Sequence record: EF437941
Reading direction: 5' to 3' (one strand)
DNA length: 64,000 nt
Source: Escherichia phage Phi1
How positions within the stretch are numbered: position 1 is the first letter of the stretch; every line of letters starts with the position of its first letter. This document shows positions 1-64,000 of this stretch, piece after piece. Under the pieces are notes generated by a model. That model saw only the letters and a list, made by a program, of their open reading frames with translations, made no database searches and was not told the DNA's origin. The translations under genes and the position numbers were made by a program.

Positions 1-21
1 ATCTAAATCGCTCTGTCAAGC

Positions 22-53
22 ACAAAAACAAAAAAGCCACCCCGAAGGATGGC
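22..53 (-). terminator. Rho-independent terminator downstream of hoc
   Basis: Minus-strand GCCATCC-UUCG-GGGUGGC stem-loop followed by a U-tract (plus-strand A-run at 21-35). Confidence 0.5.
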
Positions 54-65
54 TGATAGATTTCA

Positions 66-1280
66 TTAAGCAGGATGCGTTTCACGAATGCGTAGAACTC
101 GCTCTAACGTCTCTCGGTCCAGTTTATGTAACTCTTTGGAATGATACATGAAACCATTGCGAGATTCCATGCAAGTGCAATCACTATATTTTTCTTCCGC
201 TGCCGCGATTGTCTCCAGATCTTTGGCGTACTTGCTGGTTGAATAAACTTCTCGATCACGCCACTCTAACCCAGCCTCATTGAATTTAACAATCTCGTCA
301 AATACCCACCATCCAATGTAGATAAATGAAGTTTTGCGCCACGGGATCGGGTGTACGTAACGAAACATTTTAACAACTTCCATTGAACATTTTCGGCTTG
401 TACTTGCTGCAACTTCTACTGTTTCATCTTCGATCTGTTGATATAGTTTAGCAACACACCAGAATTTGGCTGTGTCATCGTAAGTAACACTCTCTTTGAA
501 CAGATGACCGTCTGGCATGATAGAAAATCCTTCCAGTGCTTCGCCGACCTCACTACCGATTAGAGTCGGTGACGGTTGCCCTTCGCGCTGCAAATACCAG
601 TTATATTTGATCGTCAAATTAGGCATACCGCTAGAATCGCCTACAATGTCCTCTGACACAACATAATTAAGTGATATCTCATTACCTAGTGCCACGGTCT
701 TTGATTCCACCACATCCTGATCTACGTTCATTGTTGCCAGCATGATTTTAGTCGATGCGCTAGCGGCTGAATCTTCCGACTCACCCCACACTTTTACAGT
801 ATACAAGCCGTTTTTATCTGCTGTAAATTCTCGGATTGTAATATCCTGTTTTGTGTCTATAACGTCTTCGCCCTTACTCCAACTATAATGTAGTTCATAG
901 TCGTCTGCTGGAGTCTTCCCACCAGAAAATTTTACTGTTGCATGTAATTCTACGTCTTTTTGTGATGATACGTAAAAATGCTGCGGTTCGGTGATATTTA
1001 CGATTAATTCAGCTTCTTCCATGAGGAAAACTTCAGATTCTACTGATTCCGTCGTATCGGTATCTTGTACCGTTACTTTATAGCTACCCGCATTTTCACT
1101 TGTTGCGTCTGCTACAGTTAGCGTAGCTGTGTTATTTTCATGCGGTTGGTCGTCTTTTGTCCATGTATATGTCAAATTGCTGGGTAATGGTTCGTCACCC
1201 GCTACAGTCGCCGTTAAGGTGAAACCATCTCCAGCAAGAAAACATCTTTTGTTAGATTGTATTGATACTGTGAAAGCCAT
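66..1280 (-). CDS. hoc: Hoc-like outer capsid decoration protein with Ig-like domains
   Basis: Tandem Ig-like beta-rich repeats plus a distinct C-terminal domain; sits next to inh/uvsW as in T4. Confidence 0.7.
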   Translation of the reverse strand: MAFTVSIQSNKRCFLAGDGFTLTATVAGDEPLPSNLTYTWTKDDQPHENNTATLTVADATSENAGSYKVTVQDTDTTESVESEVFLMEEAELIVNITEPQHFYVSSQKDVELHATVKFSGGKTPADDYELHYSWSKGEDVIDTKQDITIREFTADKNGLYTVKVWGESEDSAASASTKIMLATMNVDQDVVESKTVALGNEISLNYVVSEDIVGDSSGMPNLTIKYNWYLQREGQPSPTLIGSEVGEALEGFSIMPDGHLFKESVTYDDTAKFWCVAKLYQQIEDETVEVAASTSRKCSMEVVKMFRYVHPIPWRKTSFIYIGWWVFDEIVKFNEAGLEWRDREVYSTSKYAKDLETIAAAEEKYSDCTCMESRNGFMYHSKELHKLDRETLERVLRIRETHPA

Positions 1281-1375
1281 ATAAAGCCACTCCCATCGAA
1301 AATCCGAATTTAATTAATTGAAATAGTTGATTGTCATCAACCAGATAACCATTGCGAGATTCCAATACATGAGTA

Positions 1376-1540
1376 TTAGAATAGTGATGCAACGAGGCCG
1401 AAATAGTATCGATCTCGTCTGGGTATTTGTTCTGCTATAAAGTCTGCTGTACTAACAACAATCTTTAACAGAAGTGGATGACCAACGGAGCCATAAACCG
1501 GATCTTCTGTTTGATGTAATACATTGATTTTGTTAGACAT
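1376..1540 (-). CDS. Small hypothetical protein
   Basis: Track ORF; likely start at the internal Met (MSNKINV...) preceded by an AAGAGGA RBS. Confidence 0.4.
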   Translation of the reverse strand: MSNKINVLHQTEDPVYGSVGHPLLLKIVVSTADFIAEQIPRRDRYYFGLVASLF

Positions 1541-1620
1541 GTAGTATCCTCTTTTTAATTGCATAACGGAACTACAATTAAAATTATAACAAATATTTCA
1601 CAACTTTTATCACCCAAAAA

Positions 1621-2346
1621 TTACTTGAGTGTGTGGAATTGGCTATGTTTAGTCTCTCGCACCTTGACAGACCCATCGCGTTTGATATAATAGATCAGTG
1701 ACTTGAGGGTGTCGTGTACATACGCGTGCGGGAAACGCTCTGGATACTTCTTCCAATCTGGAGTATTAACGATCCAGTCGAAAATCCACCACGGGCAGGA
1801 GTAGTAACCACGACCGCCACCGATCAAACAAATGGTCGGACGGAAACCAGTAAGATCGCAAAATGAATCAGTGTCATGTGCTGGGGAACGATGTTCTGCT
1901 TCGTCAGAGAAAATGTTTGCTACCGGAGATTTCACTTTAACTTCCGGTGCTTCTTCAACATCTGACTTAACTTCTTCGACCACTTGTTCAACTGCTGGAG
2001 ATTCTTCTTTTGTTTCTTCAATGACGATCTCAGGTTCTTTCATTGCTTCACCCAGAGACGGATCAACTTCGTCAAATACTACTTTATCATCTGCGGTATC
2101 TGCTGCCAGAATAAGATCGTTAATACTGGTTCCTTCTGCCGGAGTTTCTTCTTCCATTTCGGAAGCCAGTTTAGTTAATTCGGTTTCTACGAACTCGATC
2201 ATGTTCTCTAGCGAGAGCGTCTTTTTGACCTTTATATCAAATTGTTTTGCGTAGTCCGCTAATTCTGTTTTAGCTGTTTTCTGTGCTTCTTTGTCGTCGG
2301 ACGCCGCAATAGCGCGGAGTTCTTCGAAATATTCTTTATCAAACAT
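1621..2346 (-). CDS. Acidic protein at the T4 inh position
   Basis: 241 aa with a Glu/Asp-rich centre and Cys/Trp-rich C-terminus; assigned by position between hoc and uvsW only. Confidence 0.4.
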   Translation of the reverse strand: MFDKEYFEELRAIAASDDKEAQKTAKTELADYAKQFDIKVKKTLSLENMIEFVETELTKLASEMEEETPAEGTSINDLILAADTADDKVVFDEVDPSLGEAMKEPEIVIEETKEESPAVEQVVEEVKSDVEEAPEVKVKSPVANIFSDEAEHRSPAHDTDSFCDLTGFRPTICLIGGGRGYYSCPWWIFDWIVNTPDWKKYPERFPHAYVHDTLKSLIYYIKRDGSVKVRETKHSQFHTLK

Positions 2347-2373
2347 GTTATTCTCCTGATTGGGGGGTGTTTG

Positions 2374-2381
2374 TATAAATA
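2374..2381 (+). promoter_or_regulatory. T4-type late promoter box TATAAATA upstream of uvsW
   Basis: Exact TATAAATA about 37 nt upstream of the uvsW ATG. Confidence 0.5.
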
Positions 2382-2417
2382 TTTGTATACTGTATTTATT
2401 GAGTGAGGCTATTCGCT

Positions 2418-3920
2418 ATGCAAGATATTAAAATTCACTTTCTGAACTACTCTCATGTTCAAATTGAATGTAGCGATTCAATTTTATTAGAAATGCGAGA
2501 TTATTTTAGTTTTGAAGTCGAGGGAGCGCGGTTTCAAAAAAGATTTAAGTATGGTGGATGGGATGGGCGTATTCGTCTTTTAGATTACAACGGAAAGCTG
2601 CCAATCGGCCTAACTAAAACCGTGGGAATCTTCGCTAAAAATATGGGCTATAGCGTATGGGTAGATCCTCGCTTATTCGAAAAAGAACAAGTTACAGAAG
2701 AAGAAATTACAAAATGGTGTAATGACTTAGAATTATATTCCGGTGCTAACAGGATCACCCCTCATTGGTATCAATCAAAGGCCGTCTTTGAAGGTATTCA
2801 TCATAAACGCCGTATGTTAGTTTTGCCTACGTCCGCTGGTAAATCTGCGATTGCTTGTATGTTGTCTCGTTGGTACTTAGAGAATTACGAAGGGAAAGTG
2901 TTGATCATCGTTCCTACCACGTCGCTAGTGCTGCAAATGCGTGATGACTTTGTTGATTATCGCCAGTTTCCTTATGAAGCAATTCATACTATCATGAGCG
3001 GTACTAGTAAACACGTAGGTGATCGCCTGATCGTTGTTAGTACGTGGCAATCTGCATGTAAACAACCTCGTGAGTGGTTCCAACAATTCGGGATGGTTAT
3101 TGTTGACGAATGTCACAAAGCCACTGCTAAAAACCTGCTAAACATCGTTACTGATATGGATCATTGCCAATTTAAGATCGGCATGACTGGTTCCCCTCGT
3201 GACGGGAAAGCTAACATGATGCAGTATGTCGGGCTTTTCGGTGATATTTCTAAGATCGTGAGTATTGACCGCCTGATGGAAGAAGGGCAGGTGACAAAAC
3301 TGAAAATTAACTGTCTTTTCCTTCGTTATACCGATGAGGAATGTAGCGCGGTTAAGGGGCGAGAATATGCGGAAGAGATCAAGTATATTACGTCTAACCC
3401 ACGACGAAATAAGTTTGCTTGTAATTTGGCGCTAAAACTCGCTAAGAAGGGAGAAAACGTATTCCTGATGTTCCGCAATACTAAGCACGGAAAACTTATG
3501 TATGATGCGTTACAGAAGGTACACGACAAGGTTTATTATATTGACGGTGGAGTTAAGACAGAAGAACGTGATGAATTTAAGAAAATGGCGGAGGGTGACA
3601 CCGGGATCATTTGTGTTGCGTCTTATGGTGTGTTCTCTACTGGTGTTTCAATTAAGAATTTGCACCATGTTATTTTCGGTCATCCAGTGAAGGAATCAAC
3701 TATCGTTCGTCAGAGTATCGGTCGTGCATTGCGTAAACATGGTTCGAAAGACATTGCAACGGTCTGGGATCTTATAGATCATCTGGCGGTGAAGACAAAG
3801 AGCAAGAATGCTAAGAAACAGTTTAGTCACCTTAATTATGCTCTTAAACATGCCCTTGAAAGAATAAAAATTTACAACACCGACCGATTCGAATATGTCA
3901 CGAAAACCATCGAGATATAA
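2418..3920 (+). CDS. uvsW: UvsW SF2 DNA helicase
   Basis: Strong similarity to T4 UvsW from MQDIKIHF onward, with Walker A (PTSAGKS) and DECH motifs; the track ORF begins at an upstream GTG. Confidence 0.9.
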   Translation: MQDIKIHFLNYSHVQIECSDSILLEMRDYFSFEVEGARFQKRFKYGGWDGRIRLLDYNGKLPIGLTKTVGIFAKNMGYSVWVDPRLFEKEQVTEEEITKWCNDLELYSGANRITPHWYQSKAVFEGIHHKRRMLVLPTSAGKSAIACMLSRWYLENYEGKVLIIVPTTSLVLQMRDDFVDYRQFPYEAIHTIMSGTSKHVGDRLIVVSTWQSACKQPREWFQQFGMVIVDECHKATAKNLLNIVTDMDHCQFKIGMTGSPRDGKANMMQYVGLFGDISKIVSIDRLMEEGQVTKLKINCLFLRYTDEECSAVKGREYAEEIKYITSNPRRNKFACNLALKLAKKGENVFLMFRNTKHGKLMYDALQKVHDKVYYIDGGVKTEERDEFKKMAEGDTGIICVASYGVFSTGVSIKNLHHVIFGHPVKESTIVRQSIGRALRKHGSKDIATVWDLIDHLAVKTKSKNAKKQFSHLNYALKHALERIKIYNTDRFEYVTKTIEI

Positions 3921-3925
3921 TAAAT

Positions 3926-3950
3926 AGGGGCTTTAATGCCCCTCTATTCT
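3926..3950 (+). terminator. Possible weak terminator after uvsW
   Basis: AGGGGCTTTAATGCCCCT hairpin followed by a pyrimidine-rich tract. Confidence 0.3.
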
Positions 3951-3963
3951 ACGGAGATTACAA

Positions 3964-4200
3964 ATGATTAGCTTTAAACGTTTTTTGGTTGAGGCCGCTA
4001 TTGACGGTTTCATGCGTAAGATTTATTCTTGTAATACTATCGAGGGATTAAATGAACTTGAGGCATATTATGAGAAGCGCAAGAAAGAAACAGAATTGAA
4101 ACCTGCTGATGATATTTCGATCCGTGATGCCATCGCTGGACGCCGTAAGCAATTGGAAGCGGACAACGAGCCAGAAGAGGAGCCGGAAGAGGATTTTTAA
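3964..4200 (+). CDS. uvsW.1: UvsW.1-like small protein
   Basis: 78 aa ORF immediately downstream of uvsW, as in T4; acidic C-terminus. Confidence 0.6.
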   Translation: MISFKRFLVEAAIDGFMRKIYSCNTIEGLNELEAYYEKRKKETELKPADDISIRDAIAGRRKQLEADNEPEEEPEEDF

Positions 4201-4204
4201 GATA

Positions 4205-4230
4205 TAAAAAAGCCCCATCAATGATGGGGC
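4205..4230 (-). terminator. Rho-independent terminator (minus strand)
   Basis: GCCCCATCAATGATGGGGC hairpin followed on the minus strand by a U-run. Confidence 0.5.
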
Positions 4231-4263
4231 AAAATAAACCAATTAAAATCGGTTATCAACAAA

Positions 4264-4440
4264 TTACATTAACAGCATTGTTTGCTCTACGAGTTGTTCT
4301 TGTTCTTCGCCGTTCGCATCTTCACTAATCGAACGTTCTGTTACTAGCTGTAAGCAGTAGCCAGTGTGAACAACGCCGTTTTCTGTCTGGACTGATAACG
4401 CATCCTCGACAGGTTGTTTACAACAAATACAGATTTTCAT
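4264..4440 (-). CDS. Small CxxC protein at the T4 uvsY.-2 position
   Basis: 58 aa ORF MKICICCKQP... below the track cutoff, read by hand; lies between uvsW.1 and uvsY. Confidence 0.45.
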   Translation of the reverse strand: MKICICCKQPVEDALSVQTENGVVHTGYCLQLVTERSISEDANGEEQEQLVEQTMLLM

Positions 4441-4461
4441 AAAAATTCCTCCTGCATGTAT

Positions 4462-4869
4462 TTAGCGACCAGATTCCAACATACGCAATTCTATAGCATT
4501 CTTGATCGCAAAGCCACGAGATTTAACGATATCAAGTGCGCGACCAGCAAAATCCATTACCATCTGGTAATATGCAATTTTTGTATCAAGCGGTAAGATC
4601 TCGTCGTCTGCTGCCATGACAACTTTCAATTCTGATTTCTCATATTCAGCACGACACCAGTCATCACTACGGTTAGTGTAAAAGTCAAGACGATTTTTCA
4701 TAGCCTTTTTCTTTTTAGCCTCAAGTGCAATCGTCTCTCTTTTCGCCTCGCTGTAAATCCTTAACCACTTTGAGTATACTACCGGATTATTCAGCGCCTC
4801 CCATTGCAACTTAGTCGCATCGATCTTCATGTCAGCTTCTAATTGTTCTTTCAAATCGTTTAGGTCCAT
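4462..4869 (-). CDS. uvsY: UvsY recombination mediator
   Basis: 135 aa with clear similarity to T4 UvsY (KSRGFAIK motif region). Confidence 0.9.
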   Translation of the reverse strand: MDLNDLKEQLEADMKIDATKLQWEALNNPVVYSKWLRIYSEAKRETIALEAKKKKAMKNRLDFYTNRSDDWCRAEYEKSELKVVMAADDEILPLDTKIAYYQMVMDFAGRALDIVKSRGFAIKNAIELRMLESGR

Positions 4870-4916
4870 AATATCCCCTTATTCACACTAAGACCTATAT
4901 CATATCACACACAAAA

Positions 4917-5315
4917 TCACTTTGCAAGTCTTATGCGTAGTTGTTCAAGATCATCTGGGTTATCTATTACTGAAAAGTAGATTGATACTATGATTGAGTT
5001 ATCGTCGTACTGCGGAGTTACTTCTACTGTCAGGTTTCGGACCCGTGGTTCATAGTTTCGGATCGCCTCATTGATGTTTTTTGATAAGGTATCCACTGTC
5101 AGTGGGTTCATGTTCTCAAACAGTGATTTATTGAGATCGCATCCAAACAGTGGATCAAATGGACGAGACCCCTTGCGAGTAGTCACGATCAGTAGAATAG
5201 AATCTTTAACCGCTTTAATACCTATGTTCTTTTTAACGTCGTTATTCCACGATCTGGATATATTGAGATCCAAATCAGTATACATCTGATTAATAGTTGC
5301 CATGTTATACCTCAA
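4917..5315 (-). CDS. 25: Baseplate wedge protein gp25
   Basis: 132 aa matching T4 gp25 (RKGSRPFDP.FGCDL, SVIDNPDD). Confidence 0.9.
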   Translation of the reverse strand: MRYNMATINQMYTDLDLNISRSWNNDVKKNIGIKAVKDSILLIVTTRKGSRPFDPLFGCDLNKSLFENMNPLTVDTLSKNINEAIRNYEPRVRNLTVEVTPQYDDNSIIVSIYFSVIDNPDDLEQLRIRLAK

Positions 5316-5941
5316 AGAATTTTAAGGAAACTGGATAGACCTGATAATGAATATACACCAGATTCCCCGCATTCGCACTTGATCGGTACTGCCAGCGTGA
5401 TTTGATTTCTTGTTAGCTCGTCGATCACTTCTTCCACTTTATCCGTGGTAAGCATATCCAGCACGCGGTCAAAGTCCTGTGCGTTCAGGTCGTCTATATT
5501 GAATTGTTGATCGCCGATCACGATATATTCGATACATGCAATTACCATCTGCATAATATCAACATCTTCTGTAAACTTAGGTTGACGAAACTTGATTTTT
5601 ACTTGTCCTAAGTCCAGAATATACGGTTCAACTTCTGGTATCTGTGTGCGTGAAACATCAAGAGAATATACTTTCTCTTTATTGCATACACCACACACCC
5701 AAGTAGCATCAATTTTCATCTTATTGAGGCTGTGACACCATAAGAGAAGAAAAAGATATTCTGCTTCGCATTTCTCTAGCTCTAATGCATTGATCCCCGT
5801 ACATTCATGTATGATCTCTATAACAACCTCTGACAGCTTGCCAGTCTCTTTTGCTGCTACCAGTTTTTGAAATTCGCCGAAGGTGAAAGCACGGGCGTGT
5901 ATCAACTTTTCGCCTAATTGGATCTTGAAAAAGTATTGCAT
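5312..5941 (-). CDS. 26: Baseplate hub protein gp26
   Basis: 209 aa at the gp26 position, overlapping the gp25 start. Confidence 0.7.
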   Translation of the reverse strand: MQYFFKIQLGEKLIHARAFTFGEFQKLVAAKETGKLSEVVIEIIHECTGINALELEKCEAEYLFLLLWCHSLNKMKIDATWVCGVCNKEKVYSLDVSRTQIPEVEPYILDLGQVKIKFRQPKFTEDVDIMQMVIACIEYIVIGDQQFNIDDLNAQDFDRVLDMLTTDKVEEVIDELTRNQITLAVPIKCECGESGVYSLSGLSSFLKIL

Positions 5942-5982
5942 AATAAAACACCCTTTATAAACACATAGAATTATTTAGTATT

Positions 5983-5990
5983 TTATAAAT
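5983..5990 (+). promoter_or_regulatory. T4-type late promoter box TATAAATA upstream of gene 51
   Basis: Exact TATAAATA about 22 nt upstream of the gp51 ATG in the 25/26-51 divergent region. Confidence 0.55.
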
Positions 5991-6011
5991 ACCCGAAAGG
6001 GGGATTATACC

Positions 6012-6782
6012 ATGAATATTATCCGAATAAAACTACCGGAAGGTGTGCAGAGATTTAAACCATTCACGGTAAAAGATTATAGAGATTTCCTTCTGGTGTC
6101 AACCGAAATTAAGATGAATCCAGAAGAAGAACAAACGATTCTTGATGAGCTATTAGAAGAAATATATCCAGACGTAGATCCGGCATTTCGTGAATATATT
6201 TTCCTGAATGTCTTTACTAGTTCAATTGGTAAAACTAAAATACCTCTTTGTTTTACTTGCCCGACTTGCAACAAAGAAAGAAAAATGTTGCTTAACTTAC
6301 AGGTTGAAGCACTAAAACCAATCGTTCTAGAGGCCGCAGGGCTTAAAATAACTTTCCGGTATGTTAAACCATCAACCGACTATGCAAAAACGTTTCTGGA
6401 TGCGATAGAGCGTGTATCTGATGGTATTAATGATTATCTATGGACTGAATTGCCGGAAGAAGTTAGAGAACAGGTTATCGATTCAATCTCATTTGCTGAA
6501 TTTGAAGAAGTTGTTAAGCAGATGCACACAATCAAGATCGAACAAAAGATATCTTGTTGTGAAAGTCATGACCTGAAATACATAGGTCTTCTTCCATTAT
6601 TCAAATTGTTGTTGAATCCAGATGAGTTATTCATCTTTTATCGAATAAACCATCTATTGGCAAAATCAAATTATTCTATCAGTGATCTTATGGATATGTT
6701 ACCGGTCGAGAGAAACATTGCACTGACACTGGTCGAGAAAGACGTAAAAGAGGCAAATAATGCAAAGAACGGGGTTTCCTAA
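6012..6782 (+). CDS. 51: Baseplate hub assembly protein gp51
   Basis: 256 aa at the gp51 position upstream of gp27. Confidence 0.7.
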   Translation: MNIIRIKLPEGVQRFKPFTVKDYRDFLLVSTEIKMNPEEEQTILDELLEEIYPDVDPAFREYIFLNVFTSSIGKTKIPLCFTCPTCNKERKMLLNLQVEALKPIVLEAAGLKITFRYVKPSTDYAKTFLDAIERVSDGINDYLWTELPEEVREQVIDSISFAEFEEVVKQMHTIKIEQKISCCESHDLKYIGLLPLFKLLLNPDELFIFYRINHLLAKSNYSISDLMDMLPVERNIALTLVEKDVKEANNAKNGVS

Positions 6783-7869
6783 TGTCTCAATAAAACTTTA
6801 TCAGGATTATGAGGCATTTCTAAATCATCGCTTTATAGAATTGGGTGCTACCTTTGTTACAATGACTCTGCGTGATTCGATTCGTGGGGTGAACGAAGGA
6901 TTGTTGCAATTCTATGATAATAAGGCGATGCATACAAAATTAAACGGGAGAGAGATCATTCAGATTTCGCTATCCACTGCTAATACAGATGAAGTGTTTA
7001 ACCGAATCTATGGTATCTCTCATAGTAATGTAACAATTGACCAAAAATCCGACAACATTTTAACATTCCAGTTAAAGAGCTATCACGAAACACTAAACCT
7101 TAAATTTTCTCGCTCATTGACAAATAACGCTGTTAATAACGTAACTAGCATGATTGATGCCATCTATAAGGAAGTTCCTTTATGGAAACCTACTATAAAG
7201 GGTGATAACGTTGTTATTCCTCGTTGTCCGTGGGTTAGTACCATAAATGACTATATGGATTTTGTGAGGGCATACGGGCAAAGCGTAGAAACAGAGTCTT
7301 TCGTGTATTGCTGGGAAGATTTTGATGGTATAACGATCGCTGGACACGATACAATATTAAAAAATGAGCCAATACCAGCTATAATCTGTGAGCCTAGACT
7401 CATGGGGCAATTTATTGATATGTCGCCTAATCTGATGGTTTTTAATTTCGAGTGGCAGACTAAGAGCAATGCTAAAGTTAAAAATTCATTTAGCAATGTG
7501 ACATACACAACTATTGATTTTGTTACTAAGCAGTATAATAAAATTATTGTTGGTAATGGTGATAATATTGCACACTTTGCTCATGGTGGCGCTTATGGCG
7601 ATTTAACTTATAAGAATGCGTTTTTGGAAGGATCTAAACTTGCCACAATAGAACAATATGATTCATATGCTACCGCCGTGTGTCACGGTAATTTTTCGTT
7701 GCGCCCCGGTATGGTTATTCGATTCTTTGATGAGAAGCAACAAGCACGCAATGATTTTATTGTTGACGAAGTGGTGCATGAAATTAGCCGAGAGCAATCA
7801 TTAACTCACCTGTATATGATCGGTAACAGCGAAGAATTACAGGAAGTCAAATTTGAAGGTAAGATATAA
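6760..7869 (+). CDS. 27: Baseplate hub protein gp27
   Basis: N-terminus and length match T4 gp27. Confidence 0.85.
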   Translation: MQRTGFPNVSIKLYQDYEAFLNHRFIELGATFVTMTLRDSIRGVNEGLLQFYDNKAMHTKLNGREIIQISLSTANTDEVFNRIYGISHSNVTIDQKSDNILTFQLKSYHETLNLKFSRSLTNNAVNNVTSMIDAIYKEVPLWKPTIKGDNVVIPRCPWVSTINDYMDFVRAYGQSVETESFVYCWEDFDGITIAGHDTILKNEPIPAIICEPRLMGQFIDMSPNLMVFNFEWQTKSNAKVKNSFSNVTYTTIDFVTKQYNKIIVGNGDNIAHFAHGGAYGDLTYKNAFLEGSKLATIEQYDSYATAVCHGNFSLRPGMVIRFFDEKQQARNDFIVDEVVHEISREQSLTHLYMIGNSEELQEVKFEGKI

Positions 7870-8387
7870 TGACAGAAACTAAACCTATGTTAAAATTTGT
7901 TGTTCCTGTAAAAAAATTAGAGATAAACGGGAAACATATCAAGATCCCAAAAATGGGGATTAAGCAACATCGATTATTAAAAGATGTTCGTAGCTGTGAT
8001 GAAACATTAAAGATTCTTCTTGATTCAATCTGTCCTGGGTTAAACGCTGCCGAGTCTGAATTGGTTATGCTTAACCTTTGTGCGTTTAATGGTAAGTGTC
8101 TGGAAGAAAAAGATGGTCTTAAGCTGTCTGATGTGTATATTTGTACAGAGACTGAATTTACTTTAAATGGTAAAGTCTTTAAATTTAAAAATCCAATGTA
8201 CACTTCTGACCCCATTATCGATGACGCTGATTTCTTGAGTCATCATTATCACGATCCTAGTGTAGACTTCCATGATTTCCCAGCTTTTATTATGGATTGG
8301 GCTACAGGATTAAGAAAAACTATTGCGCTGGATACACCGGAAGGTACTATCTATGGTGGAATTAACATATTGGATCGCCTATCATGA
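7869..8387 (+). CDS. 28: Baseplate hub distal subunit gp28
   Basis: 172 aa, position and size as T4 gp28. Confidence 0.75.
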   Translation: MTETKPMLKFVVPVKKLEINGKHIKIPKMGIKQHRLLKDVRSCDETLKILLDSICPGLNAAESELVMLNLCAFNGKCLEEKDGLKLSDVYICTETEFTLNGKVFKFKNPMYTSDPIIDDADFLSHHYHDPSVDFHDFPAFIMDWATGLRKTIALDTPEGTIYGGINILDRLS

Positions 8388-10117
8388 ATGACGCATTAAC
8401 ATCATTTCGCGGGATGCGCAAGGAAGCGGAAGAAAACCCGATTGATAAACTTAACAAATTAGATAAACTTGATTCTATTGATAATTTGCAAGCCGCTACC
8501 GAATTGGTGGCGGAGACAGTAGAACAAAAATCTAATGAAGTTGTTGGTGCGGTCGAGGATAACACCGCAGCCAATGAATTGACGGCAGAAAATACACAAT
8601 CTACCGCTGGCAATACCAAAAAAACTTATGAAGAATTGCAAAAACTCAATAATTTCTCTTCTCAGATGAATGAGAAATTACGTGGTTTTGGTGTTATGAT
8701 GGAACGTAGATTTGGTGTTGTCAGTAAAATGGCTAGCGGTATTGGTGCGATTGAAGAAGCACTGAAAAAACCGGAACAACCGCAAACAATGCCATCACCT
8801 CAGCCAGTTTTGCCTACTGTACCGGAACAGCCTAATAATGACAACTATCAAGGTCTTCCAAAGAAAAAACCGGATGTTGATGACCGAAAGAAAAAGAACG
8901 CCGCAGATAAGCGTAATGCCGATTCTATGGAAAATCTTCTTAAAGTTGTTCGTGGAGGATTTAAAGAAACCATAGGTATCTCTAATAAGGTCTTAGGGAT
9001 GTTATTTAAGATCACCTTGACCGCTATGGCAGAAGCCGCAAAATGGGGTGCTATTTTGATGGGTATTGTTTTTGTCATTGATACCCTGATGGTTCATTTC
9101 AGATATTGGAGTGATTTATTCGAAACAAAATTCAATGAATTTATGGATAAGGCCGGAGGATGGGCTGGTCCTATTAGCGATATTTTAACTACTGTTCGTC
9201 AGGTTCGAGATTATTGGTCTAAAGGAGAATATAAAGAATTAATTAAATCGCTGGTTATGGGTATTGGTGATGCATTCTATAAAACCTTTATCCAACTTGA
9301 TCGAATTATCACTACTGGTATTGCTAAAATTCTTCGTATGATCCCTGGTATGGGTGATTATGCCGATAAGTTAGAATACGGTGCTTTAAAGTCTGCTGTC
9401 GCTCAAGGCTATACGCCAAATGAAAGAGAACTCGAATTAATGGATAAGGTCGAGTCTGAACATGAAGAAGACAAATATGGAGAGCGTACTGGTTGGACCG
9501 GAAAAGCCCGTGACATTGGCGAAGCTATTGGGGATTCTATTAAGGATAAAGTTAACGAAGGTCTTGTTAGTCTGGGCTGGAGAGATCAAAAGGATGTTGA
9601 CGCAGAGAAACGACAAGAAGAATTAAAACGCGGGGAATATAAGTCTGTTTCTGCTGAACAACGATCTGCTAGTCGTAAACTTAGAATTAAAAGCGAGGGC
9701 GCGATCAATAATATTAATGAAGTTATGGAGAATTTGAGCGGTGACTATGACAAAGAAAGAATGGGAGAGTTGAAAAAGGATATTGATGTTTACCGTGAGC
9801 AAGTTCAAGATCCTACATTAGTTGAAAGTGATCGTTCTCAGTTAGAGCGTCTTATTGAAAAATTTGATGAGATGTATGCTGATAAAACTAATGGTGTGGT
9901 TCCAACTAATCCTGTTCCTGCAACTGAAACGGAAACAGCAAAACAAGCGGAACGTACTGAACAAATGCAGAAACAAGCTGCAATCCAGCAACAAACGACA
10001 AATCAGACCTCAAACGTAAATAATACACAAATTGTAACAAACAATAGAACTGTTAAACAGGGTGCACCAACAACTAGAATTGATGCCCCCGGTACAATTA
10101 ATATGGGGAACTTTTAA
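8384..10117 (+). CDS. 29: Baseplate hub / tail length determinator gp29
   Basis: 577 aa (T4 gp29 is 590 aa), coiled-coil rich, in synteny. Confidence 0.8.
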   Translation: MNDALTSFRGMRKEAEENPIDKLNKLDKLDSIDNLQAATELVAETVEQKSNEVVGAVEDNTAANELTAENTQSTAGNTKKTYEELQKLNNFSSQMNEKLRGFGVMMERRFGVVSKMASGIGAIEEALKKPEQPQTMPSPQPVLPTVPEQPNNDNYQGLPKKKPDVDDRKKKNAADKRNADSMENLLKVVRGGFKETIGISNKVLGMLFKITLTAMAEAAKWGAILMGIVFVIDTLMVHFRYWSDLFETKFNEFMDKAGGWAGPISDILTTVRQVRDYWSKGEYKELIKSLVMGIGDAFYKTFIQLDRIITTGIAKILRMIPGMGDYADKLEYGALKSAVAQGYTPNERELELMDKVESEHEEDKYGERTGWTGKARDIGEAIGDSIKDKVNEGLVSLGWRDQKDVDAEKRQEELKRGEYKSVSAEQRSASRKLRIKSEGAINNINEVMENLSGDYDKERMGELKKDIDVYREQVQDPTLVESDRSQLERLIEKFDEMYADKTNGVVPTNPVPATETETAKQAERTEQMQKQAAIQQQTTNQTSNVNNTQIVTNNRTVKQGAPTTRIDAPGTINMGNF

Positions 10118-11175
10118 TGAAAATTAGTGTTATCAATGATGCCGTTGATAGCTTTAAAGCGGGGGTTAAAACCTCCGCTGGTTTTACCTCAAAAAATAAA
10201 GGGAAAACATTAACCGCTCAATTCCCCGCTGAACGTGCTAGCGGTAATGATGCTAGCGGTTATTATATCAACGACTTATATAATAATGGTCTGTTATTCA
10301 CTGCATACGATTATACATCTCGTACTACTGGATCGTTGCGTGATTTCAGGAAAAAGAAAAATGTTGCTAGCGGTTTTGGCGGTAGCGTTAATATCGCTGG
10401 TTTTGATTTAAATTTGGGAGGGAGAAATGCTGCATTTGATCGAGAGGCAATTGCTAATATTCTTCTTCCTCGTAGTCAATCTGACGTTGACGCTGCTAGC
10501 CATAAGTTTAATGATGTTGGTGAATCTGTCATTTCTCGCGGCGGTGGTACTTTAGGCGGTGCTCTTTCTAATATGGCATCTACTGCCGTTTTTGGTGGTA
10601 TCGAAAGTATTACTGGTGGATACCTTGCCGATCACGGTGAACAGATTTATAATACTGCGCGAAGCATGTATGCGGGTGCTGACGCACGAACTAAAAACTA
10701 CGTATGGCATTTAACCCCACGTAGTATTGAAGACCTTCGCAATATTCTGATCATATACGAAACGTTTTTAGAATTGTCTTATGGATCTAGTGGTATTTCC
10801 AGCACCGCAAAAGAATTAAAAGCGGAAGTTGATGCGTGGTATAAAAATACACTATTGAGAAAATCCACCCCAGAGGAAGCGAAGAGAAATGATACTCTGT
10901 TTGAAGGGATCACCGATTTTCTATCAAACGCAATTACTGTATCTAACCCGACAATATGGATGATCTCTAACTTCGGTAAGCGTACATCGTTTGAAGGGCG
11001 TAGCGATGCATTTGGCCCCGCTCAGATCTCAAGTGTACGTCTGGACAAGTCGCCTGATGGTAAGTTTAATGGCCTTGCTATTTCTCCTAACTTGCCTAGT
11101 ACATTTGTTCTTGAAGTATCATTTAGAGAGATCTTGACACTTTCCCGTGGTACTATATTTGGGAGTGCGGTATAA
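10117..11175 (+). CDS. 48: Baseplate tail-tube junction protein gp48
   Basis: 352 aa, position and size as T4 gp48. Confidence 0.75.
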   Translation: MKISVINDAVDSFKAGVKTSAGFTSKNKGKTLTAQFPAERASGNDASGYYINDLYNNGLLFTAYDYTSRTTGSLRDFRKKKNVASGFGGSVNIAGFDLNLGGRNAAFDREAIANILLPRSQSDVDAASHKFNDVGESVISRGGGTLGGALSNMASTAVFGGIESITGGYLADHGEQIYNTARSMYAGADARTKNYVWHLTPRSIEDLRNILIIYETFLELSYGSSGISSTAKELKAEVDAWYKNTLLRKSTPEEAKRNDTLFEGITDFLSNAITVSNPTIWMISNFGKRTSFEGRSDAFGPAQISSVRLDKSPDGKFNGLAISPNLPSTFVLEVSFREILTLSRGTIFGSAV

Positions 11176-12107
11176 TGTTTGATTTAAATGATTTTAACGA
11201 ACAAGCCGCTAACCTTGACTTTCAGCGATCCAACTTATTCAGCGTGGCATTTGCCACCACTCCAAGTAATAAGACACAAGCGATCCTAGAAAGTATGGGC
11301 GGGGCGGTATATGATATTATACCAAATGCATTAAATGACTATTTCGGGATTACTCGTGGTGATTATACTGACGCATTAACAAATCTTGCTGTACAGGGTG
11401 TTAGGCGTGCTGTTGATTCATCCGGTGTCAAAAAGTATCTTTTAGGTGCAATGTCATCCCGCGTAGTTCAATCTCTTCTGGGGCAATTTGATGTTGGTAC
11501 ATATGCGCTTGACTGGTTCAATATGGCATATAAGACAAGCGGTCTTCTGGTGTATGCTGTTAAGGTTCCAGAAAACAGATTGAATTATGAAATGGACCGT
11601 AACCACAATGCGCCAAACATTCGAATTACCGGACGTGATTTTGATCCGCTTGTGTTGAGCTTTAGAATGGACTCTAGCGCATCAAACTATAGAGCAATGC
11701 AAGATTGGGTTAACTCAGTAGAAGACCCCGTCACAGGGCTTCGTGCGCTTCCTGTTGACGTTGAAGCGGATATTCAGGTCAACTTACATAACCGAATGGG
11801 AGTCCCTCACACGATCATGATGTTTAATGGTTGTGTTCCTGTTGGTGTGAGTGCACCGGAATTAACCTATGAAAACAACAACGAAATTACAACATTCGAT
11901 GTTGTTTTTGCGTATAGGACTATGCAAACTGGTGCTGTAGGAGAGCAAGCCGCGCGAGAATGGATTGAGGATAAGGCAATAAACGCAATAACAAACACTT
12001 TCGGCAATAATTTACTTGATAGTGGGTTATCTGCTGCTGGTAATGCTTTATCGCGTCTAAATGGCGTTGGTGGGCGTGTGGTGAATACTGTCACCAACTG
12101 GTTCTAA
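11175..12107 (+). CDS. 54: Baseplate tail-tube initiator gp54
   Basis: 310 aa, position and size as T4 gp54. Confidence 0.75.
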   Translation: MFDLNDFNEQAANLDFQRSNLFSVAFATTPSNKTQAILESMGGAVYDIIPNALNDYFGITRGDYTDALTNLAVQGVRRAVDSSGVKKYLLGAMSSRVVQSLLGQFDVGTYALDWFNMAYKTSGLLVYAVKVPENRLNYEMDRNHNAPNIRITGRDFDPLVLSFRMDSSASNYRAMQDWVNSVEDPVTGLRALPVDVEADIQVNLHNRMGVPHTIMMFNGCVPVGVSAPELTYENNNEITTFDVVFAYRTMQTGAVGEQAAREWIEDKAINAITNTFGNNLLDSGLSAAGNALSRLNGVGGRVVNTVTNWF

Positions 12108-12117
12108 TAAGCGAAAG

Positions 12118-12146
12118 GCGGGGATAATCCCCGCCTTTTTATTTTG
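12118..12146 (+). terminator. Rho-independent terminator after gene 54
   Basis: GGCGGGGATAATCCCCGCC hairpin followed by TTTTTATTTT; lies between convergent genes. Confidence 0.7.
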
Positions 12147-12624
12147 CTAAATCATTGCAATATTTTAGTGCCTTAGTTTGAAATTCTGCGCTGTTAAGTT
12201 CTTCATAACGGTCATAATCACCGTTTAATGCTGCCTTTCTTGCTTCTTGCTCTATCTGCATGTCAGACATGATAATACAGCGATCCCGCGCTTTCATCTT
12301 CTCAAGTTGTATAGACTCTTCTTTCTGCTTGCGCAATTCTTCTTGACGCTTCTTTTCTTCTTGTGCTTTCTCTTCCCGCGCTTCTTTGATTGCATCCTTG
12401 AACATCTGCGTTTGTGGTGCTAAACCAACTTTAACGCGATCCACGTCTCGACGTTCCATTTTAGAAATAAAGCATGATTCGATCTGATCATCACTTGCAT
12501 ATGCTGCTTTACATTCACGAAGCAAGAAAACCGGATCTGATTTAGCATTCATCATAGCTTCCATGTTGGCACAACCAGTAAGCATGAATGCAGCCGCAAG
12601 ACCAATCAGTTTAATCATTTTCAT
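12139..12624 (-). CDS. Putative lipoprotein
   Basis: Signal peptide with lipobox (AAAFMLTGC), then a charged coiled-coil-like region. Confidence 0.5.
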   Translation of the reverse strand: MKMIKLIGLAAAFMLTGCANMEAMMNAKSDPVFLLRECKAAYASDDQIESCFISKMERRDVDRVKVGLAPQTQMFKDAIKEAREEKAQEEKKRQEELRKQKEESIQLEKMKARDRCIIMSDMQIEQEARKAALNGDYDRYEELNSAEFQTKALKYCNDLAK

Positions 12625-13445
12625 TTAGTCACCTCACCGAAAATTGTAAATTGTCTACGATTCTCATCGCCGAAAGATTCTACTACGTCGTTTACCTTGA
12701 CGCAAGTCCCGCGCGGTAAAATTACTTCACATTCGCAAGGGTTCCATGCAATTGACCCAACAACAAAACCTTTATGATCTTTTACGTCAATTACCCATGA
12801 TACATTACAAGAATGTTGCATCTTTCCGGTCATGGATTCATATCGATTCTCACAATAAAGGCTAGTGCTATTTGAAAGCCAGCCTCCAAAGATGATCGGT
12901 GTCATGCTGGTCGATACAAAGTTTTTAAAGGTAAACTCCTTATCTTCAATAATACGCTCTATTGTCTGAATGTCAAGATGTTGACCGCGATAAAGAGTAC
13001 CGTTTAACTTTTCGGTTTTATCCATGACACAATCCATCAAATCAACAATCTCTGATATCTCATCGGTCATGTCTTCTTCCCCTAAGAGAGCACCATTTAC
13101 CCATTCGTATTGTTCAGACACATAATCACAGATTGCATTATATTCTGCTGGGGTTATGTTGTTATGTTTGTAATGTTTGAATACATTATCTCCAAAGTCT
13201 TCGGAGTGTACTTCATACATCACATTAATGATTTTCTTGACAAATCCATAATCTTGTGTCTCACGCTCAAGGAAGCGGATAACCTTCACATAATCATCAA
13301 AGTTAATCTGATCGCTGATCATCTCAGTGATCATGTAACCATTAATCCCCTCAATGTCATATGTTTCGATGTAATTATCCATACGTTCCATCATTGATTC
13401 GCGTGATTCTTCTGAAAGACGAAAATCCTGTAATTTCTTGAACAT
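12621..13445 (-). CDS. Alt-like ADP-ribosyltransferase paralog (catalytic domain only)
   Basis: Shares YRG ... FxFKNFVSTS ... IFGGW ... ECE(V/I)LPRG motifs with the C-terminus of the adjacent alt gene. Confidence 0.6.
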   Translation of the reverse strand: MFKKLQDFRLSEESRESMMERMDNYIETYDIEGINGYMITEMISDQINFDDYVKVIRFLERETQDYGFVKKIINVMYEVHSEDFGDNVFKHYKHNNITPAEYNAICDYVSEQYEWVNGALLGEEDMTDEISEIVDLMDCVMDKTEKLNGTLYRGQHLDIQTIERIIEDKEFTFKNFVSTSMTPIIFGGWLSNSTSLYCENRYESMTGKMQHSCNVSWVIDVKDHKGFVVGSIAWNPCECEVILPRGTCVKVNDVVESFGDENRRQFTIFGEVTK

Positions 13446-13463
13446 TTTAAACCTCCCATATAA

Positions 13464-13496
13464 CAGAAAACGGGGCTAGTATAAAACTAGTCCCCG
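13464..13496 (-). terminator. Rho-independent terminator downstream of alt
   Basis: CGGGGCTAGT...ACTAGTCCCCG hairpin followed on the minus strand by UUUUCUG. Confidence 0.5.
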
Positions 13497-13523
13497 TTTG
13501 AGTCAACCATTATTTCTTAAAAA

Positions 13524-15575
13524 TTACATTTTAAATTTATCTGGCATTGCGTCTACAGATACCAGATCAGCGATAAGCTGACGTAGAGTTGCCTTATCTG
13601 CTTTCTTACGTTCGGTTTTAGCTTCGCTAATGAAGCTGGAGAAAGACAGGTCAGAAGCAGGTTTAACAACACCTTCACGGATGAATGCATCACCGTCCGC
13701 GATCATCTCACCAGATTCTTGTAATGCTGCCAGTTCACTTTTGTTCATAATATGTGCCTCAATGTAATAAGTTTCTTGTGAATCCGTAGATGCCGTAGCA
13801 CGAGTTACCGTATCAAAGGATAACACAACACCGCGAGGAAGTAAAATCTCGCATTCTTTGTAAGCAAATGCTTTGTTACCTACTGGCAATACAGGGATGT
13901 TTTCCGCGCCAGCAATGGAGAAAGCAACATTAGCGCCACCTTCACCGCGAGATCCAGCCATAGAATCTACCCCAGCAACGGCACTAGCCACGTTTGCATT
14001 CCAGCCGCCAAAAATGTTAGGTGCAAGGGAAGTGCTCACGTAGTTTTTAAAGTAAAACGCTTTTTGCTTACGTGCAGTTTCCCACATTTGAGACCGGAAG
14101 TCCATACCACGATACAGAATAGTACCCGGATCAAGTTTAACGCCATAGTTAGAGAAGGCATTATCCAGTGCATCGCACATCTTGACCAATTCTTCTGGAT
14201 CTGCGATTCCCTCAAACTCTTCCAGCTTGCGATCAGTTAGGAAGTTGTTCATATTGATGTATGCTGCATCGGCATATTCGCTCAACACAAAACCTTCCGC
14301 GCCCGGCAGATCAAGATCAATATCTGCCATCATTTCACCCATGTTGCTAGCAATTGCTTCAAACATACCGGACGCAACATTACGAAGGGCATCGGTTTTA
14401 ATCTGGGTGATATGACTACGCAGCATTTCAGCTTTTACATCTGCTGGCATAGACTGGTCTACTCGATCCATTGCCAGGGCGGTGATCTTGTTTTCGAATA
14501 CTTCCTCGCTCATGATTTCTTTTAAGCGTTTGATTGATGCTGCGATAACTTCCGCAGACAACGGATCATATTGATCCTGAACTTTTACCAGTTCGCTTAC
14601 TGCGTATTTTGCATCGGCTTCGCTTTCAAAAATAGTACGCATGAAACCATAGCGAGTGATAATATCACTTGTCCAGTCATTCAGAGAACGGGCGGTTGAA
14701 CGTTCTAAGGCTTGACGGTCAATCAGAGTATTAAACTGTTTCTTAGGTTCTGCTTCGGTGATATCTTCTTCCGGTTTAAGATTAATTTTTTCTGGATGAT
14801 TCACATAGTCGCTGTTATAGGTCGCTTGAGTTTTCAGCATTTCTTCTTTAGTCAAACGAGATTTAGCCGCTACGCGTTGTTCCGCTTCCGCGTTTCGTTC
14901 TTCTTCTGACACAAGACTAGCCGCATATGCCTCATCTTTAGTCAGAGATTCACCAGTAGCCTTAGATACCCAGCGATCACCTAAATCACTTTCTACTTTA
15001 GTGAACAAGGATTCATCAAGTTTAATCCCTTTAATCTTATCAATCGCCATCCCGCGACGCTTGACAACAACTAAAGCGATCTTTTTGCTGGTCATTACTT
15101 CCTGCTGGAATACTTCAAACTTCGGTGTACGACGCACCAAACGCTCTATAACGCGCTTAACCAGTTCGGTCTTACCTTTCATGCGGGATACGTTAAAACG
15201 GAACATAACAGCGTCTAATTGCGCTTTACGGGCTGTTTCCATAACCACATCAAACGCACTTGCCATAACTGCAATCGGGTTATCGCCTAGACCATTTTTA
15301 AGCTGTACAATACGACCGCTTTTGTTCATTTCGCACAGTACAACATGTGCGGTCTTGTCACCCATACGAATGATTTTAGGTGTTTTGTTGGTGAAGTTAC
15401 AAAGACGGACAATCACATCTTTATCGCGTGTCTGTACTGCAAAAAGCTGTTTAGGATTCTGCTTCGGCTTTAAGCACTGTACCGGAGCAATACTGCCAAA
15501 GTTTTCTTCCTCTTCCGTCAACAGCCATTTCTCGAAAGATTCAATCATTAGATCGTCGATTTCTAAGTTAAACAT
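13524..15575 (-). CDS. alt: Alt ADP-ribosyltransferase (packaged)
   Basis: 683 aa (T4 Alt is 682 aa) with a C-terminal R-S-E type ART domain; conserved position after gene 54. Confidence 0.8.
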   Translation of the reverse strand: MFNLEIDDLMIESFEKWLLTEEEENFGSIAPVQCLKPKQNPKQLFAVQTRDKDVIVRLCNFTNKTPKIIRMGDKTAHVVLCEMNKSGRIVQLKNGLGDNPIAVMASAFDVVMETARKAQLDAVMFRFNVSRMKGKTELVKRVIERLVRRTPKFEVFQQEVMTSKKIALVVVKRRGMAIDKIKGIKLDESLFTKVESDLGDRWVSKATGESLTKDEAYAASLVSEEERNAEAEQRVAAKSRLTKEEMLKTQATYNSDYVNHPEKINLKPEEDITEAEPKKQFNTLIDRQALERSTARSLNDWTSDIITRYGFMRTIFESEADAKYAVSELVKVQDQYDPLSAEVIAASIKRLKEIMSEEVFENKITALAMDRVDQSMPADVKAEMLRSHITQIKTDALRNVASGMFEAIASNMGEMMADIDLDLPGAEGFVLSEYADAAYINMNNFLTDRKLEEFEGIADPEELVKMCDALDNAFSNYGVKLDPGTILYRGMDFRSQMWETARKQKAFYFKNYVSTSLAPNIFGGWNANVASAVAGVDSMAGSRGEGGANVAFSIAGAENIPVLPVGNKAFAYKECEILLPRGVVLSFDTVTRATASTDSQETYYIEAHIMNKSELAALQESGEMIADGDAFIREGVVKPASDLSFSSFISEAKTERKKADKATLRQLIADLVSVDAMPDKFKM

Positions 15576-15608
15576 TTTATATCCTCTAGTTGATAACCTA
15601 TAAACCTA

Positions 15609-15616
15609 TATTTATG
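15609..15616 (-). promoter_or_regulatory. Possible late promoter variant (CATAAATA) upstream of alt
   Basis: One mismatch from TATAAATA, about 30 nt upstream of the alt ATG. Confidence 0.3.
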
Positions 15617-15621
15617 AAAAA

Positions 15622-15643
15622 GGGGCTTAACGCCCCCCTTTTA
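15622..15643 (-). terminator. Hairpin / putative terminator between the small-gene array and alt
   Basis: GGGGC-TTAAC-GCCCC stem-loop flanked by T/A runs on both strands. Confidence 0.4.
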
Positions 15644-15856
15644 TTATAATGCACCATCGAGCAATTGCTCTAAGGTGTATCCTGAATAGTCTTTTTCAAT
15701 CAGGGTATATTTTCCTACTCGTTTAATACAACCGCGCATTTCAACGTATTCTGCGTAGTTGATGGTACGAGTTGTTCCATCTTCCAGTAATGCAGTACCG
15801 ATTTCGTTAATGCGGTCATAAGTTACGTCGGTAATGATGATTTCGATGTTAGCCAT
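15644..15856 (-). CDS. Small hypothetical early protein
   Basis: 70 aa ORF with GGAG RBS, preceded by an early promoter cassette. Confidence 0.5.
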   Translation of the reverse strand: MANIEIIITDVTYDRINEIGTALLEDGTTRTINYAEYVEMRGCIKRVGKYTLIEKDYSGYTLEQLLDGAL

Positions 15857-15892
15857 TTGATACTCCTTAGTAGTTCGTTTCGGTATGGGTGT

Positions 15893-15922
15893 ATTATGAT
15901 ATACACCCTCTGTTATGTCAAC
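15893..15922 (-). promoter_or_regulatory. Early promoter cassette (TTGACA-N17-CATAAT)
   Basis: Minus-strand GTTGACA, 17-nt spacer, CATAAT, then the conserved leader ACCCATACCGAAACGAA and GGAG RBS. Confidence 0.6.
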
Positions 15923-15928
15923 AACTTT

Positions 15929-16108
15929 TTAGAACATTTTTGAAATTAATTTTGCTTTGATTTCGCAGAGAACACCTAAAGATTTCTCGTCACCCGCTTT
16001 TGCTGCTTCTGATTGCATTTTTGAAATGGCTTCAATGTCAGTGCAATTATAAGCCGCTTGAACTTTAGCGATTGCGATGATTGCCGATTCGATGGTTAAG
16101 TGTTTCAT
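15929..16108 (-). CDS. Small hypothetical early protein (59 aa)
   Basis: ORF below the track cutoff (MKHLTIESAI...), read by hand, with RBS and its own promoter cassette. Confidence 0.45.
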   Translation of the reverse strand: MKHLTIESAIIAIAKVQAAYNCTDIEAISKMQSEAAKAGDEKSLGVLCEIKAKLISKMF

Positions 16109-16140
16109 GTTTGATTCTCCTTTCGTTTCGGTATGTGTGT

Positions 16141-16171
16141 ATTATGGGGGATCACCGATCCCCCTGTCAAC
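16141..16171 (-). promoter_or_regulatory. Early promoter cassette with GATC palindrome in spacer
   Basis: TTGACA, spacer GGGGGATCGGTGATCCCCC (perfect inverted repeat), CATAAT, conserved leader. Confidence 0.6.
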
Positions 16172-16177
16172 AACTTT

Positions 16178-16732
16178 TTAGTTATTTTTTAATTGCTCAT
16201 CTTGCAATAGGGAAATCACATGCTGGCGATGTTCTTCCGATTGAGGGACACCGAAAAAGTTTGTTTTGTAGAAATACTCTAATCGGTCTTCTCGTGTGCT
16301 CTCTTCCATCATGATCGCGGGTAGTCCGAGATTTCGGAAACGTCGCTTTTCTGCTGGCGTAAAATCACTGTAATACAGCATAGAATCATCGTTACCAGCA
16401 ATGCTAAACTCATCATTCATGAAGGAGAATATTGCGTTTAAACGCTGTTTACCGTCCACGATTTCGATCTCATAGCGAGAGCCATCATCAATCTTAGCCA
16501 TTGCGATAGCACCAACCGGAAAATCATTAATCAGGTTTTCGATAAACATACGTTTGTTTTCGGTGTCCCATACCAAAGGACGCTGATAATCTGGGTTCAT
16601 GTTGATATAGCCATCTTCTAACCACGCCTCATAAACAGAGATGACAAAGTTTTTAGTATTGGTATAGTAACGGCGTTTAGGCGTTAAACGGTTCATGTTA
16701 TAGTCTCCTGAATGGATCATCACGTAAATCAA
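16178..16732 (-). CDS. ParB/Srx-fold DUF262-like protein
   Basis: Motifs PDYQRPLVW and IVDGKQRLNAI resemble the DUF262 (GmrSD N-terminal) signature; last gene of a coupled operon. Confidence 0.5.
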   Translation of the reverse strand: MIYVMIHSGDYNMNRLTPKRRYYTNTKNFVISVYEAWLEDGYINMNPDYQRPLVWDTENKRMFIENLINDFPVGAIAMAKIDDGSRYEIEIVDGKQRLNAIFSFMNDEFSIAGNDDSMLYYSDFTPAEKRRFRNLGLPAIMMEESTREDRLEYFYKTNFFGVPQSEEHRQHVISLLQDEQLKNN

Positions 16733-17030
16733 TATCTTTTAAGAACTCATCCCATGAATGGCGGATATTGTTCTTAATTCTCCAGATAAGCGCAGGGATT
16801 GAACGCTCTCCCATCTGGAAGTAAGGATCATATGATCCGTATGCCCAATATGCTACTACAATTCCACAATCAGCGCAATAATATTCTATTTCACTTGCTG
16901 GCGACCAAAGTCCATCAATATGATCGGTGATCCTGCTTTCGATGTTATGGCTATGGCAATCAGGGCAACGGATGCAATGACCTTGTTTATCGTAATTTGA
17001 CGTTAGCGAATACTTAAACAATCTCATCAT
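16698..17030 (-). CDS. Zinc-ribbon protein
   Basis: CxxC...CxxC pairs (CIRCPDC, CADCG); overlaps both neighbours, suggesting translational coupling. Confidence 0.45.
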   Translation of the reverse strand: MMRLFKYSLTSNYDKQGHCIRCPDCHSHNIESRITDHIDGLWSPASEIEYYCADCGIVVAYWAYGSYDPYFQMGERSIPALIWRIKNNIRHSWDEFLKDIDLRDDPFRRL

Positions 17031-17743
17031 AGATCCTTATTGGCTTCAAATACTGCCTTTGCGAATCCTCGCGGGGTAAGTGACCTGATAGTCTTTGTTC
17101 TGGTTCCTTTCCCGCCTAGCTTAGAATGCTGTTTACTGTACCCTTTATTAATATGCAACGGTTTCTTTTCTGGCATTATAAAGCCTTGTCCGGTCCATAA
17201 GCAAGTCTTTTTCGGGTACATATCACGGGCGGCAATATACTCAGGAAACGTAGGATGTTTATCATCTTCCGGCAAATAACCGCCATATTCCCACGGATGG
17301 AACATGTAATCAGGCTTACGCCACATACTAGAGATAACGCTTACAGGATTCTCTATCATGTAGGGAACTCCTAGCCATTCACCCAAATAAGCGGTTATTT
17401 TAGCTGCCCGTACATCATGAACTTGAATCAATGGTCCTTGTTCTCGTTTCTTTCGTTCAAAGTGTGCAGCGCCACTAACAGCTAAATTGGTGCACGGTGG
17501 GAATGCAAATATAATATCCGGTTTCCCCCATTCAAGGTCCATTGCTCTTTCCAGCCAGTTCAAATCAATCCAGGTGTTTACATAAGTAATGTTTGGATGT
17601 TCAAATCTGGTATTATACTTTTTGTATGTACCGTGGTCGGCGTCATCCGCATTAAAGCAGACTACCTTATGACCTGCTTTAGCCCATTCTAGCCCCATTA
17701 TCCCCGATCCGTCAAAGTTGCAGAATATTAATTTTTGTTTCAT
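17027..17743 (-). CDS. Minimal cytosine-C5 methyltransferase-like protein
   Basis: 238 aa with motif I-like FDGSG, motif IV-like FPPC and motif VI-like ENP in canonical order; no obvious target-recognition domain. Confidence 0.4.
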   Translation of the reverse strand: MKQKLIFCNFDGSGIMGLEWAKAGHKVVCFNADDADHGTYKKYNTRFEHPNITYVNTWIDLNWLERAMDLEWGKPDIIFAFPPCTNLAVSGAAHFERKKREQGPLIQVHDVRAAKITAYLGEWLGVPYMIENPVSVISSMWRKPDYMFHPWEYGGYLPEDDKHPTFPEYIAARDMYPKKTCLWTGQGFIMPEKKPLHINKGYSKQHSKLGGKGTRTKTIRSLTPRGFAKAVFEANKDL

Positions 17744-17985
17744 ATACGACCCTTTAACCCAGCACAGATTTTAGTCGGTTCTTTACCGTGCCACATTAAG
17801 TAAAGTCCGTTAATGCGACCTTGTTTTGTGTGTGATTCTTTTCTGATCTTCTTATAGTGTCGTGCTTCCTCAACTGATTGTTTAGAATACCAATCATAAA
17901 GGAAGAGGCACAAAGGCCAACCATTAGCGGCCTTAATGCAGTTATTAAGAAATTCCTTATTGCGTTTAATTAATTTTCTTTTCAC
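17740..17985 (-). CDS. Small basic hypothetical protein
   Basis: 81 aa, Lys/Arg-rich, overlaps neighbours by 4 nt. Confidence 0.45.
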   Translation of the reverse strand: MKRKLIKRNKEFLNNCIKAANGWPLCLFLYDWYSKQSVEEARHYKKIRKESHTKQGRINGLYLMWHGKEPTKICAGLKGRI

Positions 17986-18233
17986 GCTGCCCCCATTGGT
18001 TTGATAGTAACAGAATCTAAAAGACCTTTGTTAGCCAGTTCGCGGCAAGTTTTCAGATCCGTAACTTCCCAGCCAGCCGCAATCAGGTTATCGATGAGGC
18101 TGTTAGCTACTTCCTCGCTCATGAAAGAGCACTGTTTGCCGATGGTGTAGCGCACACGATGTAATTTCAGTTTACGGAAGCCTTTAACGTTCAGGTCTTT
18201 AGCGATTTTCTTTGCGGTTTCGATGTTAGCCAT
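17982..18233 (-). CDS. Small hypothetical protein (first gene of the operon)
   Basis: 83 aa, GGAG RBS, directly downstream of a promoter cassette. Confidence 0.5.
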   Translation of the reverse strand: MANIETAKKIAKDLNVKGFRKLKLHRVRYTIGKQCSFMSEEVANSLIDNLIAAGWEVTDLKTCRELANKGLLDSVTIKPMGAA

Positions 18234-18273
18234 TGTTTGATTCTCCTAAGTGGTATCTCGTTTCGATGGTTGT

Positions 18274-18304
18274 ATTGTAGGGGGAGTTATCCTCCCCTGT
18301 CAAC
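18274..18304 (-). promoter_or_regulatory. Early promoter cassette (TTGACA-N18-TACAAT)
   Basis: Spacer holds the palindrome GGGGAGGATAACTCCCCC; conserved leader and RBS follow. Confidence 0.55.
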
Positions 18305-18317
18305 ACTTTTTATAAAA

Positions 18318-18485
18318 TTATTTGTTAATTTCTGGTGCGTTGCTAGGATAGTAACCTTCTTTAACTCCGAGGTATTTCGCAACCATCCCTACAATCTTCT
18401 GTGCTACTACAATGTCAAATTTCAGATAATCTTCGCCGTGGGTTTCAATGATATATGCTTCACATGCTGCTTTAGTCTCGAACAT
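18318..18485 (-). CDS. Small hypothetical protein (55 aa), paralog of 21593..21760
   Basis: MFETKAACEAYIIETHGEDYLKFDIVVAQK..., roughly 89 percent identical to the second copy. Confidence 0.5.
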   Translation of the reverse strand: MFETKAACEAYIIETHGEDYLKFDIVVAQKIVGMVAKYLGVKEGYYPSNAPEINK

Positions 18486-18518
18486 TTTGATTCTCCTATT
18501 TCGTTTCGGTATGTGTGT

Positions 18519-18548
18519 AGTATAGGGGATCTCCCGACCCCCGTCAAC
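18519..18548 (-). promoter_or_regulatory. Early promoter cassette (TTGACG-N17-TATACT)
   Basis: Conserved architecture with a GATC-containing GC-rich spacer. Confidence 0.5.
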
Positions 18549-18561
18549 AACTTTTTTAAAA

Positions 18562-18843
18562 TTATTCGTGATTAGTTTCGATGTTGTGCATTTTGCACCA
18601 GTTCAACCAATCACCCATATCTTGATAGTTGATGCTTTTATCTGCTGCCATCGTTTTTGTCTTGATACCCATATGTGCGTTATGAGTAAGCATTTTTACA
18701 GTGAACTCAATTTTATCGCCTTTAGCTTTAACATCAACCAGTTTGGTCCACTGGCTACCAGCGCCGCGAATGTTCATACCAACGATGTTTCCGATGTATG
18801 CTTCTTTGTTTTTCAGGATTTCGGTTGCTTTGATGAATTTCAT
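18562..18843 (-). CDS. Small hypothetical early protein
   Basis: 93 aa with RBS and own promoter cassette. Confidence 0.5.
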   Translation of the reverse strand: MKFIKATEILKNKEAYIGNIVGMNIRGAGSQWTKLVDVKAKGDKIEFTVKMLTHNAHMGIKTKTMAADKSINYQDMGDWLNWCKMHNIETNHE

Positions 18844-18876
18844 TTTTGATTCTCCAGTTCGTTTCGGTATGGGTGT

Positions 18877-18906
18877 ATTATGCTATGTTCTTACTTTGGT
18901 GTCAAC
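18877..18906 (-). promoter_or_regulatory. Early promoter cassette (TTGACA-N17-CATAAT)
   Basis: Conserved -35, -10 and leader. Confidence 0.6.
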
Positions 18907-18913
18907 AACTTTT

Positions 18914-19183
18914 TTAGATATTTTCAGAAATAAATTTTAAAACTTGACGTAAATGTTTCTCATCTTTGATAGTCGCCGGAAGTTCTTCTTTTACTTCCTG
19001 TGCAAGATAGATATTTCCGTTCCAAGTGAAAGATCCGTCTTTGTTTACGCGATAGCTGAACATCCACTCGCAATCATTTTCGATTTCATATACACACAGA
19101 AGGGTGTAATCGTTAAAGCTATTGATTTCAAGGTCGAAGCCGTGACGTTTTGCAAAGTTGGTAGTGGTTTTAGTCAGTGCCAT
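18914..19183 (-). CDS. Small hypothetical early protein
   Basis: 89 aa with RBS and own promoter cassette. Confidence 0.5.
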   Translation of the reverse strand: MALTKTTTNFAKRHGFDLEINSFNDYTLLCVYEIENDCEWMFSYRVNKDGSFTWNGNIYLAQEVKEELPATIKDEKHLRQVLKFISENI

Positions 19184-19223
19184 TGTTTGATTCTCCTAAG
19201 TGGTATCTCGTTTCGATGGGTGT

Positions 19224-19253
19224 ATTATGCTATAGGTCGGATCTGGTGTCAAT
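19224..19253 (-). promoter_or_regulatory. Early promoter cassette (TTGACA-N17-CATAAT)
   Basis: Conserved -35, -10 and leader. Confidence 0.6.
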
Positions 19254-19275
19254 TCTTTTTTTAAAATTTTATGCA

Positions 19276-19302
19276 ATAAAAAAGCCGACGCTAAGGTCGG
19301 CT
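19276..19302 (-). terminator. Rho-independent terminator
   Basis: GCCGACCTTAGCGTCGGC hairpin followed on the minus strand by UUUUUUAUU. Confidence 0.65.
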
Positions 19303-19309
19303 AATAAAA

Positions 19310-19618
19310 TCATTTAGACAAATAATCATTCAGTGCAATCCGGTCGGCGTATGCTGGTGTTACGTCAATCGCAATCACTTTAACGCGTGCTTTCTTGCGA
19401 CCTGGGTTTTCACGTAACCAGTGCTCATGACCGTGAACATTTTTATACTGCGATGCTTCTTCGAAGGTACGGATCGGACCTGGGTAATCAGCGTAAAGGA
19501 TCTCTAGATCTTCGGTGATGTAAAAATATACATCATAATTACTGTTCTCTAGTTTAAGCAGAGACTTTCGGAACATTGGGAGATTTTCGCGGGTAAATTC
19601 AAAGATATTATCTTTCAT
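19310..19618 (-). CDS. H-x-H-W family small protein (member 1)
   Basis: HGHEHWL ... VIAIDVTPAYAD motif block shared with five paralogs. Confidence 0.5.
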   Translation of the reverse strand: MKDNIFEFTRENLPMFRKSLLKLENSNYDVYFYITEDLEILYADYPGPIRTFEEASQYKNVHGHEHWLRENPGRKKARVKVIAIDVTPAYADRIALNDYLSK

Positions 19619-19668
19619 AGTATTATCCTCAATAGTTGGATGAGAAGGGGCGTTAACGCCCCCATATA

Positions 19669-19956
19669 TTAAAACAGTCCTTCATGTACACCGTAGTAGA
19701 GTTCGTCGCTGATAATTTCATTAATGCGACGGTGTGCATATTCCTGATTTGCGAAGTTGTCAGCAAGTTCTACTTTAGTTTCGCCGTCATGAGTCCATTT
19801 AGTGATAACTTTACCATCTGCAAATTTGAAGTTGAACTCTTTAGCTACTGCATCGCGTACCAGACGTGCAAACTTATTGTTGCGGATTGCATTGTCGGTT
19901 TCGTGTGAAGCGTGAGCAAATTTGTTAACTTTCAGAGTGATAGTGATGTATGCCAT
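19669..19956 (-). CDS. Small hypothetical protein, paralog of 22995..23306
   Basis: Shares an AKEFN(F/T)K block with the 22995..23306 product. Confidence 0.5.
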   Translation of the reverse strand: MAYITITLKVNKFAHASHETDNAIRNNKFARLVRDAVAKEFNFKFADGKVITKWTHDGETKVELADNFANQEYAHRRINEIISDELYYGVHEGLF

Positions 19957-20002
19957 AATTTGATTCTCCTAGTTAGAAAGTGTATCTCGTTTTGATGGGG
20001 AT

Positions 20003-20032
20003 ATTATGCTATATCCCCGATCCGGTGTCAAC
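20003..20032 (-). promoter_or_regulatory. Early promoter cassette (TTGACA-N17-CATAAT)
   Basis: Conserved architecture; spacer palindrome GGATCGGGGATAT... Confidence 0.55.
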
Positions 20033-20037
20033 ACTTT

Positions 20038-20316
20038 TTATAAAATAATTTTTTGATATTTTTCTATGATGTTCGTGTAAGTCACATCAACCGCTAGCAC
20101 CGTTGCTTCGAATCCACCGTTTAGCCAATGGCTATGATCATGGTCGTGAAAGAAACCTAGACCAGTACGAAGACCTTCTTTATATTCTGCGCGTACATTC
20201 AGTTTGTCGTCGATAAACAGATAAAACCATGAATTTTTACTAGGATTGATGATACAACCTTTCAGATTAGGGAGAATATCACGACTAAGAATAAACTTAT
20301 CACCTACTTTGAACAT
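20038..20316 (-). CDS. H-x-H-W family small protein (member 2)
   Basis: HDHDHSHWL ... VLAVDVT motif; start placed at the internal Met with GAGGA RBS. Confidence 0.5.
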   Translation of the reverse strand: MFKVGDKFILSRDILPNLKGCIINPSKNSWFYLFIDDKLNVRAEYKEGLRTGLGFFHDHDHSHWLNGGFEATVLAVDVTYTNIIEKYQKIIL

Positions 20317-20320
20317 AATA

Positions 20321-20641
20321 TTAGTCCTCACTTATAAGGTCAAACCAATTGTTTTTCGCATAATGCTTAATGCGTGCTTGATCTGCTTCCGCTGGTGATA
20401 GATTCCATGCAACCACTACAACTTCTGACGCATCGTCATCCGTTTCTGATACCCAATGATTGTGATTCATACAGTTATTTGCTATCGAGTGAGCAAATGA
20501 TTTCATCACTGGAGACGTATAATCATAGTAACGGATTTTCAGATTTTCATCAACATACAAATAGATCGTATAAGGTTTATATTCAGTAACCAGTAACAGA
20601 CAGTTACGCAATTCTGGGAAAATCTTTTTAGTTAATTTCAT
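20321..20641 (-). CDS. H-x-H-W family small protein (member 3)
   Basis: NHNHW ... VVVVAW..SPAEAD motif. Confidence 0.45.
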   Translation of the reverse strand: MKLTKKIFPELRNCLLLVTEYKPYTIYLYVDENLKIRYYDYTSPVMKSFAHSIANNCMNHNHWVSETDDDASEVVVVAWNLSPAEADQARIKHYAKNNWFDLISED

Positions 20642-20843
20642 ATTCTAGTTCTCCGTAATACACGGTAATCCATTTTTCTTCATACTTTGTATCTTTCCAA
20701 CACACAATACCGTTTACTGTGCAATCTTTGGAATTGACGAATGATTCATATTGTTCCGCATCTTCCATCATTTCATGAGCGGTCTTTTCATCGAATATAT
20801 CGCAGATCGCTTTATATGCTCGATAATCTTTAAATTTGCTCAT
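20628..20843 (-). CDS. Small hypothetical protein, paralog of 20846..21055
   Basis: MSKFKDYRAY... shares its N-terminus and a cysteine pattern with the adjacent gene. Confidence 0.45.
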   Translation of the reverse strand: MSKFKDYRAYKAICDIFDEKTAHEMMEDAEQYESFVNSKDCTVNGIVCWKDTKYEEKWITVYYGELEYEIN

Positions 20844-20845
20844 AA

Positions 20846-21055
20846 TTAACACCACTCAAGAGTTTTTGAAAACACATCTATCCATTGTTGAGTATATGCG
20901 GTTTCTTTCCATGATACAATACCAGTCGAATAATGGTTTTTGTTTCCAGAAAAGGACGGGCATTTTGATGCATCTTCCATCATCTTTTCGGCGAACTCTG
21001 GTTCGTATACTCGCAAGATCTGTTGATATGCTTTATAATCTTTAAACTTACTCAT
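20846..21055 (-). CDS. Small hypothetical protein, paralog of 20628..20843
   Basis: MSKFKDYKAY...; tandem duplicate. Confidence 0.45.
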   Translation of the reverse strand: MSKFKDYKAYQQILRVYEPEFAEKMMEDASKCPSFSGNKNHYSTGIVSWKETAYTQQWIDVFSKTLEWC

Positions 21056-21336
21056 AACAACACCACCGATACATCGTAATCATTCGCGGCCTTATCGGCT
21101 TCTTCAACCGACATAATACCTTCTGCGACAATTGGCATAGGGTGATCGTGATTCCACCAATGGTCATGTATATCAATTTCAGTTTTGCCGGAAAATGAAT
21201 CATGTTTGACGTTTTTCACTTTATACCCGATGTGACCGTCGTGGTCAATAAAGATATAGTTTCCGAAAATCGGTGTCTGTAAAATCATACCGAAAAATTT
21301 TTCTTTGTTGTTCGGGTCGAGTGTAATCATTTTCAT
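21052..21336 (-). CDS. H-x-H-W family small protein (member 4)
   Basis: IHDHWWNHDHP ... motif. Confidence 0.45.
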   Translation of the reverse strand: MKMITLDPNNKEKFFGMILQTPIFGNYIFIDHDGHIGYKVKNVKHDSFSGKTEIDIHDHWWNHDHPMPIVAEGIMSVEEADKAANDYDVSVVLL

Positions 21337-21348
21337 AATATATTCCTC

Positions 21349-21528
21349 TTAGAAAGGGATGGTCATTTCTTGAGCTTGTACATTCTCATTAGGATTAAAC
21401 TTAATCCAACCGATATTGTCTACCAGCATATGCACATTTTTATCATATCCTACGTGAGTAGTCAACACTAAATGTGATTTACCTTCAACGATGATTTCCA
21501 TGTACTTCTGAACTTCGATAGCTTTCAT
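21349..21528 (-). CDS. Small hypothetical protein (59 aa)
   Basis: ORF below the track cutoff (MKAIEVQKYM...), read by hand, with RBS downstream of a promoter cassette. Confidence 0.4.
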   Translation of the reverse strand: MKAIEVQKYMEIIVEGKSHLVLTTHVGYDKNVHMLVDNIGWIKFNPNENVQAQEMTIPF

Positions 21529-21560
21529 TTTGATTCTCCGTTTGTTGTCTTGATGGGAGT

Positions 21561-21590
21561 ATCTTACTACTCCCTTTAATCATTGTCAAC
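21561..21590 (-). promoter_or_regulatory. Early promoter cassette (TTGACA-N17-TAAGAT)
   Basis: Variant -10 with the palindrome GGGAGTAGTAAGATACTCCC around it. Confidence 0.45.
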
Positions 21591-21592
21591 TA

Positions 21593-21760
21593 TTATTTGT
21601 TAATTTCCGGTGCGTTGCTTGGATAGTAACCTTCTTTAACACCCAGATATTTTGCAACCATTCCGGTGATCTTCTGTGCTACTACGATATCGAATTTCAG
21701 GTAGTCTTCACCGTGGGTTGCTACAAAGTATGCTTCGCATTCTGCTTTAGTCTGGAACAT
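21593..21760 (-). CDS. Small hypothetical protein (55 aa), paralog of 18318..18485
   Basis: MFQTKAECEAYFVATHGEDYLKFDIVVAQK...; the track ORF has an unlikely N-terminal extension across the promoter. Confidence 0.5.
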   Translation of the reverse strand: MFQTKAECEAYFVATHGEDYLKFDIVVAQKITGMVAKYLGVKEGYYPSNAPEINK

Positions 21761-21793
21761 TTTGATTCTCCTATATCTCGTTGGTATGTGTGT

Positions 21794-21823
21794 AGTATAG
21801 GGGATCGGTGATCCCCTGTCAAC
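21794..21823 (-). promoter_or_regulatory. Early promoter cassette (TTGACA-N17-TATACT) with GATC palindrome
   Basis: Spacer AGGGGATCACCGATCCCCT. Confidence 0.55.
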
Positions 21824-21830
21824 AACTTTT

Positions 21831-22139
21831 TTATTCTTCATCTTCATTTTTATCTTTATATGCGTACTTCATAAATTTGTCTGCTACTTTGTCCGCGTTT
21901 TCAGGTTCTACGTCTGACGCTAGGACAACAGCTAGTTCGGTTTTGTCGTTTCCATCATACCAATGATTATGAGTGTCGTTTTCTTCGATATAAAACGAAT
22001 CATTTGGAGTTGTGCGACAATATACGTCTAAATTCCCATCGATATAAAAGATCCAATCCGAATACAAAATGATTGCGTTAGCCAGATTTTTATTGTCTCT
22101 TACAAAAGGTTCCGCGACAAATAGCTTAGTTTGTTCCAT
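21831..22139 (-). CDS. H-x-H-W family small protein (member 5)
   Basis: THNHWY ... LAVVLASDVEPENADK motif; start at the internal Met with GAGGAAA RBS. Confidence 0.5.
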   Translation of the reverse strand: MEQTKLFVAEPFVRDNKNLANAIILYSDWIFYIDGNLDVYCRTTPNDSFYIEENDTHNHWYDGNDKTELAVVLASDVEPENADKVADKFMKYAYKDKNEDEE

Positions 22140-22155
22140 AATATTTTCCTCAAAA

Positions 22156-22347
22156 TTATACAGCTTCGTAAACTTCCCAATGTTCAGCGCCAACACGCTT
22201 AACGAAAAGGTTTTCTTTGATGTTATTCATAAACGTCTGGATGGATTTAATGCGGTTGGAAGGTTTCCAGTCTTCGTTGGCATTGCGATGATACATAATA
22301 ACATTACCAGTTCGCTTATATTCAGCAACCATTTTAAGACCACACAT
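22156..22347 (-). CDS. Small hypothetical protein
   Basis: 63 aa with GAGGATAA RBS. Confidence 0.45.
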   Translation of the reverse strand: MCGLKMVAEYKRTGNVIMYHRNANEDWKPSNRIKSIQTFMNNIKENLFVKRVGAEHWEVYEAV

Positions 22348-22404
22348 AATATTATCCTCAATTTGTGGGAGAGTATTACCCCTCCCAATGATTGTTATGT
22401 TATA

Positions 22405-22725
22405 TCACACAAAATGGCGTGTCAATGCTTCTTTTGCGGTTCCGCTAAGACTTTCGATCTCGCCTGGCATAACATCAACCGCCAGAACTTCTACAACATC
22501 CTCGGACCCTAACCAGTGAGTATGGCCTTTGTAGAACTTGATAACCAGACTACCTTCCTCATCCCATTTAACACTATCGCTAGCCCACCACACATCACCG
22601 TCGATAAAGTTGATGTAAAGCACACTACGCCACATTGAATTAATTACTTTCAATACTGCGCCTTTCATCTCTTCCACGGTATGGTCTTCCATTTTGAAGA
22701 CCTCACCTACCTGAACTTTTGCCAT
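22405..22725 (-). CDS. H-x-H-W family small protein (member 6)
   Basis: KGHTHWLGSEDVVEVLAVDVMPGE motif. Confidence 0.5.
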   Translation of the reverse strand: MAKVQVGEVFKMEDHTVEEMKGAVLKVINSMWRSVLYINFIDGDVWWASDSVKWDEEGSLVIKFYKGHTHWLGSEDVVEVLAVDVMPGEIESLSGTAKEALTRHFV

Positions 22726-22742
22726 TTAGTCACCTCTCTTTA

Positions 22743-22922
22743 TTACATAACAATCACGCCAGCCGTTGAAAGTTGATGTTTCAACTGAGCATTTTCTGCT
22801 ACCGTCAAATCAATGATTTCTTGTGACGCTGCAATCATATATCCATTGGTGATATTGTTTTGCATCAGTTCAATGGTTTCTTCGTTGTAGCGGATTTTAG
22901 CGATGATTTCGTTGAAGTTCAT
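22743..22922 (-). CDS. Small hypothetical protein (59 aa)
   Basis: ORF below the track cutoff (MNFNEIIAKI...), read by hand, with RBS downstream of a promoter cassette. Confidence 0.4.
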   Translation of the reverse strand: MNFNEIIAKIRYNEETIELMQNNITNGYMIAASQEIIDLTVAENAQLKHQLSTAGVIVM

Positions 22923-22956
22923 GATTGATTCTCCTAGTTCGTTTCGGTATGTGTGT

Positions 22957-22987
22957 ATTATAGGGGATCTCCCGATCCCCTGTCAAC
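22957..22987 (-). promoter_or_regulatory. Early promoter cassette (TTGACA-N18-TATAAT) with GATC palindrome
   Basis: Spacer GGGGATCGGGAGATCCCC. Confidence 0.6.
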
Positions 22988-22994
22988 AACTTTT

Positions 22995-23306
22995 TTAAAG
23001 TTTTTCCATGATAACGGTCATAATTACATCTTCTGCGCGAGCGGTCAGATTATCAGCGTCAGCATGTGGGCGGTTGGTTGTTACAGAGATAACACCGTTG
23101 CGCACTGGTTTGATATTGATATCAAGATGATCCGCGAAACGTTCGCCAGTTACAGAATGAATTTTGGTGTTAAATTCTTTTGCCAGTGCCTTGCGAACTT
23201 CACGAATCAGGGTAGCGTTTTTCAGTTGGTTCTCCGCGCTCATGGTCTTCTGGGTGTTCATGGTTCCGTCGAAGTCAATCATTGGCAGCGTTACGATGTA
23301 TTTCAT
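22995..23306 (-). CDS. Small hypothetical protein, paralog of 19669..19956
   Basis: 103 aa with the shared AKEFNTK block. Confidence 0.5.
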   Translation of the reverse strand: MKYIVTLPMIDFDGTMNTQKTMSAENQLKNATLIREVRKALAKEFNTKIHSVTGERFADHLDINIKPVRNGVISVTTNRPHADADNLTARAEDVIMTVIMEKL

Positions 23307-23351
23307 TTTTGATTCTCCGTTTAAGAAAGTGTGTTTCGTTTTGATGTGTGT

Positions 23352-23382
23352 ATTATAAGGGGATCACCGATCCCCTGTCAAC
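23352..23382 (-). promoter_or_regulatory. Early promoter cassette (TTGACA-N18-TATAAT) with GATC palindrome
   Basis: Spacer GGGGATCGGTGATCCCCT. Confidence 0.6.
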
Positions 23383-23393
23383 AACTTTTTGAA

Positions 23394-23870
23394 TTATTTT
23401 TCTTGATGCTCGCGCTCGTACTTTTCGAAATAAAATTCTACTGGCTGATCGTGGATTGAAAGCAAGCCAAAGCGTTTAGCCGCTCGCAATCCCATATTGC
23501 GCTGAATGTACTTCTGGAAGTTCTCGCGTATACACTTACGCCAGGATTCTAAGCCCATACAGCTTTTATAAAGATTGCATTGCACACACGCCGGATTCAT
23601 GTTATCAAGTATATCATGCTCCGGTTTATGCATTCCTACAACCTTATACTTCCACGATCCATCATCATTACGAGCAATTCGTCCATTTTCATCATAGACT
23701 ACCTTTGAGCGTCGTAATACTGGTTTGATGTGGTCTGCGTGCCAGCGATCCCCTAGTTCCTCGCCACAATAGGCACAACGTCCACCATATTTCATTTTCA
23801 GGATCTGGCGTTGCTCTTTCTTTGACAATTTTTTAGGTTTAGGGGCTTTCGCCCCTTCATTATCACACAT
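23394..23870 (-). CDS. HNH endonuclease
   Basis: CAYCG ... HADHIKP ... N ... CVQCN: HNH core with a Cys4 zinc site; start overlaps the ligase stop. Confidence 0.7.
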   Translation of the reverse strand: MCDNEGAKAPKPKKLSKKEQRQILKMKYGGRCAYCGEELGDRWHADHIKPVLRRSKVVYDENGRIARNDDGSWKYKVVGMHKPEHDILDNMNPACVQCNLYKSCMGLESWRKCIRENFQKYIQRNMGLRAAKRFGLLSIHDQPVEFYFEKYEREHQEK

Positions 23871-25365
23871 CGAATACCTCTTTTACTGTATTTGCAGTGG
23901 TCTTGTCGTAGCGAATACGTTTGATGATCGGGAGAAATAAAGAGAACTCCGGTTCATCTTCTTTACGTGATTTGCTTCGAATGTACCCGTTGCATGTCAT
24001 CTCAATGACTTTTCCGACCAGGTTATGCCGTTCAGCCCATAACATTTCTCGGTCAAGATCATTTCGACGATCGAACGGAATTACACGTTCAATACCATCA
24101 TCACATTTTTCGGTTGTGGTGTCAGTCAATCCCGATCCGGTGTTAGTCATCATTCGTCCGCACGCACTACGGACAGTAAAACCGCCCACCTTATTAGGAT
24201 CTTTACTATGCGGATATACATCAACAATTTCCGCGTCGAAGTCAATCACTTCTTTAAATTTAACCTGATCTTTACTGCGACGATCTTCAAATACACCATG
24301 TAAATTTTTAAGGATAATACCTTCTAATCCCATGTTTACATAGCGATGATATACTTCGCGAGCTTCATCGAGATTGTTAACTACGGTATTTTCGATTATC
24401 TGAACACGAGGATCGTTAAGTTCTTCAACAATCTGTTTTAGTTCCTCAAATCGATCTTTATACTGCTTCGTTGCTTTCTCGTTACCGTAGTACACATCAC
24501 GGTCGATAACATCCCAGACAGTGTAAACAATACATTGGGCTTCTTCTTTTGGAATAGTTCCTTTCAGTGATTTGTTGAGGATACCATTTCCGGTCTGACG
24601 ATCTGCAACAACGGATTCTTTCACTGCTTCCGTTACTGGCGTTAATGGCATTTCCTCTTCTTCAAATATCCATGACAGAGTACCATCATAAACGCTCTCA
24701 ACGAAGTTCTGCGCTGGTGTTTGCGAAAGGGTAGGCATATATACCAATTCGCCATCTAGAACAATTCCACGGCCTCGTAAACGCTCTAAAACCGCAAACA
24801 AATCATCAAGCCCTTGATAGGTATTACCTGAGCGGGTATAGATTGCTAATGTTTCCCCGTCAATATCAGCCATCCCACGAGCGCCATCGCTTTTAAGTTG
24901 TGCATACGCCGGATACTTGATATTAGCAATAGTCTTGTCAGAACATGACGATGCAAGGTGGCACGGCTGCTGGGGGATCAGTTTCTTCCATACCTTGTTT
25001 GCAGTGGTAGCGGAACAACCGCATTCCAGGTCACGATTCAGGACCATCATTGCAACTTTAGCATCATCCTCTGACAAGCAAGTCAGAGTATCGGTAACTA
25101 GCTGTAATGCTGCATTACCAGTTACTTGACGCGTGGCAAGTTTATTTTTAAAGACCTGTAATGCACCGGATAAAGACAATACAGACGAATAACGCGATGG
25201 TTTATCGTATTTCTTTACGCCAAACGTAACCTGTTTGCAATATGCCAGATAAAAGCATTCTTTCAGCGTTTCATTGCTCGCGGATTCTTTCAGAATCTTT
25301 TCTTTCAGCGATGTTTTGTCTGTTGCTGCAAGCTGATTAATGATATTAAGAATTGACATTTTCAC
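23863..25365 (-). CDS. 30: ATP-dependent DNA ligase gp30
   Basis: 500 aa matching T4 DNA ligase, including the adenylation motif AQLKSDGAR. Confidence 0.9.
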   Translation of the reverse strand: MKMSILNIINQLAATDKTSLKEKILKESASNETLKECFYLAYCKQVTFGVKKYDKPSRYSSVLSLSGALQVFKNKLATRQVTGNAALQLVTDTLTCLSEDDAKVAMMVLNRDLECGCSATTANKVWKKLIPQQPCHLASSCSDKTIANIKYPAYAQLKSDGARGMADIDGETLAIYTRSGNTYQGLDDLFAVLERLRGRGIVLDGELVYMPTLSQTPAQNFVESVYDGTLSWIFEEEEMPLTPVTEAVKESVVADRQTGNGILNKSLKGTIPKEEAQCIVYTVWDVIDRDVYYGNEKATKQYKDRFEELKQIVEELNDPRVQIIENTVVNNLDEAREVYHRYVNMGLEGIILKNLHGVFEDRRSKDQVKFKEVIDFDAEIVDVYPHSKDPNKVGGFTVRSACGRMMTNTGSGLTDTTTEKCDDGIERVIPFDRRNDLDREMLWAERHNLVGKVIEMTCNGYIRSKSRKEDEPEFSLFLPIIKRIRYDKTTANTVKEVFDV

Positions 25366-25825
25366 CTCGTTTTGTTAAACGTTCACGAATATCATTGAGG
25401 ATACTACAAAATTCCGATTCAGTCAATATAGTCTTTAACGGATCAGTTCCACCTATACTATGACGCAATTTCTTATTTCCGGTAGCGAGTAATGCTTTAC
25501 AAAATTCTGGGTTATTCCGTGCCATCGTAACAAATGCCAGATGTACCAGTCTGTAATAATGCTCACTCATTCGATGAATCGGGCGACCCTGAAAATATAA
25601 CATGTGATTCTCTATCTTTTCGGTCCTTCCGGTTCTTTTTGCTTTGCCACCGTGCATCAAAAAGATTTCTCTTTGTCTCTGAGGGTTCTTAAATCTTAGC
25701 CCCTGTAAAAATCCTTCTGTGCTGTTAATATCGCAACCAAATAGACGGAATGGTCTTTTATTGAAATTACTCAATTCACCCGATGGATAAGGTCCACCCG
25801 CATAGATATCAATTTCAGAAGTCAT
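25346..25825 (-). CDS. NADAR (YbiA-like) domain protein, tentative
   Basis: 159 aa with SNF ... LLATG-like blocks reminiscent of NADAR domains; sits where T4 has the 30.x genes. Confidence 0.35.
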   Translation of the reverse strand: MTSEIDIYAGGPYPSGELSNFNKRPFRLFGCDINSTEGFLQGLRFKNPQRQREIFLMHGGKAKRTGRTEKIENHMLYFQGRPIHRMSEHYYRLVHLAFVTMARNNPEFCKALLATGNKKLRHSIGGTDPLKTILTESEFCSILNDIRERLTKRGENVNS

Positions 25826-26062
25826 TGAAACTAATCTCGCTAATCAGAGAGAACGGATCATAATCGTCACTAGGAATATCGATAGTAATCGAGTGAGGGT
25901 TTACCCATACACCAAACTGGTCTTCTTCGGTGAATACTTCGGTATGGATTTCGTGGATGTTTACATTCATAGTTTTCATAATAAAATTCCTTAATAATCA
26001 ATAACTTACAAAATCATATAGCCAAAATATAGGCGGGATTATTACCCGCCGTTTAAAAATCA

Positions 26063-26386
26063 TTAACCGTAAACTACCACAATATTCTGTTTGTGCGTTA
26101 CAGTCCATTTCAGGTCGATCTCTTCTTCCTTCTTAACGCCGTTAATAACGTCTGGATGAGGAACTTTATTCATCTTTCCATGTGGCAGTAAAACAGTTTT
26201 ACCCAGCAATTCTTTATCTACCGTCTCGCCAATATCAATAATCTTACCTACCAGCGGAATCTCACCCATAGTGCGCTTTTGCTCAATAATGATCCCCATA
26301 GAGCTTTTTACTTCGGTCCCTGCGCTTTCTGCTTTAGCTTCGATAATTACATAATCACCAAGTGCTTTAGGAGTTTTAACGGTCAT
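26063..26386 (-). CDS. 31: gp31 co-chaperonin (GroES analogue)
   Basis: 107 aa GroES-like profile, upstream of cd as in T4. Confidence 0.6.
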   Translation of the reverse strand: MTVKTPKALGDYVIIEAKAESAGTEVKSSMGIIIEQKRTMGEIPLVGKIIDIGETVDKELLGKTVLLPHGKMNKVPHPDVINGVKKEEEIDLKWTVTHKQNIVVVYG

Positions 26387-26427
26387 AATTTTATTACCTC
26401 TTCAAATCAATACAGTTTAATGATGAA

Positions 26428-26748
26428 TTATTTATAAATTTCGACGATCTGCGCTGGAGTCAGCCCGTCTACATTAATCAGACTATCAAGCCCAAAACTA
26501 CGGAAACCTTCAACTGCAATTTCATATACTGGCAAAGATGTTTCTGATTCTTTACGCGGTTTTTCGACATTAGGAACTAACCACTTTTCGTATGTTTCGA
26601 AAGGCATCAGTGCCGGATCTCGCGTGGCGATCATCTCGCGGACAGTACCATCTTTCTTAGTAAACTGCAAAGAGTGAGTACCGACCGAAAACATTTTCTT
26701 TAGTGCTTCACGAAGTGCGATATTATCAATTTGTTCAGTCATTATCAA
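26428..26748 (-). CDS. Hypothetical protein
   Basis: 106 aa ORF between gene 31 and cd. Confidence 0.45.
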   Translation of the reverse strand: MIMTEQIDNIALREALKKMFSVGTHSLQFTKKDGTVREMIATRDPALMPFETYEKWLVPNVEKPRKESETSLPVYEIAVEGFRSFGLDSLINVDGLTPAQIVEIYK

Positions 26749-27241
26749 TACCCTTCAAATCAGTCAATAATTCTTTTGGAATACGAGTGATCGTAATATC
26801 TGCATTGTTCAGAATATCAGCCCAATCACGCCCACCATTTCGATCATATGTGTCGCAATAATATAGATGTTTAATTCCACTGTTTGCAATTGCTTTAGCG
26901 CAATCTGGACATGGTGAAGCAGTACACCACATACTAGCGCCTTCAATCGATACACCGCTACGGGCAGCAAACAAAATAGCATTTAATTCAGCGTGGATCT
27001 CGTTTTTCTGTGACCATGCACTATGCTCTGGTCGTTTTTCTGGGATCATTTTGCCTTCATCATCCAGCCAACCGCTTTTATGTGCATGACAGCTACAATT
27101 TACTTGCCCTGCTGGAGTGCCGTTAAATCCAGTAGAAATAATTCGCCCGTCTTTTTCGATTAGTGCTCCTACCTTCCACGAAACACATTTAGAGTTCTTT
27201 GCGATTAGATAGGCGATCTGCATGTAAGTTTGTGACAACAT
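26735..27241 (-). CDS. cd: dCMP deaminase
   Basis: Zinc-binding HAE ... PCxxC deaminase motifs (HAELNAI, PCPDCAKAI). Confidence 0.85.
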   Translation of the reverse strand: MLSQTYMQIAYLIAKNSKCVSWKVGALIEKDGRIISTGFNGTPAGQVNCSCHAHKSGWLDDEGKMIPEKRPEHSAWSQKNEIHAELNAILFAARSGVSIEGASMWCTASPCPDCAKAIANSGIKHLYYCDTYDRNGGRDWADILNNADITITRIPKELLTDLKGIDND

Positions 27242-27262
27242 AATATAATCCTCACATATTAA

Positions 27263-27466
27263 TTAACCGTATACGCGAAAGTATTCTACTGATCCGTCGC
27301 TATACTGTTTTACATTGAATGTATTCACACCATGATTATTTCTCATGATGACATATACACTGCGACGTTCATCGCTAAACGGCATAACTGGCGCTGGTTC
27401 AATATCAACACTAAAACCACGTTTAGCAAGTGCTTCGCCTAATTGCTTGAGTTTATCGGTAAACAT
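27263..27466 (-). CDS. Small hypothetical protein
   Basis: 67 aa ORF between cd and pseT. Confidence 0.45.
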   Translation of the reverse strand: MFTDKLKQLGEALAKRGFSVDIEPAPVMPFSDERRSVYVIMRNNHGVNTFNVKQYSDGSVEYFRVYG

Positions 27467-28344
27467 TAAAAGTCTCCGTAGTTAACCTGAAAACATTCTA
27501 CACCAATTGAGCGGTACATGTCAACCACTTGATCACGGTCATCTACTGCCAAAACAACATGATAACGCGGTGCAATTTCAGAGAAGAAAATCTCTTTCTT
27601 CACTTCATGATCAGGACGACGATCATTAGTTTCACGTTGAAAGTGATCACTAGGTTCAATACCCTGTTCACGCAACCATTGCAGAGTATCTTCTTCGCAA
27701 ACATCCTCACGTCCTGAGCATGTAATGATACGATAACCATTATCACGATACAGTTTAAGCATTTCGATCACTTGCGGACGCGGTTTATCTTCTTTGACCT
27801 TTGTCCAGTCAAACGGATGACGACCGCCCTTATCCGCTAATGTCCCATCAATATCAAAGATCACTGCCTTTGGCAGCATGGTATTCGGTTTGTATACTTC
27901 TTGACCCATATATTCCTGCATCAGATAAAATTGGTTGCGCAAATGAGAAAGTGGAATTGCTTTCTCTCCGCGATAGAAATTACGTTTCTTTAGTGTCTCA
28001 AATGATTCATTGAACACTTGTTCAGTATACACCGCGTTAAATTCTTTTGCAAGTTCTTTGTAGAATACACGATGTTTTTCTTTCAGGTTAGTATCAGAGA
28101 TAATGATACTTAATCCGCGTGATAGAGTCTCACGAGCAATCATTCTCTGAATAGTCTCTACCAGCTTTTCTTTTTCCTTAGTATACTTGTATTTCAAATG
28201 TGAGTCAACACCAAACAACATAAGACGAAGGTCATCACGATTCACATTACGATAATTACTAAACCGTTTACATGTCTCCATAGCCCATGTAGTTTTACCG
28301 GACCCAGAACAACCAACGGTTAAAATCACTTCACATTTCGGCAT
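27466..28344 (-). CDS. pseT: Polynucleotide kinase / 3-phosphatase
   Basis: N-terminal P-loop kinase (GCSGSGKTTWA) and C-terminal HAD phosphatase motif (VIFDIDGTL); start placed at the internal Met. Confidence 0.85.
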   Translation of the reverse strand: MPKCEVILTVGCSGSGKTTWAMETCKRFSNYRNVNRDDLRLMLFGVDSHLKYKYTKEKEKLVETIQRMIARETLSRGLSIIISDTNLKEKHRVFYKELAKEFNAVYTEQVFNESFETLKKRNFYRGEKAIPLSHLRNQFYLMQEYMGQEVYKPNTMLPKAVIFDIDGTLADKGGRHPFDWTKVKEDKPRPQVIEMLKLYRDNGYRIITCSGREDVCEEDTLQWLREQGIEPSDHFQRETNDRRPDHEVKKEIFFSEIAPRYHVVLAVDDRDQVVDMYRSIGVECFQVNYGDF

Positions 28345-28796
28345 TATTTCTCCTTCGGTTTGCACCGTTCCTCATTAAGTTCTTTTCGATAATAACACAT
28401 GATCAACTTACTTTCAAGTGTATATCTCTTAATATCCGCAAGCCAGACTCTGAATTTTTGGGAGTCCTCCCACGACATAGAAACTCTAGGTTTACCGTCT
28501 ATTGTATCCACTTTCAGGTCAATGTCAACTTTTTCTATTGGTGCTGGTAGTGGAGGATGTAATTTCGGTTCCTGTGAATAATGGTCCATTGTACACGAAG
28601 AAAGCGCAAATACAATAGGCACAGCGAAGACATGGATTATGGCGGTCTGAAAATTCTTATGTGCTTTCTTAAACATCCAGTGTATCACGAAAATTGAAAA
28701 CACCATCAGGATAATAATGCTTGCACCTATCCACAGATAATCAACCAGATTAAAATTGCTTATCTGCTCTTGTGTAGGCAATATTTCTATGCTCAT
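28344..28796 (-). CDS. Putative membrane protein
   Basis: Two predicted transmembrane helices; occupies the T4 alc region but is not called Alc. Confidence 0.45.
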   Translation of the reverse strand: MSIEILPTQEQISNFNLVDYLWIGASIIILMVFSIFVIHWMFKKAHKNFQTAIIHVFAVPIVFALSSCTMDHYSQEPKLHPPLPAPIEKVDIDLKVDTIDGKPRVSMSWEDSQKFRVWLADIKRYTLESKLIMCYYRKELNEERCKPKEK

Positions 28797-29167
28797 TTAG
28801 TAGCCTCCTTTAATTCTTCGGTAAACTCCTTAAATGAATCATTAAGCTGTTTCTCTACCAACTTGGGTTTTTGTGCTACTACGTAGCCTCGTGTAGCGTC
28901 TTTCATTGCTTTGTTTTGTTCTTCTGTAAACTTAGTTCTTATTCCGTACATCTCCTTTTGTAGTGAGTCTACGACCTTCATCTTTTCATCGGTCTTTTTC
29001 TTATACTCTGTAAATTCCTGATTCAGTCGATCTACCTCCTTTTTATTTTCCCACCACATATTGCCACCTACCCCCAGCAACGCAGATATGATAACAATGT
29101 ATATCAGCTTTGACATATTACCCCCAACGACAAAAGGCGGGGAACTAGCCCCGCTTATTATTACCAA
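28793..29167 (-). CDS. Putative membrane-anchored coiled-coil protein
   Basis: N-terminal hydrophobic helix followed by a charged coiled-coil region. Confidence 0.45.
   Translation of the reverse strand: MVIISGASSPPFVVGGNMSKLIYIVIISALLGVGGNMWWENKKEVDRLNQEFTEYKKKTDEKMKVVDSLQKEMYGIRTKFTEEQNKAMKDATRGYVVAQKPKLVEKQLNDSFKEFTEELKEATK
29130..29154 (-). terminator. Possible weak terminator after rnlA
   Basis: GCGGGGCTAGTTCCCCGC hairpin followed by CUUUUGU on the minus strand. Confidence 0.35.
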
Positions 29168-30330
29168 TCAATCTTATCAGCCGGAATCAGTTTCTTATAA
29201 TTCCGTAGATAGTAAGTTTTCATTGAATCCAGAATACGGTCATAATCAAGACCATCAAATGCAATCATCAGACACATGAAAATATATGCTTGTGCATCAC
29301 CATGTTTACGCGATTCGATAGTCGCATTGGACGCATATGTCTTTCTGTCTTCTCCCGCGTGTGCGTTATAAAATTCTGTTGCTGTCGTAAAGGCATTGCG
29401 AAGAATAGACCTGAATGCTTCCTCGAATAGCTCGATTCGTTCCAGTGCTTCCGGTTCTCCTTCATATGCAGCACGCAAATCATCGGTTTCGCTTTCTACG
29501 ACATAGTAGATCAGGTTATTAGGAAACATCGATGTGTTTTTAATGTTATGCACACCAATATACCATTCACTCTTCACCTTGAACATTTGACCGTCTTTAG
29601 TGCGTGCAACAATTCCTTCGATACCTTCTGCGGTCCGAACTTCATCAAGAATATTGCTAAAACGCGCTGAATCAACCTGTAACGCATTTACCAGATGAGG
29701 ACGTAGGATTGAATCGGCGAATAGCATTTGATGCGGCACATACTCTCCTGTGACGTTATGGCGTACATTCAGAAGTGTTAGCGACGGTTCAGAATATTCT
29801 ACAACAATTCGGTTGCTGGGTGCTGTATATTCAAAGTTGAAAGTATAATCAGACCCAATATCAGCAATCTTAGCGCGTAGATCCGCATACTTCTCTGAAT
29901 ACAGAAGACCGTTTGCTCTCTCTGCCTGGCTTGAGTACAAGGCCGCTTTAGACTTCAACTGAACATAGCCGTTATCAATGTATGTGCTTACTAGACTACC
30001 GTCCATTTTGTCCATGACCATTTCCACATCTTCCGGCTTAAAGCGAGCGCGATCATTCTCACCCAAATTAAAAAACTTCTCCATAGGACGAGATGCAATG
30101 CGGACAGGTCGGTCTTTATCATCGATTTCAAACATGATCCCGCGACACTCTAACGCATCTGGTTTATTCCACATTTCCGGTTTGCTCAAGTACAGATAAC
30201 TAAAAATGCGCATACGGGTTTGCATCGCCGTAATTTCATCTTTGTAATAGAACGTATCAGATCCGTCACATAGTGCCATCAGATTTTTGAACAATGCTAA
30301 AACTTTTTTGTTGTTTTCTTTTGTTGACAT
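29161..30330 (-). CDS. rnlA: RNA ligase 1
   Basis: Similarity to T4 Rnl1, including the KxDG nucleotidyltransferase motif (MDKMDGSL). Confidence 0.8.
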   Translation of the reverse strand: MSTKENNKKVLALFKNLMALCDGSDTFYYKDEITAMQTRMRIFSYLYLSKPEMWNKPDALECRGIMFEIDDKDRPVRIASRPMEKFFNLGENDRARFKPEDVEMVMDKMDGSLVSTYIDNGYVQLKSKAALYSSQAERANGLLYSEKYADLRAKIADIGSDYTFNFEYTAPSNRIVVEYSEPSLTLLNVRHNVTGEYVPHQMLFADSILRPHLVNALQVDSARFSNILDEVRTAEGIEGIVARTKDGQMFKVKSEWYIGVHNIKNTSMFPNNLIYYVVESETDDLRAAYEGEPEALERIELFEEAFRSILRNAFTTATEFYNAHAGEDRKTYASNATIESRKHGDAQAYIFMCLMIAFDGLDYDRILDSMKTYYLRNYKKLIPADKIDW

Positions 30331-30727
30331 AATTTGTGTTCCATTCTGGTTTAAATTTGGTGATCAAAACAGGTTCTTCGATATCGGCAGTGCTTATAAT
30401 ATCCTTACCCGTTGGATTCTCAATATATAACTCAAAGCACTGGCGGTAATAGAATGTTACTGTCTTACCTTCCTCTAGCGCCTTATGAATATTCTTACTC
30501 TTGCGAGTATCCGCTGTTGGTGTTTGTCTGTTAATGCTAGTCCGGTAATAATTGATCCGCTTTCTGAGATTGACAGTCTGTCCAATATATACCAGTTCAT
30601 CATCAACCACAATAGCATAAAGAACATTTAAACGGTTCTTCTGAGGCGGTAGAATCACATCACCATCTTTACACTCTAAACATGAATATTTAACGAATCC
30701 ATAGTTTTCTATTAGCTCATTAATCAT
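30266..30727 (-). CDS. denA: Endonuclease II (GIY-YIG)
   Basis: VLYAIVVDDELVYIGQTVNLRKRINYYRT closely matches T4 DenA. Confidence 0.85.
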   Translation of the reverse strand: MINELIENYGFVKYSCLECKDGDVILPPQKNRLNVLYAIVVDDELVYIGQTVNLRKRINYYRTSINRQTPTADTRKSKNIHKALEEGKTVTFYYRQCFELYIENPTGKDIISTADIEEPVLITKFKPEWNTNYVNKRKQQKSFSIVQKSDGTM

Positions 30728-30777
30728 TATCCTTTCCTCACGTCACAACAAAGGCGGGATTTCTCCCGCCCACCTTA

Positions 30778-31176
30778 TTAACTTTCCAGAATATCGCGAG
30801 CTTCGTTACGCTCCTTGATGATTTTCAGGACAAATTCCAGTTTTTCTTTGTTCAGTGTTCCATTTTCCATCGCTTCTTTGACGGTAAACACCCCGCCACC
30901 TTGCCCGTATACAGTGACAGTGATTTCACCTAACATCGTGGTATGAAAACCGCCAATTTTCGGTGATTCGAAAGAAACAATTACCTCGCGGACAGTATTA
31001 CCGTCGTTGATTTCTGAGAGGGTAATGTCGTTTTTGTAGGCGGTTGCTTTAACCATACGGATCAGCATAGTCTGATCTGGGGAGATGGTCATTTTGTCCA
31101 TTGCATGTTGCAATGCAGCGTAACCGAAAACTTTAACGAAGTCCAGAACGTCTTTGCGAGTTTGAAATTTAATCAT
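30778..31176 (-). CDS. Hypothetical protein
   Basis: 132 aa with RBS and own early promoter cassette. Confidence 0.5.
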   Translation of the reverse strand: MIKFQTRKDVLDFVKVFGYAALQHAMDKMTISPDQTMLIRMVKATAYKNDITLSEINDGNTVREVIVSFESPKIGGFHTTMLGEITVTVYGQGGGVFTVKEAMENGTLNKEKLEFVLKIIKERNEARDILES

Positions 31177-31209
31177 CTTGATACTCCTTAGTTGTTTTGG
31201 TATGGGAGT

Positions 31210-31239
31210 ATCTTACTACTCCCGTGATATGCTGTCAAC
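31210..31239 (-). promoter_or_regulatory. Early promoter cassette (TTGACA-N17-TAAGAT)
   Basis: Conserved cassette architecture. Confidence 0.45.
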
Positions 31240-31246
31240 TGCTTTT

Positions 31247-31396
31247 TTATGCAACCGCAAACATCAACATTTGAACATTCTTGGCTGTCTGGCTTTCAAA
31301 GTTCTGACATTCTTTGATAATGTCCTCTACTTTCTCGCCGGAGATCTCCGCGTAAGTTTCGATTGCCATTTTCAGTACCGCGTCAAAGTTGTTCAT
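31247..31396 (-). CDS. Small hypothetical protein (49 aa)
   Basis: ORF below the track cutoff (MNNFDAVLKM...), read by hand, with RBS. Confidence 0.35.
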   Translation of the reverse strand: MNNFDAVLKMAIETYAEISGEKVEDIIKECQNFESQTAKNVQMLMFAVA

Positions 31397-31434
31397 TTGA
31401 TTCTCCTTAAAGTGTATTTCGTTTCGATGGGGGT

Positions 31435-31464
31435 ATATTAATACCCCCGTTATTCAGTGTCAAC
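31435..31464 (-). promoter_or_regulatory. Early promoter cassette (TTGACA-N17-TAATAT)
   Basis: Conserved cassette with the palindrome GGGGGTATTAATATACCCCC. Confidence 0.45.
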
Positions 31465-31682
31465 TACTTTTTAATGACAAGTTCGAATTTTGCTACCTTG
31501 CGTCCGCGTTTATTGAAAGCAACCCACGGACGGTTTTCAATGTAGAACAATTCTTCGCCAATAATGAATACTGGCTGATTGTAAAGTCGACCCATCAGGT
31601 CACGTTGACGAATAGTAGTAGATTCGTATACTTCGCCCACTACAAAGTGTTTGTTGATAGAGTCGGTGCAAATAAATTTCAT
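31464..31682 (-). CDS. Small hypothetical protein
   Basis: 72 aa with RBS and own promoter cassette. Confidence 0.45.
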   Translation of the reverse strand: MKFICTDSINKHFVVGEVYESTTIRQRDLMGRLYNQPVFIIGEELFYIENRPWVAFNKRGRKVAKFELVIKK

Positions 31683-31715
31683 TTTGATTCTCCTTTGTTT
31701 CGTTTCGATGGGAGT

Positions 31716-31745
31716 ATCTTACTACCCCCTTTATTCAGTGTCAAC
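31716..31745 (-). promoter_or_regulatory. Early promoter cassette (TTGACA-N17-TAAGAT)
   Basis: Conserved cassette architecture. Confidence 0.45.
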
Positions 31746-31750
31746 TACTT

Positions 31751-31969
31751 TTACTTGTTATATTCATTCCACCATTGGGTGAGCTTATCAATTATTTTTG
31801 TGTTTCTATCCAACTTCTCCCACCGTTTTCGAGGGTTTATCAACCGGAATAGGTAAGGTGTACTTGTTAAACTAACTCGGTCAAAGTAATATTTGATCAG
31901 TTGACATTCAATGATGAGTTTCATCTTTTTACGATGAAAATATGCAATGACTTGTTCTTCTGTTTCCAT
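31751..31969 (-). CDS. Small hypothetical protein
   Basis: 72 aa with RBS and own promoter cassette. Confidence 0.45.
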   Translation of the reverse strand: METEEQVIAYFHRKKMKLIIECQLIKYYFDRVSLTSTPYLFRLINPRKRWEKLDRNTKIIDKLTQWWNEYNK

Positions 31970-31991
31970 ATGTTCCTCCGTTTCGGATGTG

Positions 31992-32021
31992 TATTATGCT
32001 ATGGCAAGATCCGATTGTCAA
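31992..32021 (-). promoter_or_regulatory. Early promoter cassette (TTGACA-N17-CATAAT)
   Basis: Conserved cassette architecture. Confidence 0.55.
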
Positions 32022-32069
32022 CACCCAACAACAAAAAAAGTCGCCACTATGGGCGACTTTGAACAAACA

Positions 32070-32546
32070 TTAATCATGACCGTGATTTGCAATATCCGCT
32101 CGCGTCTTATCTTTGTGATTTCCTACGTCAAAGACACGATAACCATTTTCACGCAAAACTTTAATCACTTCTGGGTTATCCTCAAAGACTCCGACAACTT
32201 CATCTTTATCAAAGGATTTAATTACCTCTAATTTGATGTGATAGTCTTTACGAGAATCGGTACGGCCTCTCATAAAGATTTTATCAAAACACACTCCGTT
32301 AGAAATTAACCAATCAATTGTTTCCATGTAAGCATGTGAACTTCGTCCGGTGAGGATGTAAATCAAATGCCCGTTGTCGGAAAGAGCATTAATAACACGA
32401 ATTACATCGTAAATGGGGGAATCTCCCCCACATGCCTTGTTATATTCGATCCATGACTCGACTTTATCAAGATTTTCGGTTGGCATCTTTGCTAGTCGAT
32501 GTGTTGGATCTGTGATCGTAAAATCTAAATCGACAAAATATATCAT
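32070..32546 (-). CDS. HAD-superfamily phosphatase-like protein
   Basis: N-terminal DxDxT motif (VDLDFTIT) and ILTGR block typical of HAD hydrolases. Confidence 0.5.
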   Translation of the reverse strand: MIYFVDLDFTITDPTHRLAKMPTENLDKVESWIEYNKACGGDSPIYDVIRVINALSDNGHLIYILTGRSSHAYMETIDWLISNGVCFDKIFMRGRTDSRKDYHIKLEVIKSFDKDEVVGVFEDNPEVIKVLRENGYRVFDVGNHKDKTRADIANHGHD

Positions 32547-33703
32547 AGATATTTCCCGAATCGGTTGTAGTCATCGTCTGTTAAATCGGTATTAACCTGA
32601 GATACCAGATACATGATCTCGACTTCTTGCGCTGCATTCTGTACTTCGTCAGAGTTCAACCATTTACGCATCCACGGTAACGGATGACGACGAACACTAA
32701 ACGGGCTTTTCAGTCCGGCAGCACGCATACGGGAATCTGCCAGGTATTCTACATAGGTTTTCAGAATTTCCGGTGACAGGTTAGGAATTGCCCCCATTGC
32801 GAATAGGTGGTCTACCCATTCTTTTTCTTGCTCGACAACATCCAGAAAGATTTTCGTTGCTTCGCCTTCAAGTTCTTCCGCAATCTGTTTCCACTCATCA
32901 CCATCAGCCCCCGTTTGCCATTGACGAATAATGTATTGTGTGCCTTTTAAGTGAAGTTGTTCATCACGAGCAATAAATTTCATGATCTTCGCGTTACCTT
33001 CCAGTAAGCCACGTTCGGCAAAGCTGAAAGTACATGCAAAGGACACATAAAAACGGATTGCTTCCAGTGCATTAACGCAGTGTGCACACAGATAAATCGA
33101 AGCCATCAGATCTCGTTTTGTATCTTCAAAAAATCTTCTTGCATCATCTAATGCTGTATGATCGTCTCGTTCTTCCCAATAGCGGAGATCTTCTTTTGCA
33201 TTCTCATACTTACGAATCCAATAAAGAACATCATCATAATATTGCCCGATAGATTCCGCTCGCTTCATGATAGCGGGGTTATCGATGATCTGGTCGAACT
33301 CACTAGCCGGATCAATGAAACAGTTACGCATAATGTGTGTATAGCTTCGGCTATGAATCGTTTCGCTGAATGTCCATGTTTGCAACCATGTATCGAGAGT
33401 TGGATCAGATACAATTGGACCAAATGCTGCGGACGGTGCGCGACCTTGAATAGAATCAAGTAATGTCTGATACTTCAAATTTTCGGTAAAGAAACGCTTT
33501 TCAACGTCACCCATATTAAGATATTGAATGCGGTCGGTTGCAAGTGAAATTTCTTCGGGGCGCCAAAAAAATGACAATTGCTTTTCGATCAGTTCTTCAA
33601 ATACTTGATGACGCTGAATATCATAGCGAGCGATACCCAACCCACTACCCAGAAACATTGGTTCGTTCATAATATCAACATGTTCGCGGTTAAATACGCT
33701 CAT
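32543..33703 (-). CDS. nrdB: Ribonucleotide reductase small subunit
   Basis: 386 aa with a di-iron ferritin-like R2 profile; single uninterrupted ORF. Confidence 0.9.
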   Translation of the reverse strand: MSVFNREHVDIMNEPMFLGSGLGIARYDIQRHQVFEELIEKQLSFFWRPEEISLATDRIQYLNMGDVEKRFFTENLKYQTLLDSIQGRAPSAAFGPIVSDPTLDTWLQTWTFSETIHSRSYTHIMRNCFIDPASEFDQIIDNPAIMKRAESIGQYYDDVLYWIRKYENAKEDLRYWEERDDHTALDDARRFFEDTKRDLMASIYLCAHCVNALEAIRFYVSFACTFSFAERGLLEGNAKIMKFIARDEQLHLKGTQYIIRQWQTGADGDEWKQIAEELEGEATKIFLDVVEQEKEWVDHLFAMGAIPNLSPEILKTYVEYLADSRMRAAGLKSPFSVRRHPLPWMRKWLNSDEVQNAAQEVEIMYLVSQVNTDLTDDDYNRFGKYL

Positions 33704-33718
33704 TAATTCACCTCACTA

Positions 33719-33886
33719 TCACTTTTTAACACAAAAGAACTTAGTATTTCTGTTAACTTCGCTATCCCGTTGCAATTCCTGCATGGCTTCAAAACAATTT
33801 TGATGTGATGAAAACTCTACGCTGGTAACAGTTCCTTTATTATATGATCCTACGCTAACGGAAAGCAATAACCATAATGTAGCCAT
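33719..33886 (-). CDS. Small hydrophobic-N-terminus protein (55 aa)
   Basis: MATLWLLLSVSVGSYNKG...; ORF read by hand, overlaps the next gene in a TAATG junction. Confidence 0.35.
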   Translation of the reverse strand: MATLWLLLSVSVGSYNKGTVTSVEFSSHQNCFEAMQELQRDSEVNRNTKFFCVKK

Positions 33887-34059
33887 TAGTTCACCTTTTG
33901 TTTTTCAACGCAATATAGATTCATAAAGCGTTTATTGTCTTCGCGGATAATCTCGCGAGCTTTAACGCAATCCTGCTTTGTTGCAAACTCAATGCTTGAC
34001 ATATTTCCGTAATTATACATTGAATTGCTTATTGCAATCAATAACCATACAGTAGCCAT
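33886..34059 (-). CDS. Small hydrophobic-N-terminus protein (57 aa), paralog of 33719..33886
   Basis: MATVWLLIAISNSMYNYG...; ORF read by hand, tandem paralog. Confidence 0.35.
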   Translation of the reverse strand: MATVWLLIAISNSMYNYGNMSSIEFATKQDCVKAREIIREDNKRFMNLYCVEKQKVN

Positions 34060-34226
34060 TATTCGACAACCTCAAAACATTTATCACCAGGAAGAATAGC
34101 CCATTCTATGCCGTATTCATCCTCAACGTAGTAGCAAGCCCCATCATGTCGAGCATCATATACATCACCGACAACAAAGCTATCAGCTAGTTCAAAATCT
34201 ACAGCAACACATTTTAATTTGGTCAT
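34059..34226 (-). CDS. Small hypothetical protein
   Basis: Start placed at the internal Met (MTKLKCVAVD...) with GAGGA RBS, downstream of a promoter cassette. Confidence 0.4.
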   Translation of the reverse strand: MTKLKCVAVDFELADSFVVGDVYDARHDGACYYVEDEYGIEWAILPGDKCFEVVE

Positions 34227-34257
34227 AATAAAATCCTCACTTGTTTTTGATGGTTGT

Positions 34258-34287
34258 ATTATAGCGGGGATTTCTCCCCGCGTCAAC
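34258..34287 (-). promoter_or_regulatory. Early promoter cassette (TTGACG-N17-TATAAT)
   Basis: Spacer palindrome GCGGGGAGAAATCCCCGC; immediately after the nrdA stop. Confidence 0.5.
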
Positions 34288-34294
34288 ACTTATT

Positions 34295-36538
34295 TTACAG
34301 CTTGCAAGATGAGCACTCGCTAGAGTCTTCCGTACCATCTGCACCGTCGCGAACGTTCGCATAATACAGGGTTTTCAGACCGTAATATTGAGCAAACAAC
34401 ATATCATCTAACACATCAGCAATATCGACTTTACCAGTCTTATAAGTGCTTGGATCGTAGGATGTATTGGAACTAATCGCCTGATCCACAAACTTCTGCA
34501 TGATCGCTGCCAGTGTCAGATAAGGCTTGTTACCTTTCTTGATCAGTGTCCAAAGCAGGTCAATAACATCAGCATTATTCTCTACGTTCGGAATAACCTG
34601 ATTAAATTGCCCTTCTTTCGATCCTTTAACCGATACAATCCCGCGAGGCGGTTCAATACCGTTTGTGCTGTTAGATACCTGAGAAGACGACTCACAAGGC
34701 ATCAGAGCCGAAAGCGTACTATTACGAATGCCATATTTTTTCAGGTCTTCGCGCAGTTCTTCCCAATCCATCTCATACACCGGATCAACCAGTTCATCTA
34801 CTGTCTTTTTGTACCAGTCGATAGGAAGTTCACCGCGACCATAGCGTGTTTCGTGCATCAGTTCGCAAGCACCCTTCTCTTTAGCCAGTCGCACACTAGC
34901 TTTAATCAGAGCATATTGCAAGCGTTCAAACGTTTTATGCGTAAACTCGTTAGCGTCTTCATATGTGAAGAAATTATCTGCTAGATATGATGCAAAGTTA
35001 GTTACACCAACACCCAGAGAGCGACGTTTTTTGGCTGTCAGAGCTTGTTCTACAGGATAATCCTGATAATCTAACAGGTTGTCAAGTGCACGCACCATAA
35101 CCATAGCAATGCGTTCTACTTCTTCCATATTTTCGATATCAAAGTTTCCTAAAACATATGCTGCCAAAGTGCATAGGCTGATCTCTGAATCATCACGACC
35201 CATCGGTTTTGTAGGCAGAGCAATTTCACAACACAGGTTAGATTGTTTAATTGGTGCTACATTACGAATAAACGCCCCGTGATTGTTCATGTTGTCTGTG
35301 AACGTTGGGTAGATTCGACCAGTGTTAAAACGTTCAATTGCCACCGCTAAAAACAGGTCTTCGGCTTTAACACGAGTTTTACGAACACTCGGATCTTTTT
35401 CCAGTTTTTCGTAAAGCTGACGGAAACCTTCCTCATCTCGGAAGTATAGATCCCACAACAAGCCACCTGCAACATCTGGACTAAACAGAGTAATGTAATC
35501 CCGTTTAAGGAATCGCTCTACCATCAGGTTATTAATCTGTACGCCGTAGTCAAGATGGCGAATGCGGTTATCTTCCACCCCCTTATTGTTCTTTAACACA
35601 ATCAGACTTTCAAACTCTAAATGCCACATTGGGTAATAGAGAGTCGCCGCCCCGCCACGAATACCGCCTTGTGAGCATGACTTAACGGCAGTCTGAAAAT
35701 GTTTCCAGAATGGGATAACGCCAGTATGACGAACTTCACCATGCCCGATCTTAGATCCTTCCGCGCGAATCATGCCAGCGTTGATACCGATACCAGCACG
35801 CTTGCTAATATACTTGATGATTGCATTTGCTGTTTCGTTGATGCCCTGCAATGAGTCATCACTTTCAATCACCACACACGAACTAAATTGGCGTGTTGGG
35901 GTACGCACACCTGCCATAATCGGAGTAGGCAGAGAGATTTGCTTATTCGCAACAGCATTATAAAAATCAATCACATGTTCAAGTCGATTTTCTGTCTCTT
36001 CTTGATGCAAGCACATACCGATCAGCATATACGCAAATTGCGGTGTTTCGATGATTTTCTTAGTGCTGCGATCCTGAACAAGATATTTCTCTTTTAACTG
36101 CATCGCACCAGCATAGGTCATTTTAAAATCAAGTTTATGGTCGATGAATTTCTCCAGATATTCCACTTCTTCACGGGAATACTTTTGCAGAATTTCGCGA
36201 TCATATTTTCCGGTTGCAATATTGCGCTCAATATGGCAGTAAAAATCAATCGGTTGGAATTGTCCGTATACTGATTTGCGAAGCGCGAACATTGCAAGGT
36301 TACTTGCTACATATTGATAATCTGGTGTTTCTACAGTAATGTTATCTGCTGCGACCTTAATCAATACTTTCTGGATATCATTGGTAGACATACCTTCTGT
36401 CAGAAGTGGTTCAACCATATCAAACAATTCATATGGATCAACGTTATGACCTTCGGCTGCCGCTTCCAGAATTTTCATTACTTTTTCTTTTTCAAACGGA
36501 ACAGTCAGACCGGAAGACTTAACAACATTTTTAATCAT
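34295..36538 (-). CDS. nrdA: Ribonucleotide reductase large subunit
   Basis: 747 aa class Ia RNR alpha with ATP-cone N-terminus, active-site Cys/Asn/Glu region and a C-terminal CxxC tail. Confidence 0.9.
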   Translation of the reverse strand: MIKNVVKSSGLTVPFEKEKVMKILEAAAEGHNVDPYELFDMVEPLLTEGMSTNDIQKVLIKVAADNITVETPDYQYVASNLAMFALRKSVYGQFQPIDFYCHIERNIATGKYDREILQKYSREEVEYLEKFIDHKLDFKMTYAGAMQLKEKYLVQDRSTKKIIETPQFAYMLIGMCLHQEETENRLEHVIDFYNAVANKQISLPTPIMAGVRTPTRQFSSCVVIESDDSLQGINETANAIIKYISKRAGIGINAGMIRAEGSKIGHGEVRHTGVIPFWKHFQTAVKSCSQGGIRGGAATLYYPMWHLEFESLIVLKNNKGVEDNRIRHLDYGVQINNLMVERFLKRDYITLFSPDVAGGLLWDLYFRDEEGFRQLYEKLEKDPSVRKTRVKAEDLFLAVAIERFNTGRIYPTFTDNMNNHGAFIRNVAPIKQSNLCCEIALPTKPMGRDDSEISLCTLAAYVLGNFDIENMEEVERIAMVMVRALDNLLDYQDYPVEQALTAKKRRSLGVGVTNFASYLADNFFTYEDANEFTHKTFERLQYALIKASVRLAKEKGACELMHETRYGRGELPIDWYKKTVDELVDPVYEMDWEELREDLKKYGIRNSTLSALMPCESSSQVSNSTNGIEPPRGIVSVKGSKEGQFNQVIPNVENNADVIDLLWTLIKKGNKPYLTLAAIMQKFVDQAISSNTSYDPSTYKTGKVDIADVLDDMLFAQYYGLKTLYYANVRDGADGTEDSSECSSCKL

Positions 36539-36585
36539 ATTACCTCACTTCATATTTTAGCAGGAACAAGTTTATCCTCCATATT

Positions 36586-36601
36586 GGGGGCTTTCGCCCC
36601 C
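36586..36601 (-). promoter_or_regulatory. Intercistronic GNRA-type stem-loop (GGGGGC-GAAA-GCCCCC on the mRNA)
   Basis: Perfect 6-bp GC stem with GAAA loop between td and nrdA; the same RNA hairpin recurs at 48441..48456. Confidence 0.4.
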
Positions 36602-36607
36602 TTTTGT

Positions 36608-37828
36608 TTATACTGCCATTTGAGCGGTGATCGCTGGATGGCTTTGATAGTTGTGAATTTTAAAGTCTTTCGGAGTCTTTGTCAATACCTCATCTAAAGA
36701 TTTAAATTCCGGCAACTCAATTGTTGGTTTATCAAACGGAACACGGCTTAACTGTTCCATAACTTGATCAAAATGGTTTTTGTAAATGTGAGTATCTCCA
36801 CCAGAGAAAATCAGTTCTCCTACCTCAAGATCACACATTTTCGCTATGATGTGAGTTAACAGCGCATAGCTGGCGACGTTAAAGGGCAAGCCCAAAAAGC
36901 TGTCTACGCTTCGCTGAAACCACATACAAGACAGTTTACCCTCATTGACATAGAATTGCACGAACGGATGACATACACCTAATACAGCATTATGTGTTCC
37001 TTGTACGTTCCACGAGTCAATAATGATCCGGCGATCCGTTGGATTGTTTTTAATTTGTTCAATCACGTTTTGTAACTGGTCTTCCCAAATCTTCGGGCGA
37101 TAGACATATTCTTCATCGTCTTTAGTGCTCGATGTGTCTACGTCCATACTAACAAAGATCGTGGTATCCGGTGCTAAAATGTCACCGCCCAGATAATCAC
37201 TATCAAGCAGATAATCGAAATAACCACTATCTACCCATTCCTGGAATCCCCACAAGCAATATGCATCATTAACAAAATTAGATTGAGTCTTCCAGTGGTC
37301 TGCTACCAGAATACAATCAAACTCTTCATAAATCATACCACGCCAGATAGCACATAAACGGTCTTCTGTGTCATTGGTTGGCGTAAAGTCTTCTACCCAC
37401 GGGTGTTTAAATGTATGTGTATATTTGCTCTTAACGCGCTTAATTTTGATTTCACCGTGTGGATGAATCGGTTTGCGTCGCCATGACATACCATACATAT
37501 TTCCGACATTATAACCATTGAATCGCAAAGGATTCTTTTCTTTCATATCAAGACAGTTGCCGCGCCAAATGTCGAAGGCTTCTTCGTCAAACTTACCGCG
37601 TGTAATTTCCTGTAAGCGACGGCGGTCGAGTGATCCCTCCATAAACCATAGCAACTCGCCAATTACAGAGGATGTAGCCATCTTTTTAGTGGTCAGTAAG
37701 GGGAAACCCTTGCTTAAATCAATTCGCATCTCTGCGCCGAATTTAGAGAGCGTACCTACCCCCGTTCGATCTTCACGAGGCCAGCCATTATCAAGAACAT
37801 CACGCAATAGTTTCAAATATTCTTTCAT
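36608..37828 (-). CDS. td: Thymidylate synthase with a large in-frame insertion
   Basis: ThyA motifs throughout (DRTGVGT, catalytic VCHPFVQFY, SVDSFLGLPFN, C-terminal ...MAV); 406 aa against ~286 aa in T4 owing to a ~128-aa insert after GMSWRR. Confidence 0.8.
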   Translation of the reverse strand: MKEYLKLLRDVLDNGWPREDRTGVGTLSKFGAEMRIDLSKGFPLLTTKKMATSSVIGELLWFMEGSLDRRRLQEITRGKFDEEAFDIWRGNCLDMKEKNPLRFNGYNVGNMYGMSWRRKPIHPHGEIKIKRVKSKYTHTFKHPWVEDFTPTNDTEDRLCAIWRGMIYEEFDCILVADHWKTQSNFVNDAYCLWGFQEWVDSGYFDYLLDSDYLGGDILAPDTTIFVSMDVDTSSTKDDEEYVYRPKIWEDQLQNVIEQIKNNPTDRRIIIDSWNVQGTHNAVLGVCHPFVQFYVNEGKLSCMWFQRSVDSFLGLPFNVASYALLTHIIAKMCDLEVGELIFSGGDTHIYKNHFDQVMEQLSRVPFDKPTIELPEFKSLDEVLTKTPKDFKIHNYQSHPAITAQMAV

Positions 37829-38096
37829 CCCACATCACCTTTTTCTTATTGATTGCTTTCTTACGCAGTTTTGCTACTGTCTCGTCAATATTGATAAAGA
37901 CAACGCCCGGATCGAATACAGTAGCAGGTCTTGAAATGTCGCTATTTTCCTGTACTGGAAGCCATGATGCGCTCGCTTCATCATAGAGATATTGTAAACC
38001 GTAATAATCTACGGCTACTGCGTAGTTTTCACTGGTAGCCGTCCATAATTGAATAATACCGACTTTCATTATTGTTCCCGTCCGCAATGTAAGCAC
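37800..38096 (-). CDS. Small hypothetical protein
   Basis: Track ORF; the real start may be the internal Met (MKVGIIQLW...). Confidence 0.4.
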   Translation of the reverse strand: MLTLRTGTIMKVGIIQLWTATSENYAVAVDYYGLQYLYDEASASWLPVQENSDISRPATVFDPGVVFINIDETVAKLRKKAINKKKVMWDERIFETIA

Positions 38097-38162
38097 CGAC
38101 TACCAGCAAACATCAAAGATTCACCACAATGTTTGCACTCATAATCTGTAAGAATTTTCATG

Positions 38163-38744
38163 TTACGCCTTCTTACGTTCTAAAATTTGTTCGCTGATCA
38201 GGTAATTATCAAGGAAGTAATTATGTTCTTCTTTGGTTACAAAGTCAAAATATAATTCCTGAATCATTTCCTTAGAGATACCAACATCATATTCAAATGG
38301 ATCGTTGATTCCTGAACGTTGAACATACGTTAACACAATACGGTCCGCAAAGTCAACCGCTTTTTCAATCAGGGAAGGTCCACCAATAACGCTTACCAAA
38401 CCTTGCAATTTCTCTATGACTTCTAATAATTCCTTCAATCCACCATCATTAGTAATCGCGGTATACACATCAGGTTGTTCGCCGTTTTTTGCTTTCGGTG
38501 CTGGCTTACTGGTATCGGTACTAACAACCACATTCACACGACCTTCCAGTGCTTTAGGGAGACTTTCAAAGGTATTACGTCCCATTACTACCGCCGCAAG
38601 TTCAACATCTCCCATAGTGCGCATTTTAAAGTTTTCCATGTCCTTTTTGATTGGACGACCCCACGGTAAACCGCCTTTAAAACCAAAAGCCCAATTTTCA
38701 TCTGACATTTTAGTGTCACCAATCGCAAATACACATTGAATCAT
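38163..38744 (-). CDS. frd: Dihydrofolate reductase
   Basis: DHFR signature GGLPWGRP and overall similarity to T4 Frd. Confidence 0.85.
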   Translation of the reverse strand: MIQCVFAIGDTKMSDENWAFGFKGGLPWGRPIKKDMENFKMRTMGDVELAAVVMGRNTFESLPKALEGRVNVVVSTDTSKPAPKAKNGEQPDVYTAITNDGGLKELLEVIEKLQGLVSVIGGPSLIEKAVDFADRIVLTYVQRSGINDPFEYDVGISKEMIQELYFDFVTKEEHNYFLDNYLISEQILERKKA

Positions 38745-38759
38745 AATATAAATCTCCCA

Positions 38760-39089
38760 TCAAATCAGTTTGAAATAGTTTTCGTTTACATTTTCTTCTG
38801 TGATTGCTGTCTTAAATTCTTGACCGTTATCCGGTGTGATGAAATAACGATCAGAATAATCACGAAAACGTTTTAAGTGAGATACCCCAACATTAACACC
38901 ATTTTCCCAAAAACGAAAGGTAATCATTTTTGGTTCATATCGATAGTCGCTGGTTAACACAGTACCGTCACCGCGACGGGCTTCATAAACCGTAATACAT
39001 TCACGATTAGCGGCTTTAAGGCATTCTTCAATAGTGCCGCACGAGATAATACTTACCTTTTCATCTACGATTTGTTCTACAGTCCACAT
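38760..39089 (-). CDS. Hypothetical protein
   Basis: 109 aa with own promoter cassette and GAGGA RBS. Confidence 0.5.
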   Translation of the reverse strand: MWTVEQIVDEKVSIISCGTIEECLKAANRECITVYEARRGDGTVLTSDYRYEPKMITFRFWENGVNVGVSHLKRFRDYSDRYFITPDNGQEFKTAITEENVNENYFKLI

Positions 39090-39120
39090 AATATAGTCCT
39101 CACTTTGTTTCGATGTTTGT

Positions 39121-39149
39121 ATTATACACTGTTGCGTTACGCTGTCAAC
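39121..39149 (-). promoter_or_regulatory. Early promoter cassette (TTGACA-N16-TATAAT)
   Basis: Conserved -35, -10 and leader. Confidence 0.55.
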
Positions 39150-40519
39150 TCTTTTTCAAAAGATTTTACGATATACATGATAGTGCTCAATTCAGACGGC
39201 GCTACTGTTTCTGTGTAGCCATCCGGCATATCTTCTTTTGATATATAGGAAGTTTTATCTTTCATTGCTTCCTTGATCTTGTTCTCTAAGTCTAAGATCT
39301 TTTGACCGTCTTGTAAAGTCAATTCATAAAAGATCTCGTGATCGAACTTAGAAACACGAGATTGGTTTCTCATTCGTTCTTGTGTTGTTAAATTGGTTAT
39401 TCCAAACTTAACTGCCGTTAACGATTTATGTTTGTTTAGTTTCTGTACATAAAATGTTCCAGGTTTTATAGGTTGATAGCCCATTTTAGAACATTTTCTG
39501 CATCTTGTTCCAGATTGTACAAATTTACTATATGTTGGTGTATACTCATGACCCATTTCACATGTAATTTTTAATCTTGTTTCGACCCCAGAATAGCTAC
39601 CTCCACAAAATCCGTGAAATTTATTATTACCCAACACGGAAATTATATTTTTTATTGCATCGTCTTCGTTCCTGCGACCACTACATACTCCACATCTATA
39701 TCCACCATGAAAAAAATCACTAAACGCAATATTGTACTCGTGTCCATTATTACACGTCATATTAAGTCTCGTCCTTATATTTTCGTATTTTCCACCAACA
39801 AATCCATTGAAAATATGGTCTCCTTTGACCGAATTAATTCTATCTAACGCGGTAGTTTCTGTTAAACGCTTGGTCCCGCAGCATTCTGGGCATCTAGTTC
39901 CTTGAATAAAATGACCATACGTTGGTTGATATATGTGTCCATTATTACACTCTATTATTAACTTTGTTTTATGTGCACCAATGTAAGCACCACCAACAAA
40001 TCCATGAAATTTTTCATCGACCAGTGCGTTGATGATATTTTGTATAGCTTCATCATTCGATTTTTTGTGTTTATTATTGCAAATTGGACATGTATTGACA
40101 CCACCAATTATGCTGGAATAACATCTATGGTATTCGTGACCGTGTTCTTTACATTTTAATATAATTTTAGATGTCGATACATTTTTAAACTCTTCTGTCG
40201 TGAAACCCATAAACTCGCTATCTGTTAATGAAGATTTGATATCATCAATAACTTGTTCGGTTGATTTCTTTGCATTGGGTGCGCATAAACCACACTTGGT
40301 TTTTCTTCCAACTAGTGTTTTAATAGTTTTTGTGTGTGTTGTGTGTCCTTTATCGCACATTATACATACCCTTGTATCACATCCTTTCCAATCATCAACA
40401 AACCCGAGAAATTTGTAATTTATAGAGTGACAATATTCGCGTACTGTATTCTCGTGAATTGTCGGTTGTTTTTGTCTCTTACCAACGCAAATGTCCTTAG
40501 CAAAGTATGTTTTCATCAT
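39137..40519 (-). CDS. Five-fold zinc-finger repeat protein with T5orf172 (GIY-YIG-like) C-terminal domain
   Basis: Five repeats of roughly F.GF.GG.Y...(T/R)L...C..GH.Y...(F)..G..C..C; C-terminus GTFYVQK...AVKFGIT resembles T5orf172; start at the internal Met with GGAGGA RBS. Confidence 0.5.
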   Translation of the reverse strand: MMKTYFAKDICVGKRQKQPTIHENTVREYCHSINYKFLGFVDDWKGCDTRVCIMCDKGHTTHTKTIKTLVGRKTKCGLCAPNAKKSTEQVIDDIKSSLTDSEFMGFTTEEFKNVSTSKIILKCKEHGHEYHRCYSSIIGGVNTCPICNNKHKKSNDEAIQNIINALVDEKFHGFVGGAYIGAHKTKLIIECNNGHIYQPTYGHFIQGTRCPECCGTKRLTETTALDRINSVKGDHIFNGFVGGKYENIRTRLNMTCNNGHEYNIAFSDFFHGGYRCGVCSGRRNEDDAIKNIISVLGNNKFHGFCGGSYSGVETRLKITCEMGHEYTPTYSKFVQSGTRCRKCSKMGYQPIKPGTFYVQKLNKHKSLTAVKFGITNLTTQERMRNQSRVSKFDHEIFYELTLQDGQKILDLENKIKEAMKDKTSYISKEDMPDGYTETVAPSELSTIMYIVKSFEKELTA

Positions 40520-40546
40520 TTTTATCCTCCGTTGTTCGATGTGTGC

Positions 40547-40575
40547 ATGATACATGACCACATAAGCATGTCAAC
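40547..40575 (-). promoter_or_regulatory. Early promoter-like element (TTGACA with weak -10)
   Basis: -35 well conserved; -10 degenerate (TATCAT). Confidence 0.35.
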
Positions 40576-40599
40576 ACCTTTTTCATAAATTTTTAGGCA

Positions 40600-40625
40600 A
40601 TAAAAAAGCCTCCCCGAAGGGAGGC
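40600..40625 (-). terminator. Rho-independent terminator after gene 32
   Basis: GCCTCCC-TTCG-GGGAGGC hairpin followed on the minus strand by UUUUUUAUU. Confidence 0.7.
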
Positions 40626-40636
40626 TGTAAAATTCA

Positions 40637-41605
40637 TTACATCGCTAACAGAGAGTCCAGGTCATCCAGATCAGAAGCGGAGGAAGTACCGCCACCCAGA
40701 TCCAGCGATGCCATCAGGTCATCAGCGGAAGAATCTAACGCCGTGCTAGCTGCGTTAATACCAACTACAGTGCTAGCTGCGGTAATACCAGCGTCGAATG
40801 CATTCATCTGTGCGTCAAAATCATCAAGCTGGCTGTTAATCGCTGCCGCAGCACTGGAAGCCGCAGCACCAGCTACCATAGACACACCCATAGTTTTCTT
40901 AAATTTGGTTTCCAGTTCATCGAACGGTTTAAACTGGCTAGGCGCTACAATCTCACTCAGATCAACCATGTTTTCCATCAGGTATTTCTGATATGCTTCG
41001 TCTTCAATCTTCGGAAGCTGTGATTGCTGCATGACACGAGAATCATCATAGTTGTGGTGTATATCAACCTTCTTAGCTTTCAGGACGAAGTTAGCGCCAG
41101 AGAACACACAAGTTACATCTACCGGAACTTGGCCCATATCGGTATTCACGTTCACCATTGCAACGATCTTATCATAAATTTTCTGACCGAAGCGGAATTT
41201 GAATACCTTACCTTCATTTTCTGGTGCTTGAGGATCTTTCAGTACCAGAATATTTGCGTAGTAGGACGCTTTACGCTTAATCAGTTGCCATTCGGTTTTA
41301 TCGGTATTGTATAGGTCTTTTTCGTTAATATATTTGCACACAGGGCAAGAATCAAAATCACCGTGGGTGCTTGAGCAGTTTTCCCAATACCATTTGCCAT
41401 TAACTTTGAAGGAATGGTTTACCAGTTTCACAATCGGCAGACCGTCTTCTGTCTTAGACGGCAGGAAGCGAATCAGGGCTTCACCGTTACCTGCTGCATC
41501 AGTCTTAATCTTCCACTCTTTCGGATCTTCTTTGGAGAAACCGTTGCCACCTTTCAGTGCGGCCAGTTGAGCTTGCAGTTTGGAGCTATCTTGACGTTTA
41601 AACAT
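40637..41605 (-). CDS. 32: Single-stranded DNA-binding protein gp32
   Basis: Strong match to T4 gp32 (IRFLPSK, zinc site [10 protein letters not shown], acidic Ser/Asp-rich C-terminal tail). Confidence 0.95.
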
Positions 41606-41641
41606 ATTCACTATTCCTTCTTTTGATTAATTTACTAGACT

Positions 41642-41670
41642 ATTATACAGATTTAAATTTACTTGTCAAC
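41642..41670 (-). promoter_or_regulatory. Sigma70-like promoter upstream of gene 32 (TTGACA-N16-TATAAT)
   Basis: Consensus hexamers about 35 nt upstream of the gp32 ATG. Confidence 0.5.
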
Positions 41671-42346
41671 TATTTGTTTCGGCTTTTAATTGAGATATTT
41701 CTTTACACTCTTTAACTACTTTAACAAATAATGCTCTTGCTTTTGCGGCGTCAATAACAAGTAGTTTCTTGTACGCCTTCATTTTAACACTATAAGTTTG
41801 CCAAATCAAGTCTTTGGCTACCTTGTCGTGTTCGTCGATTATATTTAGAAAGCTATCTAACAACATAAACGACTCAAACGATATAATCCGATTTTGCAGT
41901 AGTTTAAATATACCGCTAGTTTCGGTTGCGGGATTGTATGTAATTAGCTCTTTAAGAGTAACCCCGCGTTTCTCGGAGAAGTATACCAGACTTTTAATGT
42001 CATCGTCAAATCTTGTTGCTGCATCGGTTATCTTTCCTATGTATTCCATATAAAAGCCGTATGCGTCAACATCAGTGATTTCACCTACCCATGCATCGGT
42101 ATTAGCTACCAGATTGCTTAGGAATAGGAAGTATAATTCTCTTAGATTGTACTTTTCCGCTAATTTTGCGAAATAATACTTATCTCTGCGTTTATTGAAT
42201 GCGGCATCAGACAACCGCATCCTCCAATTGTATTTTACGCAATCATAACGCCCGTTCATGTGAGCTTTCATCATGCAATATAACATATACACAGATTTAG
42301 CATTAATTCGCATATCTGGATCTGGAGGAAGACGGTTTCTGATCAT
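41666..42346 (-). CDS. 59: Helicase loader gp59
   Basis: Extensive similarity to T4 gp59 (KSVYMLY, NWRMRLSDAAFNKRRDKYYF, SNLVANTDAW). Confidence 0.9.
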   Translation of the reverse strand: MIRNRLPPDPDMRINAKSVYMLYCMMKAHMNGRYDCVKYNWRMRLSDAAFNKRRDKYYFAKLAEKYNLRELYFLFLSNLVANTDAWVGEITDVDAYGFYMEYIGKITDAATRFDDDIKSLVYFSEKRGVTLKELITYNPATETSGIFKLLQNRIISFESFMLLDSFLNIIDEHDKVAKDLIWQTYSVKMKAYKKLLVIDAAKARALFVKVVKECKEISQLKAETNS

Positions 42347-42355
42347 ACATACCCC

Positions 42356-42625
42356 TTAAATATCGAGAGTGTTGGTCGGTTCGTCGATCACTCCCTTCCT
42401 GAGCGTTCTATTTACTATACATTCTTGTGTGATCTTGTCAATAATGGACACCGGAATATACTTCTGATAGTGACCATATTCTATAGAGTTTTCCTCTACA
42501 AACTGAGTTGTCGCTTCAAGATAAGTCAATCCCTCTTCAACAACCAATTTTTCGATTGCAAGACCGTTTGCTGTTTTGTTCGCGGCTTTTACCGCATGTT
42601 CATTAAGCATTGAACACCCGATCAT
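42356..42625 (-). CDS. 33: Late transcription accessory protein gp33
   Basis: YLEATTQFVEENSI block matches T4 gp33; conserved position. Confidence 0.75.
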   Translation of the reverse strand: MIGCSMLNEHAVKAANKTANGLAIEKLVVEEGLTYLEATTQFVEENSIEYGHYQKYIPVSIIDKITQECIVNRTLRKGVIDEPTNTLDI

Positions 42626-42878
42626 AGAGTTCTACCGCTTCGTCGCGTTCTGCTTCGAAGGTTTCGCGCTGTTGCTGGTGATACAGTTTAAACAGAATGC
42701 CCCACATTTTACCATCTACGCCTAATTCTTCTTTAGCACGCTGTTTGATCTCTTTGATCTTATCGCCATATGCTTCTTGAATGGTTTTCTGATCGCTGGC
42801 TTCTTTAATCAGTTGTGCCAGGGTATTTCCGTGCACTGCTTCGTCAAATACTACTTTTTCTTTTTTCTGTTCAGTCAT
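42603..42878 (-). CDS. dsbA: dsDNA-binding protein DsbA
   Basis: 91 aa with VFDEAVHG ... AKEELGVDGKM ... VELYDRVF, similar to T4 DsbA. Confidence 0.75.
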   Translation of the reverse strand: MTEQKKEKVVFDEAVHGNTLAQLIKEASDQKTIQEAYGDKIKEIKQRAKEELGVDGKMWGILFKLYHQQQRETFEAERDEAVELYDRVFNA

Positions 42879-42882
42879 AATA

Positions 42883-43482
42883 TTAACCCTCTTTAGTCAT
42901 TAATTGAAAACCACGTTCAGCTTTTGAGATTTCGCTAGGACTTAAATCGTCACCCACATATTCTAGCATCATTTCTCGGATAATGTCAAGTGCTTTTTCA
43001 TCACCTGATTTTAACTCGAACTCAAGTTCATAATGAGCAGTGTCGCCCAATCCTTCGCCTACTTTGCCATAATAGAAAGTGTCTTTGCACATTTCCACTA
43101 TACCACAACCCATATCTAGAGTCAATGACTTTCGATATGTCATTACTTGCATTATTGTAGTGATATAGTCGGAGTTTACCCCTAGACTATCAATAAAATG
43201 GACGAACTCATCCCAGTTTGAAAATGTCATTTCATCGCGGTTGAATAGTCCAGATTCATTATCACCCATTTTGATCATGATCTCTGATTTTCTACAGTCA
43301 AGTCGTGCATAAATTCCTTTTTGACGTAGAGCATGATCTTCGGTATCATAATAAAATTCGTGTTTTAATATGTTATCTCGATCGACGATATTATAACCGT
43401 CATACATTGCCACCCACAAATCACAGATGGTTTCGACGCCAATTTGTGAGTGTGCATAGTATTTTAACTCAAGTTCTTTCAT
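42883..43482 (-). CDS. CYTH-like (triphosphate tunnel metalloenzyme / class IV adenylate cyclase-like) protein
   Basis: N-terminal E-x-E-x-K (MKELELKYY) and C-terminal acidic HYELEFELK motifs at ~200 aa fit the CYTH pattern; by-eye assignment. Confidence 0.4.
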   Translation of the reverse strand: MKELELKYYAHSQIGVETICDLWVAMYDGYNIVDRDNILKHEFYYDTEDHALRQKGIYARLDCRKSEIMIKMGDNESGLFNRDEMTFSNWDEFVHFIDSLGVNSDYITTIMQVMTYRKSLTLDMGCGIVEMCKDTFYYGKVGEGLGDTAHYELEFELKSGDEKALDIIREMMLEYVGDDLSPSEISKAERGFQLMTKEG

Positions 43483-43492
43483 GTGTCAACCC

Positions 43493-44437
43493 TTAGAACT
43501 CACCAATTTTCTGCAACATTTTAACTAACGCATTTGTTACAAAATAGTTATAAATTTTACCGCGTGGTGCTGGTTTAGATTTTTCCCATGACTCAAGAAT
43601 CTGATTCTGAATATCATCTGGGATGTAATCGAAGTCAATAAGTTCGCGGTTTTCGTCAAAACGTCGTGCTTCTTCTTCTGTCATCAAAGACTTTGGATCT
43701 TCGGCATCGAAAATTTGCTCTAACCATTTGGTTGCAACTGGTTTAGCTCGTTCCCCTTCCAGTCTAGAGATAATGAAATCACTACGACACTTGACAGAAG
43801 CCACACCGTCTTTTGCGTCACCCTTAACACATTTTACCATAAGGTCTTTGTAAGGGCTACCATATTTGCATTTCTTCCATGCTTTCTGTACTGGCGCCCA
43901 CTGTTTCACGTTTTTGTATTTGTGCAACTGCGTGTAGTCACCATCACCTGAGTTGATCAGCACCTGGCGACCTTCTACAGAAAACTTTTTAGTTAATACA
44001 GCGATTATATCATCTGCTTCAACTTTGTCAACCTTAATAACGTGATAAGGCATGTTCTCTTTAAACTCTTCGGTGATCTTATTGATCGCAGCAAAGATCA
44101 TCTCCCAATCACGCGGATCTGCGTCTCGTTTTTCCTTACGGTTGCGTTTATAGTAAGGGGCGATATCACGTCGCCAGTAACCTTTGCTTGAATCAAAAGC
44201 AAGCACCGTAATAGGGTATTGCTCTTTGAATTTTGTCATATTATAACGCATGGTGTCAAGAATAAGATGACGGATCATGCCTTCATTAATAGATCTCCGG
44301 TTAAAGGTATGCGAGATAGTCGCAATCATAAGCTGCGACATATCAATCAAATGCACACCTTCCGGCAGTTTATCTTCTGGATCATCGAAGAAATCATTAA
44401 GTGTAGCGGTAGTTTTTGTAAACGGGTTATACGTCAT
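43493..44437 (-). CDS. rnh: RNase H / flap endonuclease
   Basis: Similarity to T4 RNase H (GDAKDGVASVKCRSDF, PRGKIYNYF). Confidence 0.9.
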   Translation of the reverse strand: MTYNPFTKTTATLNDFFDDPEDKLPEGVHLIDMSQLMIATISHTFNRRSINEGMIRHLILDTMRYNMTKFKEQYPITVLAFDSSKGYWRRDIAPYYKRNRKEKRDADPRDWEMIFAAINKITEEFKENMPYHVIKVDKVEADDIIAVLTKKFSVEGRQVLINSGDGDYTQLHKYKNVKQWAPVQKAWKKCKYGSPYKDLMVKCVKGDAKDGVASVKCRSDFIISRLEGERAKPVATKWLEQIFDAEDPKSLMTEEEARRFDENRELIDFDYIPDDIQNQILESWEKSKPAPRGKIYNYFVTNALVKMLQKIGEF

Positions 44438-44622
44438 ATAGTTCTCTCCACTCTCACAACAACATATTCTCCAAACGAGTTAGATACTTCACGATCATAC
44501 CCGTATTTCTCCATAACTCGCAGAATTGCATTGTTTAATTCGGCGCGGAAATAATTGTAATCCTTATCAGGGATTCTGTCAACTACCCATTTTGCACCGT
44601 CTGACAAATCAACTTTAACCAT
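44434..44622 (-). CDS. Small hypothetical protein
   Basis: 62 aa ORF overlapping the rnh start by 4 nt. Confidence 0.4.
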   Translation of the reverse strand: MVKVDLSDGAKWVVDRIPDKDYNYFRAELNNAILRVMEKYGYDREVSNSFGEYVVVRVERTI

Positions 44623-44658
44623 AATATATCATCCTCTTTGTTTCTATCAAGCCTTATT

Positions 44659-44666
44659 TATAAATA
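44659..44666 (+). promoter_or_regulatory. T4-type late promoter box TATAAATA upstream of gene 34
   Basis: Exact TATAAATA about 30 nt upstream of the gp34 ATG. Confidence 0.65.
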
Positions 44667-44694
44667 TGATCATACTATAAAAGGAGACCCAATA

Positions 44695-47600
44695 ATGGCA
44701 GATTTTTCTCAACATTTCAAGGCCACATTTGGCTTTGACGCTGGTAATGAAAAGGTCGTCAATGTAGCATTGGCTGATAAGAATGTCAACACCGATGCGG
44801 TCAACGTTGAATTTTTCAATTACCATAATGGTATTACTCAGTATGACACAACTCGCGGTTATGATCAATACGGAACTACAATCTATCAAAACCGTCCGTA
44901 TTATGCAAAAGAAGATATCACAAAGCCAGCAGGTGATTTTGACCCGACTAAATGGCAAGCACTGCGCACGGACCCACGTTGGGATTATATTGCAGCAACT
45001 TCCGGTGATACTCCTTTACAGTCTGGTGATTATATCGCAGCAGATGGTCAATTTGCAAACTTGACTTTCTCTATGCCAACTAAACCAGCAGAGGGAGACA
45101 CTATAACAGTAAAAGATATCGGTGGCAAGTGTGGTGTTAACGAATTATCGTTCTTGAGTTCAGGACATGAGTTTTACCATAACGGTAATGTGTATAACCG
45201 AAAATGGTATTGTACTACCCCGTATGCAATGAACTATTTCATCTTTGTTCGTAATCGTTGGCATGTTTATCAGACAGGAACAGAGCCACGCGGTGTGTAC
45301 GCACAGCCAGCGATTGATGCTATTCAAATGCAGAATGGTGATCAGGTATTTCGTCGTAGTTCATTGGGTAATATTACCTTAGTGCTTCCTAAGTTTGCCA
45401 ACAATGGCGACATGATCCAGACTACAGACCTTGACGGATTAACCGCAACCAACCACGTTACGGTTAAAGTTCATGAGCACGCAGAAGAACAATCAATTGG
45501 CACGTCCGGTCTAAAAGAGATTATCGGTAAGCGTAGCGGTCATGGTGTATTCATCTTTGACAAGACGGAAAACTTATGGCGTTTGTGGGATGGTGATCAG
45601 TCTGTTCGTCTTAAACCGATCATCGATGACACTCGCTTGCAACCTAATAGCTATGTTGCTGTATTTGGTGATCGTGATGTTACTCTGACGCTGCCGACCA
45701 ATGTCGAGCCGGGTGATCGTATTCAAGTTTCTATGCAGTATATGCACGGAAACCAGAATTGCCGTATTATCACCGCCACAGAGGATACAAAAATCCTTAT
45801 GTCGAAAAACATGGTTCAGTTGCCGAAGCGTAGCGAGTACCCATTCAATGGGACCGATACATGGAAGGAAGTGTCTGAATTGTCGTTCAATGCGGCTAGT
45901 GATTATGTACCTTATCTGGAGTTCTCTTATTCAGAAGGTGATGATGGTAAGAAACATTGGCTGGTAGCACACTCTCATCCGATCGTCGAACGAGTAGACC
46001 CTACTCGTAAAGAGCGTGTGGGTGTAATTGCACTGGCTACCCAAACTGAAACGAATAAAAACCATGAAGAGAATCCTAGCGACGAAGTTGCAGTAACACC
46101 AAAAATGCTGGCTAATAAAACCGCCAACGAAACTCGACGCGGTATTGCTCGCATTGCGACTCAAGCGGAAACGCATCAAGATACTGGTTCTAACTTCCTG
46201 GATGATGTTATCGTTACGCCTAAAAAGTTAAATGACTGTGTTGCTACCGAAGCCCGTCGTGGTGTGATGGAAATTGCAACCCAGCACGAAACCAATGAAG
46301 GTTTAGACGATACCCGCGCTATTACTCCTAAGAAATTAGAAGAACGTCGCGCTTCCGAAGATCTCGCTGGTATTGCTGAAATTGTTCAGGTTGGCGGTAG
46401 TGCTGCCGCTCGACGCGGCGAAGCTGGTACAGGGATCTATAACATCAATGACCATGCTAAAATTGTTACGCCAAAAAACATCAACGAAGTCAAGGCGACC
46501 GAAACTTCCCGTGGTGTTGGCTATCTGGCAACTGACGCGGAAGTGCAAGGGGCTACAGAATCAACCCCGCAAGATGCTTTACTAATCACGACTCGCACGC
46601 TAACGAAACGTACTGCTACCGAATCGCGCACTGGTATCGCTGAAATTGCAACTCAGGAAGAAACAAACTTAGGTCAAAGTGATAACCATATCATCACGCC
46701 TAAAAAGCTGCATACTCGCCGTGCAACGGAAACTTTACACGGTTTAGCAGAAATTGCAACTCAGCCGGAATTTGACGCAGGTCTTGACGATGCTCGCATT
46801 TCTACCCCATTGAAGATTAAAACCTTCTTTGAGAATGCACAGCGTTTGAAAGTAGATCCGACTCAGGGGCTTAACCTTACTGGTGATTTGTGGCAAGGTA
46901 TCATGATCCGCGGTCTGGACGCAACCGAAGACACAAAAGGTGTCGCTAAAGTTGCTACTACTCAGCTTACGGATGCTGGTCAAGATGATACTACAATCAT
47001 CACGCCTAAAAAGCTGCAAGGCAAAAAGGCCACAGAAGGTAAAGAAGGTATTATCCGAGTTGGTACTCAAGCCGAAACCGTGGCTGGTACACTGGCTAAT
47101 GTAGCAATTTCTCCGAAGAACTTCAAATATGTTGTTCAGACAGAGGATACATGGAAAGCAACCGAAGCGCGTCGTGGATTCTTGAAAGTTGCTACTCAGG
47201 AAAACTGTTTTGTTGGTGATAATCTGCAAGGTTCTACTCAAGAACTAGGAAACTACCAGCATGACGGAATTGCTGTTACCCCGAAAGGATTAAACTACGC
47301 ACTTGCTAATTTCTTACCTAAGATGGCAACCGCTCAGAATAGTTTGAAATTAGGTAACGTAGAGGCCGCTAAATGGGCGCGTAGAGACATTGACCAGACC
47401 ATAGAGAGCAATTACACGTTTAATAAAAACGTTAACGTGAAGGGCGATTTAGAGTGCTTAAAATCAGGTTCCTTTGAAACTCTGTATGTGACTAAGAACT
47501 CTACTGATGATCCGAGTAATGGTCATCTGGTGTTGGGTGAGCGTGGAGTTGACGGTCACACCGGAATTACTCTGCATGGCACAACCGCATCGGAAGGCAT

Positions 47601-48435
47601 GAAAAACTCCTGGTCTATTATCGTTGGTGGTACTGGAACGGCGCAAGCAGTTAATAGTGGCGCTATCGCTTTCGGTCAAATCAATGATGGTGGAGTCGTC
47701 GAGCATTACGCCTTTGCTATGGAACACACTGGCGACGCGACAGCATATAGAAACTTTATGGCAGGTCGTAACCTGTATGCAAAACAAGGCGGTTTATACA
47801 TTGTTGACCTGTCTAATCCGGCAATGACTCGTTCCTCAGATGGTATGCTGAATATCGGTCACGGTGGAAGTGTTAACATCAAGGCAGGTTATCAGAATCT
47901 GACTACAGAGATCGCCGGACAGAAATATCAGATCGTACACACAGGAAACGCTGACGAAGTTCTTAACCGTCAGTTTGTTAAGAATGCTGGCGATACAATG
48001 GTCGGTAAGCTGACTATGGATAATGCGCCTATTGTTTCTGTTAAGCATGAAGCTAGCGCGGCAACCGCCCCGGCAATCGGTAACATCGGTTTCTGGAATA
48101 TGCGAGTTACTACCCAGAACATCAAAGAAACTTATCCAGAGAAGAAAAACGGTACTCTGATGCAATGGGGTACTGACGCGGACGGGCTTACCCAGCTTTG
48201 GTCCCCTGATGGTACTCATAAACATTATATCCGTTCCGGTACTGGTGGTCAATGGACCGCATGGGGTGAAATTTACACCAAACAGAACAAACCTACCGCC
48301 CAGGAAATCGGGGCAGTAGTTGCAGAAGGTGGTTTAATGAACTCTATGACGGTGCGTGACTGGATCAAGGTTGGTAATGTTAAAATCATCGCCAATAATC
48401 TGACTCGTACCGTAGACTTTATCTGGGAAGACTAA
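44695..48435 (+). CDS. 34: Long tail fibre proximal subunit gp34
   Basis: Extensive similarity to T4 gp34 (ALADKNV, GVIALATQ, ETRRGIARIAT repeats); start at MADFSQ with AAGGAG RBS. Confidence 0.9.
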   Translation: MADFSQHFKATFGFDAGNEKVVNVALADKNVNTDAVNVEFFNYHNGITQYDTTRGYDQYGTTIYQNRPYYAKEDITKPAGDFDPTKWQALRTDPRWDYIAATSGDTPLQSGDYIAADGQFANLTFSMPTKPAEGDTITVKDIGGKCGVNELSFLSSGHEFYHNGNVYNRKWYCTTPYAMNYFIFVRNRWHVYQTGTEPRGVYAQPAIDAIQMQNGDQVFRRSSLGNITLVLPKFANNGDMIQTTDLDGLTATNHVTVKVHEHAEEQSIGTSGLKEIIGKRSGHGVFIFDKTENLWRLWDGDQSVRLKPIIDDTRLQPNSYVAVFGDRDVTLTLPTNVEPGDRIQVSMQYMHGNQNCRIITATEDTKILMSKNMVQLPKRSEYPFNGTDTWKEVSELSFNAASDYVPYLEFSYSEGDDGKKHWLVAHSHPIVERVDPTRKERVGVIALATQTETNKNHEENPSDEVAVTPKMLANKTANETRRGIARIATQAETHQDTGSNFLDDVIVTPKKLNDCVATEARRGVMEIATQHETNEGLDDTRAITPKKLEERRASEDLAGIAEIVQVGGSAAARRGEAGTGIYNINDHAKIVTPKNINEVKATETSRGVGYLATDAEVQGATESTPQDALLITTRTLTKRTATESRTGIAEIATQEETNLGQSDNHIITPKKLHTRRATETLHGLAEIATQPEFDAGLDDARISTPLKIKTFFENAQRLKVDPTQGLNLTGDLWQGIMIRGLDATEDTKGVAKVATTQLTDAGQDDTTIITPKKLQGKKATEGKEGIIRVGTQAETVAGTLANVAISPKNFKYVVQTEDTWKATEARRGFLKVATQENCFVGDNLQGSTQELGNYQHDGIAVTPKGLNYALANFLPKMATAQNSLKLGNVEAAKWARRDIDQTIESNYTFNKNVNVKGDLECLKSGSFETLYVTKNSTDDPSNGHLVLGERGVDGHTGITLHGTTASEGMKNSWSIIVGGTGTAQAVNSGAIAFGQINDGGVVEHYAFAMEHTGDATAYRNFMAGRNLYAKQGGLYIVDLSNPAMTRSSDGMLNIGHGGSVNIKAGYQNLTTEIAGQKYQIVHTGNADEVLNRQFVKNAGDTMVGKLTMDNAPIVSVKHEASAATAPAIGNIGFWNMRVTTQNIKETYPEKKNGTLMQWGTDADGLTQLWSPDGTHKHYIRSGTGGQWTAWGEIYTKQNKPTAQEIGAVVAEGGLMNSMTVRDWIKVGNVKIIANNLTRTVDFIWED

Positions 48436-48440
48436 TTAAA

Positions 48441-48456
48441 GGGGGCGAAAGCCCCC
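48441..48456 (+). promoter_or_regulatory. Intercistronic GNRA-type stem-loop (GGGGGC-GAAA-GCCCCC)
   Basis: Same hairpin as in the td-nrdA junction, between genes 34 and 35; no U-tract. Confidence 0.4.
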
Positions 48457-48469
48457 ATATGGGGTTATT

Positions 48470-49609
48470 ATGACACAAGAGATAGAATTACGCAACACTG
48501 GAATTAGGTTTGCGCATTTCGACGAAGACTCTGCGACATTTACCAGCATTTCAGAAAATAACTCTGTGATGTATAAGCTGGAAGTGCGCGGATCTAATGC
48601 GGATTCTACCAAACCAGCAAGAATTAGATTTAATGGAGTGGAGATTGTTGGCACTGGCTATGAAAATGGCCTAAATTTTAAAGTTCTTACTCCAACTGGA
48701 CAATTACACGAAGAAAAGGTATTCTATGGTCGCGGTGCTGTTTTGGCAATGCGTGATTATCTTTCTTTGCTGAAAGGTGACTATATCATTGCGATGGCAA
48801 CGCATGGAGAATTGTTTGCAGATCCGATAAGTGATGATGTATTTTCTAAGCTGGGATCTGTATCATTCCCGAATCACATTTTGTTACAGCAAATGCCTCG
48901 TGTATCATATGCAGCAATTTATTCTACTAAAATGGGTAAAATTGTGTGCGAAGGTATGCAAGCGACCCACGGGGAAGGACAAGATTCATCTATACAAATT
49001 GAGAAAGTCTATGATACTATAGATGATCTTGCTATAACAGGAACACCACAACGATTTTTAGATTATCCGGTTGAGTATGTGAGCGAAGATGCCGAACATT
49101 TCGAGCTAATACAATGGCCTCACGATGAGATCAGCGCCCCACTTGAGGATTTTAACATAAAGGCAGGTGACAAACTATCAATATCCTTTGAATTGTTCCG
49201 TGATAGTGCCGCAGCCGCAGCCAACGTAACAGCGCGTTTCTATCACAACTACTTCACCGATGGACAATATCAAACTGGTGTTCGATACAATGCCAGCAAA
49301 AAAGACCAATGGGAAAAGTTTGAAGCCGTCTATACCGTACCGGAAGGAGTTGATAGTGTAGTAACTGGTTGTATCAGATATCCAACCAACTCCAATGAAG
49401 GTATTGTTAAAATTAGAAACATACTAATAACGCCGATCAGTGGAGTCGTCAAAACTACTGGTCCTACTTCATTTGGTGTTAATGGTGTTAGAACAACTCA
49501 TATTCAGGATAACGGTGATTTTACTAACCCTGTAATGAGTCTTCTTAAACTACCCAGAGATAATAAACACATCACATCCAACAACTTTAAAGAGTTTGAT
49601 GTTGATTAA
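48470..49609 (+). CDS. 35: Long tail fibre hinge protein gp35
   Basis: 379 aa (T4 gp35 is 372 aa); conserved position. Confidence 0.8.
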   Translation: MTQEIELRNTGIRFAHFDEDSATFTSISENNSVMYKLEVRGSNADSTKPARIRFNGVEIVGTGYENGLNFKVLTPTGQLHEEKVFYGRGAVLAMRDYLSLLKGDYIIAMATHGELFADPISDDVFSKLGSVSFPNHILLQQMPRVSYAAIYSTKMGKIVCEGMQATHGEGQDSSIQIEKVYDTIDDLAITGTPQRFLDYPVEYVSEDAEHFELIQWPHDEISAPLEDFNIKAGDKLSISFELFRDSAAAAANVTARFYHNYFTDGQYQTGVRYNASKKDQWEKFEAVYTVPEGVDSVVTGCIRYPTNSNEGIVKIRNILITPISGVVKTTGPTSFGVNGVRTTHIQDNGDFTNPVMSLLKLPRDNKHITSNNFKEFDVD

Positions 49610-49630
49610 CATTTTTTACAAGCCGATCCA

Positions 49631-49660
49631 TGTGGTCGGCTTTATTTTTATACAGTTGGT
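49631..49660 (+). terminator. Rho-independent terminator after gene 35
   Basis: AGCCGATCCATGTGGTCGGCT hairpin followed by TTTATTTTTA. Confidence 0.7.
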
Positions 49661-49770
49661 TAAAATGTAACCAAAACGAAGAAAGATCTTTAGAATAATA
49701 GAAAATTTGTTTCGGTTAAAAATTAGTCAGTGCCTACGGCACGTCGCGAAGCGATATTTTGTTAACATTC

Positions 49771-49778
49771 TATAAATA
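49771..49778 (+). promoter_or_regulatory. T4-type late promoter box TATAAATA upstream of gene 36
   Basis: Exact TATAAATA about 34 nt upstream of the gp36 ATG. Confidence 0.65.
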
Positions 49779-49811
49779 CTCGGAACTATAACTAATTTTT
49801 GAGGTTACTTT

Positions 49812-51302
49812 ATGGCAGATTTGAAATATGGATCTACTGTAGGTGGATCTCCCATTTGGACGCAAGGAAACTTGACGATCCAGCCAGCGGGGGATCAGCT
49901 TTTCTACAAAGGTCATAAAATCTATACCGCTTTTGATAGACCTTCGGCTACCGATTTTGATGCTGTTAGTGCATCCGAAGGTGGCACATTTCAAAAGCAA
50001 GTTCATTTCGAGGAAGGTTTAAGCGTAGGTAGCGCATCGGCTGGAGAAACTAAAAAGAATGGTATCTTTAAAGGTCAGAGTGACGCTGCTAATTTTGACG
50101 GTGTAAGCTGGGGTTTGCATTCATGGAAGTCAATCGGCTTTGTTAATGCCCGTGATGGCGTTATAATGGCGTATATTGACACCACAACGGGCGAATTTAA
50201 GTCTAAAGGGACTATCGAAGGGACAACCATTAAAGACACAGGTCAACGCGTCTATAGCCCTGTTAATAAACCAACGAATAATGATTTAGATTTGGTGTCT
50301 CGTCGCGGTGATACCCTCACAGGAACATATAATTTAAACACCGTCACTGTTAAACTATCGGTTGATTCGAAATTAATTGCAAGGGAACGTGATTTAATTA
50401 ATTTTGATGCGACTAAGATCTATTATGGTAACGTTCTTGATACGTTGGTATTCCGAAGTAAAGATGAGCCTACCATTTTTGTTAATGGCAAAGAAGGTCG
50501 TTTTTATCACACCAACAATAAACCAACTAAAGCCGATGTTGGACTAGGCAATGTCACCAATGATGCACAGGTTAAACGTGCTGGTGATATTATGGAAGGT
50601 AACTTGCAAGCGCCTAGAATGTTGGCGACAAACGATCCTGCTGGTCCGAATGAATTGGTTCGTTTGAGCTACTTTGAGAGAAAATCAATGGTAGCAAATC
50701 CAACCATCATTGGAAACGTTGATTGGAACACTCTTATTAATCGCGGTATCTATCGTGTGGAAAATGCTGGGTCGGGTACTAATAAACCGTCTGATAGCTA
50801 TTATAACGGCGTTTTGATGGTATATCGCCCAGAAGATGCGGTCGGTACTCGTCGAATTGTTCAGGTGTATTATCCTGAATCTATTGACCATCCGATGTGC
50901 TGGCGTTCTTGTTCTAATGAATCATGGACTGCATGGAACTATGTAGATCACCGTAAATTAGCCGATATTCGCTATGTTAACGTAACTGGCGATACCATGA
51001 CAGGACCGTTAACTGTTCCGGCGGCAAACGGTGTTAGAACAGCTAAAACTAACTATAATGGGGATAATTGCTATGCAGCCTTAAGTGGTGCTGATGGCAC
51101 TGCTATGATTCACCGTATCAGTGATATTAAAGGGACCGAAAAGCTGGGGATCACCCACGACTCAAAGGTCGTGTTTTTCCGTTCTAGAAACAATACTCAA
51201 ACCGTGGACCGCTATCAGCTTTATCATGAAGGTAATAAACCTACTCCGGCTGATGTTGGCGCAGTTCCACTTAATGCGGTGATTGATTTTGGTACTTTCT
51301 AA
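49812..51302 (+). CDS. 36: Long tail fibre distal connector gp36 (expanded)
   Basis: N-terminus MADLKYGSTVGGSPIWTQGN matches T4 gp36, but 496 aa against ~221 aa in T4. Confidence 0.8.
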   Translation: MADLKYGSTVGGSPIWTQGNLTIQPAGDQLFYKGHKIYTAFDRPSATDFDAVSASEGGTFQKQVHFEEGLSVGSASAGETKKNGIFKGQSDAANFDGVSWGLHSWKSIGFVNARDGVIMAYIDTTTGEFKSKGTIEGTTIKDTGQRVYSPVNKPTNNDLDLVSRRGDTLTGTYNLNTVTVKLSVDSKLIARERDLINFDATKIYYGNVLDTLVFRSKDEPTIFVNGKEGRFYHTNNKPTKADVGLGNVTNDAQVKRAGDIMEGNLQAPRMLATNDPAGPNELVRLSYFERKSMVANPTIIGNVDWNTLINRGIYRVENAGSGTNKPSDSYYNGVLMVYRPEDAVGTRRIVQVYYPESIDHPMCWRSCSNESWTAWNYVDHRKLADIRYVNVTGDTMTGPLTVPAANGVRTAKTNYNGDNCYAALSGADGTAMIHRISDIKGTEKLGITHDSKVVFFRSRNNTQTVDRYQLYHEGNKPTPADVGAVPLNAVIDFGTF

Positions 51303-51306
51303 TTTT

Positions 51307-51331
51307 AGCGGGGATTATCTCCCCGCTTTTC
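51307..51331 (+). terminator. Rho-independent terminator after gene 36
   Basis: AGCGGGGATTATCTCCCCGCT hairpin followed by TTTTCT. Confidence 0.55.
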
Positions 51332-51372
51332 TAAATAATATTATTCTAATAACCGTTTAAGGATTTTATAAA

Positions 51373-54315
51373 ATGGCAGATTTAAGCAGAATCCAATTTA
51401 AACGCACTAGCACTAAAGGTCGTAAACCTGATGCTAGTACGATGAATCCGGGGGAATTGGCAATCAACCTTGCGGATCAATATCTTCTTACTAAAAATGA
51501 TTCCGGTGCTATTATCAATTTAAGTTGTCCTCCGGTTTATGACCGCGATGTTACAATGGCGGGTAAGGTTAAAGGTAATAATTATATCTTAAGTAAAACC
51601 GCCAACTATCTGGAAGATCAGACAGCGCGAGATCTTAATTACTTTGGTGCTTTCCGAACTAATGGACAAGATGGTCTTTTAGATCTAACTCTTAATGTTC
51701 CTCATTCTGCTGGCGTTAATCATGGTCGAGGATTTACTTTCCGTTATGCGACTGGCGGATCTCGTGTTGAAACCTATGGGTATAATGCACAGGGACAAAA
51801 AGCATTTAGCTATAAAATGTATCATGAAGGTGATAAACCTACCCCATCGGAATTGAACGTTTATAGCAAACAAGAAGTTGACCGTATGTTTGTTAAAACC
51901 GTTAAACTTGCTACAGTTCCTGTTGATATCGTTGACGGTTATTTTAAATTAGCAACTGCAATGATTCCGCAAAACGGTCGTAGTGTATTTTTCCGTATTC
52001 ATGGTGGTAACGGATATAACGTTACTGCATACGATCAAGTTGATATTGTAGAAATTGTTATTCGCAGTGGAAATAATCGTCCTAAAGGTGTTAACGTTAT
52101 TGCATACCGCCGAAATACAAACAAAGCATTTGATGTTTTGGCTGTTAATACTTCGGGTGATAACTATGATATCTACGTGAAATATCAGCGTTACACTGAT
52201 AACGTTATTGTTGAATTTGGTAAAAGTGTTGATGTTGATCTGGTGGTTCATGACGTTCCAGACTTTGTTGTTGATCGTCCTGTTGGCGATAATGTTATTG
52301 GCGGTCGCGCGGTAACTCTTTTCAACACCGAAAACAAACGAGGTGTGTTGAGTTTTGACGATAACACACAAAATAGTTATGATATTGTTCACTTGAGTAA
52401 TGATAGGGGTACTGGACGGAAATATATTCGTAAATTCCGTAGCAACTATAACGAAATGATCTGGCATGAGACGGTTCAAGGTTCTACTTATCGACTCGCC
52501 ACGGGTAGTACAGATGCCCAGGAGATTCTATCCGTTGAATCTAGTAGCTCTATTGCTGGGACTCATAAAGGTAATATTCTTTCTGGTCGAATGATGTTGG
52601 GTGGTGGTAGTAATGTTATTACCTTGCGGCGTCCTGCTGGTCAATCCAACCATATTACGTTTCAAGATAATCGGACTGGATCTATTACCCGTCAAGGGTG
52701 GATCGGTTATGGTAATGCTGATACTAACGTTTTTGAATGGTATAGTGATGTGGGTGGTAGTTCTATTCGTCACCACATCGACGGACAGATCGAATTTCAG
52801 ACAGGTAACACAAAACGAGTTTATACTAACGCTCAATTCATCTCAATGAATAGCGACGCCTACCGAATGCTCTACGGTAATTACGGTGCATTCTGGCGTA
52901 ATGACGGCGTTAAAGTTTATCTTCTTTCTACTGCCGAAAATGATAAATTGGGCGGGTGGAATGCCTATCGTCCATTCATTTATGATTTAACTTCCGGTAA
53001 CGTTCAATTAGGCGGTGATGGTAACGAAGATGCATTAACGTTAGAACGTGCTTCTCGTGCCGCTCGATTTAGTAATGACGTTTACATTAAGAAAGGGCAT
53101 TTGACTTTCGACGCTGGGCGATTAAATTCCCGCGATTATTTCCGGTTTAACCATTGGGGTGATAGCAATAACGCGCGTGATAACATCTTACAGCTTGACG
53201 ATAGCATGGGTGCACACTTCACCACTGAACGTACTTTAGCAACTGGTGCAATTAAAACTAAATTCTTCGGTAATTTGGAATCTGCTGGTCAAATTAAATG
53301 GGGTAAAGGGACCGCCACATCTACGTTTACTCTACGTGTATGGGGTAGCGATAGCCGTAAACAAATATTTGAATGCGGCGATGAAAGCGGGTGGCATTGG
53401 TATACCCAACGCGCGGGCGGTCCGGATACTTCTGCAATTGAGTTTGCCATCAACGGTACTCTTAGGCCGCAAGCAATTACCACTGGCGGTAATATTATTT
53501 TGGGCGGTTCTGATATTGATTTTCGTCGCACTGGTAATAAGCATATCTGGTTTAGAGATCCGAACGGTTTAGAGTTAGGCTTGATGTACTGCGATGATGC
53601 TGGTGTTATTCGCTTCCGTGGTCAGAAACAAGCTCAGGCGTGGAAATTTGCAGATAAAATGATCCAGTTGGAATCTGGCACTGTATCCGGTGGCGGTAAT
53701 GGCCTGATTCGTGGTGAAGTTGCTGGCGGTAGTTGGGCTAGCTGGCGTGACCGTCCTGCTGGTCTTATGGTTGGGTGTCCTCAATCCGTTGACTCGGCAC
53801 ATAACGTATGGAAAGCGACGCATTGGGGTAAATATCACATTGCAGCAATGGGTGTACATGTTCCTAGTGGTACTATTACCAATGCTTTAGCTCGCCTAAA
53901 CGTTCATGACGCCAACTTTGACTTTAGCGCCTCCGGTGATATGACGATAGGTCGTAACGGTTCGTTTAACGATGTTTACATTCGTTCTGATGCTCGCCTT
54001 AAAATCAATAAGGAAGAGTATAAAGAGAATGCCACAGATAAAGTTAATCGCTTGACGGTATACACCTATGACAAGGTTAAATCTTTAACCGACCGTACTG
54101 TCATTGCTCATGAAGTTGGTATTATTGCTCAGGATCTTGAAAAAGAATTGCCGGAAGCCGTAACAACTTCTAAGATCGGCGACCCAGATAATCCAGAAGA
54201 GATCTTAACAATTTCTAACTCTGCTGTCAACGCTCTTTTAATTAAGGCGTTTCAGGAAATGAGCGAAGAATTGAAAGCCGTTAAAGCTGAACTAGCGGAA
54301 CTTAAAAAGAATTAA
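51373..54315 (+). CDS. 37: Long tail fibre distal subunit gp37 with C-terminal intramolecular-chaperone-like domain
   Basis: N-terminus IQFKRTS...PGELAINL matches T4 gp37; C-terminal ~110 aa (SDARLKINKEEYKE...AVKAELAELKKN) resembles self-cleaving intramolecular chaperone domains of other tail fibres. Confidence 0.85.
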   Translation: MADLSRIQFKRTSTKGRKPDASTMNPGELAINLADQYLLTKNDSGAIINLSCPPVYDRDVTMAGKVKGNNYILSKTANYLEDQTARDLNYFGAFRTNGQDGLLDLTLNVPHSAGVNHGRGFTFRYATGGSRVETYGYNAQGQKAFSYKMYHEGDKPTPSELNVYSKQEVDRMFVKTVKLATVPVDIVDGYFKLATAMIPQNGRSVFFRIHGGNGYNVTAYDQVDIVEIVIRSGNNRPKGVNVIAYRRNTNKAFDVLAVNTSGDNYDIYVKYQRYTDNVIVEFGKSVDVDLVVHDVPDFVVDRPVGDNVIGGRAVTLFNTENKRGVLSFDDNTQNSYDIVHLSNDRGTGRKYIRKFRSNYNEMIWHETVQGSTYRLATGSTDAQEILSVESSSSIAGTHKGNILSGRMMLGGGSNVITLRRPAGQSNHITFQDNRTGSITRQGWIGYGNADTNVFEWYSDVGGSSIRHHIDGQIEFQTGNTKRVYTNAQFISMNSDAYRMLYGNYGAFWRNDGVKVYLLSTAENDKLGGWNAYRPFIYDLTSGNVQLGGDGNEDALTLERASRAARFSNDVYIKKGHLTFDAGRLNSRDYFRFNHWGDSNNARDNILQLDDSMGAHFTTERTLATGAIKTKFFGNLESAGQIKWGKGTATSTFTLRVWGSDSRKQIFECGDESGWHWYTQRAGGPDTSAIEFAINGTLRPQAITTGGNIILGGSDIDFRRTGNKHIWFRDPNGLELGLMYCDDAGVIRFRGQKQAQAWKFADKMIQLESGTVSGGGNGLIRGEVAGGSWASWRDRPAGLMVGCPQSVDSAHNVWKATHWGKYHIAAMGVHVPSGTITNALARLNVHDANFDFSASGDMTIGRNGSFNDVYIRSDARLKINKEEYKENATDKVNRLTVYTYDKVKSLTDRTVIAHEVGIIAQDLEKELPEAVTTSKIGDPDNPEEILTISNSAVNALLIKAFQEMSEELKAVKAELAELKKN

Positions 54316-54356
54316 GGAAAACTCCCAGGGAAGGGAACTACTAAGGAGAAACGGCT

Positions 54357-54596
54357 ATGGTCTATAATATCGTCATTGGTGCTTTGTCTAATTTCGGAAT
54401 GAAATTATTGTCAAAGTTAATTAGTGAAAAGATGCTCACTAAAATTTTCTTCTATTGCGCTCGTCGTCTTGCGGCTTATACCAATACGCCAATTGATGAT
54501 CGTTTTGTGGAAGAACTTTATAAGGAGTTTAATAAAAATCAGTCAGAAGATAGTAACGAGCAAGATAAACCTAGTGATAGTCAACTACCTAAATAA
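54357..54596 (+). CDS. Small membrane-associated protein at the gp38 position
   Basis: 79 aa with hydrophobic N-terminal helix and acidic C-terminus; no resemblance to gp38. Confidence 0.4.
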   Translation: MVYNIVIGALSNFGMKLLSKLISEKMLTKIFFYCARRLAAYTNTPIDDRFVEELYKEFNKNQSEDSNEQDKPSDSQLPK

Positions 54597-54629
54597 GAGT
54601 ACACTGTCATAGTTATCTTAGGGCGTTAT

Positions 54630-55286
54630 ATGCAAGTTTCTGAAAAAGGGAAAGACTTTGCTATCTCAAATGTCCTGCGCGCTATTTTCACAACTAAAAG
54701 CACGGAGTTGCTCGTACTTCGTGTTTTTGCTGCCGTCGTGTTGTCCATATTGGCATTTGTCGTTTATAGTAAAAACGAGTTATTTGCGCTTTATAAAGAG
54801 ACTCGTTATGAGACTTATGCTCACATTCTCCAGGTAGAGAAAGACCGCAATTTTGATAATGCAGCACAGGAGCAGTTACAGATAGTTCATGTGTCGGCTG
54901 ATGCCGATTTTTCTGCTGTTTTTAGTTTTCGTCCGAAAAACCTAAACTATTTTGTTGATTTGGTGGCATATGAAGGAAAGCTACCGCACACAATCGATGA
55001 AAAAAATTTAGGCGGATTCCCTATCAATAAAACGAGTGAAGAATATCGTAGGCATCTTTTAGGTAAATCCTATTTTACCGATAAAGATTTCCAGTATATT
55101 CCATCAAGAGAAAAGAAATTAGAGAATATCGATATAGGTTTCATGTATTCTTGTCCTATATTCAATCTCGATAATGTCTATTCTGGTAGTATCGCCATTT
55201 CATGGAAGAATAAACCGGATATTGACATTGAGAATTTAGATACTCTTTGCAATCAATCTGCCAGAATCCTCGGAAGGATTAGATAA
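54630..55286 (+). CDS. t: Holin
   Basis: 218 aa closely matching T4 holin T (QLQIVH.S.DADFSAV.SFRPKNLNYFVD..AYEGKLP, MYSCP.FNLDN). Confidence 0.9.
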   Translation: MQVSEKGKDFAISNVLRAIFTTKSTELLVLRVFAAVVLSILAFVVYSKNELFALYKETRYETYAHILQVEKDRNFDNAAQEQLQIVHVSADADFSAVFSFRPKNLNYFVDLVAYEGKLPHTIDEKNLGGFPINKTSEEYRRHLLGKSYFTDKDFQYIPSREKKLENIDIGFMYSCPIFNLDNVYSGSIAISWKNKPDIDIENLDTLCNQSARILGRIR

Positions 55287-55291
55287 CTTAA

Positions 55292-55325
55292 AGGGGAAGC
55301 CTTTCGGCCTCCCCTTCTTTTTATT
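55292..55325 (+). terminator. Rho-independent terminator after t
   Basis: AGGGGAAGCC-TTTC-GGCCTCCCCT hairpin followed by TCTTTTTATT. Confidence 0.65.
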
Positions 55326-55569
55326 GACGCATAGAAGCCCCTGAATCACATTTTGACGCTGTATGATGAAAACAGGTAGCGTACCAGTCATCGGCTTGTT
55401 TGTCTTCGTCAGAAAACGCGTAATTTCGTTGTATGCCGTTTTCTACTTTGACCAGTGCAATGGCTGTTTCTGGAAGATCGATCAATCGTACAAAATCACC
55501 ATCTTCCCACTCTACACGAGCAATATCATAACCCATCTCAAAATAAACAATCGCTTGTTCTAATTTCAT
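55321..55569 (-). CDS. Small hypothetical protein
   Basis: 82 aa ORF; no recognisable similarity to AsiA. Confidence 0.4.
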   Translation of the reverse strand: MKLEQAIVYFEMGYDIARVEWEDGDFVRLIDLPETAIALVKVENGIQRNYAFSDEDKQADDWYATCFHHTASKCDSGASMRQ

Positions 55570-55889
55570 TCTGGAAACTTCCCGTAAACATTCTCTGCTA
55601 ATTTACGTGCATCTTTTACAATATCTTTCATGTAATGACTATAATTTTTAGCTAGATCAATGATGCAATCAACAAAGAAGTAATAGCGTCGCAGTGCTAC
55701 CAGCTCAACATCTTCAAGATGACCATTTTCTCCAATCGCTGAAATATGTTTAAATTCCTTTCGGATCGCGTCCATCGCGACATTAACTTCTTTTATAATA
55801 TCTTTCGTATTATATGCACCTCGACTAATCAAAATTTTGGTTAGGTCTTCTGCTTTTTCGTGAAAGTTGTCAATTTCAAACTCGATCAT
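55566..55889 (-). CDS. Hypothetical protein, paralog of 56004..56336
   Basis: Shared C-terminal block ...(K/R)(L/I).(A/T)EN(V/I)(Y/F)GKF. Confidence 0.45.
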   Translation of the reverse strand: MIEFEIDNFHEKAEDLTKILISRGAYNTKDIIKEVNVAMDAIRKEFKHISAIGENGHLEDVELVALRRYYFFVDCIIDLAKNYSHYMKDIVKDARKLAENVYGKFPE

Positions 55890-56003
55890 AATAACCTCTC
55901 ATAATTTCACGCTGTTGTGTCAACATTTTTTCGTGGTTTGCTAATTCTATACATTGTAATAGCATAACCAGTGCAATTTTCAATGATTCATCATCTTTCA
56001 TAA

Positions 56004-56336
56004 TCAAAATTTACCGAAAATATTCTCTGTCATAATTCTTGCTTCGTCGATTATTTTCGTCATGTTCATGGTGTAGTTATGATCATTTAGTGCTTTAATG
56101 ACAACGAGCAAGGAATCTAAAAACACTCGATACCGGGTATATTCTACGCTATTTGTGAATACCGATGTTTTCTCTACTTTATCGATCAGATAGCCTAAAA
56201 CCGATAGCGCCTCGTTTACTTCCCTTGTTACTTTATCGGCGCTAAACAACACCGGATAAAGACGCGGTGTGATTAACCGCGCTGCCTCTTTCAATTCTGT
56301 CGCTTTCCATGATTCATATTTGTCATAATTAAACAT
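56004..56336 (-). CDS. Hypothetical protein, paralog of 55566..55889
   Basis: 110 aa with the same C-terminal block. Confidence 0.45.
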   Translation of the reverse strand: MFNYDKYESWKATELKEAARLITPRLYPVLFSADKVTREVNEALSVLGYLIDKVEKTSVFTNSVEYTRYRVFLDSLLVVIKALNDHNYTMNMTKIIDEARIMTENIFGKF

Positions 56337-56348
56337 TATACAATACCC

Positions 56349-56693
56349 TTACAGATGAAAACCTGTTACGATCACCGCATCGATCATACCGCTAGGAATA
56401 AACGGTTCGCCCTCTTTTATTTCAACTTTGAATTGATGCCATTTCGCTAATACTTCTTCCGGTACACCCAGCGATTCGGCGTCTGCTTTAGTTTCATCCA
56501 TAATCCAACTAGGCTGCATGAGAGCATAGTTTACATAGTCCATTTCTGTGGTCATGTCATCAATGTTAATATATTTGCAATTGACGCGTTTCAGAATTTC
56601 AAATTCTTTATTGTCAACCTGTACCATGTATAATTCAGTAGTTTCTGGAATCAGTTCCCACACAATCAGTACATTTTTCATAGTTCGCCTCAC
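56349..56693 (-). CDS. Hypothetical protein
   Basis: 114 aa ORF overlapping the upstream gene by 4 nt. Confidence 0.45.
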   Translation of the reverse strand: MRRTMKNVLIVWELIPETTELYMVQVDNKEFEILKRVNCKYINIDDMTTEMDYVNYALMQPSWIMDETKADAESLGVPEEVLAKWHQFKVEIKEGEPFIPSGMIDAVIVTGFHL

Positions 56694-57058
56694 TTAACAA
56701 AGATTTTCTTTAATGCTTTCAGGATCGTTGCTTCCGGCGCTTCTTCCGGTGGAGGAAGCAATTCTACCACTTCCTCTTCCAACTCGATATAGTCTACCAG
56801 ATATTCTACATAGAATGCAAGTGCTTCCATGAAATTAGATGCTACATCCGATTCGCCACACGCGCCCACATGCATTGTATAAACATCACTGCGATCAAGT
56901 TTGTGGATGCTTCCCAGATAGTTTCGGTTATACCAGACTTCCCACACTTTCAACTTTCCTGTTTTGGTTGCTGTTTTATAATCCGTTTCATAATGATGCA
57001 ATTGACGTTGCAAATCATTGATAATAACACATTTTTCGTAATTGTTTTGAATTTCCAT
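56690..57058 (-). CDS. Hypothetical protein
   Basis: 122 aa ORF. Confidence 0.45.
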   Translation of the reverse strand: MEIQNNYEKCVIINDLQRQLHHYETDYKTATKTGKLKVWEVWYNRNYLGSIHKLDRSDVYTMHVGACGESDVASNFMEALAFYVEYLVDYIELEEEVVELLPPPEEAPEATILKALKKIFVK

Positions 57059-57068
57059 GATGTAATCC

Positions 57069-57260
57069 TCACTTATCGTTAAGAAGTTCTAAAACTTTCT
57101 GCCGTACTTTGTCAATATTAGTTGATTCAAAAACTGTACGGTATCCCCAACTTTGACCGTATGATCGCGAGCAATCCCCATATCCCCATTGTTCAACCTG
57201 ATAGTATTCAAGGAATGGGTGCTGCCGAACTATGATACCATCGCGATTAAAAATTACCAT
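57069..57260 (-). CDS. Small hypothetical protein
   Basis: 63 aa with GAGGA RBS immediately after the triple repeat. Confidence 0.45.
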   Translation of the reverse strand: MVIFNRDGIIVRQHPFLEYYQVEQWGYGDCSRSYGQSWGYRTVFESTNIDKVRQKVLELLNDK

Positions 57261-57274
57261 AATATAATCCTCAC

Positions 57275-57355
57275 GTCAACAACTTATTTTCGGTTGTACT
57301 TGTCAACAACTTATTTTCGGTTGTACTTGTCAACAACTTATTTTCGGTTGTACTT
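57275..57355. repeat. Perfect 3 x 27-bp direct tandem repeat
   Basis: GTCAACAACTTATTTTCGGTTGTACTT three times; on the minus strand each unit is AAGTACAACCGAAAATAAGTTGTTGAC. Confidence 0.9.
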
Positions 57356-57619
57356 CTGCCACTTTCGGTAATACTGCTTGTAATATTGTTTAATGTTTGG
57401 TGGTTCGTCACTATACATGTTATCAACCATCATGTCAATAAGACCTTCCGGTGTTTGATAGTTACCCGCTCGAATGAGTTCCTTAATCAAAAGATCTTGT
57501 GTCGCTTTATACTTGACAATAACAACTGTCTTTTCTGCCTTTCCAATTCCGATCCGGTCGTTAGCTCTCATAGCATCCCACCAATCTTTTTTAAACTTCA
57601 TGTTGTTAAATTTCATCAT
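57338..57619 (-). CDS. Basic hypothetical protein whose 3-prime end lies in the tandem repeat
   Basis: 93 aa; the C-terminal KYNRK and stop codon are encoded by the first repeat unit encountered on the minus strand. Confidence 0.45.
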   Translation of the reverse strand: MMKFNNMKFKKDWWDAMRANDRIGIGKAEKTVVIVKYKATQDLLIKELIRAGNYQTPEGLIDMMVDNMYSDEPPNIKQYYKQYYRKWQKYNRK

Positions 57620-58420
57620 TTAACCCTTCTTATATTCGCAAACATATTGAGTACCATAATCATAGCTAATGCGACCTTTCTCGATTACTTCAAAGCGGAT
57701 TTCATCGTTTTCCCCTACCCACATTTTGTACTCGTTGAAGTATCCTGCTACATCCGGTTTGCTCATACCAACAACCATATTTTTATATTGTTTGCTGTGT
57801 GTCAGATTTGATTTAAACACTTCGCGCTCATCAACATATACGAAAGAAGACAATTCACCTTCGGTCATGGTCATTTTCAGCTTGCCGCCCTTGTTGCCAT
57901 AAGTAGAGTTGCCATACAATGGATCTTTGCGGCTGTCTGTTTCAATACCATCAATGATTTTCCATGTAAATTTTGCAATGCACTGATAAGTGATAGATCC
58001 AGAGATTTTCTCTTCTTTCTTCTGTTCTTCCACCACTTTTGCTTCGTGTTTCGGTTGTTCTTCTTCAACCTTCACAGAAGTCTCTGAATCGCTTTCTGAC
58101 GCGGTTTCTTCTTTAGGTAATACATTCATCAAGTTTTGGATTTGAGCGTTGTATACAGCCTCCAGTGGCTGAATCTGCCCGATATTGATCATTGTATCAC
58201 GAACAGTTTTATTCCAGTTGCGTTGCTCTTGTTTAAGAGACGGATCAATCTTAACAGCCTTAACATATACCTCATGAAGTTTAGAATCAAGTGCTGAGAT
58301 TGACTCATTAGCACAAATAAACTTCTCTGATTTGGTAGTAGCTTTAGCGCAATCAAAGGACGCAGCATTAGCACCGAAAGTAGTAGCAGAAAGAACGATA
58401 GCAGCGATAATGTTTTTCAT
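57620..58420 (-). CDS. Secreted DUF1311/LprI-like protein
   Basis: Signal peptide (MKNIIAAIVLSATTFGANA), then FDCAKA...E.FIC...LD..L...Y...EQR.W pattern, an acidic linker and a C-terminal domain. Confidence 0.45.
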   Translation of the reverse strand: MKNIIAAIVLSATTFGANAASFDCAKATTKSEKFICANESISALDSKLHEVYVKAVKIDPSLKQEQRNWNKTVRDTMINIGQIQPLEAVYNAQIQNLMNVLPKEETASESDSETSVKVEEEQPKHEAKVVEEQKKEEKISGSITYQCIAKFTWKIIDGIETDSRKDPLYGNSTYGNKGGKLKMTMTEGELSSFVYVDEREVFKSNLTHSKQYKNMVVGMSKPDVAGYFNEYKMWVGENDEIRFEVIEKGRISYDYGTQYVCEYKKG

Positions 58421-58456
58421 AATATATATTCCTCAGTGTTTTGTCTTGATGAGAGT

Positions 58457-58486
58457 ATCTTACTACTCCCTTAATCCGGTGTCAAC
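58457..58486 (-). promoter_or_regulatory. Early promoter cassette (TTGACA-N17-TAAGAT)
   Basis: Conserved cassette upstream of the secreted-protein gene. Confidence 0.45.
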
Positions 58487-58492
58487 CACTTT

Positions 58493-58648
58493 TTAAATTT
58501 CTTCTACAGTAAAGTCTTCAATGTTGTTGTGCTCGGCGAACGTTGCTAGACCAGCATCCCATGCATCATCCTCAGAGAAGAATACACCGTAACGTTCATA
58601 TCCTTTAGCGCCTTCAAATTTAACCATTAATTTGTGAGTATGTTTCAT
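58493..58648 (-). CDS. Small hypothetical protein (51 aa)
   Basis: Start at the internal Met (MKHTHKLMV...) with GGAG RBS; the track ORF runs through the promoter. Confidence 0.4.
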   Translation of the reverse strand: MKHTHKLMVKFEGAKGYERYGVFFSEDDAWDAGLATFAEHNNIEDFTVEEI

Positions 58649-58679
58649 TTTGATTCTCCTTCGTTGTCTTGATGAGTTT

Positions 58680-58709
58680 AGTATAGGGGATCGCCGATCC
58701 CCTGTCAAC
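58680..58709 (-). promoter_or_regulatory. Early promoter cassette (TTGACA-N17-TATACT) with GATC palindrome
   Basis: Spacer AGGGGATCGGCGATCCCCT. Confidence 0.55.
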
Positions 58710-58719
58710 TATTTTTAAA

Positions 58720-58980
58720 CTATTTTCGCCATTCACCGGAAACGATGAAGTTTGTAAAGTGATTGTGGTCCGTGATAATGTCATTAAGTACCATATGCGG
58801 ATATGCTTTAGTGTAATCACGTTTACGATCAGTCATCCAGCCAACGAAAGTCGGTGCAAAGTACGGCACACCGTCAGACGATGCCATATTAAACCCTTTA
58901 TCAGCCATAAATGCAGCCGCCCTAAGATTTTTAATTGAAGTAGTGCGACTAATTTCAAAAACTTTATCGGTAAAATTCAT
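58720..58980 (-). CDS. Hypothetical protein
   Basis: Start placed at the internal Met (MNFTDKV...). Confidence 0.4.
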   Translation of the reverse strand: MNFTDKVFEISRTTSIKNLRAAAFMADKGFNMASSDGVPYFAPTFVGWMTDRKRDYTKAYPHMVLNDIITDHNHFTNFIVSGEWRK

Positions 58981-58981
58981 T

Positions 58982-59194
58982 TTAATAAGCCCCCACTCGT
59001 GCATTAATGCGCATTTTCTGCATAGCCATGATCTGGTTTACTGCTTCTTCTTTGCGTTTTTGCGTGATAACGTGACCAGATTCCGCAAACTCTCCCGCAA
59101 CTTCTTCTACGATCTCGCGAACTTGAGAACGTCCAAAGATGCGGTTTCCTTCGTAGCTCATAAATTCAGTCACTACTTGCTCAATAGATTTCAT
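58982..59194 (-). CDS. Small hypothetical protein
   Basis: 70 aa with GGAG RBS downstream of a promoter cassette. Confidence 0.45.
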   Translation of the reverse strand: MKSIEQVVTEFMSYEGNRIFGRSQVREIVEEVAGEFAESGHVITQKRKEEAVNQIMAMQKMRINARVGAY

Positions 59195-59227
59195 GTGATT
59201 CTCCTTCTTTCGTTTCGGTGTGGGAGT

Positions 59228-59257
59228 ATGTTAATACTCCCATTTCTTTACGTCAAC
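59228..59257 (-). promoter_or_regulatory. Early promoter cassette (TTGACG-N17-TAACAT)
   Basis: Conserved cassette with the palindrome GGGAGTATTAACATACTCCC. Confidence 0.4.
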
Positions 59258-59259
59258 AA

Positions 59260-59490
59260 CTATTTTAAATTATTTTCGACCTTCATCCATTCCGCGTATT
59301 CTTGCGCGGCTACTTTCGGATTTAGTCCGTCTTCGTACATTGCTTCAAGTAATTCTTCGTCGGTGGGCTTATACCCTAGATAAGCCTCCACCTGATTTTT
59401 CCAAATTTTATACCAGTTCATATTATCACCAATCAAGAGCGCGTGTCTCTGCGTCTTCCCATGCTTGATCCATAACAGCCTTGAAAACAT
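59260..59490 (-). CDS. Small hypothetical protein (start uncertain)
   Basis: Track ORF; overlaps the upstream gene, so the real start is probably the internal Met (MNWYKIW...). Confidence 0.35.
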   Translation of the reverse strand: MFSRLLWIKHGKTQRHALLIGDNMNWYKIWKNQVEAYLGYKPTDEELLEAMYEDGLNPKVAAQEYAEWMKVENNLK

Positions 59491-59697
59491 ATTCTAGAGT
59501 ATCATCTTTAGAGAATCCGAAGACCTTAGACGGGATATCTTCAATTGCTACTCCCACAACTTCTGCATTACGCGCTTGGCAGTAATGCAACTCTAAGTTA
59601 TCGAGATAGCGACCGCCTAATTTCTCCATATCATCCCAGCATTTCCAGTAACCTACTTTATCTGCAATTGCTAACACTTTGCTGTTTTTGTTGCTCA
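59426..59697 (-). CDS. Hypothetical protein (90 aa)
   Basis: Start at the internal Met (MSNKNSKV...) with GGAGAATCAAAG RBS. Confidence 0.45.
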
Positions 59698-59729
59698 TCT
59701 TTGATTCTCCTTTTGTCTGGTATGTGTGT

Positions 59730-59759
59730 ATTATGTAGTGTTGGATTCTGTAAGTCAAC
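59730..59759 (-). promoter_or_regulatory. Early promoter cassette (TTGACT-N17-CATAAT)
   Basis: Conserved cassette architecture. Confidence 0.5.
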
Positions 59760-59770
59760 AACTTTTTAAA

Positions 59771-59797
59771 ATAAAAAGCCGACCACAAGGATCGGCT
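59771..59797 (-). terminator. Rho-independent terminator
   Basis: GCCGATCCTTGTGGTCGGC hairpin followed on the minus strand by UUUUUAUUUU. Confidence 0.6.
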
Positions 59798-59807
59798 TAA
59801 TAATCAG

Positions 59808-60200
59808 TTACTTACTAAATTTCTTTTTGGCTTCGTCTACTGCATGAGATGCCAGTACCGCTGCCGCATGTGCACTTTTATCTGTGTTGCAGAGAACACC
59901 CAGATAAACATCACGCCAAAGTTTAATCATCTCGTAGATCATATCAATATCATTTTCTTGTTTGTTGGTGATGCTATTCGTCGTTATCTGGTAAGGTAAC
60001 GGCTTAATCTGTACTGGTTCCGCCATCGGGCTAAACGGTTTCTGATCAGTCATCGGATTAATTGGTGGCGATGTTTTCCATACGTCATTATTCCACGGTT
60101 TAACGGTTGTACCGTATATTTTATAAGGATTTTTGTCTGGATCAACCATCCATGTATGATGGATACCTAAACCATTTGAAGTGATGCGTCGTTCAGTCAT
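59808..60200 (-). CDS. Hypothetical protein
   Basis: 130 aa ORF. Confidence 0.45.
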   Translation of the reverse strand: MTERRITSNGLGIHHTWMVDPDKNPYKIYGTTVKPWNNDVWKTSPPINPMTDQKPFSPMAEPVQIKPLPYQITTNSITNKQENDIDMIYEMIKLWRDVYLGVLCNTDKSAHAAAVLASHAVDEAKKKFSK

Positions 60201-60203
60201 AAT

Positions 60204-60407
60204 TTATTTCCTCTCTGAAAATTCTTTCATCAAGCTGTCGATCTTTGCTCTGTGTTCTGGCGTGTTTGTCATCTCTGCTAATTTGCTCAGAGATTCACTG
60301 GTGATCCGGTTGGATTCTTCCAGTGTTTCAACGACAATTGGCACAATCTTTTTATTGTTGTACAGAAATGCAATATAACCGCCTTCTGGATATTCTTTCA
60401 TAATCAA
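60204..60407 (-). CDS. Small hypothetical protein
   Basis: 67 aa ORF overlapping the gene 52 start by 4 nt. Confidence 0.45.
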   Translation of the reverse strand: MIMKEYPEGGYIAFLYNNKKIVPIVVETLEESNRITSESLSKLAEMTNTPEHRAKIDSLMKEFSERK

Positions 60408-61765
60408 CCCTTCTTAAGTTCTTTAAGATCTTTCTTATATTCCTTCATTGCGGTCGTCTTTGTCCAATACTCATATTCACTATGATGTTTCTCGGCATCT
60501 TTGACCAGTCGATCATACTCTTCTTGGGTAACGCTGTACAATGGCATAGAAACTAGCTTATCGGCGTATGGACGTAGTTTTTCATGTCCATTGATGGATT
60601 GCATTACCTCGGCCTTTTTCTTTCCCTGTAGCTCGATTTCGCCCTTAATTACGCGATCGATAAATTCGGCTTTAGCCATTGCATAATTGTATGCTTCCAG
60701 CGTTTCCGCTTGCATCAATTCAATGCGTTTATCGACATACCCTAATCGGATTTCGACGAATCGACGGATCAGATCGCTCGCTTTCTCGAATACTTCTACT
60801 AAACCACGTTCGTTAACTACCACGATATTCTGGGCTACTAACTGTGTTAGTTTAAAATCCTTCATGATTTTCTCATGTCGAGCGGATTCATCTTCGCTTT
60901 TGAAATAATCGCGTTTCAGTGTTACTTCAAATCTGAATCCGTCCTTAGAGCAACGGTCATTATACGATACAATCAGATCTTTTTCTTCCAGTGCATCCAG
61001 TACCGCTACATATTCTTCACGGTCGAACTTATAAGGAACTTCTGATATTGTTAGTGTAGTCTTGCCGTTTAGTTCATATGTACCCTCAAGGATCACCCCA
61101 TCGCGATCATCTCGCGGGATAACTTTACCCGTGAATTTCGGGAATTGAACACTAGGTTCTTTATCCAGTTTTCCGGCAAGTGCTAGCTCTGTGCATTCAA
61201 TGAGGCTTTCCAGTGAATGTGGTAAAATGTCAGTTTTATACCCTGTAGCAATACCACTAATACCATTAGCCAATACCATTGGCACAACTGGCAAGTAGAA
61301 CGCTGGCGGGATGTGTTCCAGATCTTCGTGCTTAGGTGCGCAATTCATATCTTTATAGATTTTAAAGAAGTTTTCATGCACACGAGCAAAAATATAACGT
61401 GCTGCACCTGCTTTCTGGACTAAACGCGATCCGAAGTTACCTTGACCGTCAAGCAGTGGAGTATTATTGCTCCATGTATTCGCCATGAGTGATCCGGCTT
61501 CTACGGCATTAGTTTCGCCGTGGTGATACCCCAACTCAGCGACACCAGATCCAATATCTGCCATCTTACGGAATTTCTTACGGTCGCCTTTACTCTTTTG
61601 CAAAGCACATTCCATAACAAAGCGTTGCACTGGTTTAAGCCCATCCACTAATTGAGGAATCCCGCGTTCCTCGGCAGAATAGATCGCATATTCCTTAGCT
61701 TCATTATGTACAATGCTTTCAAGGCTGCGGTAAGTAACTGATTTATTCATCTTCACCTCATACAC
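60404..61765 (-). CDS. 52: DNA topoisomerase II medium subunit gp52
   Basis: 453 aa (T4 gp52 is 442 aa) with a GyrA-like N-terminus (ERGIPQLVDGLKPVQR) and active-site region. Confidence 0.85.
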   Translation of the reverse strand: MYEVKMNKSVTYRSLESIVHNEAKEYAIYSAEERGIPQLVDGLKPVQRFVMECALQKSKGDRKKFRKMADIGSGVAELGYHHGETNAVEAGSLMANTWSNNTPLLDGQGNFGSRLVQKAGAARYIFARVHENFFKIYKDMNCAPKHEDLEHIPPAFYLPVVPMVLANGISGIATGYKTDILPHSLESLIECTELALAGKLDKEPSVQFPKFTGKVIPRDDRDGVILEGTYELNGKTTLTISEVPYKFDREEYVAVLDALEEKDLIVSYNDRCSKDGFRFEVTLKRDYFKSEDESARHEKIMKDFKLTQLVAQNIVVVNERGLVEVFEKASDLIRRFVEIRLGYVDKRIELMQAETLEAYNYAMAKAEFIDRVIKGEIELQGKKKAEVMQSINGHEKLRPYADKLVSMPLYSVTQEEYDRLVKDAEKHHSEYEYWTKTTAMKEYKKDLKELKKG

Positions 61766-62120
61766 GCTTACAAATCACACTCTTTACTTTATCAGATTTA
61801 TCAGCCCAATCCAATAGCCATTTTAACGGAAGGATTGAAACAATAAACGGGGCAGCAATCAAAGCAAACATGATACACCGGATAATCAGGAAAGTGCAAG
61901 TAACAAAGCTAGCGATAGCGATCCCGACAAAACAAAATACCATAGAAAACAGAGTAATGATATAGAAAGGCCAGAATACCCACTCCCGCATCTTAACGCC
62001 TTTATATTCTCTGAATTGCTTAAAATCTACAAACAACTCTCGGATAGACGCGTACAGGACCGAAAAATCATCTTTCATTGCTCGGAATGAGCAATCTTCT
62101 ATTTTAGAATGACCTAGCAT
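61758..62120 (-). CDS. Integral membrane protein
   Basis: 120 aa with predicted multi-pass hydrophobic helices. Confidence 0.45.
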   Translation of the reverse strand: MLGHSKIEDCSFRAMKDDFSVLYASIRELFVDFKQFREYKGVKMREWVFWPFYIITLFSMVFCFVGIAIASFVTCTFLIIRCIMFALIAAPFIVSILPLKWLLDWADKSDKVKSVICKRV

Positions 62121-62122
62121 TA

Positions 62123-62416
62123 TTAACCGCCTTTCATCATTGATACTGGAATTGTTTTCTGATTTGTGTATAATTGGCCTACTTCAATTTTTTCTTGAAT
62201 CACCACGACGTTACAATATCCACTGTCTTTAAGTTTTCTGATAATAACTCGCTTTTGTTCGTCGGTGATAGGATTGACTGTTCTCACCAATTCACCGCAA
62301 ATAATAGCACCATCTTTACAATTACCAGTAACTTTCATGCTACGACCGTGAACAACAACCACATCACCGTAAATCACATTTTCGTCGTCGTATTTGGTAA
62401 TAACCGTGACCGTCAT
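62123..62416 (-). CDS. Hypothetical protein
   Basis: 97 aa ORF. Confidence 0.4.
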   Translation of the reverse strand: MTVTVITKYDDENVIYGDVVVVHGRSMKVTGNCKDGAIICGELVRTVNPITDEQKRVIIRKLKDSGYCNVVVIQEKIEVGQLYTNQKTIPVSMMKGG

Positions 62417-62431
62417 AATGTATTCCCTCTA

Positions 62432-62449
62432 AGAAAGGCCGCGCAAAGC
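62432..62449 (-). terminator. Possible weak terminator
   Basis: AGGCCGC-TTTG-CGCGGCCT hairpin followed by UUUCUU on the minus strand. Confidence 0.3.
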
Positions 62450-62461
62450 GGCCTATGTTGA

Positions 62462-62788
62462 TTATTGTTCTACAGTATAACCGTTGTTTTCAAGCCATGC
62501 AATAACAATCTTCTCACCAATTTCATCGAGCATTTCATCAGATCCGTATTCTTTGATGAAAATCGATGGATCATTATTGCTTACTACGTGCTGGATCACA
62601 ACATGTTCAGGAATTGCGTCTAGCAGTTCGCTATGGTCATACTCATTAACGATATCTTCAACACTAACATTATTAACCAAATCAACATCATCCATAGTCA
62701 CAGTAACGCGACCGGACGGACGAAGTGAATATTGGCTACTTTCAACTTCAACATGTGCACTTTCGCAAGTAACTTTCATATCAACCAT
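62462..62788 (-). CDS. Acidic hypothetical protein
   Basis: 108 aa, Asp/Glu-rich. Confidence 0.4.
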   Translation of the reverse strand: MVDMKVTCESAHVEVESSQYSLRPSGRVTVTMDDVDLVNNVSVEDIVNEYDHSELLDAIPEHVVIQHVVSNNDPSIFIKEYGSDEMLDEIGEKIVIAWLENNGYTVEQ

Positions 62789-62802
62789 AATTAATTCCTC
62801 TG

Positions 62803-63804
62803 TTAGTAATGGCTAAAACCTTCGGTCACATCTTCAACCACATAGTAACGATGACAGCGCATTTTGGCATTCGCATAATCTTTCGGGATACTTACAACGT
62901 GACGCGGATCAACTTTGCATTTAATGATTCGGCCTCGCCCACCGCCATAGTGTGGAATATAGTGTTTCGCTGCAACATGGAGGCCATTAGAGCAAGTGCG
63001 ATCATCATCTGGGTCCACGTCTTTACGCTTCATTTTAACCGTGCGCCCTGGGCTATTATCAAACGTATGAGTAAAGAAATCTTTATAATCTACATCAACA
63101 CGTTTCCATGCATAGAAACAACCATCTTCCCCGATCTCAATGTCGTTGTGTTCTAAGAAGTCAAACAGACGATCTACCGCCTTACGGCTAGGGTTTTTCT
63201 TGCACTTCTCAAAGAAGTTCAGATAGTGCGTATATGGCTTATTCTCTTTAATAGACTCAACAACTCGACGAGTCAGATTATTATCAAGAACAATATTATG
63301 ATAATACACAATACCATTTTCGATACGGAAAGCGCCGTGATAATATACTTCAACCGCTTTCTTAATGTCAATCAGCGTAATTGCTTTAATAAAATCATTC
63401 TGCTTAACTGCTTCCAGTGCTTCCTTAAAGTTAACATGTGATGGATCAGCAGTATAAACAATGTCACCGCATGTAATAGTAATAAACTTAGTTGAGGCTA
63501 TGGCTACGATTTTTGAGGTAGTAGTCACGGGCTTTTTTGCGCGTTCACCGCCTTTTCCTTTACTGGTTTTACGGCGTGCTTTACGTTTTTCTAGTGCCTT
63601 GCGACCTTCCGCTACTGCGTCTTTCTGAATCAGTAATACACGGGAGGCAGTACGACGAGATACCCCAAATGCTGCCGCAAGTGCTTCGCGGGTAGTAAAC
63701 TTACCTTCGCCCCACTGTTTAGCCAGTTTGATTTGTTTCGCAGAATCCAGGCATTGAACGTTACGGTCAGAGACGGTGATTTTTGCTTTAGTCATAGTAT
63801 TCAT
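62803..63804 (-). CDS. HTH-containing protein with uncharacterised C-terminal domain
   Basis: N-terminal helix-turn-helix (TTREALAAAFGVSRRTASRVLL), basic linker, ~230-aa C-terminal domain of unknown family. Confidence 0.45.
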   Translation of the reverse strand: MNTMTKAKITVSDRNVQCLDSAKQIKLAKQWGEGKFTTREALAAAFGVSRRTASRVLLIQKDAVAEGRKALEKRKARRKTSKGKGGERAKKPVTTTSKIVAIASTKFITITCGDIVYTADPSHVNFKEALEAVKQNDFIKAITLIDIKKAVEVYYHGAFRIENGIVYYHNIVLDNNLTRRVVESIKENKPYTHYLNFFEKCKKNPSRKAVDRLFDFLEHNDIEIGEDGCFYAWKRVDVDYKDFFTHTFDNSPGRTVKMKRKDVDPDDDRTCSNGLHVAAKHYIPHYGGGRGRIIKCKVDPRHVVSIPKDYANAKMRCHRYYVVEDVTEGFSHY

Positions 63805-63857
63805 TCCTCTATTAGTTGGGCGACTATCGCCGCCCTATTCACATCATTATACCAGAA

Positions 63858-63989
63858 TTATTTTGCTTCTACAACCTTGCGGATTGTGCGGTCTGATACA
63901 TTATAGATTCGTGCCAGTTCGCCTTTAGTCAAGCCGCGAGCGTATTGTTTACGGATGGTTTCTTTCTGGATAGCGGTCAGTTTAGTCAT
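63858..63989 (-). CDS. Small standalone HTH protein (43 aa)
   Basis: ORF read by hand (MTKLTAIQKETIRKQYARGLTKGELARIYNVSDRTIRKVVEAK) with GAGGTGAT RBS; resembles the N-terminus of the adjacent 333-aa protein. Confidence 0.4.
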   Translation of the reverse strand: MTKLTAIQKETIRKQYARGLTKGELARIYNVSDRTIRKVVEAK

Positions 63990-64000
63990 AATATCACCTC

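What the first reader, a model, noticed from the sequence alone, without database searches (positions are those of the whole stretch)
37085..37468. Thymidylate synthase with a ~128-aa in-frame insertion
The td product aligns to ThyA at both ends, with the catalytic cysteine (VCHPF) and the C-terminal ...MAV intact, but after the conserved GMSWRR block there is a ~128-aa Trp/Tyr/Asp-rich insert before the enzyme resumes at DQLQNVIEQIKNNPTDRRII. The ORF is uninterrupted, so this is not a group I intron as in T4 td, and the insert lacks intein boundary residues. An inserted domain at this surface position could mediate an interaction or alter specificity.
Basis: partly seen in the sequence, partly recalled or inferred. 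Interest (0 to 1): 0.5.

Follow-up and report, generated by a model that had tools for sequence, protein, structure and literature searches.

The report
Endonuclease relic inside phage thymidylate synthase
The extra 131 amino acids in this RB49-like phage's thymidylate synthase are a real folded domain: the eroded remnant of a homing-endonuclease-like gene that inserted in frame into a surface loop of the enzyme and is never spliced out.

Summary
The td ORF (36608-37828, minus strand, 406 aa) matches ThyA at aa 1-118 and 250-406. One contiguous block of 131 aa (aa 119-249, window 37082-37474) lies between them, and the catalytic residues are intact.

The window is a Krischvirus (RB49-like coliphage). 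All 57 database relatives carry the insert. It is translated and under purifying selection (dN/dS 0.17, against 0.11 for the core). It is not an intron, an intein or an artefact.

The insert is homologous to a large family of free-standing, homing-endonuclease-like phage proteins, which I equate with the "IPA-HNH" genes of Barth et al. 2023. Longer, basic copies that keep nearly all family-conserved residues sit at the same site in thymidylate synthases of jumbo coliphages, a Bacillus herellevirus and dozens of metagenomic lineages.

The copy here is trimmed. It has lost the N-terminal and C-terminal modules and the family's invariant Arg, Lys, Tyr and Asn (Ser and Cys too), and it has turned strongly acidic (pI 4.7, against about 9.2).

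Most likely it is a catalytically dead relic kept on a beta-ribbon stalk of a working enzyme. A new protein-binding role cannot be excluded. No paper found by my searches describes it.

The parts
36608..37828 (-). td gene: 406-aa ThyA-type thymidylate synthase carrying the insert (stop codon 36608-36610)
   Evidence: ORF list. Pfam PF00303 E 1e-84 in two stretches. NCBIfam thymidylate synthase equivalogs. PDB ThyA hits E 1e-68. 96-98% DNA identity to td of RB49-like phages.
37475..37828 (-). ThyA core, N-terminal part (aa 1-118), ending in the conserved G-x-x-Y-G-x-x-W-R motif
   Evidence: Aligns to E. coli ThyA residues 1-82 and onward to W98-R99. Invariant R21, E58, W88, Y112, W116, R117.
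37082..37474 (-). The insert, aa 119-249 (131 aa): relic of an IPA-HNH-type homing-endonuclease-like module
   Evidence: Translation. 35.9 bits, E 3e-13, against an HMM built only from free-standing family members; best of 2000 shuffles 9.2 bits. hhalign of TS inserts against the free-standing family: probability 100%, E 8e-45. tblastn to the phage UE-S1 TS insert: 30% identity, E 3e-5. dN/dS 0.17.
37439..37477 (-). Outgoing strand of the predicted two-stranded beta stalk (aa 118-130, KPIHPHGEIKIKR)
   Evidence: DSSP on the AlphaFold2 model: strand 118-130, overall pLDDT 91. The motif P-x-x-P-H...I-x-R is conserved among insert-bearing TS.
37109..37438 (-). Globular part of the relic (aa 131-240): helices 153-169, 177-189 and 195-200, hairpin 206-209/224-227. 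Net charge -15, pI 4.2
37334..37360 (-). RLCAIWRGM (aa 157-165): remnant of the family motif Y-x-x-W-x-x-M-x-x-R-C-Y. The Trp and Met are kept; the invariant Arg is lost
   Evidence: Profile alignment and table of conserved columns.
37196..37207 (-). LDSD (aa 208-211): degenerate form of the family-invariant L-D-K-D motif, with the Lys lost
   Evidence: Translation. D-K-D is invariant in 36 free-standing members and kept in the long TS inserts.
37154..37180 (-). ILAPDTTIF (aa 217-225): degenerate form of the family motif Y-S-P-x-T-C-x-F. Y, S and C are lost. The following invariant Asn is replaced by Asp231, and the helix that should carry it is not predicted
37079..37108 (-). Returning strand of the stalk (aa 241-250, EYVYRPKIWE-D), leading back into the ThyA core at D250-Q-L
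   Evidence: DSSP strand 241-250. The motif Y/H-V-x-R-P-x-I is conserved in nearly all insert-bearing TS.
36611..37081 (-). ThyA core, C-terminal part (aa 250-406), with catalytic Cys286-His287 (Cys codon 36971-36973), R266-R267, Q-R-S-x-D, Asn317, D345-x-H347-x-Y349 and the C-terminal MAV
   Evidence: Aligns to E. coli ThyA 110-264. Invariant columns.
38163..38744 (-). frd (dihydrofolate reductase), upstream partner gene: context showing a normal T4-type frd-td-nrdA nucleotide-metabolism block
   Evidence: Pfam DHFR_1. Same synteny in related contigs L005-L007.
34295..36538 (-). nrdA (ribonucleotide reductase large subunit), downstream neighbour: context
   Evidence: 747-aa ORF. The equivalent 747-aa genes in L005 and L006 carry ATP-cone and ribonucleotide reductase domains.

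Best explanation
The insert is a molecular fossil of a homing-endonuclease-like gene lodged in frame inside td. An ancestor of this thymidylate synthase acquired a complete IPA-HNH-type module in the variable surface loop that follows the Y-G-x-x-W-R motif. That module had an N-terminal beta-rich part, a core carrying the W..M..RCY / W..F.NF / L-D-K-D / Y-S-P-x-T-C-x-F / N motifs, and a C-terminal helix-turn-helix-like tail. The module is neither spliced from the RNA nor excised from the protein; the host enzyme simply tolerates it. Frameshifts would destroy td, so the element could decay only by in-frame deletions and substitutions. In the Krischvirus lineage this left 131 aa. These form a two-stranded beta stalk (aa 118-130 and 241-250) holding a compact helical domain with a hairpin. 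The relic has lost both outer modules and the family's invariant Arg, Lys, Tyr and Asn (Ser and Cys as well), and it has changed from basic to strongly acidic. It therefore most likely neither cuts nor binds DNA now. The enzyme around it keeps every catalytic and substrate-binding residue and sits in a normal frd-td-nrdA block, so it most likely still makes dTMP. Shown here: the insert is real, contiguous and translated; it is under purifying selection; it is homologous to the endonuclease-like family; it lies at the same site as the long inserts; and it has lost motifs, modules and positive charge. Inferred: the direction of change (long form to short form), the loss of nuclease and DNA-binding activity, continued TS activity, and the reason for retention. 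The relic may be entrenched in folding. Its DNA may also keep the td allele without the uninterrupted junction that an embedded endonuclease of this type would be expected to target.
For: Contiguity and site. Fixed in the genus: 57 of 57 records. Also present in more distant T4-like contigs with gp59-gp32-frd-td-nrdA synteny. Selection: window against L005 gives core dN/dS 0.105 and insert 0.169. Insert identity tracks core identity, for example 51% against 67% for P0003. Homology to the endonuclease-like family: the phage UE-S1 TS insert hits PHROG 2081, 953 and 374, all annotated 'HNH endonuclease', at E 4e-32 to 8e-21. The window insert scores 35.9 bits against an HMM of free-standing proteins, with 9.2 bits the maximum over 2000 shuffles. 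hhalign gives probability 100%. An exhaustive profile search finds 6779 cluster representatives, and 77 of the best 150 are TS carrying the domain at this same site. Free-standing members occupy positions typical of homing endonuclease genes: between primase and DNA polymerase, after the ICP1 DNA polymerase, after nrdB, and splitting the large terminase gene of Yersinia phage fPS-86. The family corresponds to the IPA-HNH genes of Barth, Dunham and Seed 2023 (PMC10448857), because it shares the ICP1 gene next to DNA polymerase and the Barbavirus and Flaumdravirus (KIL) hits. Erosion: long TS inserts keep 20-21 of 22 family-conserved residues and the window keeps 13. Charge: free-standing median pI 9.2, long inserts 8.2-9.5, window 4.65. 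The helix that carries the invariant Asn is not predicted in the window. An in-frame 12-nt indel polymorphism occurs inside the insert among Krischvirus genomes. Folded state: pLDDT about 90. Presence/absence among related cores: P0015 (with insert) is 83% identical in its core to insert-less P0090 but at most 66% to any other insert-bearing TS.
Confidence: 0.7

Rival explanations
1. Domesticated interaction domain. The relic has been remodelled into an acidic, aromatic-rich surface module that now does something useful. It might dock thymidylate synthase onto a basic partner, such as another enzyme of the T4-type dNTP-synthesising complex, gp32 or a host protein. It might act as a DNA mimic.
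For: dN/dS is 0.17, close to the core's 0.11. The domain folds confidently on a projecting stalk. Net charge has inverted systematically to -12 in Krischvirus, with intermediate values (-1 to -5) in more distant T4-like relatives. The insert is fixed in 57 of 57 genomes. From memory, not tested here: T4 td is reported to be part of a dNTP synthetase complex and to be retained on gp32 columns (work of C. K. Mathews and colleagues).
Against: No partner is known and no co-varying neighbour gene was identified. Conservation can also be explained by the need to keep an embedded domain foldable. The charge differs widely among the short inserts, which argues against one fixed binding surface.
Confidence: 0.25
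2. Still-active mobile element. The embedded domain is a working site-specific endonuclease, made as part of the td protein, that cuts insert-less td alleles of co-infecting phages and is copied into them.
For: This is plausible for the long inserts, which keep 20-21 of 22 family-conserved residues, are basic, and retain the extra DNA-binding-like tail. The same site is occupied in very different TS backbones, including the divergent TS-family enzyme of Bacillus phage Kioshi. There is a presence/absence difference between cores that are 83% identical.
Against: In this window the invariant Lys of D-K-D, the Y-S, the Cys, the Asn and the Arg are all replaced, and both flanking modules are missing. 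The domain has net charge -12. No insert-less Krischvirus td exists in the database to serve as a target.
Confidence: 0.05
3. Home-grown elaboration of the ThyA small domain, unrelated to any mobile element. Comparable cases would be the 50-aa insert of Lactobacillus casei TS or the 12-aa insert of eukaryotic TS.
For: ThyA is known to tolerate length variation in this general region. Some bacterial-type TS in the alignment (P0018, P0115) carry 20-30 extra residues at this loop.
Against: The sequence is significantly similar to free-standing non-TS proteins. There is a graded series of longer inserts matching those proteins end to end. By my recollection of the L. casei sequence, its insert lies before the Y-G-x-Q-W-R motif rather than after it.
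Confidence: 0.02
4. An intervening sequence that is removed (group I intron with an open frame, or an intein), or an assembly artefact.
For: T4 td carries a group I intron, and inteins are common in phage nucleotide-metabolism genes.
Against: Rfam gives no match at E up to 1. The substitution pattern is that of a protein-coding sequence. There are no intein boundary residues and no Hint domain. The insert is identically placed in 57 independent genomes.
Confidence: 0.01

Closest known systems
IPA-HNH homing-endonuclease-like genes (ICP1 gp59, gp115 and gp209 type; Barth, Dunham and Seed 2023, NAR Genom Bioinform, PMC10448857); PHROGs 2081, 953 and 374 'HNH endonuclease'
   Same: Same domain family by sequence profile and by predicted fold. 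Same lineages are enriched: ICP1, Barbaviruses and Flaumdraviruses.
   Different: Those genes are free-standing, lie next to or between pieces of essential genes, are basic, and often carry AP2 or NUMOD DNA-binding tails. Here the module lies in frame inside an enzyme, is cut down to its middle part, has lost the invariant residues and is acidic. The paper does not mention thymidylate synthase in its text or in the supplements held.
Long-insert thymidylate synthases of other phages, e.g. Escherichia phage UE-S1 (Asteriusvirus, 517 aa), Klebsiella phage phiKp_21 (517 aa), Bacillus phage Kioshi (548 aa) and many metagenomic forms of 450-660 aa
   Same: Same insertion site, same flanking stalk motifs and a homologous insert.
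   Different: Their inserts are 245-285 aa and keep the N-terminal beta module, the D-K-D, Y-S, C and N residues and a C-terminal tail. They are basic. In databases they are annotated only as thymidylate synthase or hypothetical protein.
Inteins with nested homing endonucleases
   Same: An endonuclease-related module sits in frame at a conserved site of a nucleotide-metabolism gene, with presence/absence among related alleles.
   Different: There is no Hint splicing domain and no splice-junction residues. The module is predicted to stay in the mature protein as an extra domain.
T4 td group I intron with I-TevI, and homing-endonuclease-split genes such as Aeh1 nrdA/mobE
   Same: Homing-endonuclease-type elements colonise td and its neighbours in T4-like phages. 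A split nrdA is present in the related contig L007.
   Different: Those solutions rely on RNA splicing or on splitting the gene into two polypeptides, and they use GIY-YIG or canonical HNH enzymes. Here the host reading frame runs straight through the element.
Known length variation of the ThyA small domain (L. casei 50-aa insert; eukaryotic 12-aa insert after Q-W-R; both from memory)
   Same: This shows that this face of ThyA tolerates insertions. The eukaryotic insert is, by my recollection, at the same loop.
   Different: Those inserts are short and unrelated in sequence, and they are not derived from a mobile-element protein.

Membership tests
ThyA-type thymidylate synthase (PF00303 / TIGR03284) | Profile match above the curated threshold over both halves of the fold | tested here: met
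   PF00303: 284 bits against a cutoff of 24.3. TIGR03284: 284 bits against a cutoff of 108. Two stretches, aa 1-~118 and 250-406.
ThyA-type thymidylate synthase (PF00303 / TIGR03284) | Catalytic Cys-His and the dUMP/folate-binding residues (E. coli R21, E58, W80, Y94, R126, R127, C146, H147, Q165, R166, S167, D169, N177, D205, H207, Y209) | tested here: met
   R21, E58, W88, Y112, R266, R267, C286, H287, R306, S307, D309, N317, D345, H347 and Y349 are invariant or nearly invariant columns of alignment A1. Pairwise alignment to E. coli ThyA.
ThyA-type thymidylate synthase (PF00303 / TIGR03284) | dTMP synthase activity | not testable with these tools
   Needs an enzyme assay or complementation of a thyA mutant.
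IPA-HNH / PHROG 2081-type homing-endonuclease-like family | Significant sequence-profile similarity to free-standing members | tested here: met
   35.9 bits, E 3e-13, against an HMM of 36 free-standing proteins; shuffle maximum 9.2 bits. hhalign probability 100%. The window insert alone against PHROG 2081 reaches only E 0.2.
IPA-HNH / PHROG 2081-type homing-endonuclease-like family | Family-invariant residues (R of R-C-Y, D-K-D, Y-S, C, N) | tested here: not met
   The window has E for R, D-S-D, L-A, T and D. It keeps 13 of 22 conserved columns, against 20-21 in the long TS inserts.
IPA-HNH / PHROG 2081-type homing-endonuclease-like family | Full module architecture (N-terminal beta-rich part with G-V-G-Y-x-G, and a C-terminal DNA-binding tail such as AP2, NUMOD or HTH-like) | tested here: not met
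   Both are absent from the window insert and present in the long TS inserts and in free-standing members.
IPA-HNH / PHROG 2081-type homing-endonuclease-like family | Membership of the HNH (beta-beta-alpha-metal) superfamily | tested here: inconclusive
IPA-HNH / PHROG 2081-type homing-endonuclease-like family | Endonuclease and homing activity | not testable with these tools
   Within the paper read the family is assigned only by HHsearch and domain architecture. I found no biochemical data for any member.
Intein | Cys/Ser (or Ala) as first residue; His-Asn at the end, followed by Cys/Ser/Thr | tested here: not met
   The insert starts K-P-I-H and ends K-I-W-E, followed by D-Q-L. D250 is invariant in all TS.
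Intein | Hint/splicing domain | tested here: not met
   No Pfam family at E up to 10 on the insert. The predicted fold is helical with one hairpin.
Group I intron (as in T4 td) | Ribozyme core detectable by covariance model; interrupted or unconstrained reading frame | tested here: not met
   No Rfam match at E up to 1 in 36400-38200. Open frame. dN/dS 0.17.

The most novel reading that the evidence does not exclude
The thymidylate-synthase-embedded IPA-HNH modules may represent a separate way for a homing element to live inside a conserved gene, needing neither an intron nor an intein. The endonuclease gene would sit in frame in a permissive surface loop, be translated as an extra domain of the host enzyme, cut insert-less td alleles at the uninterrupted junction, and be copied in. 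The Krischvirus insert would then be the decayed end state of such an element, constrained by the host frame to erode only through in-frame changes and later remodelled into an acidic domain.
Probability: 0.3. Interest if true: 0.75.

Novelty: new variant of a known kind. Interest (0 to 1): 0.58.

Why it matters
Homing endonuclease genes are thought to survive in essential genes by one of three routes: hiding in self-splicing introns or inteins, sitting between genes, or splitting the gene. Here an endonuclease-like module sits in frame inside an enzyme and stays in the protein. It does so at one and the same loop of thymidylate synthase in T4-like coliphages, jumbo phages, Bacillus herelleviruses and dozens of uncultured lineages.

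If the long forms are active, this would be a fourth residence strategy. It would also be an easily testable one, because td is non-essential in the laboratory, selectable, and structurally well understood.

The window's copy shows what happens to such an element over time. It has been trimmed, has lost its conserved motifs, has inverted its charge and is still under selection. That makes it a natural example of how a selfish insertion can become a permanent, possibly useful, domain of a housekeeping enzyme.

For annotation, 400-660-aa "thymidylate synthases" should be recognised as two-part proteins.

Tried and rejected
- **Word-indexed protein searches.** The search with the insert alone found nothing. 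With the insert alignment it found only close TS relatives. The exhaustive profile search was needed.
- **Pfam and NCBIfam.** Neither gives any family for the window insert, the long inserts or the free-standing members.
- **PDB by sequence profile.** Only chance hits to Get1.
- **AlphaFold database.** It was not available for fold search.
- **Direct profile comparison with one canonical HNH_3 protein.** Negative.
- **Literature.** Searches for RB49 td, in-frame homing endonucleases in thymidylate synthase and jumbo-phage TS found no description of the insert. The RB49 genome paper is not held in the library.
- **Intron, intein, artefact and 'scattered small indels'.** All considered and rejected.
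- **L. casei-type small-domain insert.** Considered, but from my recollection of that sequence its insert lies upstream of the Y-G-x-Q-W-R motif. It is therefore not at the same site. This was not tested with a tool.
- **Test for homing by comparing close relatives (Bacillus phage Kioshi against Hobo).** This showed replacement of the whole td gene, with breakpoints at the gene ends, rather than a simple insert present/absent pair. It shows cassette exchange, not homing.
- **Neighbour-joining/Fitch count of gains and losses.** The result (3 or more events) is crude and the sampling is biased, so I give it little weight.
Full report
**1.

The minus-strand ORF 36608-37828 encodes a 406-aa protein. 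Pfam's thymidylate synthase model and solved ThyA structures match it in two pieces. Residues 1-82 align to E. coli ThyA 1-82, and residues 250-406 align to E. coli 110-264.

I aligned it with 21 relatives of 276-559 aa. The conserved Y-G-x-x-W-R motif (Y112, W116, R117) and the invariant D250-Q251 bracket one contiguous block. That block is aa 119-249, window 37082-37474 (translation checked). E. coli has ten residues there.

The composition is as described: 6 Trp, 8 Tyr and 16 Asp in 131 residues. All catalytic and substrate-binding residues of ThyA are present, including Cys286-His287, Arg266-Arg267 and Asn317.

**2. It is not an artefact, an intron or an intein**

- The window belongs to a Krischvirus, the RB49-like T4-type coliphages.
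- All 57 database records that match td cover it completely. Their insert is 90-98% identical at protein level.
- Rfam finds no RNA family in or around the gene.
- Against a relative whose td protein is 88% identical (L005), dN/dS is 0.169 in the insert and 0.105 in the enzyme core. The insert is therefore translated and under purifying selection.
- It begins K-P-I-H and ends K-I-W-E before the invariant Asp. It has no intein junction residues and no Hint domain.
- AlphaFold2 predicts the whole protein with mean pLDDT 91 and the insert alone with 90. Two long strands (118-130 and 241-250) form a stalk. The stalk carries a compact domain of helices 153-169, 177-189 and 195-200 plus a hairpin at 206-209/224-227.

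**3. Where the insert comes from**

The insert has no Pfam or NCBIfam match. By tblastn, however, it matches a larger insert at the same place in the 517-aa thymidylate synthase of the jumbo coliphage UE-S1 (30% identity, E 3e-5).

That larger insert hits PHROGs annotated 'HNH endonuclease' at E 4e-32, 7e-25 and 8e-21. It also matches sequences in 1,440 phage records, most of them in free-standing genes.

A profile of TS inserts searched exhaustively against 1.84 billion representatives gives 6,779 hits, of which 1,332 are at E ≤ 1e-10. Of the best 150, 77 are thymidylate synthases with the domain at this same site. The other 73 are free-standing proteins of 130-740 aa.

Homology is firm:
- hhalign of TS inserts against 36 free-standing proteins gives probability 100%, E 8e-45.
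- The window insert alone scores 35.9 bits against an HMM built only from free-standing proteins. The best of 2,000 shuffles scores 9.2 bits.
- Foldseek of the insert model against viral structure predictions returns the same two groups.

**4. What the parent family is**

Free-standing members lie where homing endonuclease genes usually lie:
- between primase and DNA polymerase (Vibrio phage D258);
- directly after the ICP1 DNA polymerase;
- directly after nrdB (Bacillus phage fHSPT3);
- between the two halves of the large terminase gene of Yersinia phage fPS-86.

Some carry I-HmuI-type NUMOD or AP2 tails. None of the 49 scanned has a canonical Pfam HNH domain.

Barth, Dunham and Seed (2023, PMC10448857) named ICP1 gp59, gp115 and gp209 'IPA-HNH' homing endonuclease genes. 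They describe a divergent N-terminal HNH domain seen only by HHsearch, a C-terminal AP2 domain, enrichment in Barbaviruses and Flaumdraviruses, and positions near DNA polymerase, ribonucleotide reductase and terminase genes.

My family includes the ICP1 gene next to DNA polymerase and hits in Barbaviruses and Flaumdraviruses (KIL phages). I therefore equate the two. I did not use their HMM.

The link to HNH enzymes remains weak in my own tests:
- Foldseek against the PDB finds nothing;
- hhalign against one HNH_3 protein is negative.

The family's invariant residues are W, R, W, D-K-D, Y and N, with S and C nearly invariant. Combined with the predicted strand-loop-strand, they fit a beta-beta-alpha-metal finger in which Lys replaces the usual His. 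This is my inference.

**5. The copy in this window is an eroded one**

The long TS inserts (244-283 aa) contain everything a free-standing protein has: the N-terminal beta-rich part ending in G-V-G-Y-x-G, the core, and a C-terminal tail. They keep 20-21 of the 22 columns that are at least 85% conserved in free-standing members.

The window insert lacks both outer parts and keeps 13 of 22 columns. Its substitutions are:
- the Arg of R-C-Y is Glu;
- D-K-D is D-S-D (37196-37207);
- Y-S-P-x-T-C is L-A-P-D-T-T;
- the invariant Asn is Asp, and the helix that should carry it is not predicted.

Charge has inverted as well. Free-standing proteins have median pI 9.2 (net +9) and long TS inserts have pI 8.2-9.5. 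The window insert has pI 4.65 (net -12), and its globular part is -15. More distant T4-like relatives are intermediate.

Krischvirus genomes also differ by an in-frame 12-nt indel. It lies exactly where the family's R-C-Y...Y-G-G-x-G-V segment has been deleted. This is the decay pattern expected for an element that cannot afford a frameshift.

**6. How the insert is distributed among thymidylate synthases**

The insertion is always at the same loop. That holds even in the very divergent TS-family enzyme of Bacillus phage Kioshi, which is 548 aa.

Insert-bearing enzymes do not form one clean group by their cores. P0015 (559 aa) is 83% identical in its core to insert-less P0090 (276 aa), but at most 66% identical to any other insert-bearing enzyme. 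The two differ by a clean presence/absence between W-R-x-W and D-Q-L.

A crude tree needs at least three gains or losses. The inserts themselves mostly resemble other TS inserts: the nearest neighbour is another TS insert in 91 of 94 cases. This suggests a TS-resident sub-lineage.

Kioshi and its close relative Hobo differ by replacement of the whole td gene, with breakpoints at the gene ends. That shows cassette exchange but not homing. Whether the long inserts are mobile therefore remains open.

**7. Interpretation**

The best-supported reading is that the insert is a fossil of an IPA-HNH-type module that entered td in frame at a permissive loop. By my recollection this is the same loop that carries the 12-residue eukaryotic insert.

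- The host enzyme tolerates the module without splicing.
- In the Krischvirus lineage it has been trimmed and has very probably lost any nuclease or DNA-binding function.
- The enzyme around it most likely still makes dTMP. It sits in an ordinary gp59-gp32-frd-td-nrdA block.

Why the relic is still under selection is not settled. It may be entrenched in the folding of the enzyme. Its DNA may keep the allele free of the uninterrupted junction that such an endonuclease would target. It may instead have been recruited as an acidic protein-binding module, which is the main rival reading.

**8. Novelty**

These sequences are in public databases, annotated simply as thymidylate synthase. I found no paper that describes the insert, its origin or the long forms.

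Conceptually it lies between inteins, intron-borne endonucleases and gene-splitting free-standing endonucleases. I class it as a new variant of a known kind. The more novel reading, an in-frame non-splicing homing element, remains open at roughly 30%.

Noticed in passing
window:39137-40561 (-): A 474-aa ORF two small genes upstream of frd has a CapR homology domain and a DUF4379 treble-clef zinc finger in repeated Cys-rich units. This is the DNA-binding architecture that Barth et al. associate with T5orf172-type homing endonuclease genes. No nuclease domain reached threshold. The equivalent gene in the related contig L005 is only 340 aa, so the locus varies in size.
   Followed up: partly
L007:4689-7876: In a metagenomic T4-like contig that also carries the short td insert, nrdA is split into a 476-aa ORF and a 324-aa ORF by a 237-aa gene with HNH and I-HmuI NUMOD-like domains. 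This is a genes-in-pieces arrangement like Aeh1 nrdA/mobE.
   Followed up: partly
L003:392-3298 (Yersinia phage fPS-86): The large terminase gene is in two pieces: a 164-aa N-terminal part matching Terminase_6N positions 6-104, and a 440-aa part with the T7 RNaseH-like domain. They are separated by a 178-aa free-standing member of the insert's family. A canonical HNH_3-AP2 endonuclease gene lies just upstream.
   Followed up: partly
window:37292-37327 region (aa ~168-179 of td): Krischvirus genomes fall into two td length classes, 1221 and 1233 nt. They differ by an in-frame 12-nt indel inside the insert (EFDCILV against EFDSEYNLFLV), at the spot where the parent family's R-C-Y...G-G-x-G-V segment has been deleted.
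   Followed up: partly
L010:2051-3697 vs L012:1733-2602 (Bacillus phages Kioshi and Hobo): These are two Caeruleovirus phages. They are 96% identical downstream of td and 75% identical upstream. Their td genes are unrelated at DNA level: 548 aa with a full-length insert in a divergent TS backbone, against a canonical 289-aa ThyA. The similarity breakpoints coincide with the gene ends, so this is whole-gene cassette replacement.
   Followed up: yes
proteins P0140, P0147, P0183, P0193, P0207, P0213, P0225, P0226, P0233: Several insert-bearing thymidylate synthases show a second, smaller gap (about 25-50 aa) in the ThyA match near profile position 178. This suggests an additional insertion elsewhere in the enzyme.
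   Followed up: no
window:36968-36985 (aa 282-287): In the T4-like and jumbo-phage insert-bearing enzymes, the residue before the catalytic Cys is Val, Ile or Met (L-G-V-C-H-P) instead of the usual Pro (L-P-P-C-H). P0015 and P0087, whose cores resemble insert-less enzymes, keep Pro.
   Followed up: no
window:37800-38096 (-): A 98-aa ORF with no family match overlaps the td start codon by 29 nt. A counterpart of 89 aa overlaps td in the same way in contig L005, so it is probably a real small gene translationally coupled to td.
   Followed up: no

Follow-up and report, generated by a model that had tools for sequence, protein, structure and literature searches.

Fusions of repeated CapR, DUF723 or DUF4379 fingers to a T5orf172 domain form a described class of homing endonucleases (PMC10448857, PMC8096241). 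Barth, Dunham & Seed (2023) described the combination of repeated CapR fingers with T5orf172, as well as domain swapping, with examples that include gp165 and gp174 of ICP1 and genes of phages Helene, 1.187.F1 and 184E37.3a of Vibrio (PMC10448857). A homologous zinc-finger DNA-binding domain is found in the CapR protein of PLE, the source of Pfam PF21817. There it is a single finger domain in a satellite-encoded transcriptional repressor, without a nuclease and in this respect unlike the Phi1 protein discussed here, and it depends on its cysteines, the zinc ligands, to bind DNA (Netter et al. 2021, PMC8096241). The ICP1 protein Odn (Gp88) is an origin-directed T5orf172 nuclease that cuts PLE satellites; unlike the Phi1 protein, it has a RepA_N domain, not zinc fingers, as its DNA-binding part, and it serves in anti-satellite defence as opposed to homing (Barth et al. 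2021, PMC8263062). In RB49 and phi1, PeSL cassettes combine a stem-loop with an early sigma-70 promoter (Arbiol et al. 2010, PMC2839356).

The Seg and I-Tev enzymes of T4 are also related systems, being mobile nucleases of T4-like phages that are either free-standing or carried in introns. They share with the Phi1 protein the GIY-YIG superfamily and a modular layout of nuclease and DNA-binding parts. SegG adjoins gene 32 in T4.

Here we analyze a gene between frd and gene 32 of Escherichia phage Phi1, within a window of 64,000 nt (EF437941). The original prediction held that its product may be a distinct mobile or DNA-binding element. The mobile, DNA-binding interpretation appears sound, whereas "distinct" does not apply, the architecture having been described already (PMC10448857, PMC8096241). 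As the class was described in 2023, the Phi1 gene is a new allele and not a new kind of element. Like members of that class, it encodes N-terminal tandem fingers (up to six have been reported) followed by a C-terminal T5orf172/MUG113-type nuclease, and it is a free-standing gene adjoining essential genes (PMC10448857). A direct tblastn match links the Phi1 C-terminal tail to the phage 184E37.3a gene at 41% identity. The Phi1 gene departs from the class in its host clade, Krischvirus (T4-like coliphages), which is absent from the main text of PMC10448857; in its zinc site, predicted to be C-H-C-C as opposed to CxxC...CxC; in its nuclease, which belongs to a divergent "PDG[YFW]TET" subfamily, most of which goes unrecognized by the T5orf172 and MUG113 models of Pfam; and in a recombination breakpoint that lies inside the nuclease domain, with the last codons forming the promoter of the next gene.

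Results

Locus and expression signals

The genome is a Krischvirus (RB49-like). Pfam places frd and gene 32 on either side of the gene, as originally noted, and a 109-aa ORF adjoining frd lies between frd and the endonuclease gene. The features of the locus are as follows.

38163..38744: DHFR (frd), from Pfam
38760..39089, minus strand: 109-aa ORF, no Pfam match
39109..39148, minus strand: downstream copy of the bracketing direct repeat (blastn similarity spans about 39086..39168)
39121..39148, minus strand: early promoter of the downstream ORF, TTGACA-16-TATAAT
39137..40519, minus strand: endonuclease ORF, 460 aa plus stop (ATG 40519..40517, TAA 39139..39137)
40530..40525, minus strand: RBS of the endonuclease gene, GGAGGA, preceding the ATG at 40519
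40535..40574, minus strand: upstream copy of the bracketing direct repeat, TTGACA-N16-TATNAT-NCANACATCGAA
40547..40574, minus strand: sigma-70-type early promoter of the endonuclease gene, TTGACA-16-TATCAT
40607..40626, minus strand: intrinsic terminator hairpin of gene 32
40637..41611: gp32 (gene 32), from Pfam

The predicted ORF of 460 codons and a stop is present on the minus strand, and the promoter at 40574..40547 is the only good one found for it. A longer, GTG-started ORF (474 aa, to 40561) is unlikely because the GTG sits upstream of the -10 box of this promoter, and we therefore prefer the ATG at 40519. Since the gene forms an ORF by itself, served by a promoter and RBS of its own, and an Rfam scan of positions 38500..41000 returned no family match and no intron, we regard it as free-standing rather than intron- or intein-borne. 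The protein matched PHROG 681 ("endonuclease") at E 1.8e-116 and a hypothetical protein of phage FL38 at 98.7% aa identity; a search against NCBIfam gave no match. A paralog search of the 64-kb window turned up no further member of the family. Instead of "hypothetical protein", the product can be annotated as a putative CapR-finger/T5orf172-like GIY-YIG endonuclease.

A promoter/leader direct repeat of ~75 nt flanks the gene on both sides, and its motif, TTGACA-N16-TATNAT-NCANACATCGAA, occurs exactly twice in the 64 kb (0 expected). The upstream border unit consists of a hairpin (40626..40607) and a promoter (40574..40547), and the gene 32 hairpin together with the endonuclease promoter is a PeSL-like terminator/early-promoter unit. 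The downstream border has promoter and leader only (39148..39109). The arrangement resembles PeSL cassettes in part: a stem-loop and an early sigma-70 promoter stand beside a variable ORF in a hyperplastic region, in the same phage genus; unlike in those cassettes, the downstream element is promoter-only and overlaps the 3′ end of the ORF, and the Phi1 endonuclease gene is not mentioned in PMC2839356. The -35 hexamer of the downstream promoter coincides with codons L458-T459 of the endonuclease.

Presence, absence and alleles in Krischvirus

Neither of the two findings named as refuting the original prediction was made: a nuclease fold is supported, as described below, and the gene is not present in all relatives. 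At this site, a member of the endonuclease family occurs in ~27 GenBank records of Krischvirus, and in ~23 the sole occupant is a small (109-aa) ORF of no relation to it. Two relatives, MIZ4 among them, have a frameshifted copy of the endonuclease. The gene is thus polymorphic for presence and absence at a fixed locus among close relatives, as is characteristic of homing endonuclease genes. RB49 keeps the bracketing repeat, as does MIZ6, a phage without the endonuclease. Genomes without the gene have no empty site; a different ORF lies between the same promoter repeats, so recombination at these repeats alone could yield the patchy distribution. Two further searches for relatives' loci returned no confirmed loci (with the 67-aa tail) and only distant IMG/VR relatives, with no Krischvirus among them (with a profile).

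The RB49 allele RB49p240 (ORF239c, "endonuclease") and those of GEC-3S, JEP8, Skers and kaaroe share with the Phi1 gene the locus, promoter bracket, finger type and last 70 aa (93-99% identical). In contrast, their finger arrays are effectively unrelated to that of Phi1 (27-48% aa identity, about 50% nt identity), finger number ranges from 0 to 6, and the N-terminal half of the nuclease is only 43-74% identical. Among 64 relatives, the Phi1 array was found only in FL38; as the two phages are close relatives overall (97-99% identical), their common array may have been inherited vertically. The annotation "endonuclease" is carried by RB49 and T5 relatives. T5.141 of phage T5, whose annotation cites similarity to RB49 ORF239c, has two CapR fingers; we considered it as the namesake T5orf172 protein, and it did not match the T5orf172 Pfam model.

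Zinc-finger array

N-terminal to the nuclease domain, the 460-aa protein contains five CapR-type repeats of ~65 aa, as originally noted. Borders set by an HMM built from the five repeats themselves are aa 20-83, 84-151, 152-217, 218-283 and 282-347.

40271..40462, minus strand: finger repeat 1, aa 20-83; predicted ligands C55, H59, C76, C79 (HMM and Pfam CapR)
40067..40270, minus strand: finger repeat 2, aa 84-151; predicted ligands C123, H128, C144, C147 (HMM and Pfam CapR, DUF4379)
39869..40066, minus strand: finger repeat 3, aa 152-217; predicted ligands C191, H195, C210, C213 (HMM)
39671..39868, minus strand: finger repeat 4, aa 218-283; predicted ligands C256, H260, C276, C279 (HMM)
39479..39670, minus strand: finger repeat 5, aa 284-347; predicted ligands C320, H324, C340, C343 (HMM)

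At eight positions (F, G, F, C, G, H, C, C) the five repeats do not vary, and Pfam CapR (PF21817) aligns in five stretches at E 1.5e-15 (57.6 bits, cut-off 24.2); Pfam DUF4379 matched at E 9.6e-09. Judged from the sequence, an array of five repeats lies far beyond chance. Every repeat carries C-x2-3-G-H followed by C-x2-C, the zinc-knuckle pattern originally proposed. The proposed F.GF.GG.Y motif stands in part: F.GF is found in all repeats (aa 37, 103, 171, 237 and 301), and GG.Y is confined to repeats 3-5. A CapR homology domain is recognized by a Pfam score above the cut-off and by zinc ligand pairs ~15-26 residues apart, and the Phi1 protein shows both the score and two predicted ligand pairs, the first being C-x3-4-H as opposed to CxxC. 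By analogy with CapR, these residues would bind zinc and the array would bind DNA. An AF2 model of repeat 3 reached pLDDT 86, and no solved structural relative of the zinc-finger model was found.

The repeats are 21-50% identical in protein sequence. At the DNA level identity between them is limited to 16-nt motifs, and Tandem Repeats Finder detected no repeat in the array, which indicates that the finger duplication is old and rules out a recent one. Comparison of single fingers between different alleles gave a best match of only 47%, and hence no sign of recent single-finger shuffling.

C-terminal nuclease domain

39140..39487, minus strand: C-terminal GIY-YIG-superfamily (T5orf172/MUG113-like) domain, aa 345-460, 116 aa

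Residues 345-460 were modelled as a GIY-YIG fold at pLDDT 96.5. The model has a three-stranded antiparallel sheet with helices (beta-beta-alpha-beta-alpha), and its best structural matches are solved GIY-YIG nucleases. The two stretches highlighted in the original prediction, GTFYVQK (aa 354-360) and AVKFGIT (aa 369-375), lie within this domain. Residues invariant in the family are Y357, K371-F372-G373-I374, R382, E412, G434 and T436-E437-T438. The catalytic set conserved in GIY-YIG nucleases comprises the Tyr of "GIY", the Tyr of "YIG", an Arg in helix 1, a metal-binding Glu and an Asn. In the Phi1 domain, Phe (F372, in KFGIT) takes the place of the second Tyr, no counterpart of the Asn was assigned, and no equivalent of the helix 1 His/Tyr was identified. 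Odn, whose nuclease activity is biochemically established, likewise has a T5orf172-type GIY-YIG domain in which Arg and Glu are conserved and the helix-1 His/Tyr is missing. Odn cuts DNA in vitro, and mutating its equivalent Glu kills the enzyme (PMC8263062). Given this precedent and the invariance of Y357, R382 and E437 across alignments, we propose these three as candidate catalytic residues, E412 being invariant as well; the putative catalytic residues are invariant across 2,320 cluster representatives.

The T5orf172/GIY-YIG-like assignment of the original prediction was supported by the predicted fold, by relatives and by profile comparison, but not by a direct Pfam HMM search. T5orf172 (PF10544), MUG113 (PF13455) and GIY-YIG did not match the full protein at E<=1, nor did T5orf172, MUG113 or GIY-YIG models match the isolated domain at E<=10. 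Weak Pfam matches to AAA_12, SbcD_C and others were rejected as spurious, and when a profile of the domain was run against the PDB, the sole matches were de novo designed repeat proteins, rejected by us as compositional. Because the direct Pfam search was negative, the domain is best viewed as a divergent subfamily whose recognition needs profile or fold evidence.

Such evidence came through relatives. A phmmer search with the domain matched proteins P0041 (E 2.8e-23) and P0044 (E 4.6e-22), whose C-terminal domains score 26 bits on MUG113 (cut-off 22.3), and the equivalent segment of P0050 scores 29.5 bits on T5orf172 (cut-off 20). Aligned with the P0050 T5orf172 domain by hhalign (87% probability, E 3.7e-6), the family profile has its GxxY, K[IF]GI, R, E and DGxTE elements in register. 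Among 119 relatives, MUG113 matched 28 and T5orf172 matched 12, and no other nuclease family was matched. Homology of the domain to T5orf172/MUG113 is thus established at the sequence level, transitively and by profile comparison.

Mosaic structure and selection

39474..40513, minus strand: variable segment replaced in relatives, reaching from the start codon to within the nuclease domain (blastn breakpoints)
39140..39349, minus strand: backbone-like 3′ tail, last 70 codons (mean 96.2% nt identity, dS 0.08)

Breakpoints of the variable segment, determined by blastn against RB49, JEP8, Skers and MIZ6, fall inside the endonuclease gene. The segment has a G+C content of 0.34, compared with 0.40-0.45 in the flanks. 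Mean pairwise nucleotide identity between alleles is 96% over the last 213 nt, 71% over the preceding 138 nt and about 50% over the arrays. The last 70 codons show 93-99% aa identity in 41 of 42 otherwise different alleles and serve as the right-hand homology arm for exchange. Phi1 and L062 have the array in common and differ in the N-terminal half of the nuclease; for Skers and L062, the reverse holds. The gene is a mosaic of at least three independently assorting segments, namely the finger array, the nuclease N-half and the backbone-like C-half. The neighboring 109-aa ORF has two alleles, ~67% identical, whose assortment is independent of the array, and an attempt to infer the target site from flank polymorphism identified none, as the alleles of this ORF do not track array type.

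The gene is under purifying selection. Compared with the L062 ortholog, the whole gene has a dN/dS of 0.16, and the last 70 codons have a dN/dS of 0.15. For the finger array, dS is 0.70 and dN/dS 0.12, with a backbone dS of about 0.2, indicating that the array is functional and predates the backbone.

Discussion

The gene is probably that of a homing-type endonuclease, free-standing and belonging to the T5orf172/MUG113 branch of the GIY-YIG superfamily, with arrays that are exchanged by recombination. Patchy presence, mosaic alleles, a segment of low G+C and a nuclease-like domain all support the mobile-element interpretation. The endonuclease would be transcribed early from its own sigma-70 promoter, and its five tandem C-H-C-C fingers, arranged like beads on a string, may jointly read a long DNA target near which the GIY-YIG-fold domain would cut. 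During mixed infection, the break in a genome without this allele would be repaired from the carrier genome, thereby copying the allele across. Because the gene is a mosaic of independently assorting segments, new target specificities may arise as recombination swaps arrays onto the resident nuclease module.

An active nuclease could instead have been recruited by the phage, ceasing to spread itself and cutting competitors such as co-infecting phages (marker exclusion), satellites or plasmids, much as Odn does with PLE. Array diversity would then reflect an arms race over target choice. Conserved catalytic residues, purifying selection, the early promoter and the many unrelated arrays on one resident tail at a fixed locus would suit this explanation, for which Odn is a precedent among T5orf172 nucleases (PMC8263062; PMC10448857). 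We nevertheless think it unlikely: PADLOC matched no defence-system model, Krischvirus has no known satellite or target, and the ~23 relatives without the gene and the frameshifted MIZ4 copy are more typical of a selfish-element life cycle.

It seems very doubtful that the gene is passive cargo, its patchiness and mosaicism produced only by homologous recombination at repeated PeSL-type promoters and conserved coding stretches, with the nuclease playing no part. The promoter/leader motif does flank both the endonuclease and the alternative 109-aa ORF of endonuclease-less genomes, the neighboring ORF likewise has two alleles within the same promoters, and PeSL-flanked cassettes shuffle in RB49 and phi1 (PMC2839356). 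Yet such exchange, which is compatible with homing rather than exclusive of it, leaves unexplained both the breakpoints within the gene and a conserved nuclease under purifying selection. Finally, the finger array might be the sole working part of a DNA-binding protein, such as a transcriptional repressor, whose nuclease is dead. CapR is such a domesticated finger domain (PMC8096241), and the Phe in place of the canonical second Tyr would fit. CapR, however, has lost the nuclease domain, whereas the Phi1 protein keeps a confidently modelled one, with Y357, R382, E412 and E437 invariant and its last 70 codons under constraint, making this explanation extremely improbable.

We tentatively raise a further possibility, which we judge unlikely. 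The gene 32-frd site could be a natural allele series of modular zinc-finger nucleases, in which one resident tail bears upwards of 40 arrays, unrelated to each other and 0-6 fingers long, with independently assorting parts, each array targeting rival alleles or the alternative cassette, such that alleles drive against one another.

Taken alone, the Phi1 gene is one more allele of a described phage nuclease class, in a family of ~2,300 cluster representatives most of which the Pfam T5orf172 and MUG113 models miss. Of some value is the wider pattern at the locus, where dozens of unrelated finger arrays are joined to a near-identical nuclease tail, promoter repeats form the cassette borders and breakpoints lie within the nuclease domain. 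This makes the locus a compact natural system for examining the route by which recombination gives homing-type nucleases new specificities, the DNA code read by fingers of the CapR type and the effect of such genes on mosaicism around replication genes that are essential to T4-like phages. If the alleles do form a series of the kind proposed above, that series would hold a decipherable finger-to-DNA recognition code.

The gene and its promoter bracket

The ORF predicted at 39137..40519 is real, lies on the minus strand and yields a 460-aa product. Its ATG is preceded by a GGAGGA ribosome-binding site, and its G+C content is ~0.34 compared with 0.40-0.45 in neighbouring genes. A longer version starting at GTG was discounted because this start would fall upstream of the promoter's -10 box. 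Pfam names the neighbours and confirms the predicted location between gene 32 and frd, an interval that also holds a 109-aa ORF. In minus-strand order, the genes are gene 59, gene 32, the endonuclease gene, the 109-aa ORF, frd and td.

Features of the locus
41666..42346 (-), gene 59 (Pfam)
40637..41611 (-), gene 32 (Pfam)
40626..40607 (-), terminator hairpin of gene 32, upstream of the endonuclease promoter
40574..40547 (-), near-consensus sigma-70 promoter TTGACA-16-TATCAT, ~20 nt upstream of the endonuclease GGAGGA/ATG
40574..40535 (-), promoter/leader motif, upstream copy, immediately upstream of the endonuclease gene
39137..40519 (-), endonuclease gene
39148..39109 (-), promoter/leader motif, downstream copy, overlapping the last endonuclease codons
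38760..39089 (-), 109-aa ORF
38163..38744 (-), frd (Pfam)
After frd (-), td (Pfam)

The 64-kb window contains exactly two copies of the extended motif TTGACA-N16-TATNAT-NCANACATCGAA, against a chance expectation of 0. As the downstream copy overlaps the last codons of the endonuclease gene, the -35 hexamer of the next gene's promoter encodes L458-T459. This bracket is also present around the RB49 allele and around an unrelated ORF of MIZ6. It resembles the PeSL terminator/early-promoter cassettes of RB49 and phi1 (PMC2839356), a paper that makes no mention of the endonuclease gene.

The 109-aa ORF, which has no Pfam match, exists as two alleles of ~67% nt identity, one in the window, RB49, JEP8 and MIZ6 and the other in FL38 and Skers. 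The promoters on either side mark a sharp shift in identity, and which allele a genome carries is unrelated to its endonuclease array type. In some relatives, a further small-ORF cassette lies between the endonuclease gene and the 109-aa ORF. It is a 107-aa ORF in the metagenomic contig L062 (4427-4750); in Cognac, Makalu_001, FL04, FL37 and PTE-Eco09, it is the 109-aa ORF found on its own in MIZ6/E26-type genomes. The number of promoter-bounded cassettes at the site is therefore variable.

A zinc-finger array joined to a GIY-YIG-type domain

All five of the ~65-aa repeats proposed in the original prediction were found (aa 20-83, 84-151, 152-217, 218-283 and 282-347). Eight positions are invariant among them (F, G, F, C, G, H, C, C), in the pattern F.GF, then C-x2-3-G-H, then C-x2-C ~15-20 residues on. 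Of the proposed motif F.GF.GG.Y, the F.GF part occurs in every repeat and the GG.Y part in repeats 3-5 only. Pfam identifies the repeats as CapR homology domains (five stretches, E 1.5e-15, 57.6 bits vs a cut-off of 24.2); they also match DUF4379 ("probable treble-clef zinc finger"). Repeats of one array have 21-50% protein identity. Their shared DNA is limited to 16-nt motifs, and Tandem Repeats Finder detected no tandem repeat in the array at the DNA level, so the finger duplication is old.

The 460-aa protein had no nuclease match in Pfam, NCBIfam or PADLOC, nor did the isolated C-terminal domain at E<=10, so an HMM search for T5orf172 is formally negative for this protein. Membership of the C-terminal domain in the GIY-YIG superfamily, beside T5orf172/MUG113, is supported by other lines of evidence. 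The equivalent domains of the homologous proteins P0041 and P0044 are matched by phmmer (E 2.8e-23 and 4.6e-22), and both pass the Pfam cut-off for MUG113; another homolog, P0050, passes that for T5orf172. Among 119 further relatives retrieved with a domain profile, 28 match MUG113 and 12 match T5orf172, and no other nuclease family was seen. Aligned by hhalign to the Pfam-positive T5orf172 domain of P0050, the family profile scores 87% probability (E 3.7e-6, 95 columns), with GxxY, K[IF]GI, R, E and DGxTE in register. In BFVD, many phage proteins resemble the C-terminal domain model (TM 0.75-0.9), under names including homing endonuclease, GIY-YIG domain-containing and "T5 Orf172 DNA-binding domain-containing". 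The interpretation of finger repeats followed by a T5orf172/GIY-YIG-like domain is supported.

An allele series at one site

The window belongs to a Krischvirus (an RB49-like Straboviridae coliphage), with phage FL38 as the nearest record. Among 64 related GenBank records, FL38 alone spans the whole region and has the same protein (98.7% aa identity).

Products at the site in other relatives
RB49: 485 aa
Whisky: 486 aa
JEP8: 541 aa
Skers: 392 aa
Sf20: 281 aa
MIZ4: frameshifted Sf20-type copy, annotated as 182 aa
MIZ6, MIZ2 and E26: unrelated 109-aa ORF only

By tblastn, and counting a few duplicate records, the conserved-tail allele type is present in 22 records, divergent-tail alleles in 5 and the alternative ORF in 28 others (5/28 with an endonuclease in tandem). 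The gene is therefore not uniformly present among relatives, ~23 records having no endonuclease at the site. The annotated MIZ4 "endonuclease" (L058 1238-2164; 182 aa) is the 3' part of the 281-aa Sf20-type allele. Because its 5' part is broken by frameshifts, this copy is decaying, as expected late in the homing-endonuclease life cycle. MIZ5 yields the same tblastn match.

By blastn against RB49, JEP8, Skers and MIZ6, the replaced segment lies between ~39474 and ~40513, reaching from the start codon to a point inside the nuclease domain. We compared 42 representatives of sequence clusters having the Krischvirus-type tail, drawn from both genomes and metagenomes. The last 70 aa (the tail) are 93-99% identical in 41/42, the preceding 46 aa (the nuclease N-half) 43-74% identical, and the arrays, with 0-6 fingers, 27-48% identical.

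Mean pairwise nt identity among six genomes
Last 213 nt of the endonuclease gene: 96.2%
Preceding 138 nt: 71%
Finger arrays: ~50%, effectively unrelated
frd: 93%
Gene 32: 95%

The segments of the gene assort independently: the window and L062 have the array in common (84.5%) and not the N-half (69.6%), whereas Skers and L062 have the N-half in common (84%) and not the array (51%). Against L062, the array has a dS of 0.70 and a dN/dS of 0.12, compared with a backbone dS of ~0.2 (frd, td, gene 59) or 0.34 (gene 32). The array is therefore functional, and its history reaches further back than that of the backbone. The last 70 codons (dS 0.08, from a comparison over few sites) behave as backbone or are homogenised.

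Other polymorphisms nearby

A ~200-nt patch inside frd (38400..38600) has 81-91% identity and a 12-nt indel relative to RB49, MIZ6, Skers and FL38, and 99-100% identity to JEP8, which indicates mosaic recombination within an enzyme gene. Two 200-nt patches (43600..43799 and 45800..45999) with 88-89% identity to FL38, against a 97-99% background, may mark further points of mosaicism.

The interval between genes 32 and 59, just a 54-nt spacer in the window (41612..41665), holds an extra ~198-aa gene in Skers (L004 3759-4355), MIZ4 (L058 3200-3796) and E26 (L059 2716-3309). Its annotation is HNH (homing) endonuclease in the first two phages and "Fis family transcriptional regulator" in E26. This is another mobile-nuclease polymorphism, at a distance of one gene from the endonuclease locus.

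The thymidylate synthase (36608..37828, -; 406 aa) matches its Pfam model in two stretches, with ~120 extra residues mid-protein (roughly aa 130-250). The ORF is continuous, and the extra stretch is a protein-level insertion, not an intron. A long form (410 aa) also occurs in RB49, JEP8 and L062 and is therefore typical of the clade.

Proposed mechanism and relation to known systems

The evidence best supports a free-standing homing-type endonuclease that is expressed early in infection. In this model, the five-finger array would recognise a long DNA target and the GIY-YIG domain would do the cutting; in mixed infection, repair from the carrier genome would copy the allele across. Recombination of arrays onto the resident nuclease tail would give rise to new specificities, the promoter repeat and conserved 3' coding sequence serving as homology arms. 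For the 460-aa protein, we infer zinc binding, DNA binding, cleavage, a target and homing, with indirect support from related proteins. The zinc ligands of CapR, a satellite-encoded repressor, are needed for DNA binding (PMC8096241), and Odn, the T5orf172-type nuclease of ICP1, cuts DNA in vitro and is inactivated by mutation of the equivalent Glu (PMC8263062).

Passive shuffling through the promoter repeats alone remains an alternative, one compatible with homing, as does recruitment of the endonuclease for competition or an anti-satellite role. A nuclease-dead regulator, the third rival, agrees poorly with catalytic residues that do not vary and with purifying selection.

T5orf172 homing endonuclease genes were already defined as a class by Barth, Dunham and Seed 2023 (PMC10448857). 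The class as they describe it has from one to several CapR/DUF723/DUF4379 zinc fingers, likened to "beads on a string"; arrays recombine internally, and swaps leave homologous T5orf172 domains joined to DNA-binding regions that are unrelated. The tail of the window endonuclease gives a direct tblastn match to 184E37.3a, one of the phages they use as examples, and in RefSeq the relatives in RB49 and T5 are called "endonuclease". T5.141 of phage T5 (L056 1278-2030), between the tape-measure and tail-chaperone genes, is of the same family, with two CapR fingers and, at 40% identity, the nuclease subfamily of the window protein; neither protein matches the Pfam model T5orf172, which is named after T5.

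Compared to the class as defined, the window gene belongs to a T4-like coliphage genus, and its product has a nuclease of a divergent subfamily and a C-H-C-C zinc site. The locus itself has further distinguishing features: breakpoints inside the nuclease domain, a large series of alleles at a single site and a gene whose end also serves as a promoter. This allele series at the gene 32-frd locus is the part most deserving of attention.

Follow-up and report, generated by a model that had tools for sequence, protein, structure and literature searches.

Substrates are notoriously hard to assign among the triphosphate tunnel (TTM) enzymes; in this superfamily the substrate is not readable from the sequence, and YgiF of Escherichia coli has no accepted physiological role. 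For YgiF the roles of several residues have been shown: Glu-160 is a ligand of the substrate-bound metal (site 1), Glu-4, Glu-6 and Glu-162 are ligands of the water-activating catalytic metal (site 2), Arg-56 is needed for catalysis and Lys-69 aids substrate binding, while mutation of the second arginine (Arg-54 in AtTTM3) leaves catalysis unimpaired (Martinez et al. 2015, PMC4641920). Specific hydrolysis of PPPi has been demonstrated for YgiF only, its own physiological substrate has been doubted and cyclase activity was not detectable (PMC3440374). The class IV adenylate cyclases are distinguished by three sequence determinants, namely an HF motif four residues ahead of ExExK (HFxxxxExExK), a small neutral residue in place of the first arginine of RxR and an alanine in place of the second glutamate of the beta8 ExE (Vogt et al. 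2021, PMC8233210).

In phages, scattered CYTH triphosphatases have been described for jumbo phages, where they may degrade unwanted NTPs (Iyer et al. 2021, PMC7824862). The RB49 protein RB49ORF244c was listed with a Pfam CYTH match (E 0.0026) by Nolan et al. (2006, PMC1524935), and in the RefSeq record of RB49 the gene RB49p245 is annotated 'similar to P45267, P30871, HI1598, ygiF'. Hence the CYTH annotation of this gene is not new. A literature search combining phage with CYTH, triphosphate tunnel, anti-defence and Krischvirus returned no biochemical, genetic or functional study of the phage gene family. What is new here is a phage-specific Arg-to-Asp variant of the tunnel, a position upstream of dsbA that has been conserved over deep divergence and an ancient allelic cassette bounded by the catalytic strands.

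Genomic context

The window, a stretch of 64,000 nucleotides from Escherichia phage Phi1 (EF437941), carries the CYTH gene at 42883..43482 on the minus strand, with an ATG start and 199 codons. It is the ortholog of RB49p245 / RB49ORF244c and falls in PHROG 14893, which is labelled 'unknown function'. A sequence-only reading of the window had placed a 199-aa ORF with the start MKELELKYY (E3-x-E5-x-K7) between dsbA and rnh, and this was exact. The upstream neighbour is rnh (T4 RNase H / 5'-3' exonuclease; 43493-44437, minus strand), with a match to Pfam RNaseH_C at 2e-39 and also to 5_3_exonuc_N. Downstream on the same strand follow dsbA (42603-42878, with its ATG at 42876-42878; Pfam Phage_DsbA 5e-22) and then gp33 (42356-42625), gp59 (41666-42346) and gp32 (40637-41611), all of these genes, rnh included, having strong Pfam and PHROG matches. 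The genes are tightly packed: 10 nt containing AAGGG separate the rnh stop codon from the CYTH ATG, and the dsbA ATG lies 4 nt past the CYTH stop codon. The Shine-Dalgarno-like element for dsbA, AAAGAGGG (42887..42894, minus strand), as read from the sequence, is formed by the last sense codons K-E-G (AAA GAG GGT) of the CYTH gene.

Fifty-seven phage records, RB49, JSE, GEC-3S and ECD7 among them, match a 2.4-kb segment surrounding the ORF with 90-97% identity, and all 57 have the CYTH gene; by these sequence matches the source phage is an RB49-like Krischvirus. A frameshift caused by the loss of one base at codon ~59 interrupts the gene in the genome deposited for isolate vB_EcoM_G2494, which means that the phage can do without it on that host or that the entry contains an error.

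The sequence-only reading had stated that T4 has no gene at this position, which is correct, as T4 rnh ends 8 bp before dsbA with no gene between them. A direct rnh-dsbA junction is also annotated in Klebsiella phage KP15 (Slopekvirus), Aeromonas phage L9-6 (Biquartavirus), Proteus phage Pm5461 (Bragavirus) and Acinetobacter phage Acj61. Within the phage clade the linkage of the CYTH gene to dsbA is kept throughout. The order CYTH-dsbA-gp33 was found in the contigs L004, L011 and L012; the member with 47% identity (P0043) stands in the order rnh-CYTH-dsbA-gp33, and those with 35% (P0045) and 30% identity (P0059) lie directly upstream of dsbA-gp33, so that even at 30% identity the gene still occupies the slot ahead of dsbA. 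These divergent members came from Logan/ENA contigs, and a scan of IMG/VR with the clade alignment yielded three close relatives only. Since divergent relatives share the slot and the junction is empty in five other genera, the distribution indicates that the gene was gained once at the rnh-dsbA junction in an ancestor of the Krischvirus lineage, with long residence thereafter.

Family and fold

The proposal that a CYTH protein is inserted in the 32-59-33-dsbA-rnh cluster was borne out by the profile search that had been set beforehand as a check. Residues 23-191 match Pfam CYTH (PF01928) significantly, scoring 28.7 bits where the gathering cut-off is 23.2 (E 1.4e-6), and precomputed PF01928 matches exist for most homologs. 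A single-sequence search of the PDB sequences gave almost no matches. With a profile built from 17 family members, the sole PDB match at E<=0.01 was E. coli YgiF (5a60/5a61), at E 4.3e-13 and over the whole tunnel domain. The models of NCBIfam gave no matches for the phage clade.

An AlphaFold2 model computed on the family alignment (mean pLDDT 93, pTM 0.86) has eight long strands with interspersed helices and a C-terminal helix, and predicts an eight-stranded closed tunnel; the fold anticipated by the sequence-only reading is thus confidently predicted. In a Foldseek search of the PDB, YgiF ranked first with this model (E 3.8e-12, TM 0.73), and all the next matches were TTM/CYTH enzymes. A C-terminal plug helix (SKAERG) is predicted to close the tunnel as in small-molecule TTMs. 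The protein stops at residue 199, directly after this helix, and has no Pfam match to a CHAD domain. The assignment of the Phi1 protein as a CYTH / triphosphate tunnel enzyme is fully supported by these profile matches and by the predicted structure.

One other PDB match was considered. The TriTu immunity protein 7zhm_C (87 aa) was matched by phmmer over residues 21-100 at E 0.04, and was treated as a chance match because the family profile fails to reproduce it and because it sits in the variable region.

Catalytic residues and the substrate strand

The catalytic residues of YgiF were mapped onto the phage protein by HMMER alignment, the chain numbering of 5a60 being offset by +2 from the native one. 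The ExExK motif of beta1 (codons 3-7, 43462..43476, minus strand) aligns E3, E5 and K7 with YgiF Glu-4, Glu-6 and Lys-8, so that E3 and E5 would be ligands of metal site 2. In beta3 the strand Y-A-R-L-D (codons 58-62, 43297..43311, minus strand) aligns R60 with the catalytic Arg-56 and places D62 at the second arginine, Arg-58, and K71 corresponds to the substrate-binding Lys-69. The HYELEFELK block (codons 150-158, 43009..43035, minus strand) aligns with YgiF Glu-158/160/162, making E154 the counterpart of Glu-160 at metal site 1 and E156 that of Glu-162 at metal site 2. This block had been described beforehand as C-terminal; it is present, but it forms beta8, about 40 residues before the end, and not the extreme C-terminus. 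By alignment, every experimentally defined catalytic residue of YgiF is kept (E3, E5, R60, K71, E154 and E156).

The motifs E3-L-E5-L-K7 and HYELEFELK are invariant in the family alignment and in a wider alignment that includes relatives with 23-31% identity, the former also in a third alignment. Residues R82, E84, R117, K187 and R190 are likewise conserved, and together with the catalytic residues they are invariant in the family, in the wider alignment and, with hardly an exception, among the 154 nearest CYTH proteins (E154, E156 and R60 in 153-154 of them). The orientation of residues towards the tunnel was taken from strand periodicity and not from coordinates, the inward register of each strand being fixed by its invariant catalytic residue. 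Across the phage clade, invariance is found at 20 of 45 lumen-facing strand positions and at 3 of 45 that face outwards (Mann-Whitney p 1.3e-6). A working tunnel enzyme would be expected to have just such a fixed lumen with a variable exterior.

The same residues speak against the suggestion, made from the sequence alone, that a CyaB-type enzyme might make a nucleotide signal; this part of the reading was contradicted. The motif HFxxxxExExK is impossible in the phage protein, where only M1-K2 stand ahead of E3. Moreover, contrary to the other two cyclase determinants, the gate-keeper arginine R60 is present and invariant and residue 156 is glutamate in all members. The NCBIfam cyaB equivalog (TIGR00318) gave no match at E<=0.01 with the window protein or with four other clade members. 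Since all three determinants fail, no cyaB match is obtained and YgiF itself shows no detectable cyclase activity, the product name 'adenylate cyclase' in three phage records (OR525698, OR352938 and MK573636) is probably a wrong annotation carry-over. The name 'inorganic triphosphatase' used in MN894885 and MN709127 appears closer to the mark, as a putative label.

The phage proteins depart from their relatives in the strand that binds the substrate. In the wider YgiF-like family, which comprises stand-alone proteins of ~200 aa and CYTH-CHAD proteins of ~500 aa, this strand reads small-x-Arg-x-Arg (A-L-R-L/I-R), whereas in the phage clade it reads Y/V/I-A-R-x-D/N. Among the 154 nearest representatives position 62 is arginine in 146 and histidine in one; aspartate or asparagine is confined to the remaining seven, all encoded in the phage slot. 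In beta2, the segment K40-x-E42-x-Y44-x-D46 (codons 40-46, 43345..43365, minus strand) contains two residues specific to the phage clade: K40 is invariant and position 42 is glutamate or aspartate, while other relatives have mostly Leu/Met/Ile and Asn/Ser/Ala at these positions. A two-residue insertion ahead of K71 is also missing in the phage clade. K40, E42, Y58 and D62 are all in inward register according to strand periodicity, not coordinates. Position 58 is aromatic in the Krischvirus alleles and valine or isoleucine in P0045 and P0059. Its equivalent in thiamine triphosphatase, Trp-53, stacks on the thiazole, and two arginines there bind the beta and gamma phosphates (PMC4641920, PMC8233210). 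The W/YxRxR motif of that enzyme is incomplete in the phage protein, which has Y58 and R60 but aspartate in place of the second arginine. The replacement of arginine by Asp/Asn at position 62 with co-varying K40/E42 is a hint that suggests altered substrate specificity with respect to YgiF. The chemistry would be kept while the surface contacting the substrate appears to differ at one end of the tunnel. D62, lying in the triphosphate-binding strand, could also lower the activity.

Alleles and evolution of the locus

The CYTH protein is far more divergent than its neighbours rnh, dsbA, gp33 and gp59. Protein identity between the window and RB49 is 83% for CYTH against 98-100% for the neighbours; with phage Skers the values are 58% against 96-100%, with a metagenomic type (P0042) 58% against 95-100%, and with L004, which carries P0043, 47% against 79-92%. 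As a control, the 86 ORFs of the window with counterparts in Skers have a median protein identity of 97.5%, and only nine are below 70%. Six of these are small ORFs of plastic regions; the others are the CYTH gene, an endonuclease-like ORF adjoining gene 32 and the distal tail fibre (46%). Some metagenomic members, for example P0012 and P0026, look like chimeras of the window and RB49 types.

The divergence has sharp limits. Along the gene, nucleotide identity to Skers is about 50% from ~43460 to ~43020, compared with 95-100% ahead of this stretch, and is then 100% over the last ~49 codons. The variable allelic core comprises codons 8-150 (43033..43461, minus strand; identity to Skers ~45-70%, with flanks at 95-100%), and the 3' segment with the final helix and the plug helix SKAERG (codons 151-199 plus stop, 42883..43032, minus strand) behaves as conserved flank. 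Both boundaries of the core coincide with sequence that encodes the two best-conserved motifs, ExExK of beta1 and HYELEFELK of beta8, and such segments would offer homology for exchange between dissimilar alleles. The cores of the window, Skers, P0042 and P0043 are mutually 35-44% identical; the distance among them equals that to the allele of a phage whose flanking genes are ~80% identical.

Synonymous and nonsynonymous divergence was estimated by the Nei-Gojobori method. For codons 8-150 dS is 0.44 with respect to RB49 and saturated with respect to Skers and P0042 (pS 0.72-0.76, with 0.76 for Skers), compared with a dS of 0.02-0.2 in the flanking genes; dN/dS is about 0.3 in the core and 0-0.13 in the neighbours. 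In codons 151-199 pS is 0 with respect to RB49 and 0.10 with respect to Skers (dS 0.11), as in dsbA and gp33. An origin of the divergence island in rapid positive selection was considered but rejected: because dS itself is saturated and dN/dS is about 0.3, the alleles are old rather than fast-evolving. Constraint at the protein level as the main cause of the identical C-terminal 49 residues was also rejected, because the synonymous sites are identical as well (pS 0 with respect to RB49) and because the segment diverges normally in L004.

We read these data as follows: an accessory enzyme exists in several ancient alleles that have been maintained and shuffled among nearly identical genomes, with purifying selection acting on the lumen and an exterior that may be free to vary or selected to differ. 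By analogy, the allele pattern resembles that of phage-host conflict loci, which by itself is no proof of conflict.

Promoters and expression

The CYTH gene runs in the same direction as the early and replication genes. A perfect sigma-70 consensus, TTGACA-16-TATAAT with TG, is located within rnh at 44004..44031 (minus strand; 12/12), upstream of the CYTH gene and co-oriented with it. A second match, TTGACA-18-TGcTAGAAT (11/12, with an extended -10 TG), lies in the 3' end of the CYTH gene at 42960..42989 (minus strand), ~80 nt upstream of the dsbA start; both are consensus matches only. In the 3.3 kb between 41500 and 44800, 26 sigma-70-like sites were found compared with 11.3 +/- 3.4 expected. 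The T4-type late motif TATAAATA was found neither in nor beside the CYTH gene, the nearest copies being at 44655-44666. Because of the co-orientation, the sigma-70-like sites and the lack of a late motif nearby, the gene is probably expressed early or continuously, together with the early and replication genes.

Possible function

On the evidence of sequence and model, we consider it likely that the protein is a stand-alone, catalytically competent TTM hydrolase of the CYTH family, and not an adenylate cyclase, working by a mechanism like that of YgiF. A triphosphate-bearing substrate would sit in the lumen of the eight-stranded beta-barrel, where one Mg2+ or Mn2+ would link the triphosphate to E154 (site 1) and a second metal held by E3, E5 and E156 would activate a water molecule for attack on the terminal phosphate. 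R60 would activate the beta-gamma bridge, K71, R82, R117, K187 and R190 would bind the phosphates, and the products would be Pi and a diphosphate. We infer both the activity and the substrate from homology. By analogy with the homologs the default substrate would be inorganic triphosphate or a short polyphosphate; a different, possibly organic (nucleotide-like) triphosphate seems at least as likely because of D62, the co-varying K40/E42 and Y58 in the Krischvirus alleles. Exchangeable ancient exterior alleles around a fixed lumen would suit an accessory gene involved in phage-host conflict.

This leads to a related explanation, which we regard as rather unlikely: a TTM hydrolase serving anti-defence or host takeover, whose target would be a triphosphate-bearing host signal or alarmone, such as a nucleotide-derived immune messenger, a (p)ppGpp-type alarmone or a non-canonical dNTP, and whose exterior would vary to escape host sensors or inhibitors. 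This agrees with a substrate strand that is remodelled in the phage members only (R to D/N, K40/E42, Y58), with the fixed lumen under a variable surface and with a context that fits early expression. In having ancient alleles in nearly identical genomes, the gene moreover resembles, within the window, the distal tail fibre and a few ORFs from plastic regions. Nevertheless, the protein matched no PADLOC model and the literature search found no paper tying CYTH enzymes to anti-defence; the high dS means that the alleles are old and the dN/dS of about 0.3 gives no direct signal of positive selection, and the allelic mosaic could be neutral recombination at an accessory locus. A more elaborate form is put forward as an unlikely proposal: that the proteins of the rnh-dsbA slot are a phage-only TTM subfamily in which R62->D/N together with K40/E42 has retargeted the tunnel from inorganic triphosphate to a host triphosphate nucleotide (an immune messenger, an alarmone or a non-canonical dNTP), and that they would constitute a new class of counter-defence with a surface kept under balanced alleles because hosts detect or inhibit it.

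An RNA 5'-triphosphatase, an option also named by the sequence-only reading, is a further candidate. It would convert pppRNA to ppRNA, acting on transcripts of the host or the phage or on lagging-strand primers, initiated with pppApC, of the kind removed by the adjacent RNase H, and would thereby feed 5'-end-dependent RNA decay or primer processing. We think this distinctly improbable: Pfam mRNA_triPase (PF02940) gave no match at E<=1, structural similarity to the Cet1 branch is far below that to YgiF, the plug helix is predicted to close the tunnel in the style of small-molecule TTMs, and the rnh-dsbA junction works without such a gene in five other genera.

The loss of the second arginine of the substrate strand and the tight linkage to dsbA/gp33 across the clade could be explained if only the ancestral fold had been retained, in a non-catalytic, substrate-sequestering tunnel protein acting as a triphosphate 'sponge' or as a partner of replication or late transcription; Mediator Med18/20, which is non-enzymatic and has the same fold, is indeed among the fold matches. 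This is highly improbable, as the metal ligands and the catalytic arginine are invariant over very deep divergence while the rest varies, which is the signature of retained catalysis. Least credible of all is a class IV (CyaB-type) adenylate cyclase making cAMP, as in some GenBank labels, despite the three records so named and the class IV cyclase structures among the lower-ranked fold matches.

For the most part these results tidy up earlier annotation, in that a twenty-year-old family assignment is confirmed and the spreading 'adenylate cyclase' label is very likely wrong. To this they add a phage-specific TTM clade whose active site has a defined change, its conserved position beside the late-transcription and replication genes and an allele structure of the conflict type. 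An enzyme that a phage needs to have working within minutes of infection could reveal a triphosphate substrate that is genuine in vivo. Should this be a host signalling nucleotide, an enzyme class would be added to phage counter-defence; if it were PPPi or polyphosphate, the gene would be an ordinary auxiliary metabolic gene. The tunnel variant, the conserved slot and the allelic cassette make the CYTH gene a reasonable, not an exceptional, candidate for experimental follow-up.

Comparison with known systems

CYTH domains are encoded by other phages too (Aeh1ORF004c, those of Aeromonas phages 65.2 and D3 and the CYTH triphosphatases of jumbo phages). In BFVD such proteins show no more than a distant structural relationship to the present one (Foldseek TM 0.35-0.5) and so represent separate acquisitions; none of them was seen in the rnh-dsbA slot. 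Among viruses there is a precedent in the Cet1-like RNA triphosphatases (yeast Cet1, mimivirus, vaccinia D1 and baculovirus LEF-4), with which the phage protein has in common the TTM fold and the acidic-patch metal site 2. With the class IV cyclases (CyaB of Aeromonas hydrophila and YpAC-IV; 2fjt, 3n10) it shares the superfamily, the fold and, by homology, a two-metal chemistry at the tunnel centre, and with the mammalian 25-kDa thiamine triphosphatase (3bhd, 5a64) the fold and the ExExK and ExE motifs, Y58 of the Krischvirus alleles standing at the position of Trp-53.

The nearest non-phage relatives in an exhaustive search were stand-alone bacterial YgiF-like CYTH proteins of ~200 aa (metagenomic P0044 and P0046), which have the same motifs and are 24-31% identical to the phage protein but keep the canonical A-x-R-x-R strand. 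On its cellular contig P0044 adjoins a PhoU-like regulator and a PHO4 phosphate transporter, a context that fits a role of the canonical branch in phosphate or polyphosphate metabolism, whereas the phage gene is without phosphate-metabolism context.

The closest described system is the TTM domain of YgiF (5a60/5a61). The phage protein is without CHAD (199 aa compared with 433), and relatives of ~500 aa in the wider alignment also carry a C-terminal extension that is absent from it. The strand G-L-R-I-R of YgiF corresponds to Y-A-R-L-D in the phage protein, with the second arginine replaced by aspartate; YgiF has hydrophobic and Asn/Ser residues where the phage strand has K40 and E42, and the phage protein lacks the two-residue insertion ahead of K71. 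Unlike ygiF, finally, the phage gene is carried by a virulent phage within its replication gene cluster.

Relatives of the CYTH protein

The closest stand-alone relative with a canonical RxR substrate strand, among the relatives whose gene context was examined, is bacterial and is encoded on the metagenomic contig SRR14597287_160264 (L015, 3597-4187). Its divergent neighbours encode a PhoU-like regulator and a PHO4-family phosphate transporter and the next gene after it encodes an RsmD-like methyltransferase, a neighbourhood that may hint at what stand-alone YgiF-like enzymes do. In phage vB_EcoM_G2494 (MK327935.1, record L017, 401-996) the CYTH gene is split by a one-base deletion at codon ~59 and annotated as two CDSs, one of 66 aa and one of 130 aa; the longer fragment also has separate protein and structure database entries (P0041; BFVD A0A482GBZ4). 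A kinship with the TriTu immunity protein (PDB 7zhm_C) was also considered, as residues 21-100 of the CYTH protein (window 42883-43482) matched it weakly (E 0.04) in a single-sequence search; this match was not recovered with the family profile and is therefore probably due to chance.

Promoter-like sequences and adjacent genes

At the 5' end of the CYTH gene a sigma-70-like match, TTGACA-17-TAAAAT (window 43461-43489, minus strand), agrees with the consensus at 11 of 12 positions. The -35 hexamer falls within the spacer between rnh and CYTH, and CYTH codons 6-8 contain the -10 hexamer. Judging from this placement, a transcript from the putative promoter would start within the CYTH gene. The match may be a chance one, or it may partly account for the nucleotide conservation of the first CYTH codons. 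Between rnh and gene 34 there is a conserved 62-aa ORF (PHROG 3594; window 44434-44622, minus strand) with which the start of rnh overlaps by 4 nt. Just upstream of this ORF two overlapping matches to the T4-type late promoter motif TATAAATA (window 44655-44666) face opposite directions, one towards the 62-aa ORF and the other towards gene 34.

Divergence from phage Skers

The distal long-tail-fibre gene (window 51373-54315, plus strand), the classic host-range cassette, served as a comparator for the CYTH divergence island; it shares only 46% identity with the Skers gene, against a background of ~97% identity. Six more ORFs on the minus strand, at 20628 and 21052 (window 20628-21336), 55566 and 56004 (55566-56336), and 57338 and 57620 (57338-58420), show 31-65% identity to Skers and have near-identical neighbours; they are further islands of allelic divergence.

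Adjoining gene 32, a 474-aa ORF (window 39137-40561, minus strand) has matches to four CapR-homology repeats and to treble-clef zinc fingers (DUF4379), and its RB49 ortholog is annotated as an endonuclease. The Skers gene in the same position, labelled a GIY-YIG nuclease, is only 53% identical, over partial length. Gene conversion by mobile nucleases near gene 32 could help to keep the dsbA-33-59 flank uniform. The region around this gene looks like a hotspot of such nucleases: between genes 59 and 32 Skers carries an extra HNH homing endonuclease, and in T4 the same interval is occupied by segG.
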